In this document: piece after piece, positions 1 through 64,000 of the stretch | Layout: the number at the start of each line of letters is the position of its first letter | Position numbering within the stretch: position 1 is the first letter of the stretch | Sequence record: NC_055721.1 | Source of the DNA: Escherichia phage EcS1 | Reading direction: 5' to 3' (one strand) | DNA length: 64,000 nt | Notes under the pieces: generated by a model | Told to the model about the DNA's origin: nothing | Database searches by the model: none | The model's input: only the letters and a program-made list of their open reading frames with translations | Program-made: the position numbers and the translations under genes

Positions 1-1608
1 GAACTGATTGCTAACGTTAATAATATTAACGAAGCTCTTGAAATGGGATCAGATACTGAGATCATTAAACAAGTAGGCATTAACAAAGACAATATCGAAA
101 TTCTTCAAGAGCATATGCAATTTGCAGAAAATGATATTGGTAATCTTATTACTGGACTAACTCAAGTAGCTGATGATGTTGGTCCTTATGACCAAGATGT
201 TGACCCGTATTACCGTACAGTGCGTGATAACCTTGTATGGGTTAAAAAAGAAATGGGTCAATACCCAGGACAAGATTTTAATGGTCAATCTGTAGTTGGA
301 AATGTCTCGACAGGTATGAAACGTCGTATCATTGAAAACAGTTCAGAAATAGCTAGTCAAGGTTCTCGTATTACCGAGTTAGAAGACAATTACGAAAACT
401 CAGATATCGGTGCATTAACAATTGAAGTAAACAAACTTCGTAAAGAAGTAGGTCCTTCAACTGCGGCTAAAGCTGATACTTTGTATAAACGTACTGATAC
501 ATTAGAAACAAAATCAGCTTCAATGGATCGTAATATCGATGAGATCGAAATAGCAATTGGTTTTGGTGGAACTCCTATTGATACTCGTGTTACTACAAAC
601 ACTAATAGCATCTCTACACTTACTACTCAAATCACTGCACCTATTACAGGTCTTTCGCCACGTGTTGTTGTAATTGAAAATGCTATTGGAACAACCACAC
701 AACCTGCTACTATTAACGGTAAAATCTTTGTTTTACGTCGTGATTTAGATGCACTATCTCTTGTAGTCGGAAGCGATACTTCATCTGGTCTTCGCGGTGA
801 TGTTGCATGGCTGAACCAGCGCGTAGGTATTGTCCCACAAGGACAACAACCTGGTCCTACTACAGCATTTGGTCAGATTGCTACTTTATCTTCATTGGCT
901 AACTCTAATGCTTCAGCTATTCAGGATATCCAAGCTGAAATTGGTAACAACACAACTGGTCTTAAAGGACAAGTAATTAGCCTGACAAGTATCATTAATG
1001 GTACTAACCCTAATGGTGTTACTGTCGAAGAACGTGGTCTTTTAAGAACTGTTAAGGCTCATGATGTAACAATTAAGACATTAATTCCAGAAGCCCCAAT
1101 TAATGGTAAATCTTATGTGCGTAAAGATGCCGCTTGGAGTGAGTCTAATGCAATTGATACGAGTACTTTAGTTGCTGAAGCTCCTAACGACGGTAAAGAA
1201 TACGTCCGTAAGAGTAAAGCCTGGGAAGAACTTGTTTTAACATCTTATTTGACTGATGCTGCTTCTGATAGCAAATTATATGGAAGACAAGATGGAGCTT
1301 GGACTGAAGTTGTTATTCCAAGTGTAACCGGATTTATCACAGATGCTCCTAAAGAAGTTAAAAACTTCGTACGTAATAATGGCGCTTGGGTTGCTATTAC
1401 TATTCCTACTGTGCCGGATGTTTCAGATTTTATTACTGATGCACCTAACGATACCAAATTATATGGTCGTAAGGCTGAAGCATGGGAAGAAGTTGTTATT
1501 CCTGCAGCTCCAGATATCACTAATTTGATTCCTGAAGCGCCTAAAGATGGTAAGGCTTATGTTCGTAAAGATGGGGCTTGGGTAGATATTACCACATTGA
1601 CTCCATAA
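1..1608 (+). CDS. wac: Fibritin (neck whisker), 5-prime partial; reading frame open from position 1
   Basis: Frame continuous from base 1 to stop at 1606-1608; C-terminus ends in foldon-like motif PEAPKDGKAYVRKDGAWVDI resembling T4 foldon [21 protein letters not shown]; lies immediately upstream of gene 13 as in T4. Confidence 0.8.
   Translation, partial: ELIANVNNINEALEMGSDTEIIKQVGINKDNIEILQEHMQFAENDIGNLITGLTQVADDVGPYDQDVDPYYRTVRDNLVWVKKEMGQYPGQDFNGQSVVGNVSTGMKRRIIENSSEIASQGSRITELEDNYENSDIGALTIEVNKLRKEVGPSTAAKADTLYKRTDTLETKSASMDRNIDEIEIAIGFGGTPIDTRVTTNTNSISTLTTQITAPITGLSPRVVVIENAIGTTTQPATINGKIFVLRRDLDALSLVVGSDTSSGLRGDVAWLNQRVGIVPQGQQPGPTTAFGQIATLSSLANSNASAIQDIQAEIGNNTTGLKGQVISLTSIINGTNPNGVTVEERGLLRTVKAHDVTIKTLIPEAPINGKSYVRKDAAWSESNAIDTSTLVAEAPNDGKEYVRKSKAWEELVLTSYLTDAASDSKLYGRQDGAWTEVVIPSVTGFITDAPKEVKNFVRNNGAWVAITIPTVPDVSDFITDAPNDTKLYGRKAEAWEEVVIPAAPDITNLIPEAPKDGKAYVRKDGAWVDITTLTP
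1080..1605 (+). repeat. Six tandem foldon-like peptide repeats (about 30 aa period) at fibritin C-terminus
   Basis: Repeats LIPEAPINGKSYVRKDAAWSE / VAEAPNDGKEYVRKSKAWEE / TDAASDSKLYGRQDGAWTEV / ITDAPKEVKNFVRNNGAWVA / ITDAPNDTKLYGRKAEAWEEV / LIPEAPKDGKAYVRKDGAWVD. Confidence 0.85.
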
Positions 1609-1615
1609 AAATTAT

Positions 1616-1640
1616 GGGAGACTTCGGTCTCCCTTTCTTG
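1616..1640 (+). terminator. Rho-independent terminator after wac (GGGAGAC-TTCG-GTCTCCC + T-run)
   Basis: 7-bp GC stem, tetraloop, TTTCTT. Confidence 0.7.
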
Positions 1641-1672
1641 CATAAATACAGTTATTAATACAAGGACATCCT

Positions 1673-2614
1673 ATGGCCGGCTATAACGCATATAACCCAA
1701 AAGAGCTCAAGGACGTAATCCTACGTCGCCTGGGAGCTCCAATAGTAAACGTTGAAGTAACAACAGAACAAGTATATGATTGCATCCAGCGCTCCCTGGA
1801 GCTATTTGGCGAGTATCATTTCGATGGCCTTAATAAAGGCTATCAAGTATTCACAATAGGTGAAGATGACGAAGAACTTTATCGTACAGGTGTATTTGAC
1901 CTTTCAGGTAAAAACATTTATGCAATAACCCAAATTGTTCGTACTAATGTAGGCTCAATTACCTCAATGGATGGTAATGCTACTTATCCATGGTTCACTG
2001 ACTTTATGCTAGGCATGGCTGGTATTAATGGTGGTATGGGTTCAAGCTGTAATAAGTTTTATGGACCTAATGCCTTCGGTGCAGACCTTGGTTATTTCAC
2101 CCAATTGATGCAATACCGCACAATGATGCAAGACATGCTTTCGCCATTACCTGATTATTGGTATAATGATGCTACAGGCCAATTAAAGATTATGGGTAAC
2201 TTCAAAAAGAATGATATCATCATTTGTGAAGTATTCGTTAAATCTTATATAGATGTAGAGAAAGCCGTAGGGAATACTGCTGGCTATGGCTTTGCAAGTA
2301 ATTGTGCTTCTGTAAATCCTTATACCGCTAGCCAAATCTACGATAACCCAGACCGTGCGTTGTCCGGTATGCGTGCAGGTGAGGACCCTGTAATTAAGCA
2401 AGGTTCTTATAATAATCGTTGGGTCAAAGATTATGCGACCACATTAGTTAAAGAACTCAATGGACAAATTCTAGCCAAGCATCAAGGTATGCAATTACCT
2501 GGTGGAATTACAGTTGATGGCACTCGTCTAATTGAAGAAGCTCGTATTGAGAAAGAAGCATTACGACAAGAGCTTGATTTACTTGATCCACCATTTGGTA
2601 TTCTGTTAGGATAA
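1673..2614 (+). CDS. 13: Neck protein gp13
   Basis: 313 aa; N-terminus [21 protein letters not shown] matches recalled T4 gp13; synteny wac-13-14. Confidence 0.85.
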
Positions 2615-2616
2615 TT

Positions 2617-3393
2617 ATGACTACTTACGATTCATCGCTTTTTGCTAAATTAGAGAATCATACTGGGTACGGTAAAACAAATGAAGAAGAGATATTAAAC
2701 CCATTTGTTAATTTCCATAAGTATGAAAACACTCAGAATTTAGCCGATGTATTAGTAGCCGAAAGTATTCAGATGCGTGGGATAGAACTATACTATGTCC
2801 CACGTGAATTTGTTAAACCAGATATGATATTTGGTGAAGACATTCAATCTAAATTTACAAAGGCCTGGAAATTTGCGGCCTATTTAGATTCATTTGATGG
2901 TTATTCAGGCGATAATACATTCTTTAGTAAATTCGGTATGTCAGTTAATGATGAAGTAAACTTTAGTATTAACCCTAGACTCTTCAAACATCAATGTAAT
3001 GGAACAGAACCTATTGCAGGTGATTTGATTTATTTCCCAATGGATAACAGCTTATTTGAAATTAACTGGGTTGAACCTTATGACCCATTCTATCAAGTAG
3101 GGCAAAATGCTATCCGCAAAGTAACAGCTCAGAAATTCGTTTATTCTGGTGAAGAACTTAAGCCTGAACTTCAACGTAATGAAGGTATCAACATTGCTGA
3201 ATTCAGTGAACTTGATTTACGTCCTATCCATAATATTGATGGATTAGCTGATATCAATGACGACCAATATGCTGAATCAAATCAGTTTAATGAAGAAGCT
3301 TCTAAGTATGTAGAACCATACACTGTTATTAATGGTAAAGGTCTTCAAGAACCGCCTAAAGCAGATTCATTTGATGATTCTTTCTTTGATTAA
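2617..3393 (+). CDS. 14: Neck protein gp14
   Basis: 258 aa, size and position match T4 gp14. Confidence 0.8.
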
Positions 3394-3411
3394 TAAATAA
3401 GCATATATCAT

Positions 3412-3425
3412 GGGGCTTCGGCCCC
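3412..3425 (+). other. Intercistronic hairpin GGGGC-TTCG-GCCCC just upstream of gene 15 RBS
   Basis: Read directly; no T-run. Confidence 0.6.
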
Positions 3426-3437
3426 TTAGGAGAAAAA

Positions 3438-4267
3438 ATGTTCGGACACTGGTATAATTCATCACTGCGTCGCTATATTGTTTTAATGGGTGATTTGTTT
3501 TCCCATGTCCAGGTAGCACGTGTCAGAGCGGATGTAGGCACTAAGTTTATTAAAGTTCCTATTACTTATGCTTCAAAAGAAAAATTTATGTCTCAACTTG
3601 GCAAATGGACTGCTATTCAAAGCGCTCAAGATAAAGCCAAGATTGAAACAGTTCTTCCACGTATGAATCTTCATTTAGTGGACTTGCAATATAACGCACA
3701 ATATAAAACAGCTACCCAAAACAGAACTGCGGCTCAATATCAAGACGGTGACCCAAGAAAATCTGTTTCACAATTCAGTCCTACTCCAGTCAAAATGATT
3801 TTTGAGTTAGGCATTTATACTCGTCACCAAGACGATATGTATCAAATCATAGAACAAATTTTGCCTTATTTCCAACCTCATTTTAATACAACAATAACAG
3901 AACTTTATACAAATGAGATTAAATTCGAGCGTGACATCAGGATTGTATTCCAATCAGCTGCAATGGACGAACAAATAGAAGGTGACCCGATGACAAGACG
4001 TCGTTTGGAATGGTCTATTATGTTCGAAGTGAATGGTTGGCTTTATCCACCAGTTGCATCAATTGAAGGCGAAATCAGAACAGTATATATTGACTTCTTT
4101 GCCAATACTAAAGAGCTTACGCCTGAAGGCATATTCGAATCAGTTGATAGTGAAGTAGTTCCTAGATATGTAGAAGAAGCCGATTGGGACGGAAAATCAG
4201 AACAAACTTATTCGCATGATATTCCTATTCCTGTTGAGCCTGCGCCACCTAGCCCGAGGACTAATAA

Positions 4268-4271
<4 letters not shown>
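3438..4271 (+). CDS. 15: Tail sheath stabilizer / tail completion protein gp15
   Basis: 277 aa, synteny between 14 and 16; AGGAG-type RBS upstream. Confidence 0.8.
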
Positions 4272-6587
<2,316 letters not shown>

Positions 6588-6619
6588 AAAGTAAAGCAAA
6601 ACAATATTGAGGATTCAAA

Positions 6620-8602
6620 ATGGCTTTATTATCCCCGGGCATTGAGCTCAAAGAAACTAGTGTACAAAGCACCGTCGTTCGTAACGCTACAGGACGTGCT
6701 GCATTGGTAGGGAAGTTCCAGTGGGGTCCTGCGTATCAGGTTACTCAAATCACTAACGAAGTAGAATTGGTTGAACGTTTCGGTGGACCTAATAATGAAA
6801 CGGCTGACTATTTTATGTCGGGTATGAACTTCCTCCAATATGGTAATGATTTACGTGTTGCACGTGTTGTTGACCGTTTGACTGCTAAGAACGCTTCGCC
6901 TATTGCAGGCAATATTAAAACAACTATCACTTCAGCCGGTGCAAACTATGCTGTAGGCGATAAAATCACAATTAAATATCTCCAAACTGTTGTTGAAACT
7001 GAAGGTGAAGTTTCACAAGTTGACGCCGATGGTAAAATTCTGAAAGTATTCATCCCTTCAGAAAAAATCATTGCATATGCTAAATCAGTAAATCAGTATC
7101 CAGCTCTTGGTTCTGCTTGGGTTGCCGAAACGGCATCAAGTTCTTCAGGTACAAACGGAACTATTGCAGTAAATTCAATAGTCACTGATTCAGGTATTTT
7201 ACTGACTGAACCAGAAAGTGCTACAGCTGAAATTACTTCAGTCAAGTATCAAGAACTGTTGGCTGAATATGCTATGCCTGGTATTGTCGCGATTTACCCA
7301 GGTGAAATTGGTTCTCAAATCGAAGTAGAAATTGTTTCTAAAACTTCTTACGATTCGACTACTATCACTGAGCTGCCTATTTACCCAAGTGGTGGTAGTC
7401 GTGCTTCTTCAGGACGTGCTGTATTCAATTACGGACCACAGAATGATAATCAATTTGGACTTATTGTTCGTCGTGATGGTGCTATTGTAGAAACTGTTAT
7501 CCTGTCTATTAAAGAAGGTGATAAAGACGTTTACGGTAATAACATCTTCATGGATGATTATTTCTCTAAAGGAACTTCTAATTACATCTTCGGTACTACT
7601 GTGGGTTGGCCAGTAAACTTCTCAGGTATTATCCAATTGTCTGGTGGTGTTTCTTCTAGCTCAACAATTACTGCCGGTGATTTGATGCAAGGTTGGGATT
7701 TGTTCGCTGACCGTGAAGCGCTTCATATCAACCTGTTAATTGCTGGTGCGTGCGCTGGTGAAGGTGATGAAATTGCAAGTACTGTTCAGAAGCATGTTGT
7801 TTCAATTGCAGATGAACGTCAAGATTGTTTAGCATTCCTTTCTCCACCTAAAGGTACCTTAGTTAATGTTCCATTGACTAATGCGATTGATAACCTTATT
7901 AATTGGCGTACAGGTAATGGGTCATTTGATACTAATAACATGAATATCAGCACGACTTATGCTGCTATTGATGGTAACTACAAATACCAATACGACAAAT
8001 ACAACGACGTAAACCGTTGGGTCCCATTATCTGCTGATATGGCAGGTTTGTGTGCTCGTACTGATGATATCTCTCAACCTTGGATGTCGCCAGCTGGTTA
8101 TAACCGTGGACAAATTCTGAATGTCATTAAATTGGCTGTAGAACCACGTCAAGCGCATCGTGACCGTATGTATCAAGAAGGTATTAACCCAGTTACTGGC
8201 TTCGCAGGTGGTGATGGATTTATTCTTTATGGCGACAAAACCGCTACTAAAGTTCCGACTCCATTTGACCATATTAACGTGCGTCGTTTGTTCAACATGT
8301 TGAAGAAAAATATCGGTGATGCATCTAAATATCGTCTGTTCGAAAATAACGATAACTTCACGCGTTCAAGCTTCCGTATGGAAACTTCACAATACCTGAG
8401 TGGTATTAAAGCCTTAGGTGGTGTATACGAATTCCGTGTAGTTTGCGATACGACTAACAACACCCCAGCTGTTATTGACCGTAATGAATTCGTAGGAAGC
8501 ATTTACGTTAAACCTGCTCGCAGCATTAACTACATCACTCTGAACTTTGTGGCTACAAGCACTGGTGCAGACTTCGATGAGCTGATTGGTCCTGCTCAAT
8601 AA
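6620..8602 (+). CDS. 18: Tail sheath protein gp18
   Basis: 660 aa vs 659 aa in T4; preceded by TATAAATA late box. Confidence 0.95.
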   Translation: MALLSPGIELKETSVQSTVVRNATGRAALVGKFQWGPAYQVTQITNEVELVERFGGPNNETADYFMSGMNFLQYGNDLRVARVVDRLTAKNASPIAGNIKTTITSAGANYAVGDKITIKYLQTVVETEGEVSQVDADGKILKVFIPSEKIIAYAKSVNQYPALGSAWVAETASSSSGTNGTIAVNSIVTDSGILLTEPESATAEITSVKYQELLAEYAMPGIVAIYPGEIGSQIEVEIVSKTSYDSTTITELPIYPSGGSRASSGRAVFNYGPQNDNQFGLIVRRDGAIVETVILSIKEGDKDVYGNNIFMDDYFSKGTSNYIFGTTVGWPVNFSGIIQLSGGVSSSSTITAGDLMQGWDLFADREALHINLLIAGACAGEGDEIASTVQKHVVSIADERQDCLAFLSPPKGTLVNVPLTNAIDNLINWRTGNGSFDTNNMNISTTYAAIDGNYKYQYDKYNDVNRWVPLSADMAGLCARTDDISQPWMSPAGYNRGQILNVIKLAVEPRQAHRDRMYQEGINPVTGFAGGDGFILYGDKTATKVPTPFDHINVRRLFNMLKKNIGDASKYRLFENNDNFTRSSFRMETSQYLSGIKALGGVYEFRVVCDTTNNTPAVIDRNEFVGSIYVKPARSINYITLNFVATSTGADFDELIGPAQ

Positions 8603-8688
8603 TAGGATGGCGCCTAGGACATCTAATCTAGGCGCCATATATTCTATTAGGTTAATAAAAATTCTTTCCCTGACGTCCACTGAGACGT

Positions 8689-8696
8689 TATAAATA
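8689..8696 (+). promoter_or_regulatory. Late promoter TATAAATA upstream of gene 19
   Basis: Perfect box 18 nt before ATG. Confidence 0.6.
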
Positions 8697-8713
8697 ATAC
8701 ATGAGAGTGCACA

Positions 8714-9205
8714 ATGGAATTAACTGATATCACACGTGCCTTCGAATCCGGTGACTTCGCTCGTCCTAACTTGTTCGAAGTCGAAATCCCATTCCTTGGT
8801 AAAAACTTCAGCTTCAAATGTAAAGCTGCTCCGATGCCTGCAGGCATTGTAGATAAAGTCCCAGTCGGTTATATGAACCGTAAAATTAACGTTGCTGGCG
8901 ACCGTACCTTTGACGATTGGACTATCACCATTTATAATGATGACGCCCATAAAACACGTCAGTCTATTGTTGATTGGCAGAATATCTGTCATGGTATGAC
9001 TAACGAAATTACTGGTGGAGCTCCAGCAGAATATAAGAAAACTGCTATTGTTCGTCAATTCCATCGTGATGGCAAAACAGTAACTAAAGAACACACTATC
9101 ACTGGTCTGTGGCCAACTACTGTTGGTGAAGTACAGATGGACTGGGATTCAAATAACGAAGTAGAAACATTTGAAACTACTTTCGCTATCGATTGGTGGG
9201 AATAA
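8714..9205 (+). CDS. 19: Tail tube protein gp19
   Basis: 163 aa identical in length to T4 gp19; late promoter upstream, terminator downstream. Confidence 0.9.
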   Translation: MELTDITRAFESGDFARPNLFEVEIPFLGKNFSFKCKAAPMPAGIVDKVPVGYMNRKINVAGDRTFDDWTITIYNDDAHKTRQSIVDWQNICHGMTNEITGGAPAEYKKTAIVRQFHRDGKTVTKEHTITGLWPTTVGEVQMDWDSNNEVETFETTFAIDWWE

Positions 9206-9211
9206 ATAAGT

Positions 9212-9237
9212 ATGGAGCTTCGGCTCCATCAATTTTT
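9212..9237 (+). terminator. Terminator after gene 19 (ATGGAGC-TTCG-GCTCCAT + AATTTTT)
   Basis: Hairpin plus T-run. Confidence 0.6.
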
Positions 9238-9273
9238 AAAAGTGTTTTAAGCAAATCACTTTTAAAAGTTCGG

Positions 9274-9281
9274 TATAAATA
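9274..9281 (+). promoter_or_regulatory. Late promoter TATAAATA upstream of gene 20
   Basis: Perfect box about 40 nt before ATG. Confidence 0.55.
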
Positions 9282-9321
9282 TTATCAGAGAGCAACGCTC
9301 TGTTAACTTTGGAGACTCTAA

Positions 9322-10890
9322 ATGGCTTTTGACATTCTAAGTATTTTTGTTCCTTGGGCAAAAGAAGACGAACAAGAATACAAACAAACAATAAATGATG
9401 GATTAGAGTCGATTACGGCACCTAAATTTGATGATGGTGCTCTTGAAATCGAAGCTAACGAGAACGATCGCCCTGGTAATGGCTTCATGCAACAAATGTT
9501 TGGTATTCAAGAACCAGGCATGAAGACTACACGAGATATCATTGATACTTATCGTAGTTTAATGAATAACTATGAAGTTGATAATGCTGTCCAAGAAATT
9601 GTTTCTGATGCTATCGTTTATGAAGATAATCATGACGTGGTTTCATTAGATTTAGATTCAACTGACTTTAGTCAGAATATCAAAGATCGAATTCATGAAG
9701 AATTTAATGACGTATTGACAAGTCTTAATTTCCAGCGTAAAGGAACAGACCATTTCCAGCGTTGGTATGTTGATTCACGTATTTTCTTCCATAAAATTAT
9801 AAATCCTAATAAGATTAAAGATGGTATCCAAGAACTTCGTAGATTAGACCCGCGTAATGTCCAATTCGTTCGTGAAGTAATCACTAAAGATGAAGCTGGA
9901 ACTAAAGTAGTTAAAGGATATCGTGATTTCTTTATTTACGATACAGGCAATGAATCATATCAAGCCGATGGCAGAATATATGCTGCTGGAACTAAAATTA
10001 AAATTCCTCGTGCAGCCATTGTGTATGCTCACTCTGGATTAGTTGATTGTTCAGGTAAAAATATAATTGGCTATTTACATCGTGCTGTAAAGCCTGCGAA
10101 CCAATTAAAACTAATGGAAGATTCATTAGTGATTTACCGTATTACGCGTGCACCTGATCGTCGTGTATTCTACATTGATACAGGTAATATGCCTTCACGT
10201 AAGGCAGCACAACACATGCAACACATCATGAACACGATGAAAAACCGTGTTGTGTATGATGCAAGTACCGGTAAAATTAAAAACCAACAACACAACATGT
10301 CAATGACCGAAGATTATTGGTTACAAAGACGTGATGGTAAAGCTGTTACAGAAGTTGACACAATGCCTGGCGCTACTGGTATGTCGGATATGGATGACGT
10401 CCGTTATTTCCGTACTAACCTTTATCGTGCTCTACGTATCCCTGAATCCCGTATCCCTAATGATCAAGGTGGTGGCGGTGTTCAATTCGAATCGGGTGTA
10501 GCAATTACTCGTGACGAACTTAAATTTTCTAAATTTATCCGTGACCTTCAACACAAATTTGAAGAAATCATGTTGGACCCACTCAAAACTAATTTAATTC
10601 TTCGTAAGGTTATTACAGAAGACGAGTGGAACAAAGAGATAAATAATATTAAAGTTGTGTTCCACCGTGATTCATACTTCACTGAAATGAAGGATGCTGA
10701 AATCATGGAACGTAGAATCAATATGCTGACTATGGCCGAACCGTTCATAGGTAAATATATTTCTCATCAAACTGCAATGAAAGATTTCTTGCAAATGTCT
10801 GAAGAGGAAATTGAACAAGAAGCTAAGCAGATTGAACTTGAGTCTAAAGAGGCTCGTTTCCAAGACCCTGAAAATGAAGAGGATTTCTAA
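9322..10890 (+). CDS. 20: Portal vertex protein gp20
   Basis: 522 aa; synteny 19-20-67-68-21. Confidence 0.95.
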
Positions 10891-11165
10891 TGGAAGATTT
10901 CGTTTCCGCAGTTAAATCCAACGACCTCATCAAAGCTAAGAAAGCGTTCAGCGCTATTATGCTTGAAAGGACCGCTGGTTTAGTCGCTGAGCAGCGTAAG
11001 CTTATTGCTCAGTCTATTGTTATCGAAGGCGAAGAAGCTGAAGATAATGATGACGAAGATAAAAAAGATAAAAAACCTCCTTTCCCACCTAAAAAAGGCG
11101 AAAAGGACGAAGATAAAGACGACAAATCTGATTCTGAAGACGACAAAGACGATAAGGAAGATTAA
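10890..11165 (+). CDS. 67: Prohead core protein gp67 (acidic C-terminus)
   Basis: 91 aa with D/E/K-rich tail as in T4 gp67. Confidence 0.7.
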   Translation: MEDFVSAVKSNDLIKAKKAFSAIMLERTAGLVAEQRKLIAQSIVIEGEEAEDNDDEDKKDKKPPFPPKKGEKDEDKDDKSDSEDDKDDKED

Positions 11166-11591
11166 ATGTTAATGCTCCCTGAAGACCACGAATTAGTAAT
11201 CGATAATGTCGAAGCTCTGATTCCTGAAGCACAGGGTCGCCTTGACATCTTGTCGAAAGCACTTGATAAAGCCGATATAAATAAAATTGTAGAGAACATG
11301 CTGAGTGATAATACCGATTTGGCTATTGCACTTGGTTCTCTCAATGAAGATATGCAATTAAATGAATTCATTGTTAAACATGTTTCTAGTCGTGGAGAAA
11401 TTACTCGTACTAAAGACCGTAAAACACGTGAACGTAATGCTTATCAGACAACTGGCTTATCTAAAGCAGCTCGTCGTCAAATTGCTCGCAAGGCGACCAA
11501 AACAAAACGCGCTAATCCGTCTATCACCACGCGTGCCCAACGTAAAAAGAAAAAAGCGATGGCCAAGCGTAAAGCATTTGGACTAAGCTAA
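11166..11591 (+). CDS. 68: Prohead core protein gp68
   Basis: 141 aa, same length as T4 gp68; basic C-terminus. Confidence 0.7.
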
Positions 11592-12235
11592 TGAATGAAC
11601 CCCAATTACTAATTGAAAATTGGGGTCAACCAGGCGAAGTGATTAATGGTATTCCGATGCTTGAATCTCACGATGGTTCAGATTCTGGTTTAAAACCAGG
11701 TCTTTATATCGAAGGTGTATTCATGCAAGCTGAAGTTGTTAACCGTAATAAACGTCTTTACCCAAAAACAATTTTGGAAAAAGCTGTTTCTAATTACATT
11801 AAAGAACAAGTTCAGACTAAACAAGCTTTAGGAGAATTAAACCATCCACCTCGTGCTAACGTTGACCCTATGCAAGCTGCCATCATCATTGAAGAAATGT
11901 GGTGGAAAGGCAATGATGTATACGGACGTGCACGTATTATCGAAGGTGACCACGGTCCTGGTGATAAATTAGCTGCAAACATCCGTGCAGGCTGGATTCC
12001 TGGTGTGTCCAGTCGCGGCCTAGGAGCTTTGAAAGCTTCAGGTAAAGGTTATAACATCGTTCAGGAAGGTTTTCGCCTGACGGTTGGTGTGGACGCTGTA
12101 TGGGGACCTAGTGCTCCTGATGCGTGGGTCCAGCCGAAACAAATTTCTGAAAGTACAGAAGAAAAGGCGCAAGTCGCCAATACAAGTGCTGATGATGCTT
12201 TTAATGCACTAGCCGAGCGCTTAAAAGCGTTATAA
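11591..12235 (+). CDS. 21: Prohead core protease gp21
   Basis: 214 aa; near-identical to recalled T4 gp21 (MNEPQLLIE.. LNHPPRANVDPMQAAIIIE). Confidence 0.95.
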   Translation: MNEPQLLIENWGQPGEVINGIPMLESHDGSDSGLKPGLYIEGVFMQAEVVNRNKRLYPKTILEKAVSNYIKEQVQTKQALGELNHPPRANVDPMQAAIIIEEMWWKGNDVYGRARIIEGDHGPGDKLAANIRAGWIPGVSSRGLGALKASGKGYNIVQEGFRLTVGVDAVWGPSAPDAWVQPKQISESTEEKAQVANTSADDAFNALAERLKAL

Positions 12236-12238
12236 ATA
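12231..12238 (+). promoter_or_regulatory. Late promoter TATAAATA upstream of gene 22
   Basis: Perfect box overlapping gene 21 stop. Confidence 0.55.
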
Positions 12239-12267
12239 ATTATGTAACTTAACAACAGGACTTAAAA

Positions 12268-13074
12268 ATGCTGAAAGAACTACTGATTAGCGAAGCTAAA
12301 GAAATCGAAGCTTCCGTAGAACTTGATAGCGTTTTCGAATCAGTTAATCTGTCTGATGAAGCAAAAGCTAATTTCAGCACTGTATTCGAAGCGACCGTCA
12401 AAAAACACGCCGTACAACTGGCAGAATCTCATATTACTAAAATTGCCGAATTGGCCGAATCTCAGGTTCAAGAAGGTATCGAAGCTGCTAAAATCGAAGC
12501 AGAAGCTACTTTGACCGAATCTGCTTCTAAATTCTTCGACCACATCGCTAAAGAATGGCTGGCAGAAAATAAAATTGCAATTGATCGTGGTATTAAAGGC
12601 GACCTGTTCGAATCTATGCTGACCGGCATGAAAGAACTGTTCGTAGAACACAACGTTGTTATTCCTGCTGAATCTGTAGATGTTGTTGCAGAAATGGAAG
12701 AAGAACTTGCTGAAGCTAACGCCGAAACTACTAAATTGTTTGAGTCTAATGTTTCTCTGACTGCTGAAATTGCTTCTATGAAGCGTGATTTTGCAATCAC
12801 TGAAATGACTCGTGATTTAACTGAATCTCAGAAAGAGAGTGTAACATCTCTAACTGAAGGAATGGATTATTCAGATGCTTTTACTGGTAAGTTGACCGCT
12901 ATCGTCGAGATGGTTAAAACATCTAAAGATAAAACCATTACTGAAGGTGTAATAAATACTCCTGAAGATGATGCTGCAAAACTGAACTTTGTATCAGAAG
13001 CAGTCGATGAAAAATCAACTAAAGCACCTTCAGTCATGGATGCATACATCCGCGGTGCGACCCGTCTTTCTTAA
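12268..13074 (+). CDS. 22: Prohead core scaffold protein gp22
   Basis: 268 aa acidic helical protein between 21 and 23. Confidence 0.85.
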   Translation: MLKELLISEAKEIEASVELDSVFESVNLSDEAKANFSTVFEATVKKHAVQLAESHITKIAELAESQVQEGIEAAKIEAEATLTESASKFFDHIAKEWLAENKIAIDRGIKGDLFESMLTGMKELFVEHNVVIPAESVDVVAEMEEELAEANAETTKLFESNVSLTAEIASMKRDFAITEMTRDLTESQKESVTSLTEGMDYSDAFTGKLTAIVEMVKTSKDKTITEGVINTPEDDAAKLNFVSEAVDEKSTKAPSVMDAYIRGATRLS

Positions 13075-13095
13075 TTTAACAAGGTTATACAACAC

Positions 13096-14655
13096 ATGAA
13101 AAAGAACGCTCTCTTAGAAAAATGGCAGCCACTGCTGGAAAATGAAGAACTGCCAGAAATTGTTGGTGCTTCAAAACAAGCCATTATCGCTAAAATCCTG
13201 GAAAACCAGGAAAAAGACTTTACTACTTCCCCTGAATACAAAGATGAAAAAATCGCAGAAGCTTTTGGTTCGTTCCTGAGTGAAGCAGAAATTGGTGGTG
13301 ACCATGGTTATGATGCAACCAATATCGCTGCTGGTCAAACCTCTGGTGCTGTAACTCATATCGGTCCTGCTGTAATGGGTATGGTTCGTCGTTCAATCCC
13401 TAATCTGATTGCTTTCGATATCTGTGGTGTTCAGCCGATGAATAACCCTACTGGCCAGGTGTTCGCACTGCGTGCTGTGTATGGCAAAGATCCAATCGCA
13501 GCTGGCGCTAAAGAAGCATTCCACCCAATGTTCGCTCCAGATGCAATGTTCTCTGGTCAAGGTGCTGCTGAAGTATTCCCTAAAGCAACCGCTGGTAAAG
13601 TGTTAGCTGTTGGTGATATTGTAGTTCATGATTTCGAACAAACTGGTCGTGCTCATCTTCAAACTGTAGTTGCTTTCACTATTGATGCTGCTGCTACTGA
13701 TGCTGGTAAACTGGACGTAGAAATCACTAAGCAATTAGAAGCTGGTAAACTGGCTGAAATCGCTGAAGGTATGGCTACCTCTATCGCCGAATTGCAAGAA
13801 GGCTTTAACGGTTCTACTGATAATGCTTGGAACGAAATGGGCTTCCGTATCGATAAACAAGTTATCGAAGCTAAATCTCGTCAGCTTAAAGCTGCTTACT
13901 CTATCGAACTGGCTCAAGACTTACGTGCTGTTCACGGTATGGACGCTGATGCCGAACTGAGTGGTATTCTGGCTACAGAAATTATGCTGGAAATTAACCG
14001 TGAAGTAATCGACTGGATTAACTATTCAGCACAGGTTGGTAAAACCGGTATGACTCAAACTGTTGGTTCTAAAGCCGGTGTGTTTGACTTCCAAGACCCA
14101 ATCGATACGCGTGGTGCTCGTTGGGCTGGTGAAAGCTTTAAAGCTCTTCTGTTCCAAATCGATAAAGAATCAGCTGAAATCGCACGTCAAACCGGTCGTG
14201 GTGCAGGTAACTTCCTGATTGCTTCACGTAACGTTGTTAACGTACTGGCTGCTGTTGATACCAACGTATCTGTAGCTGCTCAAGGTCTGGGTCGTGGTTT
14301 CGAAACTGATACCACTAAAGCCGTATTTGCTGGTGTATTGGGTGGACGCTACCGTGTCTATATCGACCAGTATGCACGTCAAGACTACTTCACCATGGGT
14401 TATAAAGGTTCTAACGAAATGGATGCTGGTATCTACTACGCGCCATACGTTGCACTGACTCCGCTGCGTGGTTCCGATCCTAAGAACTTCCAACCAGTAA
14501 TGGGCTTCAAAACTCGTTATGGTATCGGTATTAACCCATTCGCTGACCCAGAAGCTCAGGCTCCTAAAGGTCGTGTCGTGTCTGGTATGCCTTCATTGGC
14601 TAACAGCATCGGTAAAAACGGTTACTTCCGTCGTGTGTTCGTTAAAGGTATCTAA
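13096..14655 (+). CDS. 23: Major capsid protein gp23
   Basis: 519 aa; long stretches identical to recalled T4 gp23 (e.g. IGGDHGY, NIAAGQTSGAVT, GPAVMGMVRR, YYAPYVALTPLRGSDPKNFQPVMGFKTRYGIGINPFA). Confidence 0.98.
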   Translation: MKKNALLEKWQPLLENEELPEIVGASKQAIIAKILENQEKDFTTSPEYKDEKIAEAFGSFLSEAEIGGDHGYDATNIAAGQTSGAVTHIGPAVMGMVRRSIPNLIAFDICGVQPMNNPTGQVFALRAVYGKDPIAAGAKEAFHPMFAPDAMFSGQGAAEVFPKATAGKVLAVGDIVVHDFEQTGRAHLQTVVAFTIDAAATDAGKLDVEITKQLEAGKLAEIAEGMATSIAELQEGFNGSTDNAWNEMGFRIDKQVIEAKSRQLKAAYSIELAQDLRAVHGMDADAELSGILATEIMLEINREVIDWINYSAQVGKTGMTQTVGSKAGVFDFQDPIDTRGARWAGESFKALLFQIDKESAEIARQTGRGAGNFLIASRNVVNVLAAVDTNVSVAAQGLGRGFETDTTKAVFAGVLGGRYRVYIDQYARQDYFTMGYKGSNEMDAGIYYAPYVALTPLRGSDPKNFQPVMGFKTRYGIGINPFADPEAQAPKGRVVSGMPSLANSIGKNGYFRRVFVKGI

Positions 14656-14671
14656 TACTTTAAAAAATTAT

Positions 14672-14697
14672 GGGAGACTTCGGTCTCCCATTTTTGT
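14672..14697 (+). terminator. Terminator after gene 23 (GGGAGAC-TTCG-GTCTCCC + ATTTTTGTTT)
   Basis: Hairpin plus T-run. Confidence 0.8.
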
Positions 14698-14708
14698 TTC
14701 TGAAGCTT

Positions 14709-14728
14709 TATAAATAAACTTATAAATA
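14709..14728 (+). promoter_or_regulatory. Tandem late promoters (two TATAAATA boxes) upstream of gene 24
   Basis: Boxes at 14709-14716 and 14721-14728. Confidence 0.6.
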
Positions 14729-14740
14729 AACTTATAAACA
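14709..14740 (+). repeat. Tandem 12-bp direct repeat (TATAAATAAACT x2.7) carrying two perfect TATAAATA boxes
   Basis: tataaataaact tataaataaact tataaaca read directly. Confidence 0.85.
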
Positions 14741-14755
14741 AAAGAGGAATGTGCA

Positions 14756-16036
14756 ATGAGCAAAATTCATACCCTGTTGCGCGAATCTACAACTACGAGC
14801 AGTTCGTCTCTTGGGCGTCCCGACCTCGTTGCATTGACTCGCGCCACGACTAAATTAATCTATAGCGATATTGTGGCAGAACAACGTACATCTCAACCAG
14901 TTGCGGCATTATATGGTATCAAATATTTGAACCCTAATGATGATATGACCTTTACTTCTGGTGCTACTTATGCTGGCCCATTCGGTACTAAAGAACGCAA
15001 AACGGTAGTTGAAATTACTGATGCAAATAAAGCAACATTTACAACAGGCAAATACTTCAAATATAAAGATATCGTTTATAAAGTATTAGGTGTTTCTGTT
15101 ACCGATGGGACTACTGAAACCGATCTTGATTTTATGATTCAAGAATCAATGGTTCTTTTGAATATTCGAAGTGTGCACGAAGCAGCTGAAACGGCTAAAT
15201 TTGAAGCCTCTGATGTAGAAGTATCTGAAGCATCATTTGAAGTGTCTAAATGGAATGCTCCAGTTAAATCACGTAAATTAAAAACAGCTTTGACTGTTGA
15301 ATTGATGCAAGACCTTGAAGCTAATGGATTCAATTCGCCTAATTTCGTAGAAGATCTTTTGGCTACCGAAATGGCTGATGAAATTAATAAAGACATTATC
15401 CAGTCATTGATTACAGTTTCTAGTCGTTATAAAGTTACTGGTGAAACAGATAAAGGCATTCTTGATTTAACTACTGTTGAAGACCCGTTAGCTGGACGTA
15501 AATTGTATCGTATGGTATGTGAAATCAATTCGCATATTCAAAGAACAACTTCTTATTCAGGAACTTATGTCGTTGCATCAACTCGTGTCGCTGCTGTATT
15601 AGCTTCTTCAGGTTGGTTAAAACATAAGCCAGAAGATGACCAATATCTGTCACCGGCTGCATATGGATTCTTGGCTAATGGTCTGCCACTTTATTGTGAT
15701 GCAAGTTCACCATTAGATTATGTTATTGTTGGTGTTAAAGAGGACTTTGGTGAACTAGAAATGGTTGGCTCATTGTTCTATGCGCCGTATACTGAAGGAT
15801 TGGATTTAGAAGACCCTGAACACGTAGGTGCGTTTAAGGTAATTGTTGACCCGGAATCTTTGCAACCATCTGTTGCATTACTGGTTAGATATGCTCTGTC
15901 AGCGAACCCTTATACAGTAGCTAAAAACGAGGCTGATGCTCGTATTATTGATGCTACTGATATGGATAAAATGGCAGGTCAAAGTGATATGTCTGTATTG
16001 CTTGGTGTTAAGTTACCGAAGTTAATTGCAGGCTAA
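14756..16036 (+). CDS. 24: Capsid vertex protein gp24
   Basis: 426 aa, gp23 paralog position and size. Confidence 0.9.
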   Translation: MSKIHTLLRESTTTSSSSLGRPDLVALTRATTKLIYSDIVAEQRTSQPVAALYGIKYLNPNDDMTFTSGATYAGPFGTKERKTVVEITDANKATFTTGKYFKYKDIVYKVLGVSVTDGTTETDLDFMIQESMVLLNIRSVHEAAETAKFEASDVEVSEASFEVSKWNAPVKSRKLKTALTVELMQDLEANGFNSPNFVEDLLATEMADEINKDIIQSLITVSSRYKVTGETDKGILDLTTVEDPLAGRKLYRMVCEINSHIQRTTSYSGTYVVASTRVAAVLASSGWLKHKPEDDQYLSPAAYGFLANGLPLYCDASSPLDYVIVGVKEDFGELEMVGSLFYAPYTEGLDLEDPEHVGAFKVIVDPESLQPSVALLVRYALSANPYTVAKNEADARIIDATDMDKMAGQSDMSVLLGVKLPKLIAG

Positions 16037-16070
16037 AAAAAAAAGGGAACCATATGGTTCCCTTTTTTTG
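16035..16070. terminator. Bidirectional terminator between convergent 24 and rnlB (A10-GGGAACCATATGGTTCCC-T7)
   Basis: Palindromic hairpin flanked by A-run and T-run. Confidence 0.8.
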
Positions 16071-16073
16071 TTT

Positions 16074-17078
16074 TTATACTACTTCATGCCATTTTTCACG
16101 AATGGTAGCCATTACTATTTGCTGAAGTTCTTTCTTAACTAAGTTCGGTTGGTCAGCATCGATAAGTACGATACCTTCACGTTCTGCTTCGACAAAAATA
16201 TCTTGCATAGTAAGACCCATTACCTTACCGAAGTCTTTAGCTGTCACTTCACCAATATGACTCAAAACGTTGGACACACGGTTCCAGGTACTATATTCAG
16301 CTAATGTAGACAGTGCAACCTTATCTTGGTCGCTTAATACCGCAGCCGGCTTAATAGGCTTATCAGATTTAGCCTTTTCACTGAACTTAGAGTTCTTACA
16401 TTTAATAGCAACACGATTACCGTTAGCTAAAATCACTGGATAACAAGGCTTCAGAACATAGCCTTCTGCGATATTCTTTTCACCATGAGGCAAGAAACCA
16501 AAGTGAGCTATGTTAGCATATTCAATACCGTTGGCCACAGCAAGTTCATTATAATGATTAACTACAGAATCAAAGTCATTAACTAACTGAGATAATTCTT
16601 CGAAAGAGCCACGAGCTATTAGTGGTGCTACTTTAAAACCAAAGGTACAGCACATACGTTCAACCATGAAATCATCAGCATAAGTGCCTTCTTGGTCGTG
16701 TTCTGACTTAATTAAGATATCGAATACGTAGAAGTCTTTCTCACCGTAATCCATACCTTTTTGAATTCCACCACCTGCGAACTCGCCGAAAATTTGATAC
16801 GAAGATGCTGTACCACAGATAGAGTCTTGAAGAAACTTAATAGACTTATCATATTTCTTCATAATAATTTCATGAGCAAAGAAACTTTCACCGGGCAGAA
16901 TAGGTCCTGTCCGCTTACACGGAGTGACTGCGTCACGACTAATAATTAGAGAGAAGTTTGTACCATGAATCTTTTCACGTGCTACCCATACGCCAGTGTC
17001 ATTACCAGAGAAACGAATCTTCTCGATGAACTTACCGTTGTAATGATTCTCTAAAGAGGAGTACTTTTCAAATGTCAT
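16074..17078 (-). CDS. rnlB: RNA ligase 2
   Basis: 334 aa; [37 protein letters not shown] match recalled T4 Rnl2. Confidence 0.92.
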
Positions 17079-17119
17079 AAATCACCATATTAAAATAATT
17101 AATCTTCTAGCCCCAGGCT

Positions 17120-17127
17120 TATAAATA
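17120..17127 (+). promoter_or_regulatory. Orphan TATAAATA box in loop of AGGC/GCCT hairpin, no adjacent + strand gene
   Basis: Perfect box; nearest + gene (hoc) is 660 nt downstream. Confidence 0.3.
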
Positions 17128-17176
17128 GGCCTCTGAACCATTATATCGAATATATCACATATATTCTTAAAGCATA

Positions 17177-17485
17177 TTAGAACTTAATTTCAACCCATTC
17201 GCCATCACGTTGACAACTACGCCATTTGGCTTCAATACCTTCATCTTCGAGCCATTTAAGGAAAACGTCTTTATATTTCGAGAATTTTGAAACATTCTTC
17301 AAAGGATAATAATGGAATTCTCTGCGTCCTTGTTTAGCAACATCAGTGATACACTTTTCAAAGTCTTTTTTAAGTTCAGTGTATTCTGAACTTGAAATAG
17401 AATCGGCAATAGCACCATAGTAAGTAGCTAATTTAGTAGTACGTGTCATTTTAGGCCTCGGTTTTGGATAAGGTAGCGTGTGCAT
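17177..17485 (-). CDS. Hypothetical protein (24.2-like position); true start may be internal (MTRTTKL)
   Basis: ORF only; synteny. Confidence 0.45.
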   Translation of the reverse strand: MHTLPYPKPRPKMTRTTKLATYYGAIADSISSSEYTELKKDFEKCITDVAKQGRREFHYYPLKNVSKFSKYKDVFLKWLEDEGIEAKWRSCQRDGEWVEIKF

Positions 17486-17726
17486 TGATATTTTTAACCA
17501 ATTTTTTGTGATGCAAAGTTGATGTAGTCATTCGCTTGCGATAAACAACTTTCTCGCGTGATTTGAATTTGATTTTAAGCTTTTCACCTTCAGCCCAATG
17601 TTTAGCAGCTTCTCGAGCTGAAATACCTAATTTTTCAGCTACATCACCAAATGTCATTTTTAAATCTTCAATCATTGTATAAATTTGAACAGCAATATTC
17701 ATAGTCACCTCATGTTTGTAGGTCAA
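17451..17726 (-). CDS. Hypothetical small protein with possible helix-turn-helix (24.3-like position)
   Basis: ORF; segment FGDVAEKLGISAREAAKHW resembles an HTH. Confidence 0.4.
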   Translation of the reverse strand: MTYKHEVTMNIAVQIYTMIEDLKMTFGDVAEKLGISAREAAKHWAEGEKLKIKFKSREKVVYRKRMTTSTLHHKKLVKNINAHATLSKTEA

Positions 17727-17786
17727 TTATACTCAATATTCTTATAGCATAAATACACTATATTTCATAATAAGAGGACACATCTT

Positions 17787-19124
17787 ATGGCTATTCCTTC
17801 AGTAACGATTACCCCAGTTAATGCCTCACCACAACTTGGTCAGACATTAACTATCAATTCAGTAGTTGAATTCGACCCAACAGATGTTTATACATCGTAT
17901 AAATGGGAACTTTCTGGCGCAGATACAGGCGTTACTACTGCAACATACACTAAAGCCAATATCACAAGTGCTGATGCTGGTTCTTACGTATTAAAAGTTA
18001 TGCATGGTGTTGATGCAGGTTCTGCAACTGAAACCGCTTCAAGTCCTGCCGTTATTACTACTTTACCGGCAACAACTGTTTCTATTGTTTCAACCACTAC
18101 TGACATTTATGTCGGTGATACATTAACTATTACTGCTACCCCAACTGGTGTTCCTTCTGGCGCAACAGTAGGCGCATATGAATGGTCTAAAGGTGGTACT
18201 GTAGTTTCGGGCCAAACTACTTCTACATTGACTAAAACAGTTGCGGCTGGCGATGCCGGTTCTTATACTGCTAAAGTATCTTATACTGTAACAGGCCAAG
18301 CACCAATTAAAACTGCTGCATCTAATGCTATCTCTGTTACTGTTGGACCTGCATTAGCATTTGCTACTAACCTTAATGCAACAGCTTCTGTATCAACAGG
18401 CCAAGCTCTTACCCTAACTGTAGCAGCATCCGGTGGTAAATCTCCATATACATATCAATGGAAGAAAGGAAGTGCTAACATAGGAACTAATTTAAATACA
18501 TTTATAGTTCCTTCTGCGGATTCAACAACTGCAGGAACTTATACTGTTGAAGTGACAGATGCTGCAAGTCATAAAATCACATCAGCTTCTTGTGTTGTTA
18601 CAGTGGTGCCTGCTTTATCTTTGAGCACCGATTTGTCTGCGACTAAATCAGTTGTTTCAGGTAAAACTCTTACTCTAACTATTGTTGCAGCTAATGGCAA
18701 AACGCCTTATACATATCAATGGAAAAGAGCTGGCGTTGAAATCCCAAGTGAAACAGCTGCTACATTTACTAAATCTGCGTCACCAGCGGACGCAGGTACG
18801 TATACATGTGAAGTGACAGATGATAATAACGATAAAATCACATCTAATACATGTGTTGTAACTGTTAGTTTATTGCCTGATTTAGAAGTTCTTTGGACTG
18901 TACATCCTATCCCATGGCGAGATACAAGTTTCACTCCGTTAGGTTATTGGGTATTAGATGAAATCTTACTTCAAAAAGCTGATGGCAAAGACTGGAAAAC
19001 TGATTACGCTACTTATCATTACACAGAAGAAGTTCAAACTATTTTAGAAGCATTTAATGCTATGGGTGAAGTTGAAATTCAAGACTCGCGTAATGGGTAT
19101 ATCCACAAAATGAGTTTAATTTAA
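17787..19124 (+). CDS. hoc: Hoc, highly immunogenic outer capsid protein (four Ig-like domains plus C-terminal capsid-binding domain)
   Basis: 445 aa; repeated Ig-like units with YxWxxxG and AGxYTCEVTD motifs; C-terminal HPIPWRDTSF...GKDWKTD...QDSRNGYIHK matches recalled T4 Hoc C-terminus. Confidence 0.85.
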   Translation: MAIPSVTITPVNASPQLGQTLTINSVVEFDPTDVYTSYKWELSGADTGVTTATYTKANITSADAGSYVLKVMHGVDAGSATETASSPAVITTLPATTVSIVSTTTDIYVGDTLTITATPTGVPSGATVGAYEWSKGGTVVSGQTTSTLTKTVAAGDAGSYTAKVSYTVTGQAPIKTAASNAISVTVGPALAFATNLNATASVSTGQALTLTVAASGGKSPYTYQWKKGSANIGTNLNTFIVPSADSTTAGTYTVEVTDAASHKITSASCVVTVVPALSLSTDLSATKSVVSGKTLTLTIVAANGKTPYTYQWKRAGVEIPSETAATFTKSASPADAGTYTCEVTDDNNDKITSNTCVVTVSLLPDLEVLWTVHPIPWRDTSFTPLGYWVLDEILLQKADGKDWKTDYATYHYTEEVQTILEAFNAMGEVEIQDSRNGYIHKMSLI

Positions 19125-19133
19125 GAAGGTTTT

Positions 19134-19631
19134 ATGGCTGATAAATGGACAACAGTTAACCCAATCCCGTGGCGAGATACAAGTTTTACGTATCTCCCTT
19201 ACTGGCTTTACGATATTATAGTTAAAGCCTTTAAAGACGGTAATGATTGGCGTGATTATTCTGAAACGAAATACAAATTAGAATTTGATACCTTGATTCA
19301 AGCATTCGAAGACTACGATGACATTTCAGTTATTGAATCACGTAATGGTAATCTACATGATTTATCTAATTTTACACCAGTAACAATCACAGCTAAATCA
19401 CCTGTGCCAGCTTTTAAAGTTGGTGACCCAGATTTAGTTATCAGCGCATTGTTCACAATTGATCCAGTTAAATTAGGGCAGCATGCAGTGTTATCTGTTG
19501 ATGCTTCTGGACATGCTGTATTAAGCAGCAGTGCTGTACCATCCGTTAAGGCTGTTTCGGCTGGGACAACTGTGGTGACATGTACTATTGGTGATGTATC
19601 AGAAACAATTAGTTTAGTTGTAACTGTATAG
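19134..19631 (+). CDS. Hoc-anchor-domain protein with C-terminal Big_2-like Ig domain (second putative capsid decoration protein)
   Basis: N-terminal 75 aa (NPIPWRDTSFTYLPYW...DGNDWRDY...ESRNGNLH) paralogous to the Hoc C-terminal domain of the preceding ORF; C-terminal VDASGHAVLSSS..VKAVSAGTTVVTCTIGDVSETISLVVTV has Big_2 pattern. Confidence 0.75.
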   Translation: MADKWTTVNPIPWRDTSFTYLPYWLYDIIVKAFKDGNDWRDYSETKYKLEFDTLIQAFEDYDDISVIESRNGNLHDLSNFTPVTITAKSPVPAFKVGDPDLVISALFTIDPVKLGQHAVLSVDASGHAVLSSSAVPSVKAVSAGTTVVTCTIGDVSETISLVVTV

Positions 19632-19632
19632 C

Positions 19633-19666
19633 AAAAAGGGAGAGCTTACGCTCTCCCTTTTTTATT
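19633..19666. terminator. Bidirectional terminator between convergent 19134..19631 and 19662..20375
   Basis: AAAAA-GGGAGAGC-TTAC-GCTCTCCC-TTTTTT. Confidence 0.8.
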
Positions 19667-20375
19667 TTATAACTTGGAAACTTGAATTACGCGTTTCACG
19701 AACGCGAACTAACCCATCACGCTTAATGTAATATAAAAGACTTAATATCGTATCAATACCGTAGTGGTGTGGGAACGAATGCGGATTCACTTTCCATTCT
19801 GGGTTCTTTGTAATCCATTCATAAATCCACCAAGGTAGAGTTACATAAGTTAATCCACGTCCAATTTGAGCTAATGTAGGACTGAAATCTTTTGGAAGCT
19901 CAAATACCTTTTCAGATTCAATAATCTGTTCAATAGCTTTTTCAAGAGCAGGGAGATCTTCTTCAGTCATAGGCTTGGTTGGGATAGTTTCAATGCCTTC
20001 GCTATGAATAACTGTAACAACTTCACCAATTGGAGCTTGAATAGAGTTAATGATTTTAGCTTCAACGGAAGGAGCTCCGATAGAATCGATCAAAAGTGTC
20101 TTGGCTTCATCTTTAGCTTCATCTTTAAAAACAGAAGTGCCAGTGAGTTCATCATCAGCTTGAATCAAATCAGAGATACTCATTCCGCCAATATCTTCAG
20201 GCATTGGTTCAGAAGCAAGTTTTTTCATTTCTTCTGACAAGTCAGCAACCATGTTATCAAATGACTTAGTTTTCTTTAAAGTTATGTTGAAAGTAAGAGC
20301 GTAGTCGGCCAGTTTTTCTTTGGCTTCTTTTTTGTCTAGCTCACGAAGTTCGTCAATATAAATTTTATCAATCAT
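19662..20375 (-). CDS. Hypothetical acidic protein in the position occupied by inh in T4 (identity not confirmed)
   Basis: 237 aa ORF; synteny between hoc and uvsW; sequence not recognised. Confidence 0.5.
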   Translation of the reverse strand: MIDKIYIDELRELDKKEAKEKLADYALTFNITLKKTKSFDNMVADLSEEMKKLASEPMPEDIGGMSISDLIQADDELTGTSVFKDEAKDEAKTLLIDSIGAPSVEAKIINSIQAPIGEVVTVIHSEGIETIPTKPMTEEDLPALEKAIEQIIESEKVFELPKDFSPTLAQIGRGLTYVTLPWWIYEWITKNPEWKVNPHSFPHHYGIDTILSLLYYIKRDGLVRVRETRNSSFQVIK

Positions 20376-20390
20376 AGTATAGCCTCAGTG

Positions 20391-20398
20391 TATAAATA
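20391..20398 (+). promoter_or_regulatory. Late promoter TATAAATA upstream of uvsW
   Basis: Perfect box 30 nt before GTG start. Confidence 0.5.
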
Positions 20399-20427
20399 TA
20401 TCTATATTTATTACTTAGGAATCTCTC

Positions 20428-21927
20428 GTGGATATCAATGTACATTTTGAAGATTATAGTCATGTTCTGATTGAATGCTCAGAGAGCATCTTCTTTGAAC
20501 TAAGAGACTACTTTTCATTTGAAGCTGATGGCTTCAAATTTAACCCACAATACAAATATGGTCATTGGGATGGACGAATTCGCCTTTTAGGTTATGACCG
20601 TCGTTTGCCATTTGGACTAGTTGGATTCATCGATAAATTTGCTTCCAATATGGATTACAAAGTAGCAATTGACCCTAAAATCAATGAGAAAGAAGATATC
20701 GCTCGTGTTGATTTTGATAATTGGTTGAATGCTCTTGAAATTTATTCTGGGTCTACCAAGATTGAGCCACATTGGTACCAGAAGGACGCCGTGTACACTG
20801 GCCTGATGAATCGTAGAAACATTCTTAATTTACCTACTTCCGCAGGTAAGTCATTGATTCAGGCGCTCCTGGCACGTTATTATGTTGAGAACTATGTTGG
20901 TAAGATTTTAATCATTGTTCCAACAACAGCTTTAGTTGATCAAATGATTGACGATTTTGTTGATTATCGTTTGTTCAATCGTAAGAATATGCTAGGCATT
21001 CGTGGTGGTACAGCTCGTGATTCTGACGCAGAGATTTATGTTGCTACTTGGCAAACTGCTGTTAAACAACCTAAAGAATGGTTCAGTCAGTTTGGTATGA
21101 TGATGAACGACGAATGTCATCTTGCTACAGGCAAAAGTATTTCATCTATTATTGCAGGCTTAAATAATTGTGCTTTCAAATATGGTCTTTCTGGTTCTTT
21201 AAAAGATGGTAAAGCCAATTTGATGCAATATGTAGGTATGTTTGGTAATGTTTTTAAGCCTGTGTCAACATCACAGCTTATGGAAGATGGTCAAGTAACT
21301 GATTTGAAAATCAACTCTATTTTCTTACGTTACCCTGATGAATTCTGTGCTCAAATGAAAGGCAAAGATTATCAGACAGAAATTAAGGTTATCCAAAAAG
21401 CTAAGAAACGAAATCTTTGGGTCTCTAAGCTTGCTGTTAAATTAGCTAAAAAAGAAGAGAACGTTTTCTTGATGTTCAAGAATGCCGAACATGGTAAAGA
21501 ACTTTTCCAAATGGTTAAAGACCTTGAGCATAAAGAAGTATTCTTCGTAAATGGTGAAGTTGATACTGATACTCGTAATGCATTGAAAGTAATGGCTGAA
21601 AATGGCAAGGGTATTATTGTTGTCGCTTCATACGGCGTATTCTCTACCGGCATCAGTGTTAAAAACTTACATCATATTATTTTTGCACACCCGGTAAAAT
21701 CAAAGATCATTGTGCTTCAGACTATTGGTCGTGTACTTCGTAAACACGTAAGTAAAACAACGGCTCAAGTCTGGGACATTATAGATGATATGGGTGTTAA
21801 ACCTAAGTCTGCTAATGCTAAAAAGAAATATGTTCATTTGAATTATGCATTAAAACATGCTCTTGAACGTATTCAACGTTATGCAGAAGAAAAATTCAAT
21901 TATGTAATGAAACAGGTAGACTTATGA
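20428..21927 (+). CDS. uvsW: UvsW recombination/repair helicase (GTG start)
   Basis: 499 aa; ILNLPTSAGKS Walker A, MMNDECHLA DExH box, GRVLRKH; near-identical to recalled T4 UvsW. Confidence 0.95.
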   Translation: MDINVHFEDYSHVLIECSESIFFELRDYFSFEADGFKFNPQYKYGHWDGRIRLLGYDRRLPFGLVGFIDKFASNMDYKVAIDPKINEKEDIARVDFDNWLNALEIYSGSTKIEPHWYQKDAVYTGLMNRRNILNLPTSAGKSLIQALLARYYVENYVGKILIIVPTTALVDQMIDDFVDYRLFNRKNMLGIRGGTARDSDAEIYVATWQTAVKQPKEWFSQFGMMMNDECHLATGKSISSIIAGLNNCAFKYGLSGSLKDGKANLMQYVGMFGNVFKPVSTSQLMEDGQVTDLKINSIFLRYPDEFCAQMKGKDYQTEIKVIQKAKKRNLWVSKLAVKLAKKEENVFLMFKNAEHGKELFQMVKDLEHKEVFFVNGEVDTDTRNALKVMAENGKGIIVVASYGVFSTGISVKNLHHIIFAHPVKSKIIVLQTIGRVLRKHVSKTTAQVWDIIDDMGVKPKSANAKKKYVHLNYALKHALERIQRYAEEKFNYVMKQVDL

Positions 21928-22151
21928 TTGACTTCAAACAATTTGTTCATGAAGCAGCAATCGAAACCTTTATGTCTAAAATAGGGTCTTGTATGACCCT
22001 TGATGGACTTAAAGAACTCGAAGGCTATTACAAGAAACGTTCAGGTGAAACTGAATTAGGTGATTCAGACGACATCAGTATTCGTGATGCATTGGCAGGC
22101 AAGCGTACAGAGCTTGAGTCGATGGATGATGAAGAAGATGAAGATTTTTAA
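21924..22151 (+). CDS. uvsW.1: UvsW.1 small acidic protein
   Basis: 75 aa directly downstream and overlapping uvsW stop, as in T4. Confidence 0.75.
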   Translation: MIDFKQFVHEAAIETFMSKIGSCMTLDGLKELEGYYKKRSGETELGDSDDISIRDALAGKRTELESMDDEEDEDF

Positions 22152-22154
22152 TAC

Positions 22155-22182
22155 AAAAAAGCCCCGACCATAAGGAAGGGGC
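22155..22182 (-). terminator. Minus-strand terminator after small Cys-rich ORF
   Basis: On minus strand GCCCC-loop-GGGGC followed by TTTTTTGT. Confidence 0.5.
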
Positions 22183-22212
22183 AAAACCAACAAAGTGGCT
22201 ATCAACACTAGA

Positions 22213-22377
22213 CTAAATTAAAAGTTGCGTTTCGTTCAATTGCTCTTGTGTGTCTTCAGTGACAGGCAATTCACACGCATAATTATAGCAAGGACCTGGA
22301 TGAACCAGACCTTTGTCTGATTGAACAACCAATGCCGAATCGATTGGTGTTTTACAGACGACACAAATCTCAGACAT
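22213..22377 (-). CDS. Small Cys-rich protein (54 aa, CVVC...CYNYAC)
   Basis: Hand-translated MSEICVVCKTPIDSALVVQSDKGLVHPGPCYNYACELPVTEDTQEQLNETQLLI; AAGGAG RBS 4 nt upstream; followed by minus-strand terminator hairpin. Confidence 0.45.
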   Translation of the reverse strand: MSEICVVCKTPIDSALVVQSDKGLVHPGPCYNYACELPVTEDTQEQLNETQLLI

Positions 22378-22409
22378 AATTGTCTCCTTGGTTGTCGTTA
22401 CATATCTAT

Positions 22410-22625
22410 TTATATTTGCTTTCTGGCTTTAGCTTTAAAGTCTCGCATATGCATGTCTATGCCCATTTGTGTTTCGTAGAAATACTCATCTATATACCCA
22501 GCAAACTTGCCTTTAATATAAAGAACATCTTCACCACACGGATGATCAGGTACAATACGGATATCTGAATCGGAAATTCCATGCTTTTTCTTTAAGAACT
22601 TTATCTCTTCTTCAAACTCTTCCAT
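22410..22625 (-). CDS. Hypothetical protein (uvsY.-1-like)
   Basis: 71 aa ORF abutting uvsY stop. Confidence 0.55.
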   Translation of the reverse strand: MEEFEEEIKFLKKKHGISDSDIRIVPDHPCGEDVLYIKGKFAGYIDEYFYETQMGIDMHMRDFKAKARKQI

Positions 22626-23059
22626 TACTTACCACCAGCTTCAAATACTCTGATATCAAGAATATGTTTAATGCTGAAACCACGAGCCTTTACAGCGTCC
22701 ATAGCACTTGAACAGAATTCAAGCAGAATAGCCCAATATTGCAATTGAGTTTCTACTTTCAACACATTGCTGTCTGCCGACAGAACCATTTTCATTTCTG
22801 ACTTCTCATATTGGTCCATACTCACAGCTTCACCTGGCTCACCACGACCGGTATAAAAATCCAATCGCTTCTTAAGCGCAGTCTTTTTCTGCGCTTCAAT
22901 TCTTAATATCTCTTTTCGACAAGTCGAATGCAGACGCAACCACTTCCCGTATAAAACAGGATTATTAGCAGCTTCATACTGTAACTTGGTTGAATCTATC
23001 TTTAAATCCTTATCTAACTCATCTTGAAACGACTCTAATTTAAACTCTAATCCACTCAT
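22625..23059 (-). CDS. uvsY: UvsY recombination mediator
   Basis: 144 aa; IDSTKLQYEAANN, LRIEAQKK, YEKSEMK, LQYW, RGF.IKHI match recalled T4 UvsY. Confidence 0.92.
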   Translation of the reverse strand: MSGLEFKLESFQDELDKDLKIDSTKLQYEAANNPVLYGKWLRLHSTCRKEILRIEAQKKTALKKRLDFYTGRGEPGEAVSMDQYEKSEMKMVLSADSNVLKVETQLQYWAILLEFCSSAMDAVKARGFSIKHILDIRVFEAGGK

Positions 23060-23116
23060 TAATGTTCCTTAGCAATAAACCCGTAACCCATTATACACAC
23101 CTTCAAAAGAAAGCGT

Positions 23117-23515
23117 TTAACGAGCTGAATTACTAAGTTGAAGCTTGATTTGTTCAACGGTATCCGGGTTGTCTATAATACTAAATTGAACTGTCACAAT
23201 AAGCGTATAACTATCATACAACGGTGTAACATCAACTAATAGTTTATCAATACGAGGTTCAAAGTTACGAATAGCAGATATGATATTACGCTGAGTTGTA
23301 TCTGCTGTAAGTGGTGTCATGTTTTCAAAAAGCTGATCAGACAACTCACATCCAAATTCTGGATTAAAGGGTCGAGACCCTTTACGAGTCGTAATAATGC
23401 CTAACAAACTGTTTTTAACTGCACGAGACCCAGTGGCTTTAGAAATATCGCGATCCCAAGCCATATTCATCTCGGGATCGATATCAGAGTATAATTGATT
23501 TATGTTTTTGATCAT
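23117..23515 (-). CDS. 25: Baseplate wedge protein gp25
   Basis: 132 aa; LYSDIDPEM, SLLGIITTRKGSRPF.PEFGC.LSDQLFENMTPLTADT match recalled T4 gp25. Confidence 0.93.
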   Translation of the reverse strand: MIKNINQLYSDIDPEMNMAWDRDISKATGSRAVKNSLLGIITTRKGSRPFNPEFGCELSDQLFENMTPLTADTTQRNIISAIRNFEPRIDKLLVDVTPLYDSYTLIVTVQFSIIDNPDTVEQIKLQLSNSAR

Positions 23516-24144
23516 TATAGTAGCTTAAAGAATTCTTTAAGTCCTTTAATTACATGAACACTGGTTTCGCCACATTCACATGAAATAGGCACTGCTAATA
23601 CTACTTGTGGTTTTAATAGCATAGCGGTAATGTCTTTTAGTGCTTCACTAGAGATAGCAGCATAAAGATCATCTAATTCTAAATCTGAAAGATCATCTAC
23701 TTTAATGACTGAACCATCAACATCAATGAACTCAATACACTTAGCAACCATCATAGCCATATTAGAGTCATCAAAAAGTTTAGGGTATTTGAACTTGACC
23801 TTAAAGTTAGTGAATTCCCACACCAGGGGCTCAGAGGGAGCATCAATTTGTGCATGTGTAAAGTTAAGTGGCACCTCTTGTTCCCGCTTACAGGCACACA
23901 CCCACGTATGCTCATGATTAACTTCACCTAATGAATGAGCCCAAAGTTTAATGACAAGCAATTCAGATTCTTGGCGATTAAGGTTATCAGCATCAGTACA
24001 GTTTTTAATCAGTTCTACGATGGCTAAGTCTAATGTTCCCTTAAGCTTTGCATGCATAAGGTCTTTATATTCTCTAAGAGTAAATGCTCGGCAATTAACC
24101 ACTTTACCTGAGACATGTACTGTAAATTTATATTCAAAGTTCAT
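23515..24144 (-). CDS. 26: Baseplate hub subunit gp26
   Basis: 209 aa, synteny 25-26 divergent from 51. Confidence 0.8.
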   Translation of the reverse strand: MNFEYKFTVHVSGKVVNCRAFTLREYKDLMHAKLKGTLDLAIVELIKNCTDADNLNRQESELLVIKLWAHSLGEVNHEHTWVCACKREQEVPLNFTHAQIDAPSEPLVWEFTNFKVKFKYPKLFDDSNMAMMVAKCIEFIDVDGSVIKVDDLSDLELDDLYAAISSEALKDITAMLLKPQVVLAVPISCECGETSVHVIKGLKEFFKLL

Positions 24145-24170
24145 AAAATAGTTCCTCTTATATGTGTATT

Positions 24171-24178
24171 TATAAATA
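24171..24178 (+). promoter_or_regulatory. Late promoter TATAAATA upstream of gene 51
   Basis: Perfect box 17 nt before ATG. Confidence 0.6.
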
Positions 24179-24194
24179 GATGAAAGGAGATACT

Positions 24195-24947
24195 ATGGCT
24201 AATATCGTACGTTGCAATTTGCCTGATGGTACTCATCGTTTCAAGCCGTTCACAGTCGCAGATTATCGAGATTTCTTGTTAGTTCGAAATGACATGAACA
24301 CTAAATCAAAAGAAGAACAAATCGAATTGCTTGACGATCTCTTAGATGATTATTTCGATGAATATCCTAAATCATGGCGCCCTTACATTTTTATTTCAGT
24401 TTTTACTTCATCTATCGGTAAAACAAAAATACCTGTAGCATATGAATGTTCTAAATGTGGTAACACAAAACGATTCATGATTAACCTGGCCCAACCGCCA
24501 TTAACAGCTCCAACCATTGAATGCTCAGGTGTCAAAATCAAATTCAAATACCCAAATGAATTCACTGATGACTTAGTCCAATTAGTCGCTGACAATATCG
24601 ATTCAGTCGAAGACAGTGAAGCTGTTTATAAGTGGGATGAACTTGATAATGAAACTAAAGTTCAAGTGATTGATTCTATTGATTACAAATCATTTGAAGC
24701 TCTTATCAAGAAAATGAAACCACTTTATATAGAAGTTAATTACGGCTGCTGTACAAAACACCAATATGTTTATGATTCATTAGTAGATGTATTTAAATTA
24801 TTATTGAACCCAGATGAAGTCTTTTCTTTTTATCAAGTGAATCATCTTTTAGTTAAAAGTCATTATGACTTAAATTCTGTTATGAGTATGATTCCAATTG
24901 AAAGAAGTATTGCTTTATCATTAGTCGAAAAGGACCTTAAGAAATGA
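24195..24947 (+). CDS. 51: Baseplate hub assembly protein gp51 (start chosen at second ATG after AAAGGAGA RBS)
   Basis: Synteny; TATAAATA box at 24171-24178; RBS aaggaga then ATG at 24195. Confidence 0.8.
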   Translation: MANIVRCNLPDGTHRFKPFTVADYRDFLLVRNDMNTKSKEEQIELLDDLLDDYFDEYPKSWRPYIFISVFTSSIGKTKIPVAYECSKCGNTKRFMINLAQPPLTAPTIECSGVKIKFKYPNEFTDDLVQLVADNIDSVEDSEAVYKWDELDNETKVQVIDSIDYKSFEALIKKMKPLYIEVNYGCCTKHQYVYDSLVDVFKLLLNPDEVFSFYQVNHLLVKSHYDLNSVMSMIPIERSIALSLVEKDLKK

Positions 24948-26152
24948 CCAAAACAGTCCAGATGGCTGGGTATCCTAATATTAGTATCAAGCTATATGAA
25001 AACTATGATGCTTGGCTTGAAAATAGATTTGTTGAACTTGCTGCTACATTCACTACACTCACAATGAGAGATGGACTTTATGGAAACAATGAAGGCCTTC
25101 TTCAGTTCTATGATAACAAGAATCTCCATACTAAAATGGATGGTGAACAAGTCATTCAGATTTCTGTAGCTAATGCTAACACTCAAAGAACATTATCTCG
25201 TATCTATGGATGTAAACACTTTGCTGTAGGTGTTGACTCTAAAAGTGATAACATCATTACGATTCAATTAGCACCAATTCATATTTTAGAAGACTTGAAA
25301 TTCTCAAGAACATTTTTTGCTAATGCCTCACAAAGTATTAACGAAATGATTAACGTCATCTATCAAGACCGACCGTTAATTGCACCACCCGTTGAATCAC
25401 TTAACATATATGTTCCTAAGGTTCCATGGTGTGGCAATGTTCCTAAATACTATGACTTCGTTCGCGATACTGGGTTAGCTGTTGATTCTGACCAATTCGT
25501 TTTTGTTTGGGAAGATATCCAAGGCATCAGGTTCATGGATTATCAACAAATGACTGCTCAAGAAGCTAAAACATTTGTTGTTGGTGAACCAAGACTAATT
25601 GGACAATATGTTAATCAATTAGAAACACCTATCGCATTTGACTTTGAATGGCTAACTAAAGCTAACCAACACACACGTAAGCCAATGACTAACGTTACGA
25701 TATATGCTCATTCATTTATGGATAAAGAGGTTACTCGTATTGTTGTTGGTGAAGGACAAAATAGTGTATTAGTTTCACGTTCAGGTGCTTATGCTGAACA
25801 GATTTATCGTAACGGTTATGAAGAAGCATTGCGATTAGGAACAATGGCTCAATACGATGGTTATGCTCACGTGAAGGTATACGGTGACTTTGAATTATGC
25901 CCAGGTCAAAAATTAAACTTTGCTGATATTAAGAACCAATTCGTATCTGATTTTTATATTGATGAAGTGATTCATGAAATAAGCAATAATCAATCAATCA
26001 CTAACATCTATGCATTTACAAATGGTAAGCCGATTACACCGGTAGAACCAATTAAGGTGAAAAATGAACTTAAAACTTATAATCCCGATGAAGACATTGA
26101 AACTGAATGGGAAGGACCTCAAGATCCCGAAACTGGGACTGAAACACCATAA
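24944..26152 (+). CDS. 27: Baseplate hub subunit gp27
   Basis: 402 aa, synteny. Confidence 0.85.
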   Translation: MTKTVQMAGYPNISIKLYENYDAWLENRFVELAATFTTLTMRDGLYGNNEGLLQFYDNKNLHTKMDGEQVIQISVANANTQRTLSRIYGCKHFAVGVDSKSDNIITIQLAPIHILEDLKFSRTFFANASQSINEMINVIYQDRPLIAPPVESLNIYVPKVPWCGNVPKYYDFVRDTGLAVDSDQFVFVWEDIQGIRFMDYQQMTAQEAKTFVVGEPRLIGQYVNQLETPIAFDFEWLTKANQHTRKPMTNVTIYAHSFMDKEVTRIVVGEGQNSVLVSRSGAYAEQIYRNGYEEALRLGTMAQYDGYAHVKVYGDFELCPGQKLNFADIKNQFVSDFYIDEVIHEISNNQSITNIYAFTNGKPITPVEPIKVKNELKTYNPDEDIETEWEGPQDPETGTETP

Positions 26153-26606
26153 ACTAGTTCGTGATGTCCGCGGCCCAGATGAGAATCTTAAAATACTAAT
26201 GGATTCTATATGTCCTGGTTTAACGGCTGCTGAAACAGATTTCGTTGCTCTTCATGTATTAGCATTTAATAATCGTTTGAAAGATGAAGTCACAATAGAT
26301 GGCTTCACTTATAAATTGAATGACATTTATATTTGTCAACGATTAGAACAACAATTTGCTGGTCATACATTCTATTTCAGGTCTAATAAGCCATTTGAAC
26401 AGTTCGGACCAGTCGATGATGTATTAGAGAAATGTTTCTTAAAAGTAGATAATTCTACCGAATGCCCTGATTTCATGGGTATGCCTGCATTTGTTTCTAA
26501 ATGGGCTGATGATATTACTTCGACTGTAGCTATTCCTGGTCCTAATGGCCCTATCAAAGGAATAATACCTATTATGGACATTTTAAATGATTCAACCAAA
26601 CAGTGA
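26064..26606 (+). CDS. 28: Baseplate hub distal subunit gp28 (start uncertain; overlaps gp27 end by 89 nt)
   Basis: 180 aa vs about 177 aa in T4; AAGGTGA RBS upstream of 26064. Confidence 0.7.
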   Translation: MNLKLIIPMKTLKLNGKDLKIPKLGLKHHKLVRDVRGPDENLKILMDSICPGLTAAETDFVALHVLAFNNRLKDEVTIDGFTYKLNDIYICQRLEQQFAGHTFYFRSNKPFEQFGPVDDVLEKCFLKVDNSTECPDFMGMPAFVSKWADDITSTVAIPGPNGPIKGIIPIMDILNDSTKQ

Positions 26607-28353
26607 TAAAACTACATTACGTCGTAAGAAAAAAATAGAAGATGGCGAACCTGAGCGTAAAGCTCAGGGGGCAGCATCAGATCAAACTGTTGTCCTTAAT
26701 GATATATCTGCTAAATTAACCGACGTACAAGCAGCAACTGAACTAATTTCAGATACGGTTGAAGCTAAAGGTAATCAAATATTAGGAAGCATTGATGGGC
26801 TTTCTAAAGGTCTAGAAAATGTAGAAGCGGCCTCAGAATTAGCGGCTGAAGCTTCAGAGAAAACAACTGAACAAGTTTCTAAACTCAATGATGTTGCTTC
26901 AGCTATTTCAGATAAATTAGCTAAGCTTTCAGAGATGTTCGAGCATAAGCTTTTTGGTGCATCTGATTTTGTTGGCCCACAACCTTCAGCATCTCCTGAT
27001 TCATCTTTACTTGAAGCAATTAAAGCTGCAATGCCTCTTGAAGTAATTCAGCCATCGTTGAATGAATTACTTGAAAAACTATTACCAGGAGGACAACCGC
27101 CAGAACCGCCAACTCCTCCACCTGAAGACCCTCCTGCAGAAGAGAAACCTTCTAAAGAAAAACCAGGTAAGAGTGAAGATTCTAAATTAGATGATTTGAT
27201 TAAAATCACTAAAGGAGGATTCAAAGCTTCAGTAGGTGTGTCTGACAAAATTGCTGGTATGTTGTTCAAATATACATTGACAGCAGCAGCCGAAGCAGCT
27301 AAATTAGCCGGGATGATGTTTGCACTTATTTTAGGTATTGATCTTATTAGAATTCATTTCAAATATTGGAGCGATTTGTTTAATAAGAGTTTTGAAGAGT
27401 TCTTTGCTAAAGCTGAAGAATGGGGACCTTTAATTCAATCAGTTGTTGAGATGGCTAAAAATATTTCTACAATGTGGGACGAAAAGAATTGGTCTGGTCT
27501 TGCAGGTGCTATTATTAAAGGCATCGGTGATATTACTATTGCATTAGCTGATTTAATGTTCTTAGGCATCACTAAAATTACGGCTGCAATGCTTCGTGCA
27601 ATGGGTATGGATGATAAAGCCTTAACTGTAGAAGGTTATGGTTTAGAACAATTCCAAAAATCAGGTGCAGTTCTTGATGAACAAGACCAAGATACTTTGG
27701 CTCGTTATCAAGATCGTAATATGCAAAAAGATACTAAGAAAAAAACTGAAACAGCTGAAAGGTACAAAAATAGCAAAGCGGCTCGTGAACAAGCAGTTAA
27801 TTATGGGTCTCTGACAAAAGAAGAAGCTGCTCAAATCGAAGCTGGTACTTATGGCAAAGAGAATGAAATTGCTAATCTTCCTGAAGATCAACGTATTAAA
27901 GCTATCAAGGCTCGTAATGAAACTCAAGCTGCATTAAAACGTACTAATGATTTAACAGCGACAACTCGAAGCAGTGATACTTCGCGCATCGAAAATCTCG
28001 ATAAATCTATTGACTCAATTGGTAAGCGTTTAGCTGATCCTGCATTAGCTAAAACACCTAAGCTTCGTAAAGACATGGAAGGCGAATTAGGTAAATTAAC
28101 GGCTGCAGTAGATAAGCTTAAAGCAGATGCTAAGGTAGCTCCAGCTCCGGTTGAAGAACAAGAAGATACTCAAAAATCTAATCGTATTGAACAACAGAAA
28201 CGAGCTAATGAAGCAGCTAAAAATGCTCCAGCATCAAATGCTCAAGTCACTAACAATACTGTTGTAAATAAGACTAGTAAAACCAATGTTACTGTGCCAC
28301 CTACAAGTTCAACTCCTGCTCCAGGCATGGGTGGCTCACGAAGGGTTAATTAA
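26587..28353 (+). CDS. 29: Baseplate hub subunit / tail length determinator gp29
   Basis: 588 aa; Pro-rich linker PPEPPTPPPEDPP; synteny. Confidence 0.85.
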   Translation: MIQPNSDKTTLRRKKKIEDGEPERKAQGAASDQTVVLNDISAKLTDVQAATELISDTVEAKGNQILGSIDGLSKGLENVEAASELAAEASEKTTEQVSKLNDVASAISDKLAKLSEMFEHKLFGASDFVGPQPSASPDSSLLEAIKAAMPLEVIQPSLNELLEKLLPGGQPPEPPTPPPEDPPAEEKPSKEKPGKSEDSKLDDLIKITKGGFKASVGVSDKIAGMLFKYTLTAAAEAAKLAGMMFALILGIDLIRIHFKYWSDLFNKSFEEFFAKAEEWGPLIQSVVEMAKNISTMWDEKNWSGLAGAIIKGIGDITIALADLMFLGITKITAAMLRAMGMDDKALTVEGYGLEQFQKSGAVLDEQDQDTLARYQDRNMQKDTKKKTETAERYKNSKAAREQAVNYGSLTKEEAAQIEAGTYGKENEIANLPEDQRIKAIKARNETQAALKRTNDLTATTRSSDTSRIENLDKSIDSIGKRLADPALAKTPKLRKDMEGELGKLTAAVDKLKADAKVAPAPVEEQEDTQKSNRIEQQKRANEAAKNAPASNAQVTNNTVVNKTSKTNVTVPPTSSTPAPGMGGSRRVN

Positions 28354-28361
28354 GGAATATT

Positions 28362-29420
28362 ATGGACATCAAAATTTTAGATGATTTCAAAGATAAGTTT
28401 GATTCACTTATTGGCGAAAAAACATCTGCCGGACAAAGTAAAGTTCAACCAATGAGAAAAACCATTAGCGCTCAATATCCGGCTGAGCGCGCCTCAGGCA
28501 ATGATGGTATAGACGATTTACGCATTAACGATCTTTATAAAAATGGGCTGTTATTTACAGCCTATGATTATAAATCAAGAACAACTCCTGATTTACGTTC
28601 AATGCGTTCATCTGTTATTGAAAGTGTTCGTAATAGTTTTGACCCTGTGAAAGGCACCACTGTTGGTGCCGGAACTCAATTCGATAAGAATCCTATTGCT
28701 AATATATTGTTACCACGTTCTAAATCTGACACCGATTCTATTTCGCATAAGTTCAATGATGTGGGTGAATCACTTATTACTCGTGGTGCAGGGACGGCCA
28801 CTGGTGTTTTAAGTAATGTCGCTTCTACCACAGTATTTGGTGCCATTGAATCAATTACTCAAGGTTGGATGTCAGACCATGGTGAACAGATTTATAACAC
28901 AGCACGTTCAATGTATGCTGGCCCTGATAATAGAAGCAAAGTATTCACGTGGGACTTAACCCCACGAAATGTTCAAGACTTAATTCAAATCATTAACATC
29001 TATGAGACCTTTAACTATTTCTCATATGGTGAAACAGGCAATAGTAATTTTGCTGCTGATTTGAAAGAACAGATTGACTCATGGTACAAAACCACATTCA
29101 TTAATAATCTGACACCAACAGGAGCTGACACTTCAAATACGATGATGGAACAAGTTACTTCGTTCTTGAGTAATGTCATTGTTGTGAGTAATCCAACAGT
29201 TTGGTTTATTCGTAACTTTGGTAAAACATCATCGTTTGACGGTCGCCCAGATGTGTTTGGGCCTTGTCAAATACAAAGTATAAGATTTGATAAGTCACCA
29301 AATGGTAATTTTAATGGATTGGCTATTGCTCCTAACTTACCAAGTTCATTCGTATTGGAAATCACTTTCCGTGAAATCTTGACATTGAACCGTGGAACTC
29401 TTTATAATGGAGCTCTATAA
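28362..29420 (+). CDS. 48: Baseplate tail-tube cap gp48
   Basis: 352 aa, synteny 29-48-54. Confidence 0.85.
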   Translation: MDIKILDDFKDKFDSLIGEKTSAGQSKVQPMRKTISAQYPAERASGNDGIDDLRINDLYKNGLLFTAYDYKSRTTPDLRSMRSSVIESVRNSFDPVKGTTVGAGTQFDKNPIANILLPRSKSDTDSISHKFNDVGESLITRGAGTATGVLSNVASTTVFGAIESITQGWMSDHGEQIYNTARSMYAGPDNRSKVFTWDLTPRNVQDLIQIINIYETFNYFSYGETGNSNFAADLKEQIDSWYKTTFINNLTPTGADTSNTMMEQVTSFLSNVIVVSNPTVWFIRNFGKTSSFDGRPDVFGPCQIQSIRFDKSPNGNFNGLAIAPNLPSSFVLEITFREILTLNRGTLYNGAL

Positions 29421-30385
29421 TGTTTACATTAGAAGAATTTAAAAACCAAGCTGGGAATATAGATTTTCAGCGTACCAACCTTTTTAGTGTAGTCTTCGCG
29501 ACTACACCATCAAGTAAATCACAACAACTGCTCGATCAATTTGGCGGCATGATATTCAACAACATTGCATTAGATTCTGATTGGTTAGGGTTAAAGCCTG
29601 GAGATATTACTCAGGCAGTAACGTCTATAGCCGTCGCTGGCGGTCAGCAATTGATTCGTAAGTCAGGTATAAGTAAATATCTGATTGGTGCGATGTCCAA
29701 CAGGGTTGTGCAGAGCTTACTAGGTGAGTTCCAAGTAGGAACTTATCTTTTGGACTTCTTCAATATGGCATTCCCTACTTCAGGTTTAATGGTATCAGCA
29801 GTCAAATTGCCTGAGAACCAATTACAACATGAAATGGATTTGAATCATAATGCGCCAAACATTAGAATCACTGGTCGTGATTATACTCCTTTGATTCTTA
29901 CATTCCGTATGGACCCTGAAGCAAGTAACTTTCGTGCAATGCATGATTGGGTGAATGCAGTCCAAGACCCAGTAACAGGTTTACGAGCTTTACCTGAAGA
30001 TGTTGAAGCTGATATTCAAGTTAACTTACACGCACGTAATGGTTTACCACATACCGTAGTAATGATGCAAGGGTGTGTGCCTGTGGGCGTAGGAGCCCCT
30101 GAATTAACTTATGATGGTGATAATCAGATAGCTATTTTCGATGTGACCTTCGCATACAGAGTGATGTCTGTTGGTGCTGTAGGACGTCAAGCCGCATACG
30201 ATTGGTTAGAAGATAAAGCCATAAACGTTATAACTGGTATCAATGGCGATATGAGTATGAATTCATTACTTCCAAGATTAAGTCGCTTAGGCGGAGCAGG
30301 AGGTGGTATAAGTCAGATAGTTACTGGCGCAGGACGAGCTACAGGAGCATGGAATACTCAGTCGAGGATTTTAGGCGGGATATAA
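29420..30385 (+). CDS. 54: Baseplate tail-tube initiator gp54
   Basis: 321 aa, synteny. Confidence 0.85.
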   Translation: MFTLEEFKNQAGNIDFQRTNLFSVVFATTPSSKSQQLLDQFGGMIFNNIALDSDWLGLKPGDITQAVTSIAVAGGQQLIRKSGISKYLIGAMSNRVVQSLLGEFQVGTYLLDFFNMAFPTSGLMVSAVKLPENQLQHEMDLNHNAPNIRITGRDYTPLILTFRMDPEASNFRAMHDWVNAVQDPVTGLRALPEDVEADIQVNLHARNGLPHTVVMMQGCVPVGVGAPELTYDGDNQIAIFDVTFAYRVMSVGAVGRQAAYDWLEDKAINVITGINGDMSMNSLLPRLSRLGGAGGGISQIVTGAGRATGAWNTQSRILGGI

Positions 30386-30409
30386 AAAAAGGGAGAGCTA
30401 AGCTCTCCC
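30386..30409. terminator. Terminator hairpin between gene 54 and minus-strand ORF 30418..30729
   Basis: AAAAAAA-GGGAGAGCT-A-AGCTCTCCC. Confidence 0.65.
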
Positions 30410-30417
30410 TTCAGGGT

Positions 30418-30729
30418 TTAGTTACGGAAACCAATGAAAGCTGGAATTTCAAGGAACAAACTTGTGAATTGCTCTTTACCTTCAAGAGATTTATGGAAGA
30501 ACTTCACTGATACTGGGAATTCACCTTCAATTTTGCCATGAAGGATACCGTCAACAATTGTTTCAGATTGTTCTTCTTTACCAAAGATTTCTTGAGGAAT
30601 CATTAGAACATCATATTGCTCAGGTGATTTAAAAATCTGAGATGAGGCTTTTAATGCAAACTCATCAGAAATAGGAGTAACATTTTCAACAACGATTTCA
30701 GTTTGGTTAATACGTAAGATAGATTTCAT
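30418..30729 (-). CDS. Hypothetical protein (alt.-x region)
   Basis: 103 aa ORF with own sigma70-like promoter and SD in hairpin. Confidence 0.5.
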   Translation of the reverse strand: MKSILRINQTEIVVENVTPISDEFALKASSQIFKSPEQYDVLMIPQEIFGKEEQSETIVDGILHGKIEGEFPVSVKFFHKSLEGKEQFTSLFLEIPAFIGFRN

Positions 30730-30757
30730 AATAAGTTCCTCATGTGATTGAGGTTCT

Positions 30758-30786
30758 ATAGTACCACATCCTTGTGGTGTTGTAAA
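30758..30786 (-). promoter_or_regulatory. Sigma70-like early promoter (TTTACA-17-TACTAT) for ORF 30418..30729; -35 overlaps alt stop
   Basis: Hexamers and 17-nt spacer read on minus strand. Confidence 0.45.
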
Positions 30787-32850
30787 CTACCCTTGAATAA
30801 AACGTTCTGGGATTTCTTGGATGTCTATTAAAGAAGCTAAAAGAGCTAGTCCTTCTTTGTTAGGATTAGGCTTTGAAGCCTTCACAAATGAGGTAAAGTT
30901 CAATGGTTCAGAAGTGTCCATAGCAACAAGTTCACCATTCTCAAACAATGCATCACCATCATACACTATAGTAGATTCTTCAATTTGTTCTGAAGTCATG
31001 ATTTCAGCTTGAATGAACTTTTGGTTACTATATTGAATACCGTCATTATAAGAAGCATCAGTTATAGAATTAATGGATACCATTGTTCCACGAGGTAAAA
31101 TGATTTCCATTTCAGAAGGCATATTACTCAAATCACCAGGGAAGATGACGTTAATTTTATGACCACCATCAATAGCCCAACCAACTGTAACTCTGATATC
31201 ATTTTCAAATTGGCCTGGCATATCTTTTGCTTCTTCGGAACCTGCATCAATGTTAAGTTCACTACGAACTTCTTCAGGAGCTAAACCAATAGCCGAATTT
31301 CCTTTCCAACCACCAAAGATGATAGGAGCTAATGAAGTAGAAACATAATTACGGAAATAGAATACACGGTTTTTAATCAATGATTCCCAAATAGGCTTAC
31401 GTATAGTTTGAGAACGCCATAACGTAATATTTTCTGGGATGCGGTCACCACGTTCAAAAGCAGCATCAATTCCATCAATAGCTTCTAAGACTTCATAGCG
31501 ATTCATTATATTGCTACTTTGCTCAGACCAACGGCCAAGCAAATAATCATTAATATCATGATAACCAGAACCAACATATTCTCTGATACCACGTTGCTCT
31601 TTTACTGGATATTGTAAAGGAGTACGAGAGCCAGCTATACCATTAATATTATCTGATACGTTTTTGGCATAGTTTTGAAGTGATTCTTTGATGAACTTAG
31701 TTCTTAACATAGTCCATTCAGCTTGAGCACGTTCTTTTGACATGCCATAATTATCATCCAATTGTTTATCTATAAAATCTTCTTTAAAATCTTCAGTCAT
31801 ATCCATGCATAATTTAGCATATTCTTGCATACTTTTAACAGAAGTTAAAGGAGCTTGACCTATATTTTTAATTAAAACTTCAGTCATTCGATCTGACATT
31901 CTAGCAATAGTATCTTCATCAATAAATCTTAAATTTTTTAATCTATAACCAATACCGTTGACGGCTCTTTCTGCTGATCTTGTTCTAGCAGCCTTAGAAG
32001 TTAGCACCAATTCTAATTCGCGTGCTTCTGGGACTAAATTAGCAGTTGCCGGCTTATTAAACTTAGAAGCTCTGGCTTCAATTTCATCCCATTTAGGGTC
32101 ACTAAATGAATCCGTAGCCATTGATTGGGATGCAGCTACTTGTCGGCGCGAAACCTTAGTACGATTAATTACTGAACGATCTGAACGATCTTTTTCAATT
32201 TCAGCAATAGAACCAGCAAAAGCTTCATCTTTAGTTACATTTTCGCCTGTTTTCTTAGAAACATACACATCGCCGACCTTAGATTCAACCTTAGTGTATA
32301 GCTCAGAATTGATTTCAGGGATGCCAGAGATATCCTCTAGACCACGAGACTTACGATAGATAAGAATATATGCGTGCTTTGAAGTAAATGTATAGAGCGC
32401 ATCCAGGACTTTAAATTGACCACCTGTACGAGCCATTACCAGACGTTGCATGATGCGTTGAACAGTTCGTTCTTGGCCTTTCATTTTCTTGGCCGGGAAA
32501 CGGAACATCACAGCATCCATACGGTTCTTTTTAACTACTGAATACACAGTGTCGAAGATAGTATTCAATGCACCTACAGGATCGGAACCTAATCCACCTT
32601 TAAGTTCAGCAGGTGTTCCTTTATCACTTAGTGACATCAGAATAACGTGTGCGTATTTGTCGCCTTGTTTAATCTGTTTAGTCGCATCACCTTGAGACAA
32701 ATATGAAACCATACGAGCAACTAGCTTATCATTACCTGGAACTTTAATAGACCAGAGTTGTGGAACTTTTGCTTTTGGGTTCAAATCAATGACTGGATAT
32801 CCATTTTCGGATTCGCTGTCAAAAACTTCAACCAATAAATTATCAGTCAT
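30787..32850 (-). CDS. alt: Alt, packaged ADP-ribosyltransferase
   Basis: 687 aa; QKRGIREYVGSGY, NRVFYFRNFVSTSL, EMEVILPRG, LIQAEVMT-like blocks match recalled T4 Alt. Confidence 0.9.
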   Translation of the reverse strand: MTDNLLVEVFDSESENGYPVIDLNPKAKVPQLWSIKVPGNDKLVARMVSYLSQGDATKQIKQGDKYAHVILMSLSDKGTPAELKGGLGSDPVGALNTIFDTVYSVVKKNRMDAVMFRFPAKKMKGQERTVQRIMQRLVMARTGGQFKVLDALYTFTSKHAYILIYRKSRGLEDISGIPEINSELYTKVESKVGDVYVSKKTGENVTKDEAFAGSIAEIEKDRSDRSVINRTKVSRRQVAASQSMATDSFSDPKWDEIEARASKFNKPATANLVPEARELELVLTSKAARTRSAERAVNGIGYRLKNLRFIDEDTIARMSDRMTEVLIKNIGQAPLTSVKSMQEYAKLCMDMTEDFKEDFIDKQLDDNYGMSKERAQAEWTMLRTKFIKESLQNYAKNVSDNINGIAGSRTPLQYPVKEQRGIREYVGSGYHDINDYLLGRWSEQSSNIMNRYEVLEAIDGIDAAFERGDRIPENITLWRSQTIRKPIWESLIKNRVFYFRNYVSTSLAPIIFGGWKGNSAIGLAPEEVRSELNIDAGSEEAKDMPGQFENDIRVTVGWAIDGGHKINVIFPGDLSNMPSEMEIILPRGTMVSINSITDASYNDGIQYSNQKFIQAEIMTSEQIEESTIVYDGDALFENGELVAMDTSEPLNFTSFVKASKPNPNKEGLALLASLIDIQEIPERFIQG

Positions 32851-32897
32851 AGTGTTACCTTTAGCAGTTTATTATATTCTAGTATTTATGCCCAAAA

Positions 32898-32913
32898 GGA
32901 GCCCGAAGGCTCC
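32898..32913 (-). other. Intercistronic hairpin GGAGCC-CGAA-GGCTCC upstream of alt
   Basis: Read directly. Confidence 0.55.
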
Positions 32914-33108
32914 TTAAGCTGCAGATATTGGCAATAACGTACGATAGACTTCAAAATACGGTGCTTTTTCATATGAGTCTAAAGTGTTATCTCTGAATTC
33001 ACGATAAGCAGTCATATCAAAAAAATCAAGAATAATTTGAGAACAAGAGGTGGAAACATCTCCACCTTCTTTACGAGCGATAACAACTGTTTCTAAGTAA
33101 GCTTTCAT
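32914..33108 (-). CDS. Hypothetical small protein
   Basis: 64 aa ORF overlapping ligase stop by 4 nt. Confidence 0.35.
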   Translation of the reverse strand: MKAYLETVVIARKEGGDVSTSCSQIILDFFDMTAYREFRDNTLDSYEKAPYFEVYRTLLPISAA

Positions 33109-34619
33109 TTTATACCTGTTGTTTCAGTGAAATTACCAAACACTTCGTCAAAGGTATCAGCTTTAGTTTTATCAAAACGGAAGCCTTTAATAATCGGTAA
33201 GAAGATACCAACAGTACCATCTTTACGACCTTCAGACGTTACCCAACCATTACATTCGCAGTCAGCAATACGTCCTACTAATTTACCTTCACGAGCCAGT
33301 TTCATTAGATATTCACGGTCCATCTCGTTACGAGCTTCGATTGGAATATCTACCCAGTCTTTTGTCTTCTTATCACGAACTCTTGTTGTGTCAGTAAAAC
33401 CAGAACCACAATCAGATGTAATACGTCCACACGCAGAACGAAGACGAACACCACCTAATTTGTTAGGCTCTTTAGAGTGCTCATAGTAATCTACTATTTC
33501 AAGAGCAATATCAATTACTTCTTTGAACTTAACTAAGTTCTTAGAGCGCTTGTTTTCCCAATAAGAACCCATGTTCTTCAGGATAATACCTTCAAGCTTC
33601 ATATCTACATAACGTTTGTAGATTTTAGCTGCTTCGTCAAGATTATTAACCCAATGGTTCTCAATCAGAATAACAGAATCAAAGCCATGTAATACTAGAG
33701 CTTCATTAATCATTAACTCAAGAGCTTTGAAACGTACGTCGTATTTGAAGCCTTTAATCTGACCTTCAGAATAAACTTCATCAAGTGGAACAAGGTCCCA
33801 AACCTGGAACTTCATGCCAGCAGCTTCATCAGAAGTAATAGAACCCTTTAGAGATTTATTTGCTAGCCCATTAGAAGTACTACGGTCGACAACGGCTTCA
33901 TCTGTTTCTTCATCACCAAATAAGAAGTCAAGAGATGTGTCAGAAGATTTTTTAGCCGGAGCATGATAAACTAACTCACCATCTACCATTACGCCATTAG
34001 GATGTTTCAGGCGTTCGTCTTTAGTCATAATCATCAGCTCACGAGCAAGCTTATTAAGACCTTGATATTCATTACCTGCACGACTAAAGAAAGTGACACC
34101 TTCATCACGAACTTCAGCGAAACAACGCGCACCATCAGCTTTTAATTGAGCATAAGCAGGGAACTTGATATGCTTTTTAATGAGCTTTTCATCATAAGCT
34201 GAAGCCAACATTTGCGGCTGTTCTGGAATTAAATTCTTCCAGACTTTATTCGCAATAGTAGGACCAGCACCACATTCAAGGTCACGCATCATTACGCGCC
34301 GCAATACTTCTTCTTCGCCTGGTTCTTTAAATTGAATATCACTAATAAGCATACCCAATTGACGGATAGCTTCATGACCACTGAATACTCGAGTAGCTAA
34401 TTTAGTTTCAATGAAATCTAATGCGTCTGCTAAACTACGCGAGCCACGACATTCAATAACGTCAGGCCACTTTTTGATACCATAGTTGAATCGTTTAGAA
34501 TAAGCCATCAAGAATACACGACGCAAGAGGTCATTATCTTTATTTGCTTCAATGATAGCTTGTTTTTCTTTAGTTGAATCAGTTGCTTTAACTTTATTGA
34601 GGATTGCTAAAATACTCAT
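33105..34619 (-). CDS. 30: ATP-dependent DNA ligase gp30
   Basis: 504 aa; VMMRDLECGA, IPEQPQMLAS, FPAYAQLKADGARCFAEVR, EGIILKN, KFKEVIDV match recalled T4 ligase. Confidence 0.95.
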   Translation of the reverse strand: MSILAILNKVKATDSTKEKQAIIEANKDNDLLRRVFLMAYSKRFNYGIKKWPDVIECRGSRSLADALDFIETKLATRVFSGHEAIRQLGMLISDIQFKEPGEEEVLRRVMMRDLECGAGPTIANKVWKNLIPEQPQMLASAYDEKLIKKHIKFPAYAQLKADGARCFAEVRDEGVTFFSRAGNEYQGLNKLARELMIMTKDERLKHPNGVMVDGELVYHAPAKKSSDTSLDFLFGDEETDEAVVDRSTSNGLANKSLKGSITSDEAAGMKFQVWDLVPLDEVYSEGQIKGFKYDVRFKALELMINEALVLHGFDSVILIENHWVNNLDEAAKIYKRYVDMKLEGIILKNMGSYWENKRSKNLVKFKEVIDIALEIVDYYEHSKEPNKLGGVRLRSACGRITSDCGSGFTDTTRVRDKKTKDWVDIPIEARNEMDREYLMKLAREGKLVGRIADCECNGWVTSEGRKDGTVGIFLPIIKGFRFDKTKADTFDEVFGNFTETTGIK

Positions 34620-34845
34620 TAAATTCGTCCATCAGTTCGTTGAAGGTTTTGTGATATCTTACCATACCATCGATACTGCAAAGCCATAATTCATTCTGAG
34701 CTACACAGTCTTTGAATATTGGATTCGCCGAATTCGAGAATACATGGCTACCTGTTGCTCTTAAAAACTTAATAGGCGTTTGATAATATTCAGTTTCAAG
34801 AGTATCTTTTTGTAGACAATAATTATGAACGTTAAACATTACCAA
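34594..34845 (-). CDS. Hypothetical protein (30.1-like)
   Basis: 83 aa ORF. Confidence 0.45.
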   Translation of the reverse strand: MVMFNVHNYCLQKDTLETEYYQTPIKFLRATGSHVFSNSANPIFKDCVAQNELWLCSIDGMVRYHKTFNELMDEFNEYFSNPQ

Positions 34846-35678
34846 CGGTCCTTATCAAAAGTATAATGACATTTAAAGGGTCCAATTAATGGTTGAGCAA
34901 AGTCATGATCAACTATTTTAGGATGATTATTCATCCATTCAGCTCGGAGTATAGAATCACCTTTACCAACATAAGACTTTCTTGCTTCTTCCATGATACC
35001 CATTCTCAACATGGCATCTTCCATAGAACTCATGATATCCTTTACGGATTTAGAATTAAGTTCTTTAGCTAGATGTTCCCAATCATTAACAGCGTCATAA
35101 GATTTAAGATTAGGAGCAGTACGTTGACCACGTGGCATGTGATACGAAACAACATCAGTTCCTTCAAATACTTTAACTGCAGATTCGATATGTGAACCAA
35201 GATCGTCTACATAGCAAACAACACGATCACCATATTTTTCTTTTACTTTTTCAAGCAGAACATCTTTTGATTCGTTGAAGTCGCAAACCATGATGTCTTT
35301 AAATGCACCTGGGAACAATGCGTTCAAATTGAATTGTCTATTCAAATGAGCGTCAACACTATTGCCTAATGCAGTCACGGCCACAAAGTCGTATTCTTTC
35401 TTAAGTTCATTAACCCATTTCACAGCATCATCATATGGCGCCAAATAACGAATGAAATCTGAGTTGTTATATTTCAAAAGAAGTTTAACGGCAAACTCTT
35501 CATCACATCCGAAGATTTCACCAGGCGGAACAAACTTATCATCCACTAAAAAGTCTAAAATACCTTCAATAGGCAATTGATACTTCTGAGCGAAATAAGG
35601 CAGACCAGATTGCCATTTAACTAAGATGCCATCAACATCTGTAGCAATTACTTTACGTTCTTTTTTCTGAGTCAGCAC
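34839..35678 (-). CDS. HAD-superfamily-like hydrolase (30.2-like position)
   Basis: 279 aa; N-terminal ATDVDGIL resembles HAD motif I (DxDG), later VCYVDDL resembles motif IV. Confidence 0.55.
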   Translation of the reverse strand: MLTQKKERKVIATDVDGILVKWQSGLPYFAQKYQLPIEGILDFLVDDKFVPPGEIFGCDEEFAVKLLLKYNNSDFIRYLAPYDDAVKWVNELKKEYDFVAVTALGNSVDAHLNRQFNLNALFPGAFKDIMVCDFNESKDVLLEKVKEKYGDRVVCYVDDLGSHIESAVKVFEGTDVVSYHMPRGQRTAPNLKSYDAVNDWEHLAKELNSKSVKDIMSSMEDAMLRMGIMEEARKSYVGKGDSILRAEWMNNHPKIVDHDFAQPLIGPFKCHYTFDKDRW

Positions 35679-35895
35679 GTTTTTGAGCCTCTAAAAAATA
35701 AATAGCGAAATTTGTTTTAGGGAAAGGATTGTTAGGAGCCGCAATCAATGATATCTCACCAAGAGCAAATCCACCTTTAATAGGCATAGTTACTTTTGGC
35801 CACACTAATGATGGCCAAGGATTAGGCATCATATTGCACCTCAAATACACCATAATTTGAAATGGCAACATTGACATGACAATACTCACCTTCAT
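35653..35895 (-). CDS. Hypothetical small protein
   Basis: ORF only. Confidence 0.3.
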   Translation of the reverse strand: MKVSIVMSMLPFQIMVYLRCNMMPNPWPSLVWPKVTMPIKGGFALGEISLIAAPNNPFPKTNFAIYFLEAQKRADSEKRT

Positions 35896-36022
35896 CAGTA
35901 AGAACTAAAGCCATAGCACCATTCGGTGAAACCTTCTCAATTTGATAAAGCTTCCCTTCAGTGAAAAGTTCATCATATGGAGGGAACACACGTTTAGCAA
36001 GCAGGTTCGTAGCAATCATCAT
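35822..36022 (-). CDS. Hypothetical small protein
   Basis: ORF only. Confidence 0.4.
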   Translation of the reverse strand: MMIATNLLAKRVFPPYDELFTEGKLYQIEKVSPNGAMALVLTDEGEYCHVNVAISNYGVFEVQYDA

Positions 36023-36218
36023 TTGCAGCCTTTAAAAGGGTTAATTCTGATTCCATGTGAACAGATTCAGTACCATCTGACCATGAAACTTCATATGCTG
36101 GTTCAACCTTGTATTTCAGGATTCCAGGTGTATACATTATAACCACACCCGGGATAAATCCTGAAATATGCTGAACTGGGGTTCCTAGTTCAAATTTCAC
36201 TTTATAACCTTGACCCAT
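35994..36218 (-). CDS. Hypothetical small protein
   Basis: ORF only. Confidence 0.45.
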   Translation of the reverse strand: MGQGYKVKFELGTPVQHISGFIPGVVIMYTPGILKYKVEPAYEVSWSDGTESVHMESELTLLKAANDDCYEPAC

Positions 36219-36364
36219 TCTGGGAATTCGATGAAATCAGGAGCGTCAATTTCACAAATCATCATACCTGCATTCACAGTAATATTACCTACTTCAATCA
36301 TAGGATTTGATTGAAGGCTTTGTGATAAGCGTTTTGCATCAGAAACTTGCACGAAAAGAATCAT
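36197..36364 (-). CDS. Small ORF (55 aa), start overlapping upstream stop (TAATG)
   Basis: Hand-translated MILFVQVSDAKRLSQSLQSNPMIEVGNITVNAGMMICEIDAPDFIEFPEWVKVIK; GGGGTGA RBS. Confidence 0.3.
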   Translation of the reverse strand: MILFVQVSDAKRLSQSLQSNPMIEVGNITVNAGMMICEIDAPDFIEFPEWVKVIK

Positions 36365-36813
36365 TATTTCACCCCATAAGAAACGAAAGCTTCGCCAGTC
36401 TTTTTGACCACAATAACTCGTACACCATCAGAAGCATTTCTGAGTTGACTTACCGCAAAGTCTTTAGCTTCTTGTTCAGTAAAAGGACCATTTGGTAGAG
36501 GCAGATTGCTTTTGCTTGTAGGAATAGTGATAGTCCAGAAATCTTGTTCAGTATCAACACGAATAAACTTCTTAGATATTTCATTCTGTAAGAACATACA
36601 CCAAACGTTGTCGAACTCGCCTTCATTTGCTTTGAAGGTGCCTTTATCAGTACGAACTGCAATGATGTTTCCATCCTTATCTAGTTCAGCAACTTCAAAC
36701 TCACCGAAACCTATTAAACGTTTCCATGCAGAAGCAAAGCCTGCACTACGGTCTTCCATGAATTGTTTACCAGCTTCAGTCCATTTGTAAACGATTTTTT
36801 CAGACGTCAACAT
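36364..36813 (-). CDS. Hypothetical protein (149 aa; start reassigned to MLTSEK after GAGGA RBS)
   Basis: ORF; the track N-terminus would run through an intercistronic hairpin, so internal ATG at 36813 preferred. Confidence 0.55.
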   Translation of the reverse strand: MLTSEKIVYKWTEAGKQFMEDRSAGFASAWKRLIGFGEFEVAELDKDGNIIAVRTDKGTFKANEGEFDNVWCMFLQNEISKKFIRVDTEQDFWTITIPTSKSNLPLPNGPFTEQEAKDFAVSQLRNASDGVRVIVVKKTGEAFVSYGVK

Positions 36814-36831
36814 AACAATTTCCTCAGAGTA

Positions 36832-36845
36832 GGGCCCGAAGGCCC
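36832..36845 (-). other. Intercistronic hairpin GGGCC-CGAA-GGCCC followed by GAGGA RBS module
   Basis: Same module as 37797-37813. Confidence 0.6.
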
Positions 36846-36853
36846 ATTTTAGA

Positions 36854-37216
36854 TTAGATAGTGAATTCAGATGAAACGATATCCCATAATGCTTCACGCT
36901 GCTCATCAGTAGTTTTCATACTTAACACATGACGCAACCATAACTTAACTAACATTTTGCGATTAGAACCGTTCCAAGATGGATGAGTACCTAAATCTCG
37001 AGTACGAACATCATCATGAAAACCAACTTTAATTACTGAACCTTTCAAAGAAACATCCAGCGTAATCCCGTTTTCGAAAGCAACATGAACATAGTTATCT
37101 TCCCAATACATGTTGATATCACACACTGTACCGTTTTCATGTTTCCATAAACATACAGTAGAAACATCCCATGCATTAGCTTTAACATATTTACGTTCGA
37201 AGTTTAAGTAGTTCAT
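36854..37216 (-). CDS. Hypothetical protein (about 120 aa; start reassigned downstream of promoter)
   Basis: ORF; promoter -10/-35 lie inside the track N-terminal extension. Confidence 0.5.
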   Translation of the reverse strand: MNYLNFERKYVKANAWDVSTVCLWKHENGTVCDINMYWEDNYVHVAFENGITLDVSLKGSVIKVGFHDDVRTRDLGTHPSWNGSNRKMLVKLWLRHVLSMKTTDEQREALWDIVSSEFTI

Positions 37217-37247
37217 TTTGTTATCCAAGTTTGCTGATTGAGTGTAC

Positions 37248-37276
37248 ATAATACCACACTCAATCAGCGTTGTAAA
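37248..37276 (-). promoter_or_regulatory. Sigma70-like early promoter (TTTACA-17-TATTAT) centred in a 13-bp perfect inverted repeat
   Basis: Hexamers on minus strand; IR arms 37233-37245 and 37256-37268. Confidence 0.45.
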
Positions 37277-37279
37277 CAC

Positions 37280-37783
37280 TTAGAACGAACTTTTTACTAC
37301 TTGTGGTTCTTTAACGAGTTTGAAACGAGAAATGCCTTTAAAAACAATAACTTCATCATAAGTATTTTCATGAAGCCATGCTGCAGCCCACTCTTCTGCT
37401 TGTTTTTCGCTCAAGTTTTTCGCACGAATCAAGAAATCGGTATCTTCTTCTCTAGCAACAAGACAACCATAGTCTAAATCTTCTAGAACTGGTTCAACTT
37501 CTTTTTCTGGCTCGTAGTCTTTAACTTCTGTGAAGTACTGGTATTCGTTTCCATAAATCCAGCAATCACCATACCCTTGTCTTGAGAACTGTCCAAGTTC
37601 ATCTAAACGATAAAGCTCTTTCTTACCATCAAAGCTGATTTTTAGAACATCAGTGTTATTAACTAGTTCAGTAATCATAAACGGTTTATTGCTGAGATAG
37701 TTTGCAACTGCAGTATTGATAGTAGGCGCTTCTTCAACAAATTCAGCCGCGTCAGCTAGTTTGTACCAGTGGTTTAATTCCAT
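37280..37783 (-). CDS. Hypothetical acidic protein
   Basis: 167 aa ORF with GAGGA RBS and upstream GC hairpin. Confidence 0.6.
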   Translation of the reverse strand: MELNHWYKLADAAEFVEEAPTINTAVANYLSNKPFMITELVNNTDVLKISFDGKKELYRLDELGQFSRQGYGDCWIYGNEYQYFTEVKDYEPEKEVEPVLEDLDYGCLVAREEDTDFLIRAKNLSEKQAEEWAAAWLHENTYDEVIVFKGISRFKLVKEPQVVKSSF

Positions 37784-37796
37784 AATTTCCTCAAAG

Positions 37797-37813
37797 TAGG
37801 GCCCGAAGGCCTA
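37797..37813 (-). other. Intercistronic hairpin (GGGCC-CGAA-GGCC) followed by GAGGA RBS module
   Basis: Same module as 36832-36845. Confidence 0.6.
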
Positions 37814-37817
37814 GTTA

Positions 37818-38171
37818 TTAAGCGATTGTGGTCCAGTTATCTAAATTGATAACACCTTTATCTTTCATTTGTTGAATCAATGCTTCAGCACGAGTACGAC
37901 CATTTTCATACCATGTGCAATCTTCATCATCATAAGTCTCAGAACGAATGCGACCTAAGATGACAGTTTTCAGAACATATTCTTCACCAGTAAACCAGTT
38001 AGTCAAACGAATTTTCCAAGAGAAATCATCTGACTGACCATCAGGAGTCATGCAATAAACCAGTTCAAATTGCTCCATAGATAATCCCCACTGAAGTTCT
38101 TTAACTGATTGAGCTTTGTAGCCATCATGATCTTTGCATTTGATGAAAGCGTTCAGATTAATAGTTTTCAT
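37818..38171 (-). CDS. Hypothetical protein (117 aa; start at MKTINL)
   Basis: ORF; GGAGA RBS; promoter TTTACT-16-TAAGAT upstream. Confidence 0.55.
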   Translation of the reverse strand: MKTINLNAFIKCKDHDGYKAQSVKELQWGLSMEQFELVYCMTPDGQSDDFSWKIRLTNWFTGEEYVLKTVILGRIRSETYDDEDCTWYENGRTRAEALIQQMKDKGVINLDNWTTIA

Positions 38172-38200
38172 TTTATTCTCCATTTGTTGATTGAGTGTAC

Positions 38201-38228
38201 ATCTTAACACAATCCTAGGAGAAGTAAA
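38201..38228 (-). promoter_or_regulatory. Sigma70-like early promoter (TTTACT-16-TAAGAT) sharing 15-bp -10 region with 37236-37250
   Basis: tgattgagtgtacat present at 37236-37250 and 38188-38202. Confidence 0.4.
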
Positions 38229-38232
38229 CACC

Positions 38233-38427
38233 TTATTTTACATGACTGAATTCTACATCAGACCAGATGCCGAAAGGCGGAAGATTAGGTTCTTCTTTAA
38301 AGGCTAACTTTTTGACATCAGTCCAAGGCCAACAGCAAACTTCGTGCTCGTATAACCAGCATGTTCCTTGCAAAGGACTCTCAGGATGCATTTCTATAAT
38401 TTTATAAACCAAAGTTTTCTTGAACAT
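38233..38427 (-). CDS. Hypothetical small protein (64 aa; start at MFKKTL)
   Basis: ORF; track N-terminal extension spans a terminator hairpin so internal start preferred. Confidence 0.45.
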   Translation of the reverse strand: MFKKTLVYKIIEMHPESPLQGTCWLYEHEVCCWPWTDVKKLAFKEEPNLPPFGIWSDVEFSHVK

Positions 38428-38439
38428 ATTCACCTCATA

Positions 38440-38470
38440 CAGATACAAAAATGGGAGACCGAAGTCTCCC
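38440..38470 (-). terminator. Minus-strand terminator (GGGAGAC-TTCG-GTCTCCC + ATTTTTGT) after small basic ORF
   Basis: Same 32-nt module as at 56268-56297. Confidence 0.75.
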
Positions 38471-38475
38471 ATAAC

Positions 38476-38655
38476 TTATGCTACAGCTCGCGGCTTTCCA
38501 AAACGAGAAGCATCGTCGCGTAACACGGCTCGTGCACGACGCATAATCTTCTCAACTGTCTGATTAATACGCTTGTTCGACCCACGCTTATATTTCGCGC
38601 GTTTAGAGGTACCAACTACTTCTTTAACTGCTTGTTTCTTAGCTTGCTTAGCCAT
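38476..38655 (-). CDS. Small highly basic protein (59 aa, 30.9-like position)
   Basis: Hand-translated MAKQAKKQAVKEVVGTSKRAKYKRGSNKRINQTVEKIMRRARAVLRDDASRFGKPRAVA; stop 5 nt before strong terminator hairpin. Confidence 0.4.
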   Translation of the reverse strand: MAKQAKKQAVKEVVGTSKRAKYKRGSNKRINQTVEKIMRRARAVLRDDASRFGKPRAVA

Positions 38656-38976
38656 TTTATTCTTCCAATCTTGGAGTAAAGTTAGCTCTATGACTTACGG
38701 TTTCCCTGCATAGAGCCGTTTTCTGTTTGGTCATTTCATGGCAGACCTACCAGAAGGTTTCGTTTATTTTACGTCTAGATAACCTACAACTACGACATCA
38801 TACTACTTCTATCTGTTGCACACCGTTAGCTGGCCATAGGCTGGGTCCGGGTCAGATTTCTCTGGGATAGAATATACATCAATGACTGTATAGGCCATGA
38901 GGTCACTCGGATTGTGAATCATTGTCCATCCGGTAACATGCCCTTGCCGTAATATGAACAAGTCCTCAAGGGGTAC

Positions 38977-39225
38977 TTATTTCAAAGTCACGATGAAGTG
39001 ACGGACTGCTTTACGAGCTGCAGAACACAATGGCTTAGCATATTTCAGTTCATCTTGAATAGCCAGTTCAGTAGCCAAAGCTTTCTGAGAAGGATTCAGA
39101 TGTTTGAAATATTCCAGGATGTCGAGAGCTTCAGCTTTAACATCAATGGAAGCACCATAGTTATCATGGCCTGCATTCCAGGATTTACGTTGGATGTCGA
39201 GAATAGATTTGATTAGTTCTTGCAT
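38977..39225 (-). CDS. rIII: rIII-like lysis-inhibition accessory protein (assigned by size and synteny only)
   Basis: 82 aa, same length as T4 rIII, immediately downstream of gene 31. Confidence 0.45.
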   Translation of the reverse strand: MQELIKSILDIQRKSWNAGHDNYGASIDVKAEALDILEYFKHLNPSQKALATELAIQDELKYAKPLCSAARKAVRHFIVTLK

Positions 39226-39338
39226 TATAGAGCCTCAATATGAGGTAAAAATTAGGAGACAATCATCGGTTAACTAAGGTCCGACTGCCATTATCTCCAC
39301 ATAGAAGTGATCCTGTTAATGGTCACCACTTCATAAAT

Positions 39339-39692
39339 TTATTTATACACTACGCCTAACGACTTATAATGCGCAGCTACAAATTTTTGTTTTACTTCTT
39401 TAGGTTGTTTAATACCTAAAGCAACAAGTGGATGAATCACGTTTTTAAACGTTGGGTTACTTGCAAGATAAGGAACCAAATCACCTACTTCAATGAAACC
39501 AGTTGGAACTTCATCGCCAATGGAATGAACTTCCATTACTTCTGGTAATTGACCTTGTGTTTCTTTGCCTAAAAAGATTCCAGATTCAGATGTTTTATCA
39601 TCACCTGCTTGGGACGGTTCAGAGACAAAAATAATGTGCTCACCTAGAGCTTTAATTGGGAGTTCCATTTTATTACCTGTTTGGTAGACCAT
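39339..39692 (-). CDS. 31: Co-chaperonin gp31 (GroES analogue)
   Basis: LPIKALGEHIIFVSEPSQAGDD..HSIGDEVPTGF.EVGDL..HPLVALGIKQPKEVKQKF..HYK matches recalled T4 gp31. Confidence 0.9.
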   Translation of the reverse strand: MVYQTGNKMELPIKALGEHIIFVSEPSQAGDDKTSESGIFLGKETQGQLPEVMEVHSIGDEVPTGFIEVGDLVPYLASNPTFKNVIHPLVALGIKQPKEVKQKFVAAHYKSLGVVYK

Positions 39693-39724
39693 GAGTAAAT
39701 AATATCACTCATGGTCTAAAGCAT

Positions 39725-40048
39725 TTAACCAACAAACTTAACCAGATGTTCCATCTTCATTCCATTAAAGGAAACCAGTTTGTCGATGCTAAAGCCACGC
39801 CATTGTTTGATTTCAGTATCAAATGCTGGAACCATATCTACAGCTTCTTTACGAGGCTTACTAGGATTCACATAGCTTTCATAGATTGCAGGGTCAACCA
39901 GTTTACCAATTACATCTTTATCACGAGAAGCTTTCATTACACGCATGGTGCCATCAGCTTTTTCAAAGACTACTTCAGAAGTACCCATTGCCAGTTTAGT
40001 TTTCAAGACTTCACGCAGAGCTACTTTTTGATCTTCAGTTAATTTCAT
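39725..40048 (-). CDS. Hypothetical protein (31.1-like)
   Basis: 107 aa ORF. Confidence 0.5.
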   Translation of the reverse strand: MKLTEDQKVALREVLKTKLAMGTSEVVFEKADGTMRVMKASRDKDVIGKLVDPAIYESYVNPSKPRKEAVDMVPAFDTEIKQWRGFSIDKLVSFNGMKMEHLVKFVG

Positions 40049-40600
40049 TTATTCGATTCCACAAAAGTTTTCAATTCGATTCCAGTCAAGAGACTTCAAA
40101 TTAGTACGAGAATATTCGATGACTTCAAGACCTGAATCACGTAAGATGTCATCCCAATTATCAGGAGAACGATCATATTTTTCAGCATAAACAACTTTCT
40201 TAATACCTGACTGAGCAATAGCTTTAGAACAATCAGGACAAGGAGAAGCTGTTACGTACATCGTGGCGCCATCAATAGACGAGCCATTACGAGCAGCAAA
40301 CAAAATAGCATTCAATTCAGCATGGATTTCATTACGAGCAGACCAAGAACTATGGGCTACTCGATGTTCTGCTTTAAGACCTACTCGATGATGGCGTTCA
40401 CCTGGAATAAGTTTACCTTTACCTAACCAACCTTGTTCTGCAGCATGGTCACAACAGTTTACACCACCAGATGGAGTGCCATTATAGCCAGTAGAAATGA
40501 TGCGACCATTCTTTTCAATGACCGCACCTACCTTCCAAGAACAACATTTAGATTCTTGAGAAATCAGATATGCAATCTGAAGATAAGTGCTAGATTTCAT
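40049..40600 (-). CDS. cd: dCMP deaminase
   Basis: 183 aa; zinc-binding HAELNAI and PCPDC motifs. Confidence 0.9.
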   Translation of the reverse strand: MKSSTYLQIAYLISQESKCCSWKVGAVIEKNGRIISTGYNGTPSGGVNCCDHAAEQGWLGKGKLIPGERHHRVGLKAEHRVAHSSWSARNEIHAELNAILFAARNGSSIDGATMYVTASPCPDCSKAIAQSGIKKVVYAEKYDRSPDNWDDILRDSGLEVIEYSRTNLKSLDWNRIENFCGIE

Positions 40601-40944
40601 TAAATCACCAAGTAAGTTGAGCGTTTAGTAGAAACCAATTTTAGTCCTTCAATTGGTTCGACAATATTCTTTACAGTACCAATTGTGATGAATTCTGCAT
40701 CTTTAAAACGATTCTTTTTATCGTTAAAGACTGTACCCATGTATTGGTAACCTAATTCTACGCCATGATTGTTTACAGCAATCAATACTGCATCATATTC
40801 TTCATCAGGGACCATTGAGACTGCGTGGTCCATACGCAGTTCGGTTAACACTTCATCGATGCCTTTTTGAGATACTTCACCACGTATACCAATCAAGTTC
40901 GCACGAAGAATTTTATCAATCTTTTCTTTTAGCATATTGATCAA
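40600..40944 (-). CDS. Hypothetical protein downstream of DAHP synthase
   Basis: 114 aa ORF; overlaps DAHP synthase 3-prime end. Confidence 0.5.
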   Translation of the reverse strand: MINMLKEKIDKILRANLIGIRGEVSQKGIDEVLTELRMDHAVSMVPDEEYDAVLIAVNNHGVELGYQYMGTVFNDKKNRFKDAEFITIGTVKNIVEPIEGLKLVSTKRSTYLVI

Positions 40945-41926
40945 TCTCTGTTAGAGTTTTAACTGTTTGTTCCCAGCCGATGCAAGCATCAGTCACTGAA
41001 ACACCATACTTCATGTCACGAGAAATTTTCTGAGAACCTTCGTTCAGATGAGATTCTATCATAAAACCTTTAACTAATTGGAAACCTGCTTTCAATACTT
41101 CTTTAGCTACGCCTGGTTGACGCGTGAAGTCTTTTTCACTGTTCGAGTGTGAGCAGTCAACCATAACTGATTGGTTCACACCTGCGTGATACAGGTCGTC
41201 TAAGACATCAACAATATCGTCTTCATGATAGTTAGGACCCTTATCACCGCCACGTAGAACGATGTGAGTGTTCTTATTGCCTACGGCATGAACGATACCT
41301 ACGTTTCCGTTGTTATCCATACCTAAGTAACGGTGTGGGAACGCAGCAGATTTCATAGCATCAATAGCTACTTGAGCAGAACCATTTGTTCCATTCTTGA
41401 AGCCAACACACATAGGCAGACCTGAAGCGATTTCACGGTGTGTCTGTGATTCAGTCGTACGAGCGCCGATAGCAACCCATGAGAAAATACCACTAAGATA
41501 CTTAATCGTGAATGGGTCAAGCACTTCAGTCGCTAATGGAAGGCCAATATCTAAAAGGTCTAAACATAAACGACGAGCACAATGAAGACCATAGTTCAAG
41601 TCAAATGTGTCGTTCAAATGTGGGTCATTTACATAACCTTTCCAACCTACAGTCGTACGAGGCTTTTCAAAATAAACACGCATAACTAACAATACGTCAG
41701 GCAATTGTTTTTGCAATTCAGCCAGACGTTGGCCATATTCTAAAGCAGCTTTAGGGTCATGAATAGAACATGGACCCACTACAACAAGCTTACGATGGTT
41801 TTCGCCACACATAATGCGATTAACTTCTTCGCGATGTTTTTCTACTTGTTCTTTATGTCCTGCATGAAATGGAAGTTCACGAGCAAGTTCATTAGGCGAA
41901 TACAACTGTTCTACAACCAAATTCAT
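40916..41926 (-). CDS. 3-deoxy-D-arabino-heptulosonate-7-phosphate (DAHP) synthase, class I AroG/AroF/AroH-like
   Basis: 336 aa; collinear with recalled E. coli AroG: LVVVGPCSIHDP, LLVMRVYFEKPRTTVGWKG, NDPH, WVAIGARTTESQTHREIASGL, VGFKNGTNG, IVLRGG, VMVDCSHSNS, GFMIESHLNEG, SVTDACIGWE. Confidence 0.9.
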   Translation of the reverse strand: MNLVVEQLYSPNELARELPFHAGHKEQVEKHREEVNRIMCGENHRKLVVVGPCSIHDPKAALEYGQRLAELQKQLPDVLLVMRVYFEKPRTTVGWKGYVNDPHLNDTFDLNYGLHCARRLCLDLLDIGLPLATEVLDPFTIKYLSGIFSWVAIGARTTESQTHREIASGLPMCVGFKNGTNGSAQVAIDAMKSAAFPHRYLGMDNNGNVGIVHAVGNKNTHIVLRGGDKGPNYHEDDIVDVLDDLYHAGVNQSVMVDCSHSNSEKDFTRQPGVAKEVLKAGFQLVKGFMIESHLNEGSQKISRDMKYGVSVTDACIGWEQTVKTLTEIDQYAKRKD

Positions 41927-42198
41927 TAAATTTCCCCAAAGATATTATGCATTTCTACAAGCCCGTCACGAGCATGTAATAATTGTGTGTGTTTAGACTT
42001 ATGACCTTGCTGAACAGAAATAATTACAGCACTAGGCACTAATGGGTCCTGGCGAAGAACTACTTCTGCACCAGGGATACGATTCGCAATTTCTTGAGCA
42101 AAGTTCTGAACTTTAGTCATGAACTCTTCACGAGTAATAGGAGTATCTGAAATCATTTTAACCCCAGTAGAACGAATAGCGTACAAAGAGCTTTTCAC
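41926..42198 (-). CDS. Hypothetical protein upstream of DAHP synthase (stop overlaps its start)
   Basis: 90 aa ORF. Confidence 0.45.
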   Translation of the reverse strand: MKSSLYAIRSTGVKMISDTPITREEFMTKVQNFAQEIANRIPGAEVVLRQDPLVPSAVIISVQQGHKSKHTQLLHARDGLVEMHNIFGEI

Positions 42199-42619
42199 TT
42201 AAATCAAGTTCAAGATCAAAGTCTACTTTAAAGGAGGAATAAGTAACATCTAATTTAAAGTTAGTATCTTTAAGCAGAATATTCAGTACACCTGCAACTT
42301 CACCATGAATTTGTGCCTGAGTTCCAGGCTCATTAATGTTTTCATAGAGATGATTAGAAATAACCTGTTTAACAACCAGTTCTAAGACTTCAGTGTAACG
42401 TGGGAACTGAGAAGACTTATCTTCATCCATAAAGCTATTAATGAATTCCAGAGCTTGGTTTAAATTCACATGACCTGAATAAAAGCGTTCACGTGTTGTA
42501 CGGTTAATAGCTACAATATAAGCTTTATCAACTGATGCTGTTTCATCAATATTAAAAGCAAATTTATTTTGCTTTTCTACAAGTGATTTAGCACCATATA
42601 AGGTTTCAAAGGTAATCAT
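42158..42619 (-). CDS. Hypothetical protein
   Basis: 153 aa ORF. Confidence 0.5.
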   Translation of the reverse strand: MITFETLYGAKSLVEKQNKFAFNIDETASVDKAYIVAINRTTRERFYSGHVNLNQALEFINSFMDEDKSSQFPRYTEVLELVVKQVISNHLYENINEPGTQAQIHGEVAGVLNILLKDTNFKLDVTYSSFKVDFDLELDLSEKLFVRYSFYWG

Positions 42620-42819
42620 AGGTAATTTTCCTCTACGTATTTGAATACGCTTTTGTGTGTAAAGTGTCCACCATCAACAGTCTCTTCAGTATCGTAATCA
42701 CGAATATCTAAAGCAACACCGTCTTCATTATGATGGACAACAAAGATGAAACATTTACGTTCTTCGATTTCTTCAATCAAATCGTAGAGCTCACTAATAT
42801 CTTCTAAATAGTCACACAT
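42616..42819 (-). CDS. Hypothetical acidic small protein
   Basis: 67 aa ORF. Confidence 0.45.
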   Translation of the reverse strand: MCDYLEDISELYDLIEEIEERKCFIFVVHHNEDGVALDIRDYDTEETVDGGHFTHKSVFKYVEENYL

Positions 42820-43718
42820 TAAAAGTCACCATGAGCCACTTGCCAACATTCAACACCGATACGACGCCACATTTCTACTACCTGTGCACGGTCATCGACA
42901 GCCAGAACTACATCATAATCTTGGACAATATCGTTCCAGAAGATTTCTTCTTTCACAACGTCATCTTTACGTGGGTCGCCTTGCTTGCGCTGGAAATGCT
43001 TTTCAGTCTGAATCATGTTTTCGTTTAGCCAATTGATAGTAGCCACACGATGTTTCAGAGGCTCATCTTTGTTACCTGATTCACGTCCAGAGACGGTAAG
43101 GATTTTAAACCCTTGTTGTTGCAGCAATTTAAGAAGCAGTACAACCATCTCACGAGGAGTATCGTCACAGAGCTTATCAAGGTCGTAAGGAGAGCGGTGT
43201 TCGTTATCGGCTAATGTTCCATCAAGGTCAAAGATAACCGCTTGAGGGCGCCCTTCAGGATAATCAGCGGATACATATTTCATTGGAACAGACATCTTAG
43301 CGTACATAGAACGTAAGACATCAATTGGAACAGCCTTTTCACCACGATACTGGTTACGTTTCAGAAGCTCGGTCCATGGAATATCAAAACGTTCGATTTC
43401 AAGCTTAGTTTCATGTTTAACAGAGAATTCTTGCCACACTTTCAGAGTAGTAGGGTTCAAGTTCGTATCGGCAATGATTACGCCTTTACATCCATCAAGA
43501 GCTAACAATGTTTGAGCTGAAGAGAATTGTACTTTAGAGACAGCTTTCTCTTTTTGCTTTGTATATTTGTATTGGTTACGATATTCGAGCCCAAACAACT
43601 TTTCACGGAAGTCATCACGTGACAGGATATAGAAGCCAGGGTTCTTAGCAACATATTCATTAGCCCAAGTAGTTTTACCTGAACCTGGAGCACCTTGAGT
43701 CAAAATAATCTTTTTCAT
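42819..43718 (-). CDS. pseT: Polynucleotide 5-prime kinase / 3-prime phosphatase
   Basis: 299 aa; MKKIILTQGAPGSGKTTWA P-loop, AVIFDLDGTLA phosphatase motif, QGDPRKDDVVKEEIFW, VVEMWRRIGVECWQVA match recalled T4 Pnk. Confidence 0.96.
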   Translation of the reverse strand: MKKIILTQGAPGSGKTTWANEYVAKNPGFYILSRDDFREKLFGLEYRNQYKYTKQKEKAVSKVQFSSAQTLLALDGCKGVIIADTNLNPTTLKVWQEFSVKHETKLEIERFDIPWTELLKRNQYRGEKAVPIDVLRSMYAKMSVPMKYVSADYPEGRPQAVIFDLDGTLADNEHRSPYDLDKLCDDTPREMVVLLLKLLQQQGFKILTVSGRESGNKDEPLKHRVATINWLNENMIQTEKHFQRKQGDPRKDDVVKEEIFWNDIVQDYDVVLAVDDRAQVVEMWRRIGVECWQVAHGDF

Positions 43719-43927
43719 TCTTTCACCAATGATTTAATAAAGTCTTGGAGTTCTTTAGAAGCACGACCCCAGTTTTCATGATATCTTAAAGTATGCGCTT
43801 CTAAAATAGAAGCCATTTTATGAGAATCACATGATTGCTGTCGTTCTAGGTGCCGGCCATAAATTGTTGCTCTGACTTCTGATTCATAAATCAGCCCACG
43901 AAGTTGCTCTAGATGTTCAAGAGTCAT
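43715..43927 (-). CDS. Hypothetical small protein
   Basis: 70 aa ORF. Confidence 0.45.
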   Translation of the reverse strand: MTLEHLEQLRGLIYESEVRATIYGRHLERQQSCDSHKMASILEAHTLRYHENWGRASKELQDFIKSLVKE

Positions 43928-44099
43928 TAGTCACCTGTAGCTCTACAAAAGTCATTAAGGCGGTTCTAGCCGAGCTTGCCATGCCGTATAGCTCTTGAAC
44001 ACGTGAGCTACGCATATGCAAACCTAAATTCAAAGCGCGTTGTGCCTGTTCATAAGCTTCAAACAGCCCTTTCCATACGTTATATTGTTCAAGAGTCAT
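43917..44099 (-). CDS. Hypothetical small protein
   Basis: 60 aa ORF. Confidence 0.4.
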   Translation of the reverse strand: MTLEQYNVWKGLFEAYEQAQRALNLGLHMRSSRVQELYGMASSARTALMTFVELQVTNDS

Positions 44100-44335
44100 A
44101 GTTTGTCAATCTCATTGAATATATTAAGCAAAGTTTTGTTAAGTTCGTATTCACTTAAATCGATTTCTTCAATTCCGTCTTTACGGCTAATAGACCCAGA
44201 CCGAATACGATTAGTGGTTATCTGATTAACCCCGCCTGTGCATTTTGCACTTTCACATAAAGAGTACATCTTTGCTTTTAATTGAGTTTTTAGGTCCGGC
44301 GAATTAATCATATGTACAAAATCAAGACCAGTCAT
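44096..44335 (-). CDS. Hypothetical small protein
   Basis: 79 aa ORF. Confidence 0.45.
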   Translation of the reverse strand: MTGLDFVHMINSPDLKTQLKAKMYSLCESAKCTGGVNQITTNRIRSGSISRKDGIEEIDLSEYELNKTLLNIFNEIDKL

Positions 44336-44497
44336 AACTTAATTCCTTATACAAAGCTTCGCGAGCAGCCTTAAGTTCTTTGGCTGATTCATATGCACAT
44401 TTATCGTCGATTAATGACATTGCAACTTGTGTCTGACGTTGACCATGTAGTTTGGCTTTGAGTTCATAAGCTGCAAACAAATCTTTCAATTTATCAT

Positions 44498-44995
44498 TCA
44501 TACGTCAAGTTCCTTATACAAGTCTTCACGAGCTTCTTTCAGAATTTTACCTGTTTCGCGTAAGAATGGTTCTACTTTTTCACCAGTAACGCGTCCAGAA
44601 TTAACTAATGATAAATGACGACCATGACGTAAAGCAGCTTGTTCAAAGGCATGAACAATACTACGCTTACGGTCTCGTTCAAGGACTTCTTCTTCGAAGA
44701 TAGGATAGTCATTAACAGAAGACATAATGGAGTACCAATCGCGTAAAGGAATCTGAGTTTCTTCGTTCAGTTCAAATGTACGATCTACTGTATCACTATT
44801 AGGCGAATAGTATTCTACACGATGGACCATATCGCCACCGTCTGTGAGATGCCAGATATAACAAAATGTTGCTTTCTTTTCAAGAGGTGTACGAATACAA
44901 GAACCAAGCTGCATAAGCTTACGAAGCTCAGCATTTTTGATTTTGGTAAGACGTTCAGGTGAAGAGACAAAACTGTTATAACGTGGAGCAGCCAT
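44498..44995 (-). CDS. Hypothetical protein
   Basis: 165 aa ORF with upstream GC hairpin and GAGGA RBS. Confidence 0.5.
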   Translation of the reverse strand: MAAPRYNSFVSSPERLTKIKNAELRKLMQLGSCIRTPLEKKATFCYIWHLTDGGDMVHRVEYYSPNSDTVDRTFELNEETQIPLRDWYSIMSSVNDYPIFEEEVLERDRKRSIVHAFEQAALRHGRHLSLVNSGRVTGEKVEPFLRETGKILKEAREDLYKELDV

Positions 44996-45024
44996 AATAA
45001 TATCCTCAAATTTAATTATCCCAT

Positions 45025-45040
45025 AGAGCCCGAAGGCTCT
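45025..45040 (-). other. Intercistronic hairpin AGAGCC-CGAA-GGCTCT upstream of ORF 44498..44995
   Basis: Read directly. Confidence 0.55.
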
Positions 45041-45197
45041 AAGATTTTAAAATCAGTTTAATAGCTTTATATGCAAAGATTAATATCATACCAAATGCTA
45101 TTAAGCCAGTCATACCACTAGCACAACCAACGCTGCAACGCATGCAAGCAGAGCAACAACCAATCCTGCACAAAACAATGTAGCGCCTAAAGTCATT

Positions 45198-45494
45198 TTA
45201 CTTTTCACACTTCACTTCCTTCAAAGGAGCTCGATAATAACAAATGACACCGTTAGCATCTTTTACATAACGATTAACGTCATTCAACCATACTCTAAAT
45301 TCCTGTGATTCATTATATGGCATTCCTACGAAAGCAACACCATCAATCACTTTAACTTGCCATTGACCTGTCCAAGGTTTAATCGGGTCAGGCCAACTTG
45401 GGTCAACACGTTGCACAGGTTGTAGCTCAGGGACACTCTGGGAGCATCCAACCAAAAAGATAGATAAACATATGGCTAGAGATTTAAGTTTCAT
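45198..45494 (-). CDS. o-spanin (Rz1-like outer-membrane lipoprotein; T4 pseT.2 equivalent)
   Basis: Signal peptide with lipobox LVGC (MKLKSLAICLSIFLVGCSQS); directly downstream of i-spanin. Confidence 0.7.
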   Translation of the reverse strand: MKLKSLAICLSIFLVGCSQSVPELQPVQRVDPSWPDPIKPWTGQWQVKVIDGVAFVGMPYNESQEFRVWLNDVNRYVKDANGVICYYRAPLKEVKCEK

Positions 45495-45847
45495 CTGGTC
45501 GCCTCCTGCATATCCTGAGCGAACTTATTGAAGCTGTCATTGATTTGTTTCTCAACCAATTTAGGCTTCTTAGCTACTGTATCACTTCTTTTTGCGTCTG
45601 TAAACATCTTAGCATCAGACGTATCTCTTGCTAGACGATTTGCCTTACGTTCATCATCTAAAGCACTAAGACGAGTGAATCCATCTTTCAAATCTGTTAT
45701 CTGCTTATCTTGTTCTTTAACAGTTTGTTCAACATGAGTTAAAGATTCTTTTAAGTTATCGATACGGGCTTCTTGAATCTTTACAAAAGCAAAGACACTA
45801 AGAACACCTAGTATCAACAACATGTATCCACCATTTATAGTAGGCAT
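45491..45847 (-). CDS. i-spanin (Rz-like; T4 pseT.3 equivalent)
   Basis: N-terminal TM helix GYMLLILGVLSVFAFV then charged coiled-coil-like region; overlaps o-spanin start. Confidence 0.65.
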   Translation of the reverse strand: MPTINGGYMLLILGVLSVFAFVKIQEARIDNLKESLTHVEQTVKEQDKQITDLKDGFTRLSALDDERKANRLARDTSDAKMFTDAKRSDTVAKKPKLVEKQINDSFNKFAQDMQEATR

Positions 45848-46341
45848 AATTTAACGATTGTCTCAAAGATATCGTCTTGAGTCATATTGTTGATAAGAAT
45901 ATGATGGGGTGAATCAGAAGCTGAAATCTTAAAGCAAGTTTCAACCATTGAAGCCATTTCGTCAGCAGTTAAACGAGAATGCTGGATTCCAAGACGATGA
46001 TTACCATAGATTGGGTCAACAATAATGTAACATTTGTTGCCACTCAGATGGACATTAGGCTGGCTGATGTTAATGAACACTTCAGCGCCATATTTACCCA
46101 ACTGGTTTTCAAGGAAGCTCTTCATTTCTTCTACTGCGTCAGGCATAGCATCACGACGAGCTTCAGTGACTTTGTTGTTGTATTCTTTTTGCTTTTTACG
46201 TTTAGAAAGATTACGTGCCATGGCAATACGAAGATCGGTGATGTAACCAATAGTCTTAGAACCTTTAAAGATACTGATTCCATCATGACGATCACCGTAT
46301 TGAGCCATAACCATTTCATTTGTAATAAGTTGCATATTCAT
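45835..46341 (-). CDS. Alc-like protein (assigned by size and synteny; start moved to ATG after GAGGA RBS)
   Basis: 168 aa from MNMQLIT; lies between rnlA and spanins where T4 has alc (167 aa); sequence itself not verified. Confidence 0.4.
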   Translation of the reverse strand: MNMQLITNEMVMAQYGDRHDGISIFKGSKTIGYITDLRIAMARNLSKRKKQKEYNNKVTEARRDAMPDAVEEMKSFLENQLGKYGAEVFINISQPNVHLSGNKCYIIVDPIYGNHRLGIQHSRLTADEMASMVETCFKISASDSPHHILINNMTQDDIFETIVKLCLL

Positions 46342-46370
46342 TTTAATATCCTCATTTTGTTGGTAGGAGA

Positions 46371-46399
46371 ATCTTATCACAACAAAATGAGGATGTAAA
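46371..46399 (-). promoter_or_regulatory. Sigma70-like early promoter (TTTACA-17-TAAGAT) inside 15-bp inverted repeat upstream of alc-like gene
   Basis: IR arms 46348-46362 and 46380-46394; downstream arm contains the GAGGA RBS. Confidence 0.5.
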
Positions 46400-47572
46400 C
46401 TACTCTTGTTCGATTACAATTTCTTTCTTATATTCGTCTGGAACGAAGAACTTGTGATTCTTGTTAAAAGCTTCGTTAAGCTGTGGAATTAACTTATCTA
46501 GGTCTAAACCACCTGTGAACGCTTTCATCAGAATTGGGAACAGATAAGAACGGTCTGCATCTTTAAAGATTGTTTGAGCAGAGATAGCGAAGTCTTTACG
46601 GTCACGACCAGCTAGTTGCTTATAAGTTGTTTGAACTAAGTCTAATGCATGACGCAAGAACTCTAAATGAATAGTTTCAAACTTATCAATCTTAGTGATA
46701 GCCCATTCATCGCCTGCGAACATAGAACGAAGGTCATCAGAACCACCAGACACGACAGATTCGAAGAGAGCTTCGTTTTTAGTGATGGAATCTTTAGTAC
46801 GATGCAAAGCAACATACCAATCAGTTTTGAGCTTAAAGTTCAAACCGTTTTCCATTACAAAAACATAACCTTCTACACCTTCTTTGGCGCGAATGCCAGG
46901 CACAAATCGTTCATCGGCAGGAACATTAAATGCTTCTACCAAATGAGGACGAAGCATTGCATCTTTAAACAATTCTTCATATGGAACATATTCACCAGTC
47001 TTATTTTCACGAACATTCAGAAGAATCAGGTCACGTTTACTATAAGCCAGAACGATACGGTTATCTGGTGCAACGTATTCCATGTTACAAGTGAAGCCAT
47101 CTTTAGTAAGTTGAGTCACACGTTTCAAGAATTTTTCATAACGTGGACCATTGATAACTTGTAGTGCTGCATAAGCTTGTTCAGAAGAAATAGAAGCCTT
47201 AGACTTCAAGAACAGTTGGTCGTTATCTACAAAGCTAGAGATTAGAGAACCATCAGCCTTATCCATCATCAATTTGATTTTAGTAAGGTCCAAGTTCATG
47301 GTAAATGGAGTTTCATCTAAGTTAAAGAATTTTTCCATCGGACGAGCTGCAATACGAGTAGGCTTACCATCGACCATTTCAAACATAATGCCGCGGCACT
47401 CTAGAGCGTCAGGCAGAAGCCAATCAGAGTAAGATGCATAGTTATAACTGAAGATACGATACTCACCACCAAACGGCGTCTGGTAGTCACGGAAATAGAA
47501 TTTAGACTGGTCTTTTGGGTCAGTCAATTTCATCAGGTTTTTGTACAAATCATGTTCTTGTTTAGTAATCAT
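46400..47572 (-). CDS. rnlA: RNA ligase 1
   Basis: 390 aa; YRIFSYNYASYSDWLLPDALECRGIMFEM, EKFFNL, KADGSL, RIVLAY, ILLNVRENKTGEY match recalled T4 Rnl1. Confidence 0.95.
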   Translation of the reverse strand: MITKQEHDLYKNLMKLTDPKDQSKFYFRDYQTPFGGEYRIFSYNYASYSDWLLPDALECRGIMFEMVDGKPTRIAARPMEKFFNLDETPFTMNLDLTKIKLMMDKADGSLISSFVDNDQLFLKSKASISSEQAYAALQVINGPRYEKFLKRVTQLTKDGFTCNMEYVAPDNRIVLAYSKRDLILLNVRENKTGEYVPYEELFKDAMLRPHLVEAFNVPADERFVPGIRAKEGVEGYVFVMENGLNFKLKTDWYVALHRTKDSITKNEALFESVVSGGSDDLRSMFAGDEWAITKIDKFETIHLEFLRHALDLVQTTYKQLAGRDRKDFAISAQTIFKDADRSYLFPILMKAFTGGLDLDKLIPQLNEAFNKNHKFFVPDEYKKEIVIEQE

Positions 47573-47982
47573 TTCTTAACCTTGTGCTGGACATTCCAGG
47601 GTGGATTGAATAGTTTAATGAACATCGGTTCTTCAAGGTCCATAGTGGCAACGGACATTGTGCCTAATTCGTTTGTCATGCTCAAATTAAAACATTGACG
47701 TGCGTAGAAGTCTACTTTCTTGTTATCCATCAAAGCTTCATGAATAAACACTGATTTAGTAGAATCACTAGTTGGATTGCTTCGATTTATAGCTGTACGA
47801 TAATAATTGATTCGTTTACGTAAGTTTTTTGTCTTACCAATATACACTAATTCATCATCTACAGCAATTGCATAGATTACGTTTGATTTATTTGGAACTG
47901 AAAGTAGTTCAATTTCTCCATTATTATTCATTTCGAGTGAAGCATATTTTATAAAAGAAAATTCATCTGCGAATGGTTTCAT
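47569..47982 (-). CDS. denA: Endonuclease II
   Basis: 137 aa; NVIYAIA.DDELVYIGKTKNLRKRINYYRTAINR, YARQCFNLSMTNELGTM, IKLFNPPWN match recalled T4 DenA. Confidence 0.95.
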   Translation of the reverse strand: MKPFADEFSFIKYASLEMNNNGEIELLSVPNKSNVIYAIAVDDELVYIGKTKNLRKRINYYRTAINRSNPTSDSTKSVFIHEALMDNKKVDFYARQCFNLSMTNELGTMSVATMDLEEPMFIKLFNPPWNVQHKVKK

Positions 47983-47991
47983 TACGATAAA

Positions 47992-48005
47992 GGGGCCGAA
48001 GCCCC
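47992..48005 (-). other. Intercistronic hairpin GGGGC-CGAA-GCCCC between nrdB and denA
   Basis: Read directly; TTT follows on minus strand. Confidence 0.6.
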
Positions 48006-48010
48006 ATCCT

Positions 48011-49189
48011 TTAGAGATATTTACGGAAGTCGGTTAGAACGCTCTCGTCTACGTCGTTATCAATCTGTGCTACAAGATAAGAAGACAAATCGACTTCTTG
48101 TGGAGCAGACTGAACCATATCACTATTTAAGTATTCGCGAATCCAAGATAATGGATGACGTACAGGAGCATCCTTAATTGGACAAGGGAGTCCACAAGAA
48201 TTCATACGTGATACTGTGAGGTAGTCAATAAAGTCGCTCAGGATTTTAACGTTTAACCCAGGCATACCACCATTACGGAACAAGTGGACGGCCCACTCTT
48301 TTTCCTGGCGGTTGACTTCCATGAAAATATCTACTGCTTCTTGTTCACACTCTTTAGCAATTTCTACCCATTCATCACCGTCAGTACCCATCTGCCATTG
48401 ACGAATAATGAATTGGGTCCCTTTAAGGTGAAGCTGTTCATCACGGGCAATGAACTTCATAATCTTACTGTTGCCTTCCATGATTTCCATATTCTTATGG
48501 AAGTTGAAAGTACAAGCGAAAGATACATAAAAACGTATTGCTTCAAGGGCATTGATAACATGCATGCACAAATAGAGCGCTTTCATCAAGTTGTGTTTAG
48601 CAATTTCTTCAGATTGTTCAGCAACACAGTATGAATCATAATCGTTACCTTGGACTTTATACCACTTTGTTTCTTCTTTAGCATTTTCCCACAAGCGGGT
48701 TTTAGTCAGAACATCATCATAATAAACACCAATAGATTCTGCACGTTTCATGATGGCTTCATCAAGAACGATTTCATCAAAAATCTTAGTTGGATCATTA
48801 AACAGGTTACGCATTATGTGTGTATATGAACGAGAGTGAATTGTTTCACTGAACGTCCAGGTCTGGTTCCAAGTATCAAGACTTGGGTCAGAAATCAGAG
48901 CAGATAATACTGCTGCTGGTGCACGACCTTGGATGGTATCAAGCAATGATTGATACTTCAGGTTGTTGATGAATATTTCTTTTTGGTGTTCTGGGAGCTT
49001 TTCATATTGAGCACGGTCCATCATCAGGTTAACTTCTTCAGGCCGCCAAAAAAACGATAACTGCTTTTCAATTAGGTCTTCAAATGTTTTATGATGCTGG
49101 ATGTCATAACGGGCAATACTTAGTCCTGAACCCAAGAACATTGGTTCATTCAAGACATCTACTTGTTCTTTATTAAAAACTGTACTCAT
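48011..49189 (-). CDS. nrdB: Ribonucleotide reductase small subunit (class Ia), uninterrupted
   Basis: 392 aa continuous ORF; di-iron motif region ETIHSRSYTHI. Confidence 0.95.
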   Translation of the reverse strand: MSTVFNKEQVDVLNEPMFLGSGLSIARYDIQHHKTFEDLIEKQLSFFWRPEEVNLMMDRAQYEKLPEHQKEIFINNLKYQSLLDTIQGRAPAAVLSALISDPSLDTWNQTWTFSETIHSRSYTHIMRNLFNDPTKIFDEIVLDEAIMKRAESIGVYYDDVLTKTRLWENAKEETKWYKVQGNDYDSYCVAEQSEEIAKHNLMKALYLCMHVINALEAIRFYVSFACTFNFHKNMEIMEGNSKIMKFIARDEQLHLKGTQFIIRQWQMGTDGDEWVEIAKECEQEAVDIFMEVNRQEKEWAVHLFRNGGMPGLNVKILSDFIDYLTVSRMNSCGLPCPIKDAPVRHPLSWIREYLNSDMVQSAPQEVDLSSYLVAQIDNDVDESVLTDFRKYL

Positions 49190-49374
49190 AAGGTGTAAGT
49201 CCTGTTTAGCATTTCAGGTGTCATTATTTGGGCTTTGCGTTCTTGTTCCATCTTTTCAGACAATTTAGCAAACGAGCGTTTTAATCGTTTAGTATATTCA
49301 GCTTTAAATTCAGGGTCTTTTAAAAGAAGATGATATGCTTCAATATCATAGTCAATCATTTTTAACTTCCTCAT
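49186..49374 (-). CDS. Hypothetical small protein
   Basis: 62 aa ORF. Confidence 0.4.
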   Translation of the reverse strand: MRKLKMIDYDIEAYHLLLKDPEFKAEYTKRLKRSFAKLSEKMEQERKAQIMTPEMLNRTYTL

Positions 49375-49555
49375 ATCTGAAATCTACGCTAGTGTATTCT
49401 TTAGGTGCAAAGGCTGTACCAATCCTGATACCTTCTAGCATATTGTATAATGCAGAATGTTCGTTACGTTTGATTGGTACAGATTTTAATTTTGCTATGG
49501 TAAATAAACGCTCATTTTGTCGTGAAAATTTGATATAGATTTTGTATTCTTTCAT
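49352..49555 (-). CDS. Hypothetical small protein
   Basis: 67 aa ORF preceded by hairpin. Confidence 0.4.
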   Translation of the reverse strand: MKEYKIYIKFSRQNERLFTIAKLKSVPIKRNEHSALYNMLEGIRIGTAFAPKEYTSVDFRYEEVKND

Positions 49556-49570
49556 TTTGTTTTTCTCAGA

Positions 49571-49586
49571 AGGACATCCGTGTCCT
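49571..49586 (-). other. Hairpin AGGACA-TCCG-TGTCCT between nrdA and downstream small ORF
   Basis: Read directly. Confidence 0.5.
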
Positions 49587-49593
49587 CATTATA

Positions 49594-51855
49594 TCAAAGT
49601 TTACAAGAAGAGCAATCTTCTTCTTTTGGAACTTCGATTTCATAATCATCAGTACCAGAACCATCACGAGTATTATGATAGTAAGCTGTCTTACCACCGA
49701 AGTACCACAGATGAAGCATATCATCCATCATGACTGACATCGGAACCTTACCTTTAGGGTAGTTCTGTGGGTCATAGTACATGTTAGTAGAAATAGACTG
49801 ACATACGAATTTCTGCATAATTGCTACTTGATTCAAGTAACCTTTATTACCAGATTTCGCTAACTTCCAAGCATAATCATAAAGATCAACATTAGTATCA
49901 ACATTAGGCACAACTTGGTTAAAGGAACCTTCTTTCGATTCTTTAACACTTACAGGCCCACGTGGCGGCTCGATACCATTAGTGCTATTTGATACCTGGC
50001 TCGAAGATTCACAAGGCATGAGCGCGGATAAGGTACTGTTACGGATACCGTAACTTCTGAGGTCTTCCCGCAACTGTTCCCAGTCACAAACGTACGATGG
50101 GGCTGCGAGTTGGTCAATCTTTTTATTGTACCAGTCGATAGGTAACTCGCCTCTAGACCAACGAGTGTCTGAATAATACTCGCAATGGCCTTTTTCTTTC
50201 GCTAATTTGACTGATGCTCTGATGAGTGCATATTGAAGTCTTTCCATCATTTCGTGAGTTAAATCGTTTGCATCATTATATGATGCAAAGTTATCAGCTA
50301 ACCAAGCAGCATAGTTCGTGATACCAACACCGAGTGCACGACGTTTTTTAGCTTTCAAAGCTTCCGGGACAGGATAACCTTGATAGTCTAATAAATTATC
50401 TAAAGCACGAACTTGTACTTCGGCTAATTCGTTAATTTCGTCTTGGTTCTGCCAATCGAAGTTACCGAGTACATAAGCAGATAAAGTGCAAAGTGCGATT
50501 TCTGGGTCTTCACCACCAACGTCTTTAGTAGGAAGCGCGATTTCACAGCACAAGTTTGATTGCTTAACCGTAGCCACATCACGAATAAAAGGACCATACT
50601 CACCGACGTTATCTACAAAGTAAGGGTAAATACGAGCCGTACCTGAACGTTCAGTAAAGAACAATTCGAAGAGCTCGCGAGCTTTAATTCGTTTCTTACG
50701 AACCGTAGGATCTTTTTCTAAAGCTTCATAGAAATTACGGAACTTCAGAGGGTCAGCAAAATACGCTTCGTAAAGTTCGCCTTTCATGATGTCAGGACTG
50801 AACAACGTGATGTAATCATTTTTAACCAAACGTTCAAACATCAGGTCATTAATCTGAACACCATAGTCTAGATGACGAATACGGTTTTCATCTACACCTT
50901 TGTTGTTCTTCAGAACTAACAGGTTTTCCACTTCAAGATGCCATATCGGATAATACAACGTTGCTGCACCACCACGTACGCCACCTTGTGAACAACTCTT
51001 CACTGCGGTTTGGAAATGTTTCCAGAATGGAATCACCCCAGTATGTTTGACTTCACCATGACCAATCTTAGAACCTTCAGCACGAATCATACCACCATTA
51101 ATACCAATACCAGCACGTTTACTGATATAACGAATAATAGCTTCTGCACCTTTGTTAATTGATGTCAGTGAATCACCACTTTCAATAACAACACAAGAAC
51201 TAAACTGACGAGTTGGAGTACGAACACCTGCCATAATAGGAGTAGGCAACGAAACCTTACGAGTTGAAACAGCATCATAAAAACGAACTACGTTCTTAAT
51301 ACGATGTTCACCATCATCTTGGTGCAAACACATACCGATAAGCATGAATGCAAATTGAGGCGTTTCATAAATCTTGCCAGTTGAACGATCTTTGACTAGG
51401 TATTTTTCGATTAACTGCATCGTACCAGCATAAGTGAATTCAAAGTCACGGTCGTGTTTGATTTGAGATTCAAACAACTGGATTTCTTCTGCAGACCATT
51501 TGCTTAGGATTTCGGTGTCATAAAGACCTGCGTTAACTACTGAAGAGATGTGGTCGATAAACCGAGGTGGTTCGAATTGATTGAAAACATCTTTACGAAG
51601 ACCAAACATAGCTAGATTACTTGCTACATATTGATAATCTGGTTCGTCAACTGTAATACGGTTAGCAGCAACTTTAATAACTGCTTTATGAATTTCTTTA
51701 GTGGTCATTCCATCACGCAGATGACTTTTAACTTCTTCATAAAGGTCATAAGGGTTAACGGCTATAGATGTACTTGCGCACGACCATTCAAGGACTTGGA
51801 TGATTTTACTTGGTGTAAAATCTTGACTAACGCCTGAACTTTTTATTACTTGCAT
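49594..51855 (-). CDS. nrdA: Ribonucleotide reductase large subunit (start reassigned to MQVIKSSGVSQDF)
   Basis: 753 aa from internal ATG matching recalled T4 NrdA N-terminus; C-terminal CxxC redox tail (CSSCKL). Confidence 0.95.
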   Translation of the reverse strand: MQVIKSSGVSQDFTPSKIIQVLEWSCASTSIAVNPYDLYEEVKSHLRDGMTTKEIHKAVIKVAANRITVDEPDYQYVASNLAMFGLRKDVFNQFEPPRFIDHISSVVNAGLYDTEILSKWSAEEIQLFESQIKHDRDFEFTYAGTMQLIEKYLVKDRSTGKIYETPQFAFMLIGMCLHQDDGEHRIKNVVRFYDAVSTRKVSLPTPIMAGVRTPTRQFSSCVVIESGDSLTSINKGAEAIIRYISKRAGIGINGGMIRAEGSKIGHGEVKHTGVIPFWKHFQTAVKSCSQGGVRGGAATLYYPIWHLEVENLLVLKNNKGVDENRIRHLDYGVQINDLMFERLVKNDYITLFSPDIMKGELYEAYFADPLKFRNFYEALEKDPTVRKKRIKARELFELFFTERSGTARIYPYFVDNVGEYGPFIRDVATVKQSNLCCEIALPTKDVGGEDPEIALCTLSAYVLGNFDWQNQDEINELAEVQVRALDNLLDYQGYPVPEALKAKKRRALGVGITNYAAWLADNFASYNDANDLTHEMMERLQYALIRASVKLAKEKGHCEYYSDTRWSRGELPIDWYNKKIDQLAAPSYVCDWEQLREDLRSYGIRNSTLSALMPCESSSQVSNSTNGIEPPRGPVSVKESKEGSFNQVVPNVDTNVDLYDYAWKLAKSGNKGYLNQVAIMQKFVCQSISTNMYYDPQNYPKGKVPMSVMMDDMLHLWYFGGKTAYYHNTRDGSGTDDYEIEVPKEEDCSSCKL

Positions 51856-51874
51856 TTTTGTCCCATATTGTGAA

Positions 51875-51882
51875 TATAAATA
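51875..51882 (+). promoter_or_regulatory. Late promoter TATAAATA upstream of I-TevI-like HEG
   Basis: Perfect box 26 nt before ATG, GAGGAG RBS between. Confidence 0.55.
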
Positions 51883-51907
51883 CCAAAATATAGAGGAGTT
51901 ACCCCAC

Positions 51908-52666
51908 ATGAAATCAGGCATTTATAGAATAATTAACATTAATAATAACAAATCTTACGTTGGCAGCACTATAGACTTCCAAGCAAGATGGAAACGACAT
52001 TTTTCGGATTTGAAGAACGGGTGTCATTCTTCAATCAAACTCCAACGTTCATACGATAAACATGGTAAAGATTCATTCGTTTGTGAAATAGTTGAGCAGA
52101 CTCCATATGATGAATCTATAATTTCATTAGAAGATTATTATATCATCTATTTTGATTCAAAACAAAACGGATATAATATTGCTAACGCAGCATTTGGCGA
52201 CACTTTATCGCACCACCCTAACAAAGAAGAAATATTTAAGAAAATAAGCATTTCTCTTAGAGAAAACAATGAAAAACTTTCTGAAGAAGAAAGGAAAAAT
52301 AAATTTGGAAGTAAAAGTTGTAAGAAAGGTAAAAGCTACGAAGAATTTTACGGAGCTAAAAAGGCTCAAGAAATAGGTCTTAAACTTTCAGAAAGCAATT
52401 ATAATAGACAAATGTCTGGAACTAATAATCCATTCTTTGGTAAGACACATAGTGACGAAGTTAGAAAGAGAATTTCTGCCACACAGAAAGGACGTAAGAA
52501 ACCTCATGTTAAATTAAGTATAGAAGGAACTATTTATCAATCAGTGGCAGAAGCAATGAAAGCCACAAATCTTTCTCGTAAAGTTATAGAAAGACGTTGT
52601 GGCTCTGAATTATTCATAGATTGGTTTAGACTTCATATAGCCATTTTACCTTTAATTGGAGGGTGA
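51908..52666 (+). CDS. Free-standing GIY-YIG homing endonuclease, I-TevI-like
   Basis: 252 aa; KSGIYRI..N.KSYVGST.DF.ARWKRHFSDLKNGCHSSIKLQRS, NGYNIANAAFGDT.SHHP.KEEI and C-terminal HTH-like IEGTIYQSVAEAMKATNLSRKVIERR align with recalled I-TevI; TATAAATA and GAGGAG upstream. Confidence 0.9.
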   Translation: MKSGIYRIININNNKSYVGSTIDFQARWKRHFSDLKNGCHSSIKLQRSYDKHGKDSFVCEIVEQTPYDESIISLEDYYIIYFDSKQNGYNIANAAFGDTLSHHPNKEEIFKKISISLRENNEKLSEEERKNKFGSKSCKKGKSYEEFYGAKKAQEIGLKLSESNYNRQMSGTNNPFFGKTHSDEVRKRISATQKGRKKPHVKLSIEGTIYQSVAEAMKATNLSRKVIERRCGSELFIDWFRLHIAILPLIGG

Positions 52667-53496
52667 CTTTCATAATTTTTCAAAACAAAGTCTTCATGCA
52701 TTGTCATTTCAGTTACCCAAGTCAATTGAGCATGAGTTGTAGACACGTCAAAGTTAGAAGGTAGACCTTTGATTTCTAACTGACACAGCTCTTTAGGTTC
52801 ACGTCGTAGAATTTCTTTACACTGTTCTACATGGTTCAAATAGATGTGTGTATTGCCGCCTGAGAACACTAAGTCACCTGGAATAAGATTACACATCTTC
52901 GCTACGATATGCACAAGAGCGGCGTATGACGCAATATTAAATGGCAATCCTAAGAACACGTCAACACTTCGTTGATACCATTGCAAGTCTAGGTGGCCTT
53001 CACGCACGTTGAACTGATAGAACATATGACAAGGTGGAAGAGCCATCTTATCAATTTCAGCTGGGTTCCATGCTGAAACAATTTGACGACGATCATTAGG
53101 CATAGCCTTGATACGCTCAATTGTTTTAATTACCTGGTCGACGCCACCGAAATCTCGCCATTGCTTCCCATAAACAGGACCAAGTTCGCCACCAGAATAG
53201 CCAAGGTCTTTTGCTTGGTTTTCATAGTTATCGTCCCAAATAGTGTTACCGTCAAGATAAGAACCATGTGTACGGAATCGAAGGTCATTGACATTTGTAG
53301 AACCAGACAAGAACCACAGAAGCTCAGAGATACAGGCTTTCCATGCTAATTTCTTAGTCGTTACAGCTGGAAAACCTTTAGTCAGGTCCCAGCGTAGTTT
53401 AGTACCGAACAATGCTATCGTACCAGTTCCAGTACGATCATCAGTTTCATAACCATTAGTCAAAATGTGTTGAATCAGATGTTGATATTGCTTCAT
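52633..53496 (-). CDS. td: Thymidylate synthase, intronless
   Basis: 287 aa continuous ORF, ThyA-like throughout. Confidence 0.95.
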   Translation of the reverse strand: MKQYQHLIQHILTNGYETDDRTGTGTIALFGTKLRWDLTKGFPAVTTKKLAWKACISELLWFLSGSTNVNDLRFRTHGSYLDGNTIWDDNYENQAKDLGYSGGELGPVYGKQWRDFGGVDQVIKTIERIKAMPNDRRQIVSAWNPAEIDKMALPPCHMFYQFNVREGHLDLQWYQRSVDVFLGLPFNIASYAALVHIVAKMCNLIPGDLVFSGGNTHIYLNHVEQCKEILRREPKELCQLEIKGLPSNFDVSTTHAQLTWVTEMTMHEDFVLKNYESHPPIKGKMAI

Positions 53497-53906
53497 TAAT
53501 AATTCTCTTGTAAAGGATAAAAGAGGATTTCACGTCCATTCTTTTCGAATCGACCAATCATGATAACAGAATCAGAAGTATACTCTATATTTCCTAAAGC
53601 AGAGGCCTTTACAAGTTGTCCGTAATGAGGACAAACTTTCATACGTCCTTGGTCGAATACACCTGGACCACCTGCATAACAATAGAAATAGTCAGAACCA
53701 CCACGAATAGCTTCTACGGCTACTTCTATTTTGTAGATTCCATGTTCAAAAATATCAGCGGCATATCGTTGTGGGTCTTTTTTATATTCAGCAATTGTTG
53801 GTGCTGAAATCAAAGGACATAATGGCCAGTTCTTTTGTTCTTCACGTTTAAGTAATGTTAGGAGCATAATGTTCTTCCAGTGGATTGATATAAACTTCTG
53901 AGCCAA
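53496..53906 (-). CDS. Hypothetical protein, paralog A of tandem pair (probable start at 53867, MLLTLL)
   Basis: Shares LTLL..K.W...HGIY.(V/I)E and GN(V/I).Y...GRF.K.G.E...PL(E/Q)E(N/H)Y with 53848..54195; stop overlaps td start. Confidence 0.5.
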   Translation of the reverse strand: MAQKFISIHWKNIMLLTLLKREEQKNWPLCPLISAPTIAEYKKDPQRYAADIFEHGIYKIEVAVEAIRGGSDYFYCYAGGPGVFDQGRMKVCPHYGQLVKASALGNIEYTSDSVIMIGRFEKNGREILFYPLQENY

Positions 53907-54195
53907 TTTTGTAGAATCGACCAGTGATAACCATCACAGGACCATTCTCTGAATCATTATAAGTCACATTACCTGCAGCATGACCTAAGAACCATGTTTT
54001 AGTAGAAGTGCCGATATAAACAGGCTCATTGCCTTTATTGTTATACATGCAGCAGTCTTTAGACCATTGGTACAATTCATTGACTGGAATTTCTACACGA
54101 TAGATTCCATGCTCGTGACGCCAATTCTTCCAGACTTTTTGTTTCTTGTCTGCTTCAAGAAGAGTTAAGTTATACCCCAGTTTTGACATATACAT
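53848..54195 (-). CDS. Hypothetical protein, paralog B of tandem pair
   Basis: Paralogous to 53496..53906 (see above). Confidence 0.5.
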   Translation of the reverse strand: MYMSKLGYNLTLLEADKKQKVWKNWRHEHGIYRVEIPVNELYQWSKDCCMYNNKGNEPVYIGTSTKTWFLGHAAGNVTYNDSENGPVMVITGRFYKIGSEVYINPLEEHYAPNIT

Positions 54196-54793
54196 CCTCG
54201 CTGATATTTGTTACTGCATCAATATGATAATAGTGAGATTCTTTAAACAAGAAACCAGAGTCTTCGCGCGCTGGAGCAACAATAAAGCTCATTGGCAATT
54301 GAGTGTCAGAGTTCACCCTGTGACGTTTACGGATAGAGGTTTGTATTACCTTATCTGAGAATGGATAAGCTTGCTGAAGTAGTCCTGCACCACCTATCAC
54401 TGAATATACACCTTCTTCACGACTAAAGATAGCATTGAAATCAGCATTAGGGCTAGAAACTTGAAGTTCATGACCGTTCAGGAATTTATCGAATTGATAG
54501 TCACTTATATAAAAGTGAGCCAATGAGCCATCTTGAGTTGTAGGATAGTCACGAGACAAATCGCAAACAACTACATGAGGGCGTCCTACTAGTGGCTTAG
54601 GGAAACTAGAAAACGTCTTAGCTCCCATAATTAAAGTAGTGCCTTCAGTACGAGCTTTAAAGTTTTTAAGGTCTTGAGGAATATGGCCCCATGGTAACCC
54701 ACCATTTATTCCAAATGCAAATTCATTTTCGCCTGAAACAGTTTTAGTCCCAGCATAAGCATAAATTAATTGAATCATTGATTTTCCCACCAT
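54170..54793 (-). CDS. frd: Dihydrofolate reductase
   Basis: ELAFG...GLPWG, DL.NFKARTEGT.MIMGAKTF, HIVVCDL.RDYP.T.DG.LAHFYI, QVSSPNA, VIGG match recalled T4 Frd. Confidence 0.92.
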   Translation of the reverse strand: MVGKSMIQLIYAYAGTKTVSGENEFAFGINGGLPWGHIPQDLKNFKARTEGTTLIMGAKTFSSFPKPLVGRPHVVVCDLSRDYPTTQDGSLAHFYISDYQFDKFLNGHELQVSSPNADFNAIFSREEGVYSVIGGAGLLQQAYPFSDKVIQTSIRKRHRVNSDTQLPMSFIVAPAREDSGFLFKESHYYHIDAVTNISEDVYVKTGV

Positions 54794-55011
54794 TCAATAG
54801 CTTTTTTAACATCACAAAAATAATCAGAATTAATGCAACCACCGAATTCATCGTATAGGCACACTTCAATGAAACTAAGGCGTAAATGACAATCTGATTC
54901 ATGCATAGCTTGTTCTGCATGCATCTCAAAAATAGATAAATCTGATGATGTGAATGCACAATGGAGAAGATAATTATGGTCTTCGCCTTTGTATGAAATT
55001 GTTGTAATCAT
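54775..55011 (-). CDS. Hypothetical small protein (frd.x-like)
   Basis: 78 aa ORF. Confidence 0.4.
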   Translation of the reverse strand: MITTISYKGEDHNYLLHCAFTSSDLSIFEMHAEQAMHESDCHLRLSFIEVCLYDEFGGCINSDYFCDVKKAIEWWENQ

Positions 55012-55211
55012 CGACGTACCTCTTCAGCCATTTCTTCGAGAGCAGGGATTAGTTTGCGGGAGAATTCAATATTAGGGCCGCGGCCTATACGAGAAAAGAA
55101 GCCTGAAGTCATTTCTTTATGAGCCTGACGCATTGCATCGCGTACCAATAAGACTCCTTCAGCACGAGCATCTTTAAGCAGTTTATCAAGTTCTTCTTTA
55201 CTAATTTCCAT
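55008..55211 (-). CDS. Hypothetical small protein
   Basis: 67 aa ORF. Confidence 0.45.
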   Translation of the reverse strand: MEISKEELDKLLKDARAEGVLLVRDAMRQAHKEMTSGFFSRIGRGPNIEFSRKLIPALEEMAEEVRR

Positions 55212-55305
55212 AGCCTTGCCTCATTCCACATTGAATACACTTGCCACCAGCGAACATAAGTCCACACCCACAATACTTACATTCCCAATCAGTCAGAATT
55301 CTCAT
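55201..55305 (-). CDS. Zinc-ribbon-like micro-protein (34 aa)
   Basis: Hand-translated MRILTDWECKYCGCGLMFAGGKCIQCGMRQGYGN; start overlaps upstream stop (ATGA), stop overlaps downstream start. Confidence 0.35.
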   Translation of the reverse strand: MRILTDWECKYCGCGLMFAGGKCIQCGMRQGYGN

Positions 55306-55580
55306 TTTGTTTTCTTAGCAATTTTCCAGGCAGCTTTGAAAGCTTCGACTTCTTCAATTTCAATCCAAAAACCAGAACCAAAGCCATCGTCATAACAAGG
55401 ACAGCCGTCGCAATAGTCTTCCCAAGTAAGATCACGACCGCCAAGAGAAGAACCAGTTTCCATTGCACGCAGACGAATTTCAGCAGCTTCAATAGCTTCA
55501 GGGTCGTTACCTTCAATAGTGAAGTACCATTTTCCACGATATTCATTACCTAAGTTGATTGAGTTACGTTTAAGTTTCAT
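55302..55580 (-). CDS. Hypothetical protein (start at MKLKRNS after AAGGAG RBS)
   Basis: ORF with strong RBS. Confidence 0.5.
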   Translation of the reverse strand: MKLKRNSINLGNEYRGKWYFTIEGNDPEAIEAAEIRLRAMETGSSLGGRDLTWEDYCDGCPCYDDGFGSGFWIEIEEVEAFKAAWKIAKKTK

Positions 55581-55635
55581 TTTATTCTCCTTGTTGGTGT
55601 AGAAGCATAATACCATACCTCTACACCGTTGTACA

Positions 55636-55974
55636 CTACTTATTGAAAGTCTTTTTGATCAATGCAATCATTTCTTCTGCATTGCCTTCGTAGACAGTCA
55701 AAGTTATCGACTCATCTTTTATTTTTTCAAAGTATTTGAATTCACCTTGTGCTAGTTCAAAGTAAGGGACAAAACCACCTGAACCTGCAACTTGCCCATT
55801 GGCAAACTCGATTTCATCTACATAAAGGTCATAATCACATTTACTAACATTTCGAACAGTGAACCAACCACCATTCTTATCGATCAAACGAACCATTTCA
55901 TTGTTACAATGAGCATTTTCCATGAAAGCTGAGGTGCACTCTTCTTTCAAGCGATATTTTTTATCAACTTGCAT
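55636..55974 (-). CDS. Hypothetical protein
   Basis: 112 aa ORF. Confidence 0.5.
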   Translation of the reverse strand: MQVDKKYRLKEECTSAFMENAHCNNEMVRLIDKNGGWFTVRNVSKCDYDLYVDEIEFANGQVAGSGGFVPYFELAQGEFKYFEKIKDESITLTVYEGNAEEMIALIKKTFNK

Positions 55975-55976
55975 TT

Positions 55977-56207
55977 TTATTCACCTGATTCAACAATTGT
56001 ATCAAAAAGTTCTTCAATCATTTCTGGGTACATGCCAACACAGTACTCACGGTTTAGATAAAGATTGATAGTACGACGGTCACCTTCAATAGTGATTTCC
56101 ATACTGTAACCATTAGTAACACATTCAACTTCTTTAAGATTGTACTTATCAAGACAAGTCTCTTTGAAATAAGCATAATCGTAGATATCAATAGTTACTT
56201 TAGCCAT
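55977..56207 (-). CDS. Hypothetical small protein
   Basis: 76 aa ORF with own promoter and leader hairpin. Confidence 0.5.
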   Translation of the reverse strand: MAKVTIDIYDYAYFKETCLDKYNLKEVECVTNGYSMEITIEGDRRTINLYLNREYCVGMYPEMIEELFDTIVESGE

Positions 56208-56237
56208 TTTGTTTTCCTCACTTGTTTGTAGGAAAAC

Positions 56238-56266
56238 ATCTTACCACATCTAAATGAGGTTGTAAA
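56238..56266 (-). promoter_or_regulatory. Sigma70-like early promoter (TTTACA-17-TAAGAT) immediately after gene 32 terminator
   Basis: Hexamers read on minus strand; homologous to 46371-46399 unit. Confidence 0.5.
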
Positions 56267-56267
56267 C

Positions 56268-56297
56268 AGATACAAAAATGGGAGACCGAAGTCTCCC
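56268..56297 (-). terminator. Gene 32 terminator (GGGAGAC-TTCG-GTCTCCC + ATTTTTGT)
   Basis: Hairpin 7 nt after gene 32 stop, T-run follows. Confidence 0.8.
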
Positions 56298-56304
56298 ATC
56301 ATTA

Positions 56305-57210
56305 TTACATACCTGCTAACAGAGCATCTAAGTCGTCTTCATCAGCACCACTTGGTGTGGTATCACGAGATTGGACATTAGTACGAGCTGTATCAGTAAA
56401 GTCTTTCATATCTTGGTCGAAGGCATCAAGTGAATCACCGATTGCATCAGCCTGAGCAGAAGCTTTAGCGGCAGCACCACCAAGTGCAGCGATACCAAAT
56501 ACTTGTTCAAATTTCTTCTGGTTTACATCCAGAGTTTTGAACTTATCTTTAGAAGTCAGTTCGCTCAAATCAGACATATTGTCATTGAGGAATGTCTGGA
56601 ACGTTTCGTCGTTGATATTAGGGATTTCAGATTGACCTAAGAATTTAGAGTCATCATAGTTCTTGAAATCACCGACTTTCTTAGTTTTCAGTACGAAGTT
56701 CGCACCATCGAAAGGACATGTCACATCGACTGGAGTTTCACCGATAGAGGTATCAACTTCAACCATTGCTGTGATTTTGTCGTATACTTTCTGACCAAAA
56801 CGGAACTTGAATACTTTACCTTCTGTTTCTGGGTTAGCTTTATCTTGAACAACCAAGATGTTAGCCCAGTATGAAGTCTTACGCTTCAGGAGTTGGTATT
56901 CAGGCTTATTCGTATTGTACGAATCATTTTTAGACAGATATTGGCAAACTGGACAGTTATCAAAGTCACCATGAGTAGAAGTACAGTTTTCGATGTACCA
57001 TTTACCATTTTTCTTGAAACCGTGATTCACCAGCTTAGCAAACGGAAGACCTTCATCACCTTTACCTGGAAGGAAACGAATAACAGCCATGCCATTACCG
57101 TTGTCGTCTTTCAATTTCCATTCATTCTTATCGTCAGAAGAGAAACCTTGACCACCTTTCAGAGAAGCCAGTTGTGCTTGAAGAGCTGCAGGATCTTTAC
57201 GCTTGAACAT
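56305..57210 (-). CDS. 32: Single-stranded DNA-binding protein gp32
   Basis: 301 aa (same as T4); [67 protein letters not shown] match recalled T4 gp32. Confidence 0.97.
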
Positions 57211-57295
57211 ATTTTATTACCTTATTTAAATTAACAGTTTATTTTATTAGTTGATGTGACATAATGCCTCACATCTGGCATACTGATATTTATAA
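57211..57295 (-). promoter_or_regulatory. Gene 32 leader with hairpin (ATGTGA-N9-TCACAT) and minus-strand TATAAATA; candidate translational operator
   Basis: Hairpin and A/U-rich leader read upstream of gene 32 ATG; T4 gp32 autoregulates on its leader (from memory). Confidence 0.4.
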
Positions 57296-57949
57296 TCAGA
57301 TTTTGCAACTCTTGATAGTTTGTATAAAGAGCGTTTTAGCTTCCAAGGGATTAATATTCAAAATCTTCTTGTAAGCTTTCAATTTAATCGAATAATTCGA
57401 CCAAACTAAATCAGTAGACAGTTCGTCATGTTTATCTATTATATCCAAAAAAGAATCAAGCAAAATAAACGTTTCAAAACTGATAACGTTTGATTGGAGA
57501 AGCTTGAAGATATAACTCGAGCTGACGTTCTTATTATACACAAATAATTCGTTAAGCGAATTGGTTTCAACTTTCTGAGCGAAGTAATACATGTTCTTAA
57601 TATCATCTTCGAACACGGTTTTAACTCGTTTCAGTTTACCAATATATTCACGATAAAATACTAACGCGTCAGCATCACTGATGTCGCCAATCCATGCATC
57701 TTGGTTAGCAACCAAGTTACTCATGAATATTAATGTTAGTTCTTTAAGAGTGTATTTGTCAGCTAGTTTTTCAAAGAAATACTTGTCACGACGTTTGTTA
57801 TAGGCTGCGTCAGAAATTCGCATGGTCCAATTATACTTTATAACGTCGTAACGACCATTAAAGTGCTGTTTGAGCATCAAATACAACATATAAACTGATT
57901 TACCATTTATATGTCGTGTATTATTAGGAGGCATGCGAATTTGAATCAT
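57296..57949 (-). CDS. 59: Helicase loader gp59
   Basis: 217 aa (same as T4); YDVIKYNW.MR.SDAAY.KRRDKYFF, VANQDAWIGDISDADALVFYREYIG, SSYIFKLLQSN.ISFETFILLDSFL.IIDKHDE. Confidence 0.95.
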   Translation of the reverse strand: MIQIRMPPNNTRHINGKSVYMLYLMLKQHFNGRYDVIKYNWTMRISDAAYNKRRDKYFFEKLADKYTLKELTLIFMSNLVANQDAWIGDISDADALVFYREYIGKLKRVKTVFEDDIKNMYYFAQKVETNSLNELFVYNKNVSSSYIFKLLQSNVISFETFILLDSFLDIIDKHDELSTDLVWSNYSIKLKAYKKILNINPLEAKTLFIQTIKSCKI

Positions 57950-58254
57950 AGCAAGAAATCCAGGGTATTTGTTCGTTGAGTACGAGCCATAGATGGACGA
58001 AGAAGATTATCGTCAATGGCTTCGCTCATAATTTTATCAATTATACCAGTCGGAATGAATCGAGCAAATTGACCTTCTGGAACAGAGTTTTCTTCAAGCC
58101 AGGCAGTCGTTACTTCAAGATAAGAAGAACCGGTTTTAGCAACCAGTTTTTCAATATCGAAGCCATTTTGTTGTTTATCTAAAGAAGTATTGATATCATC
58201 TTTAGTAATAGGGGCGCCAGCCCCATCATCATTTAGCAGGGAAAATTGAGTCAT
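57946..58254 (-). CDS. 33: Late transcription accessory protein gp33 (start at MTQFSL)
   Basis: C-terminal ENSVPEGQFARFIPTGIIDKIMSEAIDDNLLRPS...TNTLDFLL matches recalled T4 gp33. Confidence 0.85.
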   Translation of the reverse strand: MTQFSLLNDDGAGAPITKDDINTSLDKQQNGFDIEKLVAKTGSSYLEVTTAWLEENSVPEGQFARFIPTGIIDKIMSEAIDDNLLRPSMARTQRTNTLDFLL

Positions 58255-58519
58255 ACAGTTCAACAACCTCTTCTTTCTCAGATTCAAAACGATCACGTGT
58301 ACCTTTGTGATGCAGAGAGAACACTTGGCCAAACATTTTACCGTCTACACCAAGTTCTTTCTTAGCTCGAGTTTTGATTTCTTTAATTTGGTCGCCATAA
58401 GCTTCCATTTTCAATTTAATATCAGAAGCTTCTTTAACCATTTTAGCCAAGTCAGCACCATGGACAGCTTCGTCAAATTCAACTTTAAATTCTTTCTTTT
58501 CTTTAACTTCTTTAGACAT
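58229..58519 (-). CDS. dsbA: Double-stranded DNA-binding protein DsbA
   Basis: 96 aa basic protein between 33 and rnh as in T4. Confidence 0.6.
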   Translation of the reverse strand: MSKEVKEKKEFKVEFDEAVHGADLAKMVKEASDIKLKMEAYGDQIKEIKTRAKKELGVDGKMFGQVFSLHHKGTRDRFESEKEEVVELYDSIFPAK

Positions 58520-58527
58520 TATTCACC

Positions 58528-59469
58528 TCAAAAATCATTCAGATTATTCATTAATTTAGATAGACCAGATTTCACGAAGTAAGAATAAATTCGTGAACGT
58601 GGTGGGACCTTGTAGCTATTATAACGTTCCATAATTAAAGCTTTAATGTCAGGACGAATGAAATCCATATCGATAAGAATACGGTTTTCTTTAAATCGTT
58701 CGAACTGAACAGGAGTCAATAGAGATTCAATTTTTTCTAAGTCATAATAATGTTCAGCGATATCTTCAAGTTCTTTTTGCTTAGTAGGAGGAGTACGTTC
58801 ACCTTCCACTTTAGTCAACCAGAAATCACCACGAACTTTGATACTTGCGACGTTATCTTTCTTATCGCCTTTAACTACTTTAGTTACACAATCGAGTAAT
58901 GGAGAACCAGTTTTAGATTTTACCCATTTCTTGAACATTGGTGCCCATTGCTTCAGATTAGGCAATTTATGTAACTGAGTGAAGTCACCATCTGATGAAC
59001 AAACTACAACTGGATGGCCAAGGAAAGTCAAATATTGAGACAAGATAGCAATATGATCATCAGCCTCTATTGTGTCAATATTCATGACAATATAAGGCAT
59101 ATATTTTTCAAGTTCATCAACTACTATATGTAGAGCTTCAAATAAACCAGCCCAATCAAACATGGACTCTTCACGGTCCAATGCGCGGTTTTTCTTATAG
59201 TAGTGAGCTTCTTGACGGCGCCAATACCCTGATTTAGAGTTATCAACACACACAATAAGATGTTCATAGCCTTGTTTACGGAACATCATTTTATTCTTAC
59301 GCATAGATTGCAGAACTAAATGACGTAACATAGGAACAGTTACTTTTGGAAATTTATTAGCTTCACCAAATTCAGTGAATGCAGCAGCCATAATAATCTG
59401 ACTGAAGTCCATAAGGACAAAACCTTCTTTAGGACGATCTTCTTCAGGAAGTAAAAAATCTAAACTCAT
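58528..59469 (-). CDS. rnh: RNase H (5-prime to 3-prime exonuclease / flap endonuclease)
   Basis: 313 aa; SGYWRR, YYKKNR, REES, MPYIVM.ID, EADDHIA, SSDGDFTQLHK, KGDKKDNVASVKVR, RVEGERTP, LPPR..IYSYFVK.GLSKL match recalled T4 RNase H. Confidence 0.95.
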   Translation of the reverse strand: MSLDFLLPEEDRPKEGFVLMDFSQIIMAAAFTEFGEANKFPKVTVPMLRHLVLQSMRKNKMMFRKQGYEHLIVCVDNSKSGYWRRQEAHYYKKNRALDREESMFDWAGLFEALHIVVDELEKYMPYIVMNIDTIEADDHIAILSQYLTFLGHPVVVCSSDGDFTQLHKLPNLKQWAPMFKKWVKSKTGSPLLDCVTKVVKGDKKDNVASIKVRGDFWLTKVEGERTPPTKQKELEDIAEHYYDLEKIESLLTPVQFERFKENRILIDMDFIRPDIKALIMERYNSYKVPPRSRIYSYFVKSGLSKLMNNLNDF

Positions 59470-59530
59470 TTCAATGAACCCTGTTCAATTAGTCAACTCA
59501 GTTATTCTAACATGTCATATGGACAGCGTT

Positions 59531-59538
59531 TATAAATA
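59531..59538 (+). promoter_or_regulatory. Late promoter TATAAATA upstream of gene 34
   Basis: Perfect box 32 nt before ATG. Confidence 0.6.
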
Positions 59539-59569
59539 ACTCTATACTCTAGACCTAAGGAAAATTAAT

Positions 59570-62500
59570 ATGGCCGATATTTTAAAACCTGCTTTCCGTG
59601 CCACATCCGGCCTTGATGCAGGTGGCGATAAAGTTATCAACGTTGCGAAAGCTGATTTCGACGTTTTAAGTGATGGTGTTAACGTTGATTTCTTCATTGA
59701 AGAAAACACCATCCAAGAATATATTGAAACACGTGCATACCGTCAAAACTTTGCTGTTATGTTTGATGGACGTATCTGGACTGCTAAAGCTGATATTGCT
59801 TCACCTTCAGGGCCATTCCAAGAAGCACGTTGGACTGCATTACGTACTGACCCAAAATGGAAATATGTTACTTCAGGGGCGAACAATGCTCTTAATTCAG
59901 GCGATACCATTTCTGTTACTACTGAATTAGGCGATGTTGGATTCATTTTACCAAATGATCCACAAGATGGCGACACCATTGTAATTAAAGATGTCGGTGC
60001 GAAGGTTGGTTACAATTCACTTAAAGTAAAAGTATCAAACCAACAGATCGTTAATTTAGGTAACAAAGTAAATGAACTTCTGATTACCAAACCACGTTCA
60101 GAAAACGTGTTTATTTTTAGTAATCGTTTATGGTATTTTTATGCTGCTGAAGAAAGTATTCATGCAACTCAAATCACTGTAGCAAATAACGAATATCGTG
60201 CATCGGCTAGTGAACGTATCTTCCGTACTCACTCAGCGCCAGGTGCAATCATTGTTGTTCTGCCTAAATACGCAAACAATGGTGATATCATTTATTTCAC
60301 TGACCTTGATGGGTTAGCTCCGTTACAACATTTAATTGTTAAGACATTTGATAACACTTCAAGTATTGGTAAAGCTGGACAATATCAGATTGAATCACGT
60401 ACTTCGGCCGATGGCTTAGTTATCTACGATGCATCTACTAAAGTATGGAAGATTTGGGACGGCGATATCAGACAACGTCTTCGTATTATTCGTGATGACG
60501 TAAATCTGTTAGCCAATGAAAGTGTCATGGTTTTTGGTGTTAATAACTCAGTTCAAAAAACAATTAACATTAAATTACCTGCTGGCGTTGCGATCGGTGA
60601 TAAAGAACGTATCGCAATGAACTATATGCGTAAAGGTCAGAAAGTAATTATTACCGCTGCAACTGGCGATAAAATTGCTACTTCTAAAACTTTGCTTCAG
60701 TTCCCTAAACGTTCTCAGTATCCACCTGATGTTGAATGGGTTAAAGTCGATTCATTAGAATTTGATGGTACCATTGATTATGTTCCTATTATGGAATTAT
60801 CTTATGTGGAAGATGGTGCTGAAAAGTATTGGGTTGTTTCTACTAATGATCCGACAGTAGAACGTGTTGATGCAACTAGTGATGCTAATAGACAACGTTT
60901 AGGTGTTATTGCTCTGGCAAGCCAGGCGCAAGCTAATGCGAACCATGAACAGACTCCTGAAAAAGAATTAGCTATTACTCCAGAGACTTTAGCTAACAGA
61001 ACAGCTACTGAAACTCGTCGTGGTATAGCACGTGTAGCAACAACAGCTGAAGTTAATAAATTAACGACTGACACTTATGCTGATGATACTATTATTACAC
61101 CTAGAAAGTTAAATGAACGTTCAGCTACTGAAACTCGTCGTGGACTTGCTGAAATTGCAACTCAGCCTGAAACTAATGCCGGAACAGATGATACAGTCAT
61201 TATAACGCCGAAAAAACTAGAAGCACGTCGTGCAACTGAAACTATGGCTGGTATTGCGCCTTTAGTTGTTTCAGGTGGTATTCCAGGTATTGACCGTGAT
61301 ACTGTAGGAACTGGCATTTACGAACGTACTGAACATACTCGTCAAGTAACGCCTAAGACCTTGTTTGAAAATAAGGCTACTCAGACGGCGCAAGGTGGTG
61401 TTTGGATGGCAACTGGCAATGAAACTATTGCTGGGGTAGTTGATACTCCTGCGATGCCTCTAGCTGTGTCTCCTGAACAACTACATAAAAAGACTGCTAC
61501 TGAAACTCGTATTGGTTTTACCGAAATTGCTACACAACCGGAAACTGATGCTGGGACTGATGACTTCAGATTCATTACGCCTAAGAAATTAAATAACCGT
61601 AATGCTACCGAAACTTTGACAGGTATATCGCGTGTCGCGACACAAGTGGAATTTGATGCTGGTACTTTAGATAATGTTATTTCAACTCCGTTGAAAATTA
61701 AAACTAGATTTAATGATACCGCTCGTACTTCTGTTATCCCAGCCAGTGGTTTAACTGAATCAGGAACTCTCTGGAACCATTATACACTGGATATTCGAGA
61801 AGCATCTGAAACACAACGTGGTACAGCTCGTTTAGCGACTCAACTTGAAGTAAATACTGGTACAGATGATAAAACAATTGTTACTCCTTTAAAACTTCAT
61901 AGCAAAAAAGCTACTGAATCTTCTGAAGGTATTATCCAAGTAGCAACTCAGGCTGAAACAGTTACAGGCACATCTCCAACTAAAGCAATATCGCCTAAGA
62001 ACTTCAAATATGTTGTTCAACAAGAAACGACTTGGGAAGCAAGTCCAACCACTCGTGGTTTTGTTAAGATTTCTGAAAATGCTATTACTTGGGTAGGTAA
62101 TAATACAGCTGGGTCTACTAAACCATTAGACCAATATGTGAAATCTGGGTATGCTATTTCTCCATATGAGTTGAATAAAACTCTGGCTAATTATTTGCCA
62201 TTAATGGCTCAAGCTGAAGATTCACGTAATTTAGATGGACTTGATTCACTTCAATTCATCCGTCGTGATATCGACCAAACTGTGAATGGCAAATTAACTC
62301 TGACCAAAGAGTTAGTGACTTCTGCTGCTATTACTTCAACTGCCGCTGCAACATTTGATTCAGTATTAAGTATCAAAACAGTGACAATTGGTAATAATAC
62401 AGGTAATGCTATTTTCAATATGGCTGGGACCACGAACCCATGGGCTATTTCTGCATTATCATCTAAAGATACTATTGAATTCAAGTCTGGTACTTCAGCT

Positions 62501-63346
62501 AATGCTTTAGTATTGAATAAGAATGGTGATACAACAATTGCTGGACAAATTACTGCACCGAATATCAATATAACTTCAGCATATAAAATGAATGGTGTTA
62601 ACATCATTGCTGCTGAAACAATTGGTTCAACTCCAGTAGTTGCAATTGGTTCGACTACCCAAAAGATGGCTGTTAAAAGTGTTGATGCTGCTAATATCGA
62701 TGTATACGATAAAGACTCACCATCTGCGCCGTATAAGATATTAACATCTAAAAATGCTGTGGATATTGTAGGTCAAAACTTCGTTAAGAAGATTGGCGAT
62801 ACAATGTCTGGACGTTTAACTATTAATGCCGCGATGTCTGTTATCATGGACCAAGACAAAGCTATGGGTGCATTGACTGCCGAAACAATAGGTACTTGGT
62901 CAACCGAAATAACTAAACAAGCATTGTATAACACTTTGCCTGGTTATGTCGTTCCAGTATTTGTTAAAGATGACCAAGGACAAAGCACTCCTATTGTAGA
63001 AAGTTATACCGAAGTTAAGTCAATCGGTACAATGTCTCAATTTGGTGTATCGTCAGCTTACACGTATCGTATTTGGACTCCTCGTCCTCAAACGGTTCAA
63101 GCTAACCATAGTCCAGTTTCAATGTATACTCAGATTTGGGATTCAGCTCGTAACGTATGGGGTCAATGGTCTCGTATGTTCACCTCTGAAGCGCCTCCAA
63201 CGGCTGCTGACATTGGTGCTGTTTCTACTGCTGGTTCTGCATTCGATAACCTGACAATACATAAGTGGCTTCAGATTGGCAATGTTCGTATTGAGCCAGA
63301 TGATGTTACTCGTACAGTTAAATTCACTTGGATTGATACTCCATAA
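59570..63346 (+). CDS. 34: Long tail fibre proximal subunit gp34
   Basis: 1258 aa; GLDAGGDK, SNRLW, MNYMRKGQ, YWVV, PTVERVD, RLGVIALA.QAQAN, ELAITPETLANRTATETRRGIAR, SPYELN..LANYLPL, LDGLDS.QFIRRDI.QTVNG.LTLT match recalled T4 gp34; TATAAATA upstream. Confidence 0.95.
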   Translation: MADILKPAFRATSGLDAGGDKVINVAKADFDVLSDGVNVDFFIEENTIQEYIETRAYRQNFAVMFDGRIWTAKADIASPSGPFQEARWTALRTDPKWKYVTSGANNALNSGDTISVTTELGDVGFILPNDPQDGDTIVIKDVGAKVGYNSLKVKVSNQQIVNLGNKVNELLITKPRSENVFIFSNRLWYFYAAEESIHATQITVANNEYRASASERIFRTHSAPGAIIVVLPKYANNGDIIYFTDLDGLAPLQHLIVKTFDNTSSIGKAGQYQIESRTSADGLVIYDASTKVWKIWDGDIRQRLRIIRDDVNLLANESVMVFGVNNSVQKTINIKLPAGVAIGDKERIAMNYMRKGQKVIITAATGDKIATSKTLLQFPKRSQYPPDVEWVKVDSLEFDGTIDYVPIMELSYVEDGAEKYWVVSTNDPTVERVDATSDANRQRLGVIALASQAQANANHEQTPEKELAITPETLANRTATETRRGIARVATTAEVNKLTTDTYADDTIITPRKLNERSATETRRGLAEIATQPETNAGTDDTVIITPKKLEARRATETMAGIAPLVVSGGIPGIDRDTVGTGIYERTEHTRQVTPKTLFENKATQTAQGGVWMATGNETIAGVVDTPAMPLAVSPEQLHKKTATETRIGFTEIATQPETDAGTDDFRFITPKKLNNRNATETLTGISRVATQVEFDAGTLDNVISTPLKIKTRFNDTARTSVIPASGLTESGTLWNHYTLDIREASETQRGTARLATQLEVNTGTDDKTIVTPLKLHSKKATESSEGIIQVATQAETVTGTSPTKAISPKNFKYVVQQETTWEASPTTRGFVKISENAITWVGNNTAGSTKPLDQYVKSGYAISPYELNKTLANYLPLMAQAEDSRNLDGLDSLQFIRRDIDQTVNGKLTLTKELVTSAAITSTAAATFDSVLSIKTVTIGNNTGNAIFNMAGTTNPWAISALSSKDTIEFKSGTSANALVLNKNGDTTIAGQITAPNINITSAYKMNGVNIIAAETIGSTPVVAIGSTTQKMAVKSVDAANIDVYDKDSPSAPYKILTSKNAVDIVGQNFVKKIGDTMSGRLTINAAMSVIMDQDKAMGALTAETIGTWSTEITKQALYNTLPGYVVPVFVKDDQGQSTPIVESYTEVKSIGTMSQFGVSSAYTYRIWTPRPQTVQANHSPVSMYTQIWDSARNVWGQWSRMFTSEAPPTAADIGAVSTAGSAFDNLTIHKWLQIGNVRIEPDDVTRTVKFTWIDTP
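60950..62000 (+). repeat. Imperfect peptide repeats in gp34 (TP..L..R.ATE...G.A..ATQ.E.NAGTDD)
   Basis: At least six copies read in the translation. Confidence 0.7.
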
Positions 63347-63354
63347 GAGGTATT

Positions 63355-64000
63355 ATGTCTAATATTATGGCTGGTTTCGGTAATGGATTTGTCGAAACCC
63401 AAATCATATCAGAAAATAATGCTGTAAGATATAAACTGTCAATAGCGGCCGGACTTAAAAAGTCCGTGCCTGCTATAGGTTATGTTTTATTGCAAGATAA
63501 ACCGTTAGGCCCGCAAGAGAGTCCTCCTGGATTAACCGTTAGAGAATTTAATGTTGCAACAAATACAATTGCATCATCTAAATTATTTGAATTTAAAAAT
63601 GGTGAAGCAGGCGGAGCTTCTCAAGCATTTGTGGATTATATTACGGCCTTATCTTCTAAACCTAATGTAATTGTTATTCTTACATCAGGTGATAGATTAT
63701 ATTCTAATGCGGCAATTGATACATGGTTTTTAAATGCATCAGCAACAAGTTGGCCAGGCACATGGAGGTGTTCTAAATTCCCATGCTCTTACGTTGCTTT
63801 TTATTCTCCACTTTATAAAAAGATAGTTCAAGAACATGCTACTTATAGCGATGATATTTTAAGACAGGAAGATGTCAGAGCTCAATTAGAAATTGTTTAT
63901 GATAAGTTCAATGATATAGGCGCTACTGGATTTTCTAAACGTTCTATAGAAGACCCTACTGAATATTCAAGTAGCACTGAGTTTGACTTTGTACGATATC
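63355..64000 (+). CDS. 35: Long tail fibre hinge connector gp35, 3-prime partial (runs off window)
   Basis: Hand-translated MSNIMAGFGNGFVETQIISENNAVRYKLSIAAG...VIVILTSG...SYVAFYSP...DIGATGF resembles recalled T4 gp35; no stop before window end. Confidence 0.7.
   Translation, partial: MSNIMAGFGNGFVETQIISENNAVRYKLSIAAGLKKSVPAIGYVLLQDKPLGPQESPPGLTVREFNVATNTIASSKLFEFKNGEAGGASQAFVDYITALSSKPNVIVILTSGDRLYSNAAIDTWFLNASATSWPGTWRCSKFPCSYVAFYSPLYKKIVQEHATYSDDILRQEDVRAQLEIVYDKFNDIGATGFSKRSIEDPTEYSSSTEFDFVRY

What the first reader, a model, noticed from the sequence alone, without database searches (positions are those of the whole stretch)
46341..46400. Early promoter embedded in a 15-bp perfect inverted repeat whose downstream arm contains the RBS of the alc-like gene
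On the minus strand the order is GTTTACA(-35), arm ATCCTCATTTTGTTG, TAAGAT(-10), arm CAACAAAATGAGGAT (contains GAGGA), ATTAAAATG. A read-through transcript from upstream could fold the RBS into a 15-bp stem, whereas a transcript started at this promoter would contain only the downstream arm. This is the RBS-sequestration switch described for T4 genes e, soc and I-TevI, but here with a sigma70-type promoter. Related weaker SD-sequestering hairpins precede rIII (CCTCA-ATA-TGAGG at 39233-39245) and ORF 30418..30729 (30738-30753).
Basis: partly seen in the sequence, partly recalled or inferred. Interest (0 to 1): 0.5.

Follow-up and report, generated by a model that had tools for sequence, protein, structure and literature searches.

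The report
Early promoter inside RBS-masking hairpin
[quoted passage not shown] Transcripts begun at an early promoter inside that hairpin would lack the locking arm: a known T4 trick, here with an early rather than a late promoter, and not yet tested by experiment.

Summary
On the minus strand, the rnlA stop codon is followed by GTTTACA (-35), the arm ATCCTCATTTTGTTG, TG-n-TAAGAT (extended -10), the arm CAACAAAATGAGGAT (contains the SD GAGGA), then ATTAAA-ATG of alc (Pfam ALC, E = 1.6e-49).

- **Not chance:** the 15-bp perfect inverted repeat is the longest in the 64-kb window, and none of 100 shuffles produced one.
- **Energetics:** read-through RNA folds at -18.7 kcal/mol (z = -5.5). RNA from the predicted +1 (A46364) is unstructured at -2.4 kcal/mol.
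- **Conservation:** the same layout sits at the rnlA-alc junction of T4 and of 28 distinct sequences from at least 9 lineages. The arm sequences differ and co-vary, including the SD pairs (GAGG/CCTC, GGAG/CTCC, GGGG/CCCC).
- **Opening cost:** freeing the RBS costs 10-20 kcal/mol in read-through RNA and 1-4 kcal/mol in promoter-initiated RNA.

The most likely function is a transcript-origin switch that limits Alc translation to transcripts from its own early promoter. This has the architecture of T4 e/soc/I-TevI with the opposite temporal logic.

The element also belongs to the known PeSL class (early promoter plus stem-loop). In other lineages and at other promoters the stem stops short of the SD, so an attenuator or RNA-stabiliser role is not excluded. 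The two "related" hairpins named in the finding are weak. No experiment supports any of this yet.

The parts
46400..47572 (-). rnlA (gp63, RNA ligase 1 / tail-fibre attachment) CDS. Its stop codon TAG at 46402-46400 shares its G with GTTTACA.
   Evidence: ORF list; Pfam PF09511 and PF20819
46394..46400 (-). -35 element GTTTACA (T4 early-promoter type)
   Evidence: Sequence; promoter scan; invariant in 23 of 23 aligned orthologous junctions
46380..46394 (-). 5' (upstream) arm ATCCTCATTTTGTTG. It is the anti-SD arm and lies in the promoter spacer, so it is absent from promoter-initiated RNA.
46371..46379 (-). Extended -10: TG (46379-46378), one base, then TAAGAT (46376-46371). It lies in the hairpin loop.
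   Evidence: TG_before_second = yes; T22, T25, A26 and T30 invariant and G23 nearly invariant in alignment A2
46364..46364 (-). Predicted transcription start (A, 7 nt after the -10), 2 nt 5' of the 3' arm. This is a prediction, not a mapped end.
   Evidence: Inference from consensus spacing. The same rule gives an A at 27 of 28 orthologous junctions, 22-25 nt before the ATG
46348..46362 (-). 3' (downstream) arm CAACAAAATGAGGAT, containing the Shine-Dalgarno GAGGA (46353-46349)
45835..46341 (-). alc CDS (167 aa plus stop), start ATG at 46341-46339. The GTG-extended ORF from 46380 listed mechanically is not the real start.
   Evidence: Pfam ALC covers residues 1-166, E = 1.6e-49; alignment with T4 and other Alc proteins

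Best explanation
This is a transcript-origin switch on alc translation.

RNA polymerase arriving from upstream, on the transcripts that carry denA and rnlA, transcribes both arms. The 15-bp helix forms as soon as the 3' arm emerges and buries the SD GAGGA, so ribosomes load poorly on alc in these read-through RNAs.

RNA polymerase that starts at the sigma70/T4-early-type promoter begins at about A46364. The spacer of that promoter is the 5' arm and its -10 lies in the loop. The resulting 23-nt unstructured leader carries only the 3' arm, so the SD is free.

Alc, an immediate-early host-transcription inhibitor, would therefore be made essentially only while its own early promoter fires. Later read-through RNA from upstream promoters would still express rnlA but not alc.

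**Shown:** the anatomy, the non-random stability, the energetic difference between the two RNAs, and conservation with covariation across genera including T4.

**Inferred:** promoter activity and start site, folding in vivo, the effect on translation, and the biological purpose.

The stem-loop may also stabilise or attenuate the rnlA message. The two roles are compatible.
For: - **Anatomy and chance:** the layout is exact. The inverted repeat is the longest in the window and absent from 100 shuffles.
- **Folding:** the hairpin folds at -18.7 kcal/mol, z = -5.5. RNA from +1 folds at -2.4 kcal/mol, z = +0.6. The hairpin persists in a 141-nt context and with 260 nt of upstream context.
- **Opening cost:** opening -15..+3 costs 10.8 versus 3.0 kcal/mol in the window. 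Across 28 distinct orthologous junctions it costs 10.3-20.1 versus 0.7-4.3 kcal/mol, with a median difference of 12.3.
- **Taxonomic range:** the same layout occurs in T4, Winklervirus, Karamvirus, Gelderlandvirus, Jiaodavirus, Bragavirus, Dhakavirus, Klebsiella phage Marfa and Enterobacter phage CIP9.
- **Promoter versus arms:** promoter residues are invariant while the arms differ.
- **Covariation:** 10 of 15 pairs change on both sides, in 52 cells against 22 in shuffles (0 of 500 as high). The score is 0.346, against 0.174 for shuffles and at most 0.173 for slid partners.
- **Independent prediction:** RNAalifold recovers the stem on 12 in-register sequences, with double changes at the SD pairs (CG:6/UA:6 and CG:8/UA:3).
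- **Per-sequence significance:** each junction has z between -3.2 and -7.9.
- **Not a terminator:** there is no U-tract after the stem, and it is not flagged as terminator-like.
- **T4 expression data:** alc is early RNA and early protein, whereas the adjacent upstream rnlA is early RNA and late protein, and denA is middle RNA and late protein (PMC9697503 Tables S2/S4).
- **T4 promoters:** mapped middle promoters lie upstream (PI-TevIII, PnrdB, PnrdA) and none lies at alc (PMC2988021). Read-through RNA is therefore expected after early promoters shut off.
- **Precedent:** the mechanism is established for T4 e, soc, 49 and I-TevI (PMC3014915).
Against: - **No data on the element itself.** There is no 5'-end, 3'-end, structure-probing or translation data for this phage, and I found none for the T4 alc junction.
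- **SD coverage is not universal.** Three lineages have an equally strong hairpin that spans the -10 but ends 2-8 nt before the SD (L030/L044, L034, Acinetobacter phages). Mosigvirus and Muldoonvirus have only a small hairpin inside the spacer. Four lineages have none.
- **Mixed picture at other promoters.** All six early-type promoters found in the window carry a stem-loop starting in the spacer, but only alc has a strong one over the SD. This points to a generic stem-loop function, with SD masking as an add-on.
- **Strand test inconclusive.** The sense strand is more stable than the antisense in only 16 of 28 sequences, p = 0.53.
- **Register problem.** RNAalifold on all 28 sequences gave no consensus because the helix register shifts between lineages. 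The column-wise covariation counts therefore rest on a model-fitted alignment.
- **Possible partial opening.** In the window the stem starts only 5 nt after the rnlA stop codon. A terminating ribosome could open about 4-5 basal pairs, exactly those holding GGA of the SD.
Confidence: 0.6

Rival explanations
1. This is a generic PeSL stem-loop. It attenuates or terminates transcription coming from rnlA, or serves as a 3' hairpin that protects rnlA mRNA from 3' exonucleases. Under this view the inclusion of the SD in the 3' arm is incidental.
For: PeSLs, which combine an early promoter with a stem-loop that often overlaps the -10, are described in RB49/phi1, PST/T4 and nt-1/KVP40. One RB49 stem-loop reduced downstream lacZ as strongly as rrnB T1 (PMC2839356 and PMC4122927). 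All six early-type promoters in the window, and a MotA-type middle promoter at 39726, have such stem-loops. At alc junctions of other lineages, equally strong hairpins do not cover the SD.
Against: There is no U-tract after the stem: ATTAAAAT in the window and TATGATGG in T4. The loop is 17 nt and the stem AU-rich, and the terminator scan does not flag it. The SD pairs themselves co-vary (GAGG/CCTC, GGAG/CTCC, GGGG/CCCC), which an incidental overlap does not predict. Twenty-eight of 43 distinct junctions cover the SD. The junction lies between syntenic conserved genes, not in a hyperplastic ORFan region as is typical of PeSLs.
Confidence: 0.22
2. This is a translational coupling device. The hairpin keeps alc silent on polycistronic RNA unless a ribosome finishing rnlA melts the base of the stem and hands over to the alc SD.
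For: In the window the stem begins 5 nt after the rnlA stop codon. A terminating ribosome covers roughly 9-10 nt 3' of the stop (general knowledge). It could therefore open 4-5 basal pairs, which hold the GGA of the SD.
Against: The gap between stop codon and stem is 9-10 nt in T4, CkP1, myPSH1140 and STP4-a. There a terminating ribosome would reach 0-1 pair, so the geometry is not conserved. At least 10 bp would remain paired in every case. In T4, Alc and RnlA proteins fall in different temporal classes, which argues against tight coupling.
Confidence: 0.07
3. This is an RNA processing site, for example for RNase III. The long helix is cut, which separates the rnlA and alc messages and either activates or inactivates the alc RBS.
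For: Stems are long: 15 bp here and about 22 bp with one bulge in T4. Intergenic RNase III hairpins are well known in T7 early mRNA (general knowledge).
Against: Fifteen base pairs is short for RNase III. No internal-loop motif is conserved, and loop sequences are constrained by the -10 rather than by any processing signal. There is no evidence of processing here.
Confidence: 0.05
4. This is a DNA-level element: a cruciform that exposes the -10, or a symmetric operator for a protein that shuts off early promoters.
For: The repeat is centred on the -10. The sense-versus-antisense stability test does not favour RNA. The mechanism of early-promoter shutoff is described as not completely understood (PMC3014915).
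Against: Arm sequences differ completely between promoters of the same phage: ATCCTCATTTTGTTG, GCTGATTGAGTGT and GGTGTAGAGG. A sequence-specific operator is therefore excluded. T4 and the hairpins that stop short of the SD contain 2-3 G-U pairs that are mismatches in DNA and on the other strand. A DNA-level role does not explain why the 3' arm tracks the SD.
Confidence: 0.04

Closest known systems
[quoted passage not shown]
   Same: The SD is buried in a helix in long transcripts from upstream promoters. A promoter placed between or within the arms gives a shorter RNA that lacks the 5' arm and is translated. The arrangement is conserved among related phages.
   Different: In those cases the internal promoter is a late promoter (TATAAATA), so translation is delayed until late. 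Here it is a sigma70/T4-early promoter, so translation would be confined to the earliest minutes. That review does not list alc among the examples. The effect on translation has been measured for e and I-TevI but not here.
PeSL (promoter-early stem-loop) cassettes of T4-like phages (Arbiol 2010, PMC2839356; Comeau 2014, PMC4122927)
   Same: The order is upstream stop codon, strong sigma70-like early promoter (TTTACW-N17-TAYWAT in the T4 group), a stem-loop overlapping the promoter or -10, then the SD and ATG of the next gene. The window's other early promoters carry the same type of stem-loop.
   Different: PeSL stem-loops are described in five positions, none of which includes the SD. They are interpreted as terminators or attenuators and as recombination sites in hyperplastic ORFan regions. 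The alc element sits between conserved syntenic genes, its 3' arm contains the SD, and SD and anti-SD co-vary.
Aeh1 mobE and T4 segB / I-TevII / I-TevIII RBS-sequestering hairpins (cited in PMC3014915)
   Same: An RNA hairpin covers the RBS of a phage gene to limit its translation.
   Different: Those restrain homing-endonuclease genes, and no embedded early promoter is described for them.
Rho-independent (intrinsic) terminator
   Same: A stable stem-loop immediately after a stop codon.
   Different: The stem is not GC-rich, the loop is 17 nt, and no U-tract follows. The terminator scan does not detect it.

Membership tests
Promoter-in-hairpin RBS-sequestration switch (T4 e / soc / 49 / I-TevI type) | SD and/or start codon paired in a stable helix in transcripts from upstream | tested here: met
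   GAGGA is fully inside a 15-bp helix of -18.7 kcal/mol (z = -5.5). Opening -15..+3 costs 10.8 kcal/mol with 260 nt of upstream context. This is predicted, not probed.
Promoter-in-hairpin RBS-sequestration switch (T4 e / soc / 49 / I-TevI type) | A promoter positioned so that its transcript lacks the 5' arm | tested here: met
   GTTTACA-17-TG-n-TAAGAT has its -10 in the loop, and the predicted +1 (A46364) is 2 nt before the 3' arm. Promoter residues are invariant in 23 orthologues. The start site is inferred, not mapped.
Promoter-in-hairpin RBS-sequestration switch (T4 e / soc / 49 / I-TevI type) | The internal promoter is a T4 late promoter (TATAAATA) | tested here: not met
   There is no TATAAATA on the minus strand between 46400 and 57287. 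The promoter is the early, sigma70 type.
Promoter-in-hairpin RBS-sequestration switch (T4 e / soc / 49 / I-TevI type) | Translation from long transcripts is experimentally lower than from short ones | not testable with these tools
   This needs reporter fusions, toeprinting or ribosome profiling.
PeSL (promoter-early stem-loop cassette) | Strong sigma70-like early promoter between an upstream stop codon and the downstream SD/ATG | tested here: met
PeSL (promoter-early stem-loop cassette) | A stable stem-loop adjacent to or overlapping the promoter | tested here: met
   The arms flank the -10. The same holds at five other early-type promoters in the window.
PeSL (promoter-early stem-loop cassette) | The stem-loop acts as a transcription terminator or attenuator | not testable with these tools
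   No U-tract follows and the terminator scan does not flag it. Function would need Term-seq or in vitro transcription.
PeSL (promoter-early stem-loop cassette) | Located in hyperplastic regions next to variable ORFans, marking indel or recombination points | tested here: not met
   The rnlA-alc-spanin order is syntenic in every Tevenvirinae relative examined.
Intrinsic terminator | GC-rich stem, short loop, 3' U-tract | tested here: not met
   The stem is AU-rich with 5 G-C pairs in 15, the loop is 17 nt, and ATTAAAAT follows.
Any curated Rfam family | Match reaching the family's gathering score | tested here: not met
   The only hit is RNA-OUT at 21.7 bits against a gathering score of 41, E = 0.86, on the opposite strand.

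The most novel reading that the evidence does not exclude
Anti-SD sequences placed in the spacers of early promoters, and perhaps MotA-type middle promoters, may be a general device of T4-like phages. They would make translation depend on where a transcript started. When early promoters shut off, read-through RNA from upstream promoters still covers immediate-early genes but cannot be translated.

This would be a cis-encoded component of the incompletely understood shutoff of early protein synthesis, acting alongside RegB cleavage of GGAG Shine-Dalgarno sites. Candidate members are alc in many genera, T4 30.8, and the weaker cases in the window at 38228 and 56266.
Probability: 0.25. Interest if true: 0.65.

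Novelty: new variant of a known kind. Interest (0 to 1): 0.45.

Why it matters
If true, T4-like phages use the same hairpin-plus-internal-promoter device in both temporal directions. A late promoter in the hairpin delays translation (e, soc, I-TevI). An early promoter in the hairpin confines translation to the first minutes (alc).

That would explain how adjacent, co-directional genes can have different protein kinetics without a terminator between them. In T4, Alc is an early protein and RnlA a late one.

It would also add a cis-acting mechanism to the shutoff of early protein synthesis, and give PeSL stem-loops a second, testable function. The orthologous element is in T4 itself, so it can be tested directly in the best-developed phage system. 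For annotation, it gives a recognisable signature: GTTTACA, anti-SD in the spacer, -10 in the loop, SD in the 3' arm.

Tried and rejected
1. **Strand-asymmetry test.** I compared sense and antisense MFE, and G-U against A-C mismatches, to separate an RNA-level from a DNA-level role. The result was inconclusive: the sense strand was more stable in 16 of 28, Wilcoxon p = 0.53.
2. **RNAalifold on all 28 SD-covering junctions.** It gave no consensus structure because the helix register shifts by 1-3 nt between lineages. It worked on a 12-sequence in-register subset.
3. **MAFFT alignment alone.** It put the 3' arm out of register, so I realigned with a covariance model. That alignment leans towards the structure.
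4. **Rfam.** Nothing was found.
5. **Literature on an alc hairpin or a mapped alc start site.** Searches found no description. The T4 post-transcriptional review lists e, soc, 49, I-TevI/II/III, mobE and segB but not alc. The 2003 T4 genome review (PMC150520) is not held, so I cannot exclude an older mention there or in the 1980s sequence papers.
6. **Late or middle promoters that could feed read-through RNA.** No TATAAATA lies on the minus strand between alc and 57287. No MotA-box promoter lies between alc and 57465 by a strict pattern. Read-through in this phage would therefore come from more distant early or middle promoters. The T4 middle promoters upstream are taken from the literature.
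I rejected them as not better than shuffles.
8. **A sequence-specific repressor operator.** I rejected this because arm sequences differ between promoters of the same phage.
Full report
**Observation**

Reading the minus strand of 46100-46700 gives this order:
- the end of a 390-aa ORF, with stop TAG at 46402-46400
- GTTTACA at 46400-46394
- ATCCTCATTTTGTTG at 46394-46380
- TG at 46379-46378, then one base
- TAAGAT at 46376-46371
- TCTCCTAC
- CAACAAAATGAGGAT at 46362-46348
- ATTAAA, then ATG at 46341-46339

The two 15-nt stretches are perfectly complementary with 17 nt between them. The repeat finder extends them to 20 nt at 90%. The consensus scan reports TTTACA-17-TAAGAT with a TG before the -10. 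By itself that scan is uninformative, since it found 19 sites against 17.6 expected.

Pfam identifies the downstream protein as Alc (PF17527, E = 1.6e-49, residues 1-166). It identifies the upstream protein as T4-type RNA ligase 1, preceded by a GIY-YIG protein in the position of denA. Two spanin-like ORFs follow alc.

The window comes from a T4-like phage. Its nearest deposited relative over this stretch is Serratia phage X20 (Winklervirus) at about 76% identity. An IMG/VR contig of 175 kb encodes an identical Alc (L016).

**Is it more than chance?**

The 15-bp repeat is the longest perfect inverted repeat (loop 3-40 nt) in the 64-kb window. There are six repeats of at least 12 bp. One hundred dinucleotide-preserving shuffles gave on average 0.25 of these and never one of 15 bp or more.

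As RNA, the hairpin alone folds at -18.7 kcal/mol (z = -5.5, 0 of 200 shuffles as good). It is retained in an 85-nt and a 141-nt context.

**The two transcripts**

With the usual 7-nt distance from the -10, the start falls on A46364, which is 2 nt before the 3' arm. RNA from that point to +30 of alc is essentially unstructured (-2.4 kcal/mol, z = +0.6).

I computed the free energy needed to make -15..+3 single-stranded. It is 10.8 kcal/mol in a read-through RNA with 260 nt of upstream context. It is 3.0 kcal/mol in the promoter-initiated RNA.

**Comparative evidence**

tblastn with Alc finds the gene in 1131 phage records. I collected 57 rnlA-alc junctions from annotated phages and IMG/VR contigs. 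From the -35 to the ATG these give 43 distinct sequences.

In 28 of them the layout matches the window: upstream stop codon, GTTTACA, an arm starting right after the -35, TG-n-TAnnnT in the loop, an arm containing the SD, then the ATG. These 28 include:
- T4 itself: TAAGTTGTTTACA-AGTCCCTCGTGTTGTGT-TATAGT-...-ACATAACATGAGGACTT-tATGATG
- other Tequatrovirus, Winklervirus, Karamvirus, Gelderlandvirus, Jiaodavirus, Bragavirus and Dhakavirus
- Klebsiella phage Marfa and Enterobacter phage CIP9

The promoter residues are invariant (GTTTACA, T of TG, TA...T), while the arms differ and remain complementary. Examples are ATCCTCATTTTGTTG/CAACAAAATGAGGAT, ATCTCCATTTGGTTG/TAACCAAATGGAGA, ATCCTCATCAG/CTGATGAGGAT, AACCTCTCATTTT/AAAATGAGAGGTT and AACCCCGTTTTGTT/AACAAAATGGGGATT. 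The SD and its partner change together: GAGG/CCTC, GGAG/CTCC, GGGG/CCCC.

The statistics are as follows.
- Each of the 28 sequences is individually far more stable than its shuffles, with z between -3.2 and -7.9 and a median of -5.6.
- Opening the RBS costs 10.3-20.1 kcal/mol in read-through RNA and 0.7-4.3 kcal/mol in promoter-initiated RNA, with a median difference of 12.3.
- The predicted +1 is an A in 27 of 28 sequences.
- On a covariance-model alignment of the 28, 10 of 15 pairs show changes on both sides, in 52 cells against 22 in shuffles (0 of 500 as high). The covariation score is 0.346, against 0.174 for shuffles and at most 0.173 with partners slid by 1-3 columns.

There is a caveat. 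That alignment is fitted to the structure, the sequences are related, and RNAalifold on all 28 gave no consensus because the register shifts between lineages. On 12 sequences that share the window's register, RNAalifold independently predicts the stem. It finds 15 pairs at -16.5 kcal/mol, 4 of them with double changes, including the SD pairs.

**Evidence that complicates a pure SD-masking reading**

At the same junction, three lineages carry an equally strong hairpin spanning the -10 whose 3' arm stops 2-8 nt before the SD. These are L030/L044, L034 and the Acinetobacter phages. Their z values are -4.0 to -7.1, and the difference in opening cost is only about 2 kcal/mol.

Mosigvirus (HX01) and Muldoonvirus have only a small hairpin within the spacer. 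Four lineages have nothing obvious.

Within the window, a strict filter finds six T4-type early promoters, all on the minus strand, and all have a stem-loop whose 5' arm lies in the spacer.
- 37276 and 55635 have 13-14-bp stems that do not cover the SD.
- 38228 (TTCTCC/GGAGAA) and 56266 (CCTCAT/GTGAGG) have short SD-complementary stretches.
- 30786 has a spacer hairpin.
- alc is the only strong SD-covering case.

A MotA-box middle promoter at 39726 is embedded in the same way. In a 12-kb T4 segment, the promoters of alc and 30.8 cover the SD and that of 30.7 does not.

This is the published PeSL class of early promoter plus stem-loop. Five subclasses are defined by stem position and none includes the SD. 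The authors interpret the stem-loops as terminators or attenuators and as recombination sites (PMC2839356, PMC4122927). The alc element is therefore best seen as a PeSL-type promoter whose stem has been extended over, or selected to include, the SD.

**Mechanism**

The best-supported explanation (confidence about 0.6) is a transcript-origin switch. Read-through RNA from upstream folds the SD into the helix. RNA started inside the hairpin does not.

The logic mirrors the T4 cases e, soc, 49 and I-TevI, where a late promoter sits in the hairpin (PMC3014915). Here the internal promoter is early, so translation would be restricted to the immediate-early period.

Published T4 data are consistent with this.
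- alc is early RNA and early protein, whereas rnlA immediately upstream is early RNA and late protein, and denA is middle RNA and late protein (PMC9697503 supplementary tables).
- Mapped middle promoters lie upstream (PI-TevIII, PnrdB, PnrdA), and none lies at alc (PMC2988021).
- No intrinsic terminator separates rnlA from alc. No U-tract follows the stem, and the scan does not flag it.

These data do not prove the hairpin is responsible.

**Rivals**

- **Generic PeSL attenuator or 3'-end stabiliser for rnlA mRNA (about 0.22).** It is supported by the ubiquity of promoter-embedded stems that do not touch the SD. It is weakened by the lack of terminator features, by covariation at the SD pairs, and by the syntenic, non-hyperplastic location. 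It is compatible with the switch.
- **Translational coupling to rnlA termination (about 0.07).** In the window the stem begins 5 nt after the stop codon, so a terminating ribosome might open the 4-5 basal pairs that hold GGA. In T4, Karamvirus and Gelderlandvirus the gap is 9-10 nt, so the geometry is not conserved.
- **RNase III-type processing (about 0.05).** There is no specific support.
- **DNA-level cruciform or operator (about 0.04).** The strand-asymmetry test was inconclusive. Arm sequences differ between promoters of one phage, several stems rely on G-U pairs, and a DNA-level role would not explain why the arm tracks the SD.

**Side claims in the finding**

CCTCA-TAT-TGAGG before the rIII-like ORF (39245-39233) and CCTCA-ATCACA-TGAGG before ORF 30729 (30753-30738) exist. 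Both are 5-bp stems, at -5.1 and -5.9 kcal/mol. They are matched by 29 and 16 of 200 shuffles respectively.

**Novelty**

The kind of mechanism is known, and so is the PeSL class. What I could not find described is the SD-covering variant with an early promoter at alc, although the sequence has been in the T4 genome for decades. The main T4 post-transcriptional review does not list alc, the PeSL papers do not mention SD pairing, and full-text searches found nothing.

The 2003 T4 genome review and the 1980s sequence papers are not in the library, so an earlier remark cannot be excluded. I rate it a new variant of a known kind with moderate interest (0.45). It is well supported in silico, directly testable in T4, and not surprising in principle to a T4 specialist.

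Noticed in passing
window 39668-39730 (minus strand): A MotA-box middle-type promoter (AAATGCTTTA, 12 nt, TATTAT) is embedded in an 11-12-bp inverted repeat (AGACCATGAGT / ACTCATGGTCT) with the -10 in the loop. It lies upstream of the gp31-like co-chaperonin gene. The ATG at 39692 listed as the ORF start lies inside the 3' arm. The real start is probably ATG 39668 (MELPIKALGEH...). This resembles the 'PmSL' described for phage nt-1.
   Followed up: partly
window 37214-37277 and 55578-55636 (minus strand): Two further early-type promoters (GTTTACA or GTGTACA, 17 nt, TATTAT) have strong 13-14-bp stems flanking the -10 (GCTGATTGAGTGT..ACACTCAATCAGC at -23.5 kcal/mol; GGTGTAGAGG..CTTCTACACC at -20.3 kcal/mol). 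The stems end 6-8 nt before the SD, and no U-tract follows. Their function is unexplained.
   Followed up: partly
window 38169-38229 and 56205-56267 (minus strand): Two early-type promoters have a short anti-SD in the spacer directly after the -35 (TTCTCC pairing with GGAGAA; CCTCATTT pairing with AAGTGAGG). They may be weak versions of the alc design. The covariance model built from alc junctions scores them at 35 and 48 bits.
   Followed up: partly
L015 2252-2311 (T4 130253-130309, upstream of gene 30.8): The T4 early promoter before gene 30.8 also has a spacer arm (TCCTTTGTG) complementary to the SD region (CAAAGGAG). It is a second candidate for the same switch in T4. Gene 30.8 is classed as early RNA and early protein in PMC9697503.
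   Followed up: partly
window 47992-48005 (minus strand): A terminator-like GC hairpin with a UUCG loop (GGGGCTTCGGCCCC followed by TTTATCGT) sits in the 28-nt gap between nrdB and the denA-like gene. It could limit read-through from nrdB into denA-rnlA-alc.
   Followed up: no
window 47569-47572 and 45835-45847: There are gene overlaps suggesting translational coupling. The denA-like stop overlaps the rnlA start (ATGA, 4 nt). The end of alc overlaps the start of the i-spanin-like ORF by 13 nt.
   Followed up: no
window 16038-16051 and 19633-19645: There are perfect 13-14-bp inverted repeats made of an A-run plus a GC core (AAAAAAAGGGAACC, AAAAAGGGAGAGC). They look like bidirectional intrinsic terminators in the late-gene region.
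   Followed up: no
window, whole: The T4 late-promoter motif TATAAATA occurs 16 times, against 5.8 expected (0 of 100 shuffles reach 16). Most copies are on the plus strand between 6.5 and 24 kb, consistent with a late structural-gene block there.
   Followed up: no
window 30749-30787 (minus strand): At the early-type promoter before ORF 30729, the spacer holds its own small hairpin (CCACAaggaTGTGG). The predicted start (about 30751) falls inside the 5' arm of the small SD hairpin CCTCA/TGAGG, so the promoter-initiated RNA would lack part of that arm. The stem is only 5 bp and is not significant.
   Followed up: partly
L056 1415-1482 (IMG/VR Acinetobacter-type phage): At the junction upstream of alc, the hairpin AACCCATTATG..CATAATGGGTT overlaps the -10 (CATAAT) and is followed by TTTATTCTTTTT. 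This is a true terminator-like PeSL, in contrast with the U-less stems of the Tevenvirinae.
   Followed up: no

What the first reader, a model, noticed from the sequence alone, without database searches (positions are those of the whole stretch)
48011..53496. nrdB, nrdA and td are all intron-free although a td-associated endonuclease is present
T4 carries self-splicing group I introns in td and nrdB (from memory). Here all three genes are continuous ORFs of expected length, so homing sites may be intact targets, while the I-TevI-like gene exists as a free-standing element nearby.
Basis: partly seen in the sequence, partly recalled or inferred. Interest (0 to 1): 0.3.

Follow-up and report, generated by a model that had tools for sequence, protein, structure and literature searches.

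The report
Free-standing I-TevI relative beside intron-free td
In this T4-like phage the td, nrdA and nrdB genes have no introns, and a selfish nuclease gene closely related to the T4 td-intron endonuclease sits between td and nrdA on the opposite strand, where it replaces a small gene (nrdA.1); this is a well-known kind of mobile element and only moderately interesting.

Summary
nrdB (48011-49189), nrdA (49594-51855; the ORF runs on to 51921) and td (52633-53496) are single minus-strand ORFs. They are collinear with spliced or intronless T4-group homologues across both T4 intron insertion points.

The ORF at 51908-52666 (+) is a genuine I-TevI relative: about 60% identical in the catalytic domain and 44% overall, with all catalytic residues kept but no zinc finger. 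It is antisense to its neighbours, overlaps the td 3' end by 34 nt, and has its own late promoter (TATAAATA) and ribosome-binding site.

Comparative genomics shows it is a mobile cassette:
- It is about 97% identical to the Erwinia phage Gravdalen copy, while the flanks are about 85% identical.
- It is absent from most relatives.
- In four genera it sits in the same slot, and every phage carrying it lacks nrdA.1 (DUF4326).
- A related pair of phages shows co-converted td and nrdA ends.
- dN/dS is 0.06-0.11.

Its target is most likely in the segment it replaces, not the td intron site. That site is identical in carriers and non-carriers, and the gene coexists with the td intron in phage sutha.

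The td site keeps its CAACG cleavage motif, so it is plausibly still a target for I-TevI; that cannot be tested here.

Verdict: a new member of a known kind, of modest interest.

The parts
48011..49189 (-). nrdB (ribonucleotide reductase small subunit), uninterrupted, 392 aa
   Evidence: Pfam PF00268. Collinear with intronless sutha NrdB (76%) and CHI14 NrdB (91%).
48491..48544 (-). Equivalent of the T4/RB3 nrdB intron insertion site (junction between 48514 and 48513). Continuous coding sequence, 47 of 54 nt identical to the RB3 exon junction.
49186..49555 (-). Two small ORFs (62 and 67 aa) in the nrdA-nrdB intergenic slot, where T4 carries mobE. No endonuclease gene here.
   Evidence: The pattern against Gravdalen and CHI14 is mosaic.
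49594..51855 (-). nrdA (ribonucleotide reductase large subunit), uninterrupted, 753 aa. The ORF extends upstream to 51921, but the homologous start is the ATG at 51855.
   Evidence: Pfam ATP-cone, RNR_lgN and RNR_lgC. 95% identity to CHI14 NrdA and 77% to RB3 NrdA, full length. Start alignment.
51856..52640 (.). Mobile endonuclease cassette (about 785 bp) occupying the position of nrdA.1. Junctions lie within 51842-51857 and 52640-52656.
   Evidence: About 97% identical to Gravdalen across the endonuclease ORF (92-99% per 100-nt window over the cassette) against about 85% in the flanks. Gravdalen's flanks are 99% identical to CHI14, which lacks the cassette.
51875..51882 (+). T4-type late promoter TATAAATA for the endonuclease gene
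   Evidence: It is the only plus-strand copy between 24 kb and 59 kb of the window. A TATAAATA lies 16-27 nt upstream of the ATG in all seven free-standing homologues examined.
51893..51898 (+). Shine-Dalgarno sequence GAGGAG
51899..51909 (+). Conserved 11-mer TTACCCCACAT overlapping the start codon; candidate regulatory element (operator?)
   Evidence: Found exactly once, just 5' of the endonuclease gene, in each of L001, L003, L005, L007 and L011, and in none of the other loci. Sutha has a one-mismatch copy. It sits in different places relative to the promoter in the two subgroups.
51908..52666 (+). Free-standing GIY-YIG homing endonuclease gene, an I-TevI paralogue (252 aa). The last 10 codons read antisense into the td 3' end.
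52633..53496 (-). td (thymidylate synthase), uninterrupted, 287 aa
   Evidence: Pfam PF00303. Collinear with spliced RB3 Td.
52927..52974 (-). Equivalent of the I-TevI homing site in td (junction between 52948 and 52947): CAACGAAGTGTTGACGTGTTCTTAGGA|TTGCCATTTAATATTGCGTCA
   Evidence: CAACG is retained. There are 12 synonymous differences from my recalled T4 sequence.

Best explanation
The region is the nucleotide-metabolism cluster of a T4-like phage related to Winklervirus. Its td, nrdA and nrdB have no introns, which is the usual state in the relatives examined outside the T4 genus (Tequatrovirus).

The ORF at 51908-52666 is an intact free-standing GIY-YIG homing endonuclease gene under purifying selection. 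It belongs to the sister lineage of the intron-encoded I-TevI. It forms a self-contained cassette of about 785 bp with its own late promoter and ribosome-binding site, pointing against the surrounding early/middle genes. It is therefore probably made only late in infection.

Proposed mechanism (inferred, not shown):
1. In a mixed infection with a relative that lacks the cassette, the enzyme cuts that relative's DNA inside the segment the cassette replaces. That segment is nrdA.1 (DUF4326) plus its junctions with the last codons of td and the nrdA ribosome-binding site.
2. Double-strand-break repair copies the cassette from the carrier genome. This deletes nrdA.1 and sometimes co-converts the adjacent td 3' and nrdA 5' ends.
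3. The carrier genome is immune because the target segment is gone.
For: Identity (shown):
- Pfam GIY-YIG, NUMOD3 and I-TevI_DNA-bd; TIGR01453; PHROG 314.
- 60% identity to the I-TevI catalytic domain and E=6e-8 to its DNA-binding domain; 44% identity over the full length.
- Y6, Y17, R27, H31, H40, E75 and N90 are invariant.

Purifying selection (shown): dN/dS is 0.06 for window versus Gravdalen and 0.11 for PKO111 versus Ozark.

Mobility (shown):
- The endonuclease ORF is about 97% identical to Gravdalen, and 100-nt windows across the cassette run 92-99%, while the flanks are about 85%. Gravdalen's flanks are 99% identical to CHI14, which lacks the cassette. The junctions lie within about 15 nt of the nrdA ATG and within the last 8 or so codons of td.
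- Only 1 of the close Winklervirus records and 18 of 153 Jiaodavirus-type records carry it.
- The PKO111 copy is 91% identical to copies in Escherichia Tequatroviruses, although the flanks do not match.
- phiR1-RT versus TG1 shows co-conversion: about 110 nt of nrdA and about 180 nt of td are diverged against a 96-100% background. Those tracts resemble Kanagawavirus and Jiaodavirus alleles.

Replacement of nrdA.1 (shown): nrdA.1 is present in 6 of 6 loci without the endonuclease and absent from 6 of 6 loci with it, across four genera.

Target bracket (inferred): in the PKO111 and kv6-1 pair, td (except its last 6 or so codons) and nrdA are 100% identical. No immunity polymorphism exists outside the replaced segment.

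Late expression (inferred): TATAAATA plus a Shine-Dalgarno sequence precede all seven free-standing homologues.
Against: - No cleavage site has been mapped. The target bracket assumes the enzyme is active and that immunity depends on sequence.
- The Gravdalen copy is frameshifted, so the family does decay.
- The window copy has a 10-codon C-terminal read-through into antisense td, with unknown effect.
- The replaced segment differs between genera: nrdA.1 alone, or nrdA.1 plus another small ORF. Only nrdA.1 and the nrdA ribosome-binding-site junction are common to all.
- Characterised T4 free-standing endonucleases (SegF, SegG, MobE) cut inside a conserved neighbouring gene, not inside the segment they replace.
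- The 12 loci compared are a small sample and are not phylogenetically independent.
Confidence: 0.6

Rival explanations
1. The free-standing enzyme recognises the same site as I-TevI. It would cut intronless td at or near the intron insertion site, so the intron-free td of related phages is its target, as in collaborative or trans homing.
For: - It is the closest relative of I-TevI and lies next to td.
- The td 3' end travels with it in phiR1-RT and PKO111.
- Four synonymous differences between phiR1-RT and TG1 cluster at +6 to +24 of the I-TevI-type site.
Against: - The td site is identical in PKO111 (carrier) and kv6-1 and 15882-1 (non-carriers), and in Gravdalen and CHI14. The window's own td also keeps CAACG and the conserved 3' half-site, so the enzyme would cut its own genome.
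- The contiguous co-converted tract in phiR1-RT ends more than 120 nt short of the site.
- The DNA-binding half is only about 30% identical to that of I-TevI, and the zinc finger is absent.
Confidence: 0.08
2. The target lies in the coding sequence of a conserved neighbour, either the first 100 or so nt of nrdA or the last 200 or so nt of td. This is how SegF, SegG and MobE work. Carrier genomes would be protected by silent substitutions there.
For: - Both gene ends are co-converted in phiR1-RT.
- The last 2-6 codons of td change with the cassette in three genera.
- The window's td 3' end is unusually diverged: 64% identity at 52693-52792.
Against: - In Gravdalen, nrdA is CHI14-like to within 14 nt of its ATG, and td is CHI14-like except for its last 8 or so codons.
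- In PKO111 both genes are 100% identical to relatives lacking the cassette, apart from the last 6 or so td codons.
- In Ozark and sutha, td is separated from the cassette by nrdA.2, and sutha's td end is RB3-like.
Confidence: 0.2
3. The gene is no longer a mobile element. It is a decaying remnant, or a domesticated nuclease or regulator kept for another role, such as excluding competitors or repressing transcription.
For: - The Gravdalen copy carries a 1-nt deletion.
- The window copy has lost the ancestral stop codon.
- There is no zinc finger.
- I-TevI itself also acts as a repressor (PMC2988022).
Against: - dN/dS of 0.06-0.11 and invariant catalytic residues.
- Recent transfers between lineages and genera with sharp cassette boundaries.
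- Patchy distribution typical of active homing endonuclease genes.
Confidence: 0.12

Closest known systems
I-TevI (T4 td group I intron endonuclease; PDB 1mk0, 1ln0, 1i3j)
   Same: - Same family (TIGR01453) and the same domain order: GIY-YIG, linker, NUMOD3 helix, C-terminal helix-turn-helix.
- About 60% identity in the catalytic domain, with all catalytic residues kept.
- Driven by a late promoter.
- Located in the td neighbourhood of T4-like phages.
- The two form one clade with 94% bootstrap support.
   Different: - Not inside an intron.
- On the opposite strand to td.
- Lacks the four-cysteine zinc finger that fixes the cleavage distance.
- The DNA-binding half is only about 30% identical.
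- Replaces nrdA.1 rather than splitting td.
- The target is very probably not the td intron site.
I-BmoI (Bacillus mojavensis thyA intron endonuclease)
   Same: A GIY-YIG enzyme of the I-TevI type that naturally lacks the linker zinc finger (PMC5009752).
   Different: I-BmoI is intron-encoded and targets thyA. It is bacterial rather than from a T4-like phage. I did not compare the sequences directly.
T4 seg genes (SegA-G) and MobE: free-standing endonucleases that spread by intronless homing
   Same: - A free-standing endonuclease gene in an intergenic slot between conserved genes.
- Patchy distribution among relatives.
- Flanking co-conversion and marker exclusion (PMC2988022, PMC2790892).
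   Different: - Most seg and mob genes lie in the same orientation as their neighbours, and several have no promoter of their own.
- This one is antisense with its own late promoter.
- Its target appears to lie in the replaced segment rather than in a retained neighbouring gene.
SegD of T4
   Same: According to PMC2988022, the only T4 homing endonuclease gene oriented against its neighbours.
   Different: No segD-specific promoter was found, and its expression is thought to be very low. Here a canonical late promoter and Shine-Dalgarno sequence are conserved in all seven homologues. The locus also differs (genes 23/24).
Free-standing endonucleases beside intron or target genes, such as F-CphI next to cyanophage psbA and the 'collaborative homing' model (from my own knowledge; not checked here)
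   Same: A free-standing relative of an intron endonuclease lies next to the gene that carries the intron in other phages.
   Different: No evidence here that the enzyme cuts the intron insertion site; the evidence points away from it.

Membership tests
I-TevI-type GIY-YIG homing endonucleases (TIGR01453; PF01541 + PF07460 + PF20987) | N-terminal GIY-YIG catalytic domain with the catalytic residues (Y6, Y17, R27, H31, H40, E75, N90 in I-TevI numbering) | tested here: met
   PF01541 at 57.2 bits. 1mk0 at E=5e-32 over residues 1-97. All seven residues are invariant in the alignment.
I-TevI-type GIY-YIG homing endonucleases (TIGR01453; PF01541 + PF07460 + PF20987) | Whole-protein score above the curated family threshold | tested here: met
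   TIGR01453 at 120.8 bits against a cutoff of 56.05.
I-TevI-type GIY-YIG homing endonucleases (TIGR01453; PF01541 + PF07460 + PF20987) | C-terminal DNA-binding module: NUMOD3 minor-groove helix plus helix-turn-helix | tested here: met
   NUMOD3 at 31.6 bits, above its cutoff of 20.4. I-TevI_DNA-bd at 23.8 bits, below its cutoff of 27, but phmmer against 1i3j gives E=5.7e-8 over residues 157-242.
I-TevI-type GIY-YIG homing endonucleases (TIGR01453; PF01541 + PF07460 + PF20987) | Four-cysteine zinc finger in the linker (a feature of I-TevI itself, not of the whole family) | tested here: not met
   None of the four cysteines is present in the window protein or in any of the five free-standing homologues aligned.
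I-TevI-type GIY-YIG homing endonucleases (TIGR01453; PF01541 + PF07460 + PF20987) | Site-specific double-strand cut at a CNNNG motif set at a distance from the binding site | not testable with these tools
   Needs purified protein and a substrate lacking the cassette.
Intron-encoded endonuclease / T4-type group I intron in td or nrdB | The host gene is interrupted at the T4 insertion site by a ribozyme-containing insert | tested here: not met
   td and nrdB read through both junctions. blastn with the RB3 intron DNA finds only the endonuclease ORF. The Rfam negatives are uninformative because the positive control failed.
Free-standing (seg-like) homing endonuclease genes of T4-like phages | Located between conserved genes, with presence or absence varying among close relatives | tested here: met
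   Present in the window, Gravdalen, phiR1-RT, PKO111, Ozark, sutha and Apostate. Absent from CHI14, TG1, kv6-1, 15882-1, RB3 and KLB31.
Free-standing (seg-like) homing endonuclease genes of T4-like phages | Signature of lateral spread: the cassette is more similar than its flanks, or flanking markers are co-converted | tested here: met
   Cassette ORF about 97% identical against about 85% in the flanks. Co-conversion tracts in phiR1-RT. 91% identity between genera.
Free-standing (seg-like) homing endonuclease genes of T4-like phages | Endonuclease-dependent biased inheritance in mixed infection | not testable with these tools
   Requires phage crosses.

The most novel reading that the evidence does not exclude
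This cassette may belong to a free-standing, zinc-finger-less sister lineage of I-TevI that has stayed in the td neighbourhood of T4-like phages and switched target from td to nrdA.1, or the reverse. Its conserved 11-mer (TTACCCCAYAT) at the promoter or start codon would then be an autorepressor operator that mirrors the homing site, as in I-TevI. If so, the pair (I-TevI inside the td intron, and this gene about 1 kb away in phages such as sutha) would be a natural system for asking how a free-standing endonuclease gene enters or leaves a group I intron, and how target and distance specificity change when the zinc finger is lost.
Probability: 0.15. Interest if true: 0.55.

Novelty: new member of a known kind. 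Interest (0 to 1): 0.3.

Why it matters
For annotation: the gene should not be labelled an intron endonuclease, and td, nrdA and nrdB need no splicing model.

For biology, the cassette offers three things:
- It is a clean natural example of endonuclease-driven mosaicism in T4-like phages. It is exchanged between genera with sharp boundaries, and a conserved small gene (nrdA.1, DUF4326) is lost each time.
- As the closest free-standing relative of I-TevI, the best-studied GIY-YIG enzyme, it is a natural variant without the zinc-finger "ruler". That could interest people who build Tev-based genome editors.
- It is relevant to how endonuclease genes and introns become associated.

None of this overturns current understanding.

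Tried and rejected
1. Rfam scans for group I introns found nothing. The positive control on RB3 and sutha, which carry real td and nrdB introns, also found nothing. I dropped this evidence and relied on collinearity and blastn.

2. I considered whether the conserved leader motif is a remnant or mirror of nrdA.1 codons M-W-G-N (11 of 12 match, with a CNNNG 7 nt away). Matches this good occur in 6-7% of shuffled leaders (an earlier attempt, timed out), and CNNNG is too common to be informative. I keep it only as a lead.

3. A simple "insertion remnant" model for the motif fails. In the window subgroup, the promoter and Shine-Dalgarno sequence lie on the side of the motif where nrdA.1 sequence would be expected.

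4. A search of IMG/VR for more close relatives returned only the source contig itself (IMGVR_UViG_2974737508_000001) and distant GIY-YIG genes.

5. Literature searches found no description of an I-TevI-like gene in the td/nrdA slot and no function for nrdA.1. The library is incomplete, so this is weak evidence of novelty.

6. phmmer with SegG, MobE, I-TevIII and a partial TG1 HNH protein found no other endonuclease genes in the window.

7. No intrinsic terminator was found downstream of the endonuclease gene.
Full report
**What is in the region.**
ORF listing and Pfam show a minus-strand cluster typical of T4-like phages:
- rnlA (46400-47572)
- denA (47569-47982)
- nrdB (48011-49189)
- two small ORFs
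- nrdA (49594-51855)
- td (52633-53496)
- two small paralogous ORFs
- frd (54170-54793)

One plus-strand ORF (51908-52666, 252 aa) lies between nrdA and td. The nearest sequenced phages are Winklerviruses, at 84-87% nucleotide identity: Erwinia phage Gravdalen, Serratia phage CHI14 and Kosakonia phage Kc304. The window is identical to IMG/VR contig IMGVR_UViG_2974737508_000001, which is 175,437 bp long.

**Checking the observation.**
RB3, a T4-genus phage, has td and nrdB annotated as two-exon genes containing I-TevI and I-TevIII, with mobE between nrdA and nrdB. I used RB3 to define the exon junctions.
- The window's Td, NrdA and NrdB align end to end with spliced or intronless homologues, with at most one small gap.
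- The DNA runs straight through both junctions.
- blastn of the RB3 intron DNA against the window matches only the endonuclease coding region. There is no ribozyme core.
- Rfam found nothing, but it also failed on the real introns of RB3 and sutha, so I discard that evidence.

Two corrections apply: nrdA starts at 51855, and the endonuclease gene is on the opposite strand and overlaps the td stop by 34 nt.

**State of the homing sites.**
- At the I-TevI site the window reads CAACGAAGTGTTGACGTGTTCTTAGGA|TTGCCATTTAATATTGCGTCA.
- My recalled T4 sequence is CAACGCTCAGTAGATGTTTTCTTGGGT|CTACCGTTTAATATTGCGTCA. RB3 differs from it at three positions.
- The CAACG motif is retained. Its C1 and G5 are the critical positions (PMC5009752).
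- The 12 differences are all synonymous.
- I-TevI tolerates many substitutions in its site (PMC2988022). The site is therefore plausibly still cleavable, but this cannot be computed.
- The nrdB site matches RB3 at 47 of 54 positions.

**The endonuclease.**
- It matches GIY-YIG, NUMOD3 and I-TevI_DNA-bd and TIGR01453 well above its cutoff.
- It matches the I-TevI structures and is 44% identical to I-TevI over the full length.
- All catalytic residues are conserved. The four zinc-finger cysteines are missing from this protein and from every free-standing homologue aligned.
- A canonical late promoter TATAAATA (51875-51882) and the ribosome-binding sequence GAGGAG precede the ATG. The same arrangement is found in all seven free-standing homologues.
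- PMC2988022 notes that only segD among T4 endonuclease genes is antisense to its neighbours. Here, antisense orientation plus a private late promoter would confine expression to late infection. This is an inference.
- No terminator follows the gene.

**It is a mobile cassette.**
A three-way alignment of the window, Gravdalen and CHI14 shows the following:
- The endonuclease ORF is about 97% identical between the window and Gravdalen (20 substitutions in 726 nt), and 100-nt windows across 51856-52640 run 92-99%. The flanks are about 85% identical.
- Gravdalen's flanks are 99% identical to CHI14, which has a 101-aa ORF in place of the cassette.
- The switch points lie within 51842-51857 and 52640-52656.

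That 101-aa ORF is the homologue of T4/RB3 nrdA.1 (69% identity) and matches DUF4326.

The same antisense gene occupies the td-nrdA slot in several other genera:
- Tegunavirus phiR1-RT (65% amino-acid identity)
- Jiaodaviruses such as PKO111 (56%)
- Tequatroviruses such as Ozark and sutha (57%)
- Acinetobacter phages such as Apostate (about 45%)

nrdA.1 is present in all six loci without the cassette (CHI14, TG1, kv6-1, 15882-1, RB3, KLB31). It is absent from all six enterobacterial loci with it, and from the whole 64-kb window.

Within Jiaodavirus-type records, 18 of 153 carry the gene. The PKO111 copy is 91% identical to copies in Escherichia Tequatroviruses, although the flanks do not match.

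In the phiR1-RT and TG1 pair the background identity is 96-100%. The first 110 or so nt of nrdA and the last 180 or so nt of td are nevertheless strongly diverged. Those tracts resemble Kanagawavirus alleles (94% for nrdA) and Jiaodavirus alleles (for td). This is co-conversion during transfer between genera.

dN/dS is 0.06 for window versus Gravdalen and 0.11 for PKO111 versus Ozark. The Gravdalen copy carries a 1-nt deletion. The family therefore shows the gain, selection and decay cycle expected of homing endonuclease genes.

**Where it probably cuts.**
- In the PKO111 and kv6-1 pair, nrdA and td are 100% identical right up to the cassette, apart from the last 6 or so codons of td.
- In Gravdalen and CHI14 the same is true to within about 15 nt.
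- A carrier genome must lack its own target. The target should therefore lie in the replaced segment.
- The only component of that segment shared by all four genera is nrdA.1, together with its junction to the nrdA ribosome-binding site.

This is inference, and it assumes the enzyme is active.

The same argument excludes the I-TevI-type td site, which is identical in carriers and non-carriers. The coexistence of the gene with the td intron in sutha points the same way.

**An unexplained conserved element.**
- The 11-mer TTACCCCAYAT occurs exactly once, immediately 5' of the gene, in every locus with the cassette except sutha, which has a one-mismatch copy. It occurs nowhere else in the 23 loci.
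- In the window and phiR1-RT subgroup it lies between the ribosome-binding site and the ATG. In the Ozark and PKO111 subgroup it abuts the late promoter.
- By analogy with the I-TevI operator (PMC2988022) it could be an autorepressor site. The leader region contains no CNNNG.
- Its resemblance to nrdA.1 codons M-W-G-N is not statistically significant.

**Relationship to I-TevI.**
A neighbour-joining tree groups the free-standing genes of this slot with intron-encoded I-TevI (94% bootstrap) to the exclusion of other GIY-YIG genes. The four enterobacterial free-standing genes form their own clade (93%). The branching order among that clade, Apostate and I-TevI is unresolved.

**Verdict.**
The finding is real and correctly described. 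Its interesting part is not the absence of introns, which is the usual state in the relatives examined outside the T4 genus. It is the free-standing I-TevI paralogue.

This is a new member of a known kind, the free-standing GIY-YIG homing endonucleases of T4-like phages. Homologues are already annotated in GenBank as "I-TevI homing endonuclease" or "homing endonuclease". I found no description in the papers searched. Interest is modest.

Noticed in passing
window 49186-49555: The nrdA-nrdB intergenic slot, where T4 carries mobE, holds two small ORFs (62 and 67 aa, no Pfam match). One part resembles only Gravdalen (80% at 49196-49295). The other resembles only CHI14 (93% at 49396-49495). This is a second mosaic spot with no endonuclease gene.
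   Followed up: partly
window 53496-54195: The two ORFs between frd and td (136 and 115 aa, no Pfam match) look like tandem paralogues: both contain HGIY(K/R)(I/V)E...GRF...(I/L)(F/Y)(I/Y)(N/P)(P/L)(L/Q)EE-like stretches. RB3 has only one ORF at this position.
   Followed up: no
window 52693-52792: The 3' part of td is only 64% identical to Gravdalen and CHI14, against about 85% for the rest of the gene. This could be an old co-conversion tract or simply the variable C-terminal region of phage Td.
   Followed up: partly
L004 (RB3) and L008 (sutha): Rfam release 15 at gathering threshold does not detect the genuine T4-type td and nrdB group I introns that contain endonuclease ORFs. Rfam negatives for such introns are unreliable.
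   Followed up: yes
L010 (Yersinia phage TG1) 1-1973: TG1's annotated nrdA is only 1599 nt and is followed by an HNH homing endonuclease gene. This suggests an nrdA split by an endonuclease insertion, as described for Aeromonas phage Aeh1 (PMC3045599).
   Followed up: no
L007 (Ozark) 4473-4860 versus L004 and L008: The 3' half of Ozark's intronless td is strongly diverged from the intron-containing td of RB3 and sutha, although the adjacent nrdA.2 and nrdA are 96-99% identical. This is a separate mosaic boundary associated with the presence or absence of the intron.
   Followed up: no
L008 (sutha) 4001-6186: Phage sutha carries both the free-standing I-TevI paralogue and, about 1 kb away, the td intron with an I-TevI that is 88.6% identical to RB3's. 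At least three other records show two matching places. This arrangement could allow one endonuclease to mobilise the other element in trans.
   Followed up: partly
window, whole: TATAAATA occurs 16 times against 5.8 expected. The copies cluster on the plus strand between 6.5 and 20.4 kb, presumably a late-gene block. Only three copies lie beyond 40 kb, one of which is the endonuclease promoter.
   Followed up: no
L005 (PKO111) 2696-2941: In Jiaodaviruses the cassette carries an extra 81-aa minus-strand ORF between the endonuclease gene and nrdA. This ORF is absent from relatives lacking the cassette, so it is cargo of unknown function travelling with the endonuclease gene.
   Followed up: no

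What the first reader, a model, noticed from the sequence alone, without database searches (positions are those of the whole stretch)
51856..52666. Free-standing I-TevI-like GIY-YIG homing endonuclease inserted antisense between nrdA and an intronless td
In T4 (from memory) I-TevI sits inside the td group I intron. Here td is one uninterrupted 287-aa ORF, and a 252-aa protein with I-TevI-like catalytic and C-terminal HTH regions is encoded on the opposite strand, between td and nrdA, with its 3-prime end overlapping the td 3-prime end by 34 nt. It has a TATAAATA late promoter and lies antisense within the td-nrdA early transcription unit. This looks like an intron-independent homing arrangement.
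Basis: partly seen in the sequence, partly recalled or inferred. Interest (0 to 1): 0.6.

Follow-up and report, generated by a model that had tools for sequence, protein, structure and literature searches.

The report
Free-standing I-TevI-like homing endonuclease gene
This is a selfish "homing endonuclease" gene, related to the classic T4 enzyme I-TevI but lying between two phage genes instead of inside an intron; it is real and looks mobile, but it is an ordinary, already annotated kind of element.

Summary
The window is Escherichia phage EcS1. ORF 51908-52666 (+) encodes a 252-aa GIY-YIG protein between intronless td (52633-53496, -) and nrdA (49594-51855, -). It is antisense to both and has its own TATAAATA late promoter.

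The N-terminal nuclease domain matches I-TevI (E 5e-32) and keeps all catalytic residues. The DNA-binding half is only about 27% identical to I-TevI and lacks the zinc finger.

The same gene sits in the same slot and orientation in about 32 public T4-type genomes from at least six genera. Most relatives lack it. HEG-less relatives carry nrdA.1 (DUF4326) there instead, and no locus examined has both. Homology to HEG-less relatives breaks at the td stop and the nrdA start.

The EcS1 and Erwinia phage Gravdalen copies have synonymous divergence 0.11, against 0.40-0.58 for flanking genes. This indicates recent lateral transfer. pN/pS is 0.06. Gravdalen's copy is frameshifted.

The 34-nt overlap with td is EcS1-specific: td ends in TGA, not TAA. 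The normal protein is 242 aa with a 4-nt overlap.

Verdict: a free-standing homing endonuclease, I-TevI-related but not I-TevI. Its cleavage site is unknown, and the td I-TevI site is disfavoured. New member of a known kind; modest interest.

The parts
51875..51882 (+). T4-type late promoter TATAAATA of the endonuclease gene
   Evidence: Exact match. A TATAAATA, or the T4 variant TAATAAATA, lies about 18-32 nt (mostly 25-29) upstream of the ATG in all nine family copies examined. Function is inferred from T4 knowledge.
51893..51898 (+). Shine-Dalgarno GAGGAG, 9 nt before the ATG
   Evidence: Read directly from the sequence. AGGAG-type sites occupy the same place in relatives.
51908..52666 (+). 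Homing endonuclease gene (252 aa plus stop); EcS1 BBC78300.1
51908..52198 (+). GIY-YIG catalytic domain (aa 1-97)
   Evidence: phmmer to I-TevI 1mk0/1ln0 gives E 5e-32. Y6, Y17, R27, H31, H40, E75 and N90 are invariant. AlphaFold pLDDT is 81-91 over aa 1-80, falling from about aa 85.
52199..52414 (+). Linker (aa 98-169) without the I-TevI zinc finger
   Evidence: The I-TevI CKC...CSKC cysteines are present only in the intron-encoded clade.
52415..52477 (+). NUMOD3 motif (aa 170-190)
   Evidence: Pfam NUMOD3 scores 31.6 bits, above its cut-off of 20.4. It aligns to the I-TevI DNA-binding chain 1i3j. A helix is predicted at 183-193.
52505..52633 (+). C-terminal helix-turn-helix DNA-binding subdomain (aa 200-242)
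   Evidence: It aligns to 1i3j. Pfam I-TevI_DNA-bd scores 23.8 bits, below its cut-off of 27. pLDDT is 80-88, with helices at 213-220 and 224-232.
52634..52663 (+). EcS1-specific 10-aa read-through tail (HIAILPLIGG), antisense to the last td codons
   Evidence: td's stop is TGA here. In Gravdalen, phiR1-RT, KP179 and L091 the HEG stops at a TAA overlapping the td stop. The tail has pLDDT below 50.
52633..53496 (-). td (thymidylate synthase), uninterrupted, 287 aa
52925..52975 (-). Equivalent of the I-TevI homing site in td; the CAACG motif is at 52970-52974 on the minus strand
   Evidence: Alignment with the T4 exon junction. This is a candidate target that the evidence disfavours.
49594..51855 (-). 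nrdA (ribonucleotide reductase large subunit)
51856..52632 (.). The cassette: DNA with no counterpart in HEG-less relatives
   Evidence: Homology to Kc304 and Vettismorki stops at 51855 and resumes at 52631-52633. About 10 nt of nrdA-proximal similarity remains.

Best explanation
A free-standing GIY-YIG homing endonuclease gene. It belongs to a clade that shares the nuclease domain and proximal linker with I-TevI but has its own zinc-finger-less NUMOD3 + helix-turn-helix DNA-binding half.

Inferred mechanism, by analogy with T4 Seg endonucleases:
1. The gene is transcribed late from its own TATAAATA promoter, on the strand opposite the early td-nrdA unit.
2. In a mixed infection the enzyme cuts the td-nrdA.1-nrdA region of a phage that lacks the gene.
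3. The break is repaired by recombination within the conserved td and nrdA flanks, using the HEG-carrying genome as template.
4. The cassette thereby replaces the resident nrdA.1 (DUF4326) gene.

Shown here: the gene's identity, its intact catalytic core, the slot it occupies, its sporadic distribution, the allelic replacement of nrdA.1, recent lateral transfer, purifying selection, and decayed copies in some lineages.

Inferred, not shown: enzymatic activity, late expression, and the cleavage site. My best guess is that the target lies in or next to the replaced segment (the last ~170 nt of td, nrdA.1, or the nrdA start). That would make carriers immune simply because they lack the site. The I-TevI site in td is not my favoured target.
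For: - Domains and catalytic residues.
- Source genome and public annotation.
- Same slot, same antisense orientation and a late promoter in Gravdalen, phiR1-RT, Jiaodavirus Klebsiella phages, Tequatrovirus Ozark/RPN226, and Acinetobacter AbTZA1/Porter.
- Frequency: about 32 of roughly 995 T4-type records with this region carry it.
- Four HEG+/HEG- pairs have 96-98% identical backbones. Their breakpoints fall at the td stop and the nrdA start.
- nrdA.1 is present in 31 HEG-less loci and in none of the 8 free-standing HEG+ loci.
- EcS1 against Gravdalen: the HEG is about 97% identical and the flanks 64-98% in 100-nt bins. pS is 0.11 for the HEG, against 0.58 for td, 0.40 for nrdA and 0.46 for nrdB. 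HEG pN/pS is 0.06.
- Decayed copies exist in Gravdalen and Porter, while intact 242-aa copies exist in Gravdalen-like contigs.
- Foreign-looking tracts of about 144-172 nt in the td 3' end, and about 90 nt in nrdA, flank the HEG in phiR1-RT and L091.
- The G+C content dips over the gene.
Against: - No cleavage or inheritance data exist for any member of this clade.
- In three of the four pairs the flanks are identical right up to the cassette. Co-conversion is therefore not visible there, and ordinary recombination in td and nrdA could move the cassette without a nuclease.
- The 10-aa C-terminal extension in EcS1 could impair the protein.
- The late promoter and its timing are inferred from consensus only.
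- The search for an operator-like copy of a target sequence near the promoter found nothing above chance.
Confidence: 0.8

Rival explanations
1. The enzyme is a functional twin of I-TevI. It cuts td at the intron-insertion site about 315 nt from its own gene, either as a free-standing progenitor of I-TevI or as a helper in 'collaborative' or trans homing.
For: The nuclease domain is 55-61% identical to I-TevI, and the NUMOD3 and HTH elements are homologous. The gene lies next to td. The CAACG and TTTAATATTGCGTCATA elements of the T4 site are conserved in EcS1 td. A distance of 0.3-0.6 kb is typical for free-standing endonucleases (PMC2988022).
Against: - The DNA-binding half is only 20-34% identical to the I-TevI clade. 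The zinc-finger distance ruler is absent.
- The last 510 nt of td are identical in Ozark (HEG+) and L043 (HEG-). The site is also identical in Gravdalen and Kc304. Carriers would therefore not be immune.
- Codon differences at the site are not linked to HEG presence.
- RPN226 carries both the td intron with I-TevI and this gene.
- The foreign tracts in phiR1-RT and L091 stop 144-172 nt into td, short of the site.
Confidence: 0.12
2. The gene is no longer a mobile element. It has either been domesticated (for example as a DNA-binding regulator, or as a nuclease used against competing phages) or is an inactive relic.
For: Strong purifying selection, pN/pS 0.06, shows the protein matters. I-TevI itself moonlights as a repressor (PMC2988022). 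The flanks are identical in three HEG+/HEG- pairs. EcS1 carries a read-through tail.
Against: The distribution is sporadic, about 3% of T4-type genomes, and spans at least six genera. The gene transferred recently between genera, and some copies are frameshifted. This is the pattern of a selfish gene, not a fixed host function. All catalytic residues are kept.
Confidence: 0.08

Closest known systems
I-TevI (phage T4 td-intron endonuclease; PDB 1MK0, 1LN0, 1I3J)
   Same: The GIY-YIG nuclease and proximal linker are 61% identical over aa 1-120. All catalytic residues are shared. Both have the NUMOD3 helix, a C-terminal HTH, a late promoter just upstream, and a td neighbourhood.
   Different: This gene is not in an intron. 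It has no zinc finger, and its DNA-binding half is only 27% identical. It lies on the opposite strand to td. It coexists with genuine I-TevI in RPN226. Its target is probably different.
T4 Seg endonucleases and 'intronless homing' (SegF, SegG and others; Belle 2002 and Liu 2003, as cited in PMC2790892 and PMC2988022)
   Same: Both are free-standing GIY-YIG genes between conserved genes, sporadically distributed. The expected mechanism is also shared: a break in the HEG-less genome repaired from the carrier, with flanking markers co-converted.
   Different: Sequence similarity to Seg proteins is weak (Pfam SegE_GIY-YIG E 0.002). This clade carries its own late promoter and is antisense, whereas seven T4 free-standing HEGs are promoter-less cassettes in sense orientation.
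SegH and Hef (Sandegren et al. 2005; title cited in PMC2790892; paper not held)
   Same: These are homing endonuclease genes that replace other genes at one slot in related T4-type phages. Here the HEG replaces nrdA.1.
   Different: There one HEG replaces another HEG (mobC, mobE). Here the displaced gene is a DUF4326 accessory gene. Details of SegH and Hef rest on my memory and the title only.
T4 segD
   Same: A free-standing GIY-YIG gene oriented opposite to its neighbours (PMC2988022).
   Different: segD has no recognisable promoter of its own. This gene has a conserved TATAAATA.
I-BmoI (Bacillus thyA intron; from PMC12774661 and memory)
   Same: A GIY-YIG enzyme related to I-TevI that acts on thymidylate synthase genes. 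From memory, it lacks the zinc finger and uses NUMOD3-type repeats.
   Different: It is intron-encoded. It was not compared directly here.

Membership tests
GIY-YIG nuclease superfamily (PF01541) | GIY and YIG motifs with catalytic Arg, Glu and Asn | tested here: met
   Pfam 57.2 bits against a cut-off of 22.6. Y6, Y17, R27, E75 and N90 align to I-TevI structures and are invariant in 11 sequences.
I-TevI (intron-encoded endonuclease 1) | Encoded inside the td group I intron | tested here: not met
   td is one 287-aa ORF. There is no Intron_gpI hit, and the positive control works. No T4 intron sequence is found in the window.
I-TevI (intron-encoded endonuclease 1) | Four-cysteine zinc finger in the linker (the distance determinant) | tested here: not met
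   The cysteines are present only in the intron-encoded sequences of the alignment.
I-TevI (intron-encoded endonuclease 1) | NUMOD3 helix plus C-terminal helix-turn-helix | tested here: met
   NUMOD3 scores above its cut-off. phmmer to 1i3j gives E 6e-8. The subdomain is modelled confidently.
I-TevI (intron-encoded endonuclease 1) | Recognises the td homing site and cuts at CNNNG 23/25 nt upstream of the intron-insertion site | not testable with these tools
   Indirect evidence is against it: a divergent DNA-binding half, identical td sites in HEG+ and HEG- pairs, and coexistence with I-TevI.
Free-standing phage homing endonuclease genes (intronless homing) | Lies between genes, not in an intron or intein | tested here: met
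Free-standing phage homing endonuclease genes (intronless homing) | Present or absent among close relatives, with sharp boundaries in conserved flanks | tested here: met
Free-standing phage homing endonuclease genes (intronless homing) | Gene history differs from that of its flanks (lateral transfer) | tested here: met
   pS is 0.11 for the HEG against 0.40-0.58 for td, nrdA and nrdB in the same genome pair.
Free-standing phage homing endonuclease genes (intronless homing) | Site-specific cleavage of the HEG-less allele and preferential inheritance | not testable with these tools
   Needs enzyme assays and phage crosses.

The most novel reading that the evidence does not exclude
This td/nrdA clade may be the free-standing sister, or possibly the progenitor, of I-TevI. 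It has the same nuclease-plus-linker module joined to a different DNA-binding module without the zinc-finger ruler. It sits 0.3-0.6 kb from the I-TevI homing site and is sometimes co-resident with I-TevI. If so, I-TevI arose (or escaped) by a swap of the DNA-binding domain next to td. The two elements would also drag each other along during homing, because each lies within the other's co-conversion range. A linked possibility is that the clade's target is the accessory gene nrdA.1 (DUF4326), which it deletes as it spreads.
Probability: 0.25. Interest if true: 0.55.

Novelty: new member of a known kind. Interest (0 to 1): 0.3.

Why it matters
Free-standing homing endonucleases drive local gene exchange and marker exclusion between T4-type phages. 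This clade matters in three modest ways.

- It gives a natural comparison for I-TevI, which is also used as a genome-editing nuclease module. The nuclease and linker are the same, but the DNA-binding half differs and there is no zinc-finger ruler.
- It may help test how endonuclease genes come to live in introns.
- It shows an accessory gene, nrdA.1 (DUF4326), being displaced by a selfish gene.

None of this is surprising to specialists. The gene is already annotated in public records.

Tried and rejected
1. Intron remnants. Rfam found nothing in the window. At the gathering threshold it also missed the T4 intron, so I reran a positive control at the E-value threshold, which worked, and added BLAST with the T4 intron halves.

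2. Immunity changes at the td I-TevI site. The AGT serine codon after CAACG looked enriched in carriers. However, it also occurs in HEG-less loci L026, L028, L042 and L043, and L043 is identical to Ozark there. Rejected.

3. A shared nrdA difference at nt 126 in three pairs. It is a freely varying synonymous site with no consistent direction. Rejected.

4. The motif GTTACCCCA(C/T)AT near the HEG start resembles the antisense of the nrdA.1 MWGN codons. The match is not above shuffles (14 of 300 shuffles score at least as high) and is not reproduced in other pairs.

5. A search for an operator-like copy of a target overlapping the late promoter, by the I-TevI logic. Only the trivial shared nrdA 5' end matched. 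Everything else was within the shuffle range.

6. The highly conserved nrdA.1 stretch TGYCATGGTGATATAATAGCT as an nrdA promoter. The consensus scan did not report a two-hexamer sigma-70 match using TATAAT as the -10, in either L043 or L024. Left unexplained.

7. Literature searches for a description of this clade found none. The SegH/Hef paper is not held.

Full report
**What is there.** The ORF at 51908-52666 (+) encodes 252 aa.
- It lies between nrdA and td, both on the minus strand.
- nrdA runs from 49594 to a true start at 51855. The longer ORF that reaches 51921 is an artefact of ORF listing.
- td, 52633-53496, is one uninterrupted 287-aa ORF.
- The two 3' ends overlap by 34 nt.
- A TATAAATA sits at 51875-51882 and a GAGGAG Shine-Dalgarno sequence at 51893-51898.
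- The ORF is 31-33% G+C against 40-44% for its neighbours.
- An exact protein look-up shows the window is Escherichia phage EcS1 (175,437 bp; genus Kagamiyamavirus). The protein is BBC78300.1, already named 'homing endonuclease'; UniRef calls it 'I-TevI homing endonuclease'.

**What the protein is.**
- Pfam finds GIY-YIG (2e-15) and NUMOD3 (1.6e-7). I-TevI_DNA-bd scores just under its cut-off. PHROGs agrees at 9e-43.
- Against solved structures, residues 1-97 match the I-TevI catalytic domain at E 5e-32. Residues 157-242 match its DNA-binding domain at E 6e-8.
- Y6, Y17, R27, H31, H40, E75 and N90 are invariant in an 11-sequence family alignment.
- The four cysteines of the I-TevI zinc finger occur only in the intron-encoded sequences. 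Free-standing relatives have a different, NUMOD3-like stretch there.
- Split at residue 120, the N-terminal part is 55-61% identical to intron-encoded I-TevI proteins. That overlaps the 58-72% range seen within the free-standing group.
- The C-terminal part is only 24-31% identical to I-TevI proteins, against 42-59% to the other free-standing proteins.
- An AlphaFold model is confident for the nuclease domain and for the C-terminal helix-turn-helix. The linker and the last nine residues score low.
- So this is a sister clade of I-TevI with its own DNA-binding half, not I-TevI itself.

**No intron.** An Rfam scan found nothing in 49000-55000. The same setting detects the T4 td intron at 40 bits. 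The T4 ribozyme halves match RPN226 at 94-95% but match nothing in the window.

**Distribution.**
- The td-nrdA region has relatives in 995 phage records. The closest are about 86-88% identical Winklervirus phages.
- The HEG is at the same place, antisense, in the following phages:
  - Erwinia phage Gravdalen: 97% nt identity, split by a 1-nt deletion.
  - Yersinia phage phiR1-RT: 65% aa; annotated 'I-TevI homing endonuclease'.
  - Jiaodavirus Klebsiella phages: about 56% aa.
  - Tequatrovirus Ozark and RPN226: 57% aa.
  - Acinetobacter phages AbTZA1 and Porter: about 50% aa.
- The clade-specific C-terminal half is found at full length in 32 records.
- Every copy has a T4-type late promoter upstream.
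- Two run assemblies carry Gravdalen-like phages with an intact 242-aa copy. Gravdalen's frameshift is therefore recent decay. Porter has one decayed and one intact HEG in tandem.

**Boundaries and what was displaced.**
- Homology to HEG-less Kc304 and Vettismorki ends exactly at the nrdA start (51855) and resumes at the td stop (52631-52633).
- Four HEG+/HEG- pairs in four genera have 96-98% identical backbones: Gravdalen/Kc304, Ozark/L043, KP179/L024 and phiR1-RT/L029. Their breakpoints show the same pattern.
- In HEG-less phages the slot next to nrdA holds a roughly 98-aa gene, nrdA.1, which is a DUF4326 protein.
- Among the loci examined, 31 have nrdA.1 and no HEG. All 8 free-standing HEG+ loci lack nrdA.1. 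None has both.
- The spacer is a generally variable slot that can hold several other contents.

**The overlap with td.** In Gravdalen, phiR1-RT, KP179 and L091 the HEG ends at a TAA that overlaps the td stop codon by 4 nt. In EcS1, td ends in TGA. This destroys that TAA, so the HEG reads on for 10 codons. The 90%-identity cluster representative is 242 aa.

**Evidence for mobility.**
- Between EcS1 and Gravdalen the HEG is about 97% identical, while flanking 100-nt bins are 64-98% identical.
- Gravdalen's own flanks are 93-100% identical to the HEG-less Kc304.
- Synonymous divergence is 0.11 for the HEG. It is 0.58 for td, 0.40 for nrdA and 0.46 for nrdB. The HEG therefore moved between the two genera long after their backbones split.
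- HEG pN/pS is 0.06, so the protein has been under selection.
- phiR1-RT carries dense substitutions in the last ~144 nt of td and the first ~90 nt of nrdA relative to its HEG-less relative. L091 has a similar patch in the last ~172 nt of td. Both look like co-converted donor DNA.

**Where it cuts is unresolved.** The td I-TevI site is conserved in EcS1 but is a poor candidate, for four reasons:
- The DNA-binding half is divergent and lacks the zinc-finger ruler.
- The last 510 nt of td are identical in Ozark and the HEG-less L043, and the site is identical in Gravdalen and Kc304. Carriers would not be protected.
- RPN226 has both the td intron with I-TevI and this HEG.
- The foreign tracts stop short of the site.

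The first 80-125 nt of nrdA are likewise identical within three of the pairs. A target that differs between carriers and non-carriers is therefore most simply placed in or at the edge of the replaced segment: nrdA.1, or the td 3' end. This is inference. Attempts to find an operator-like copy of a target near the promoter gave nothing above chance.

**Comparison with what is known.**
- Free-standing GIY-YIG endonucleases, intronless homing, marker exclusion and cleavage at a distance are well established in T4 (PMC2988022, PMC2790892).
- An antisense HEG has a precedent in segD.
- I found no paper that describes this td/nrdA clade. Public annotations already call it a homing endonuclease.

**Verdict.** The finding is real and correctly interpreted, with the corrections above. 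It is a new, uncharacterised member of a known kind. It has some value for understanding I-TevI modularity and origins.

Noticed in passing
L090 (Escherichia phage RPN226) 756-5866: One genome carries three mobile elements within 5 kb: the td group I intron with I-TevI, the free-standing I-TevI-like HEG, and an HNH endonuclease ORF that splits nrdA into two CDSs.
   Followed up: partly
L009 (Acinetobacter phage Porter) 2501-4315: Two I-TevI-like HEGs lie in tandem between nrdA and td. The nrdA-proximal copy is frameshifted. The td-proximal copy is intact and has extra NUMOD3 repeats.
   Followed up: partly
HEG-less loci, e.g. L043 4596-4889, L024 4576-4869, L004 3778-4071: nrdA.1 (DUF4326, ~98 aa) contains a stretch, TGYCATGGTGATATAATAGCTCATATAGTTAA, lying 40-90 nt before nrdA. 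It is nearly invariant even at synonymous positions across genera. It resembles an extended -10 element, but no full promoter was found.
   Followed up: partly
L033 4361-5035: A different GIY-YIG HEG, 24% identical, occupies the same td-nrdA spacer in the sense orientation. Other phages (L018, L037, L045) have a tiny hydrophobic ORF plus a hairpin there. The spacer is a hypervariable slot.
   Followed up: partly
L041 2352-3166 (metagenome contig): td exon 1 is followed by 131 nt that are 100% identical to the 5' part of the T4 td intron. The 3' part of the intron and td residues 184-253 are missing. This looks like a deleted intron or a td pseudogene.
   Followed up: no
L029 4655-7855: nrdA of a phiR1-RT-like phage is interrupted by about 1.3 kb between residues ~460 and ~436-605. 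This is probably another endonuclease insertion.
   Followed up: no
window 53496-54195 (-): Two tandem paralogous ORFs (136 and 115 aa; both phrog_1928; 27% identical) lie between td and frd and overlap by 59 nt.
   Followed up: partly
window 49352-49555 (-): A 67-aa ORF (phrog_20564, function unknown) between nrdB and nrdA has no counterpart in Gravdalen. The T4 mobE slot is occupied differently here.
   Followed up: no
window 51856-51870 (-): The nrdA ribosome-binding site is GGGAC in EcS1 and AGGAC in Gravdalen. HEG-less relatives, and also phiR1-RT, Ozark and KP179, have AGAGGAC. In this sub-lineage the cassette has altered nrdA's translation signal.
   Followed up: no
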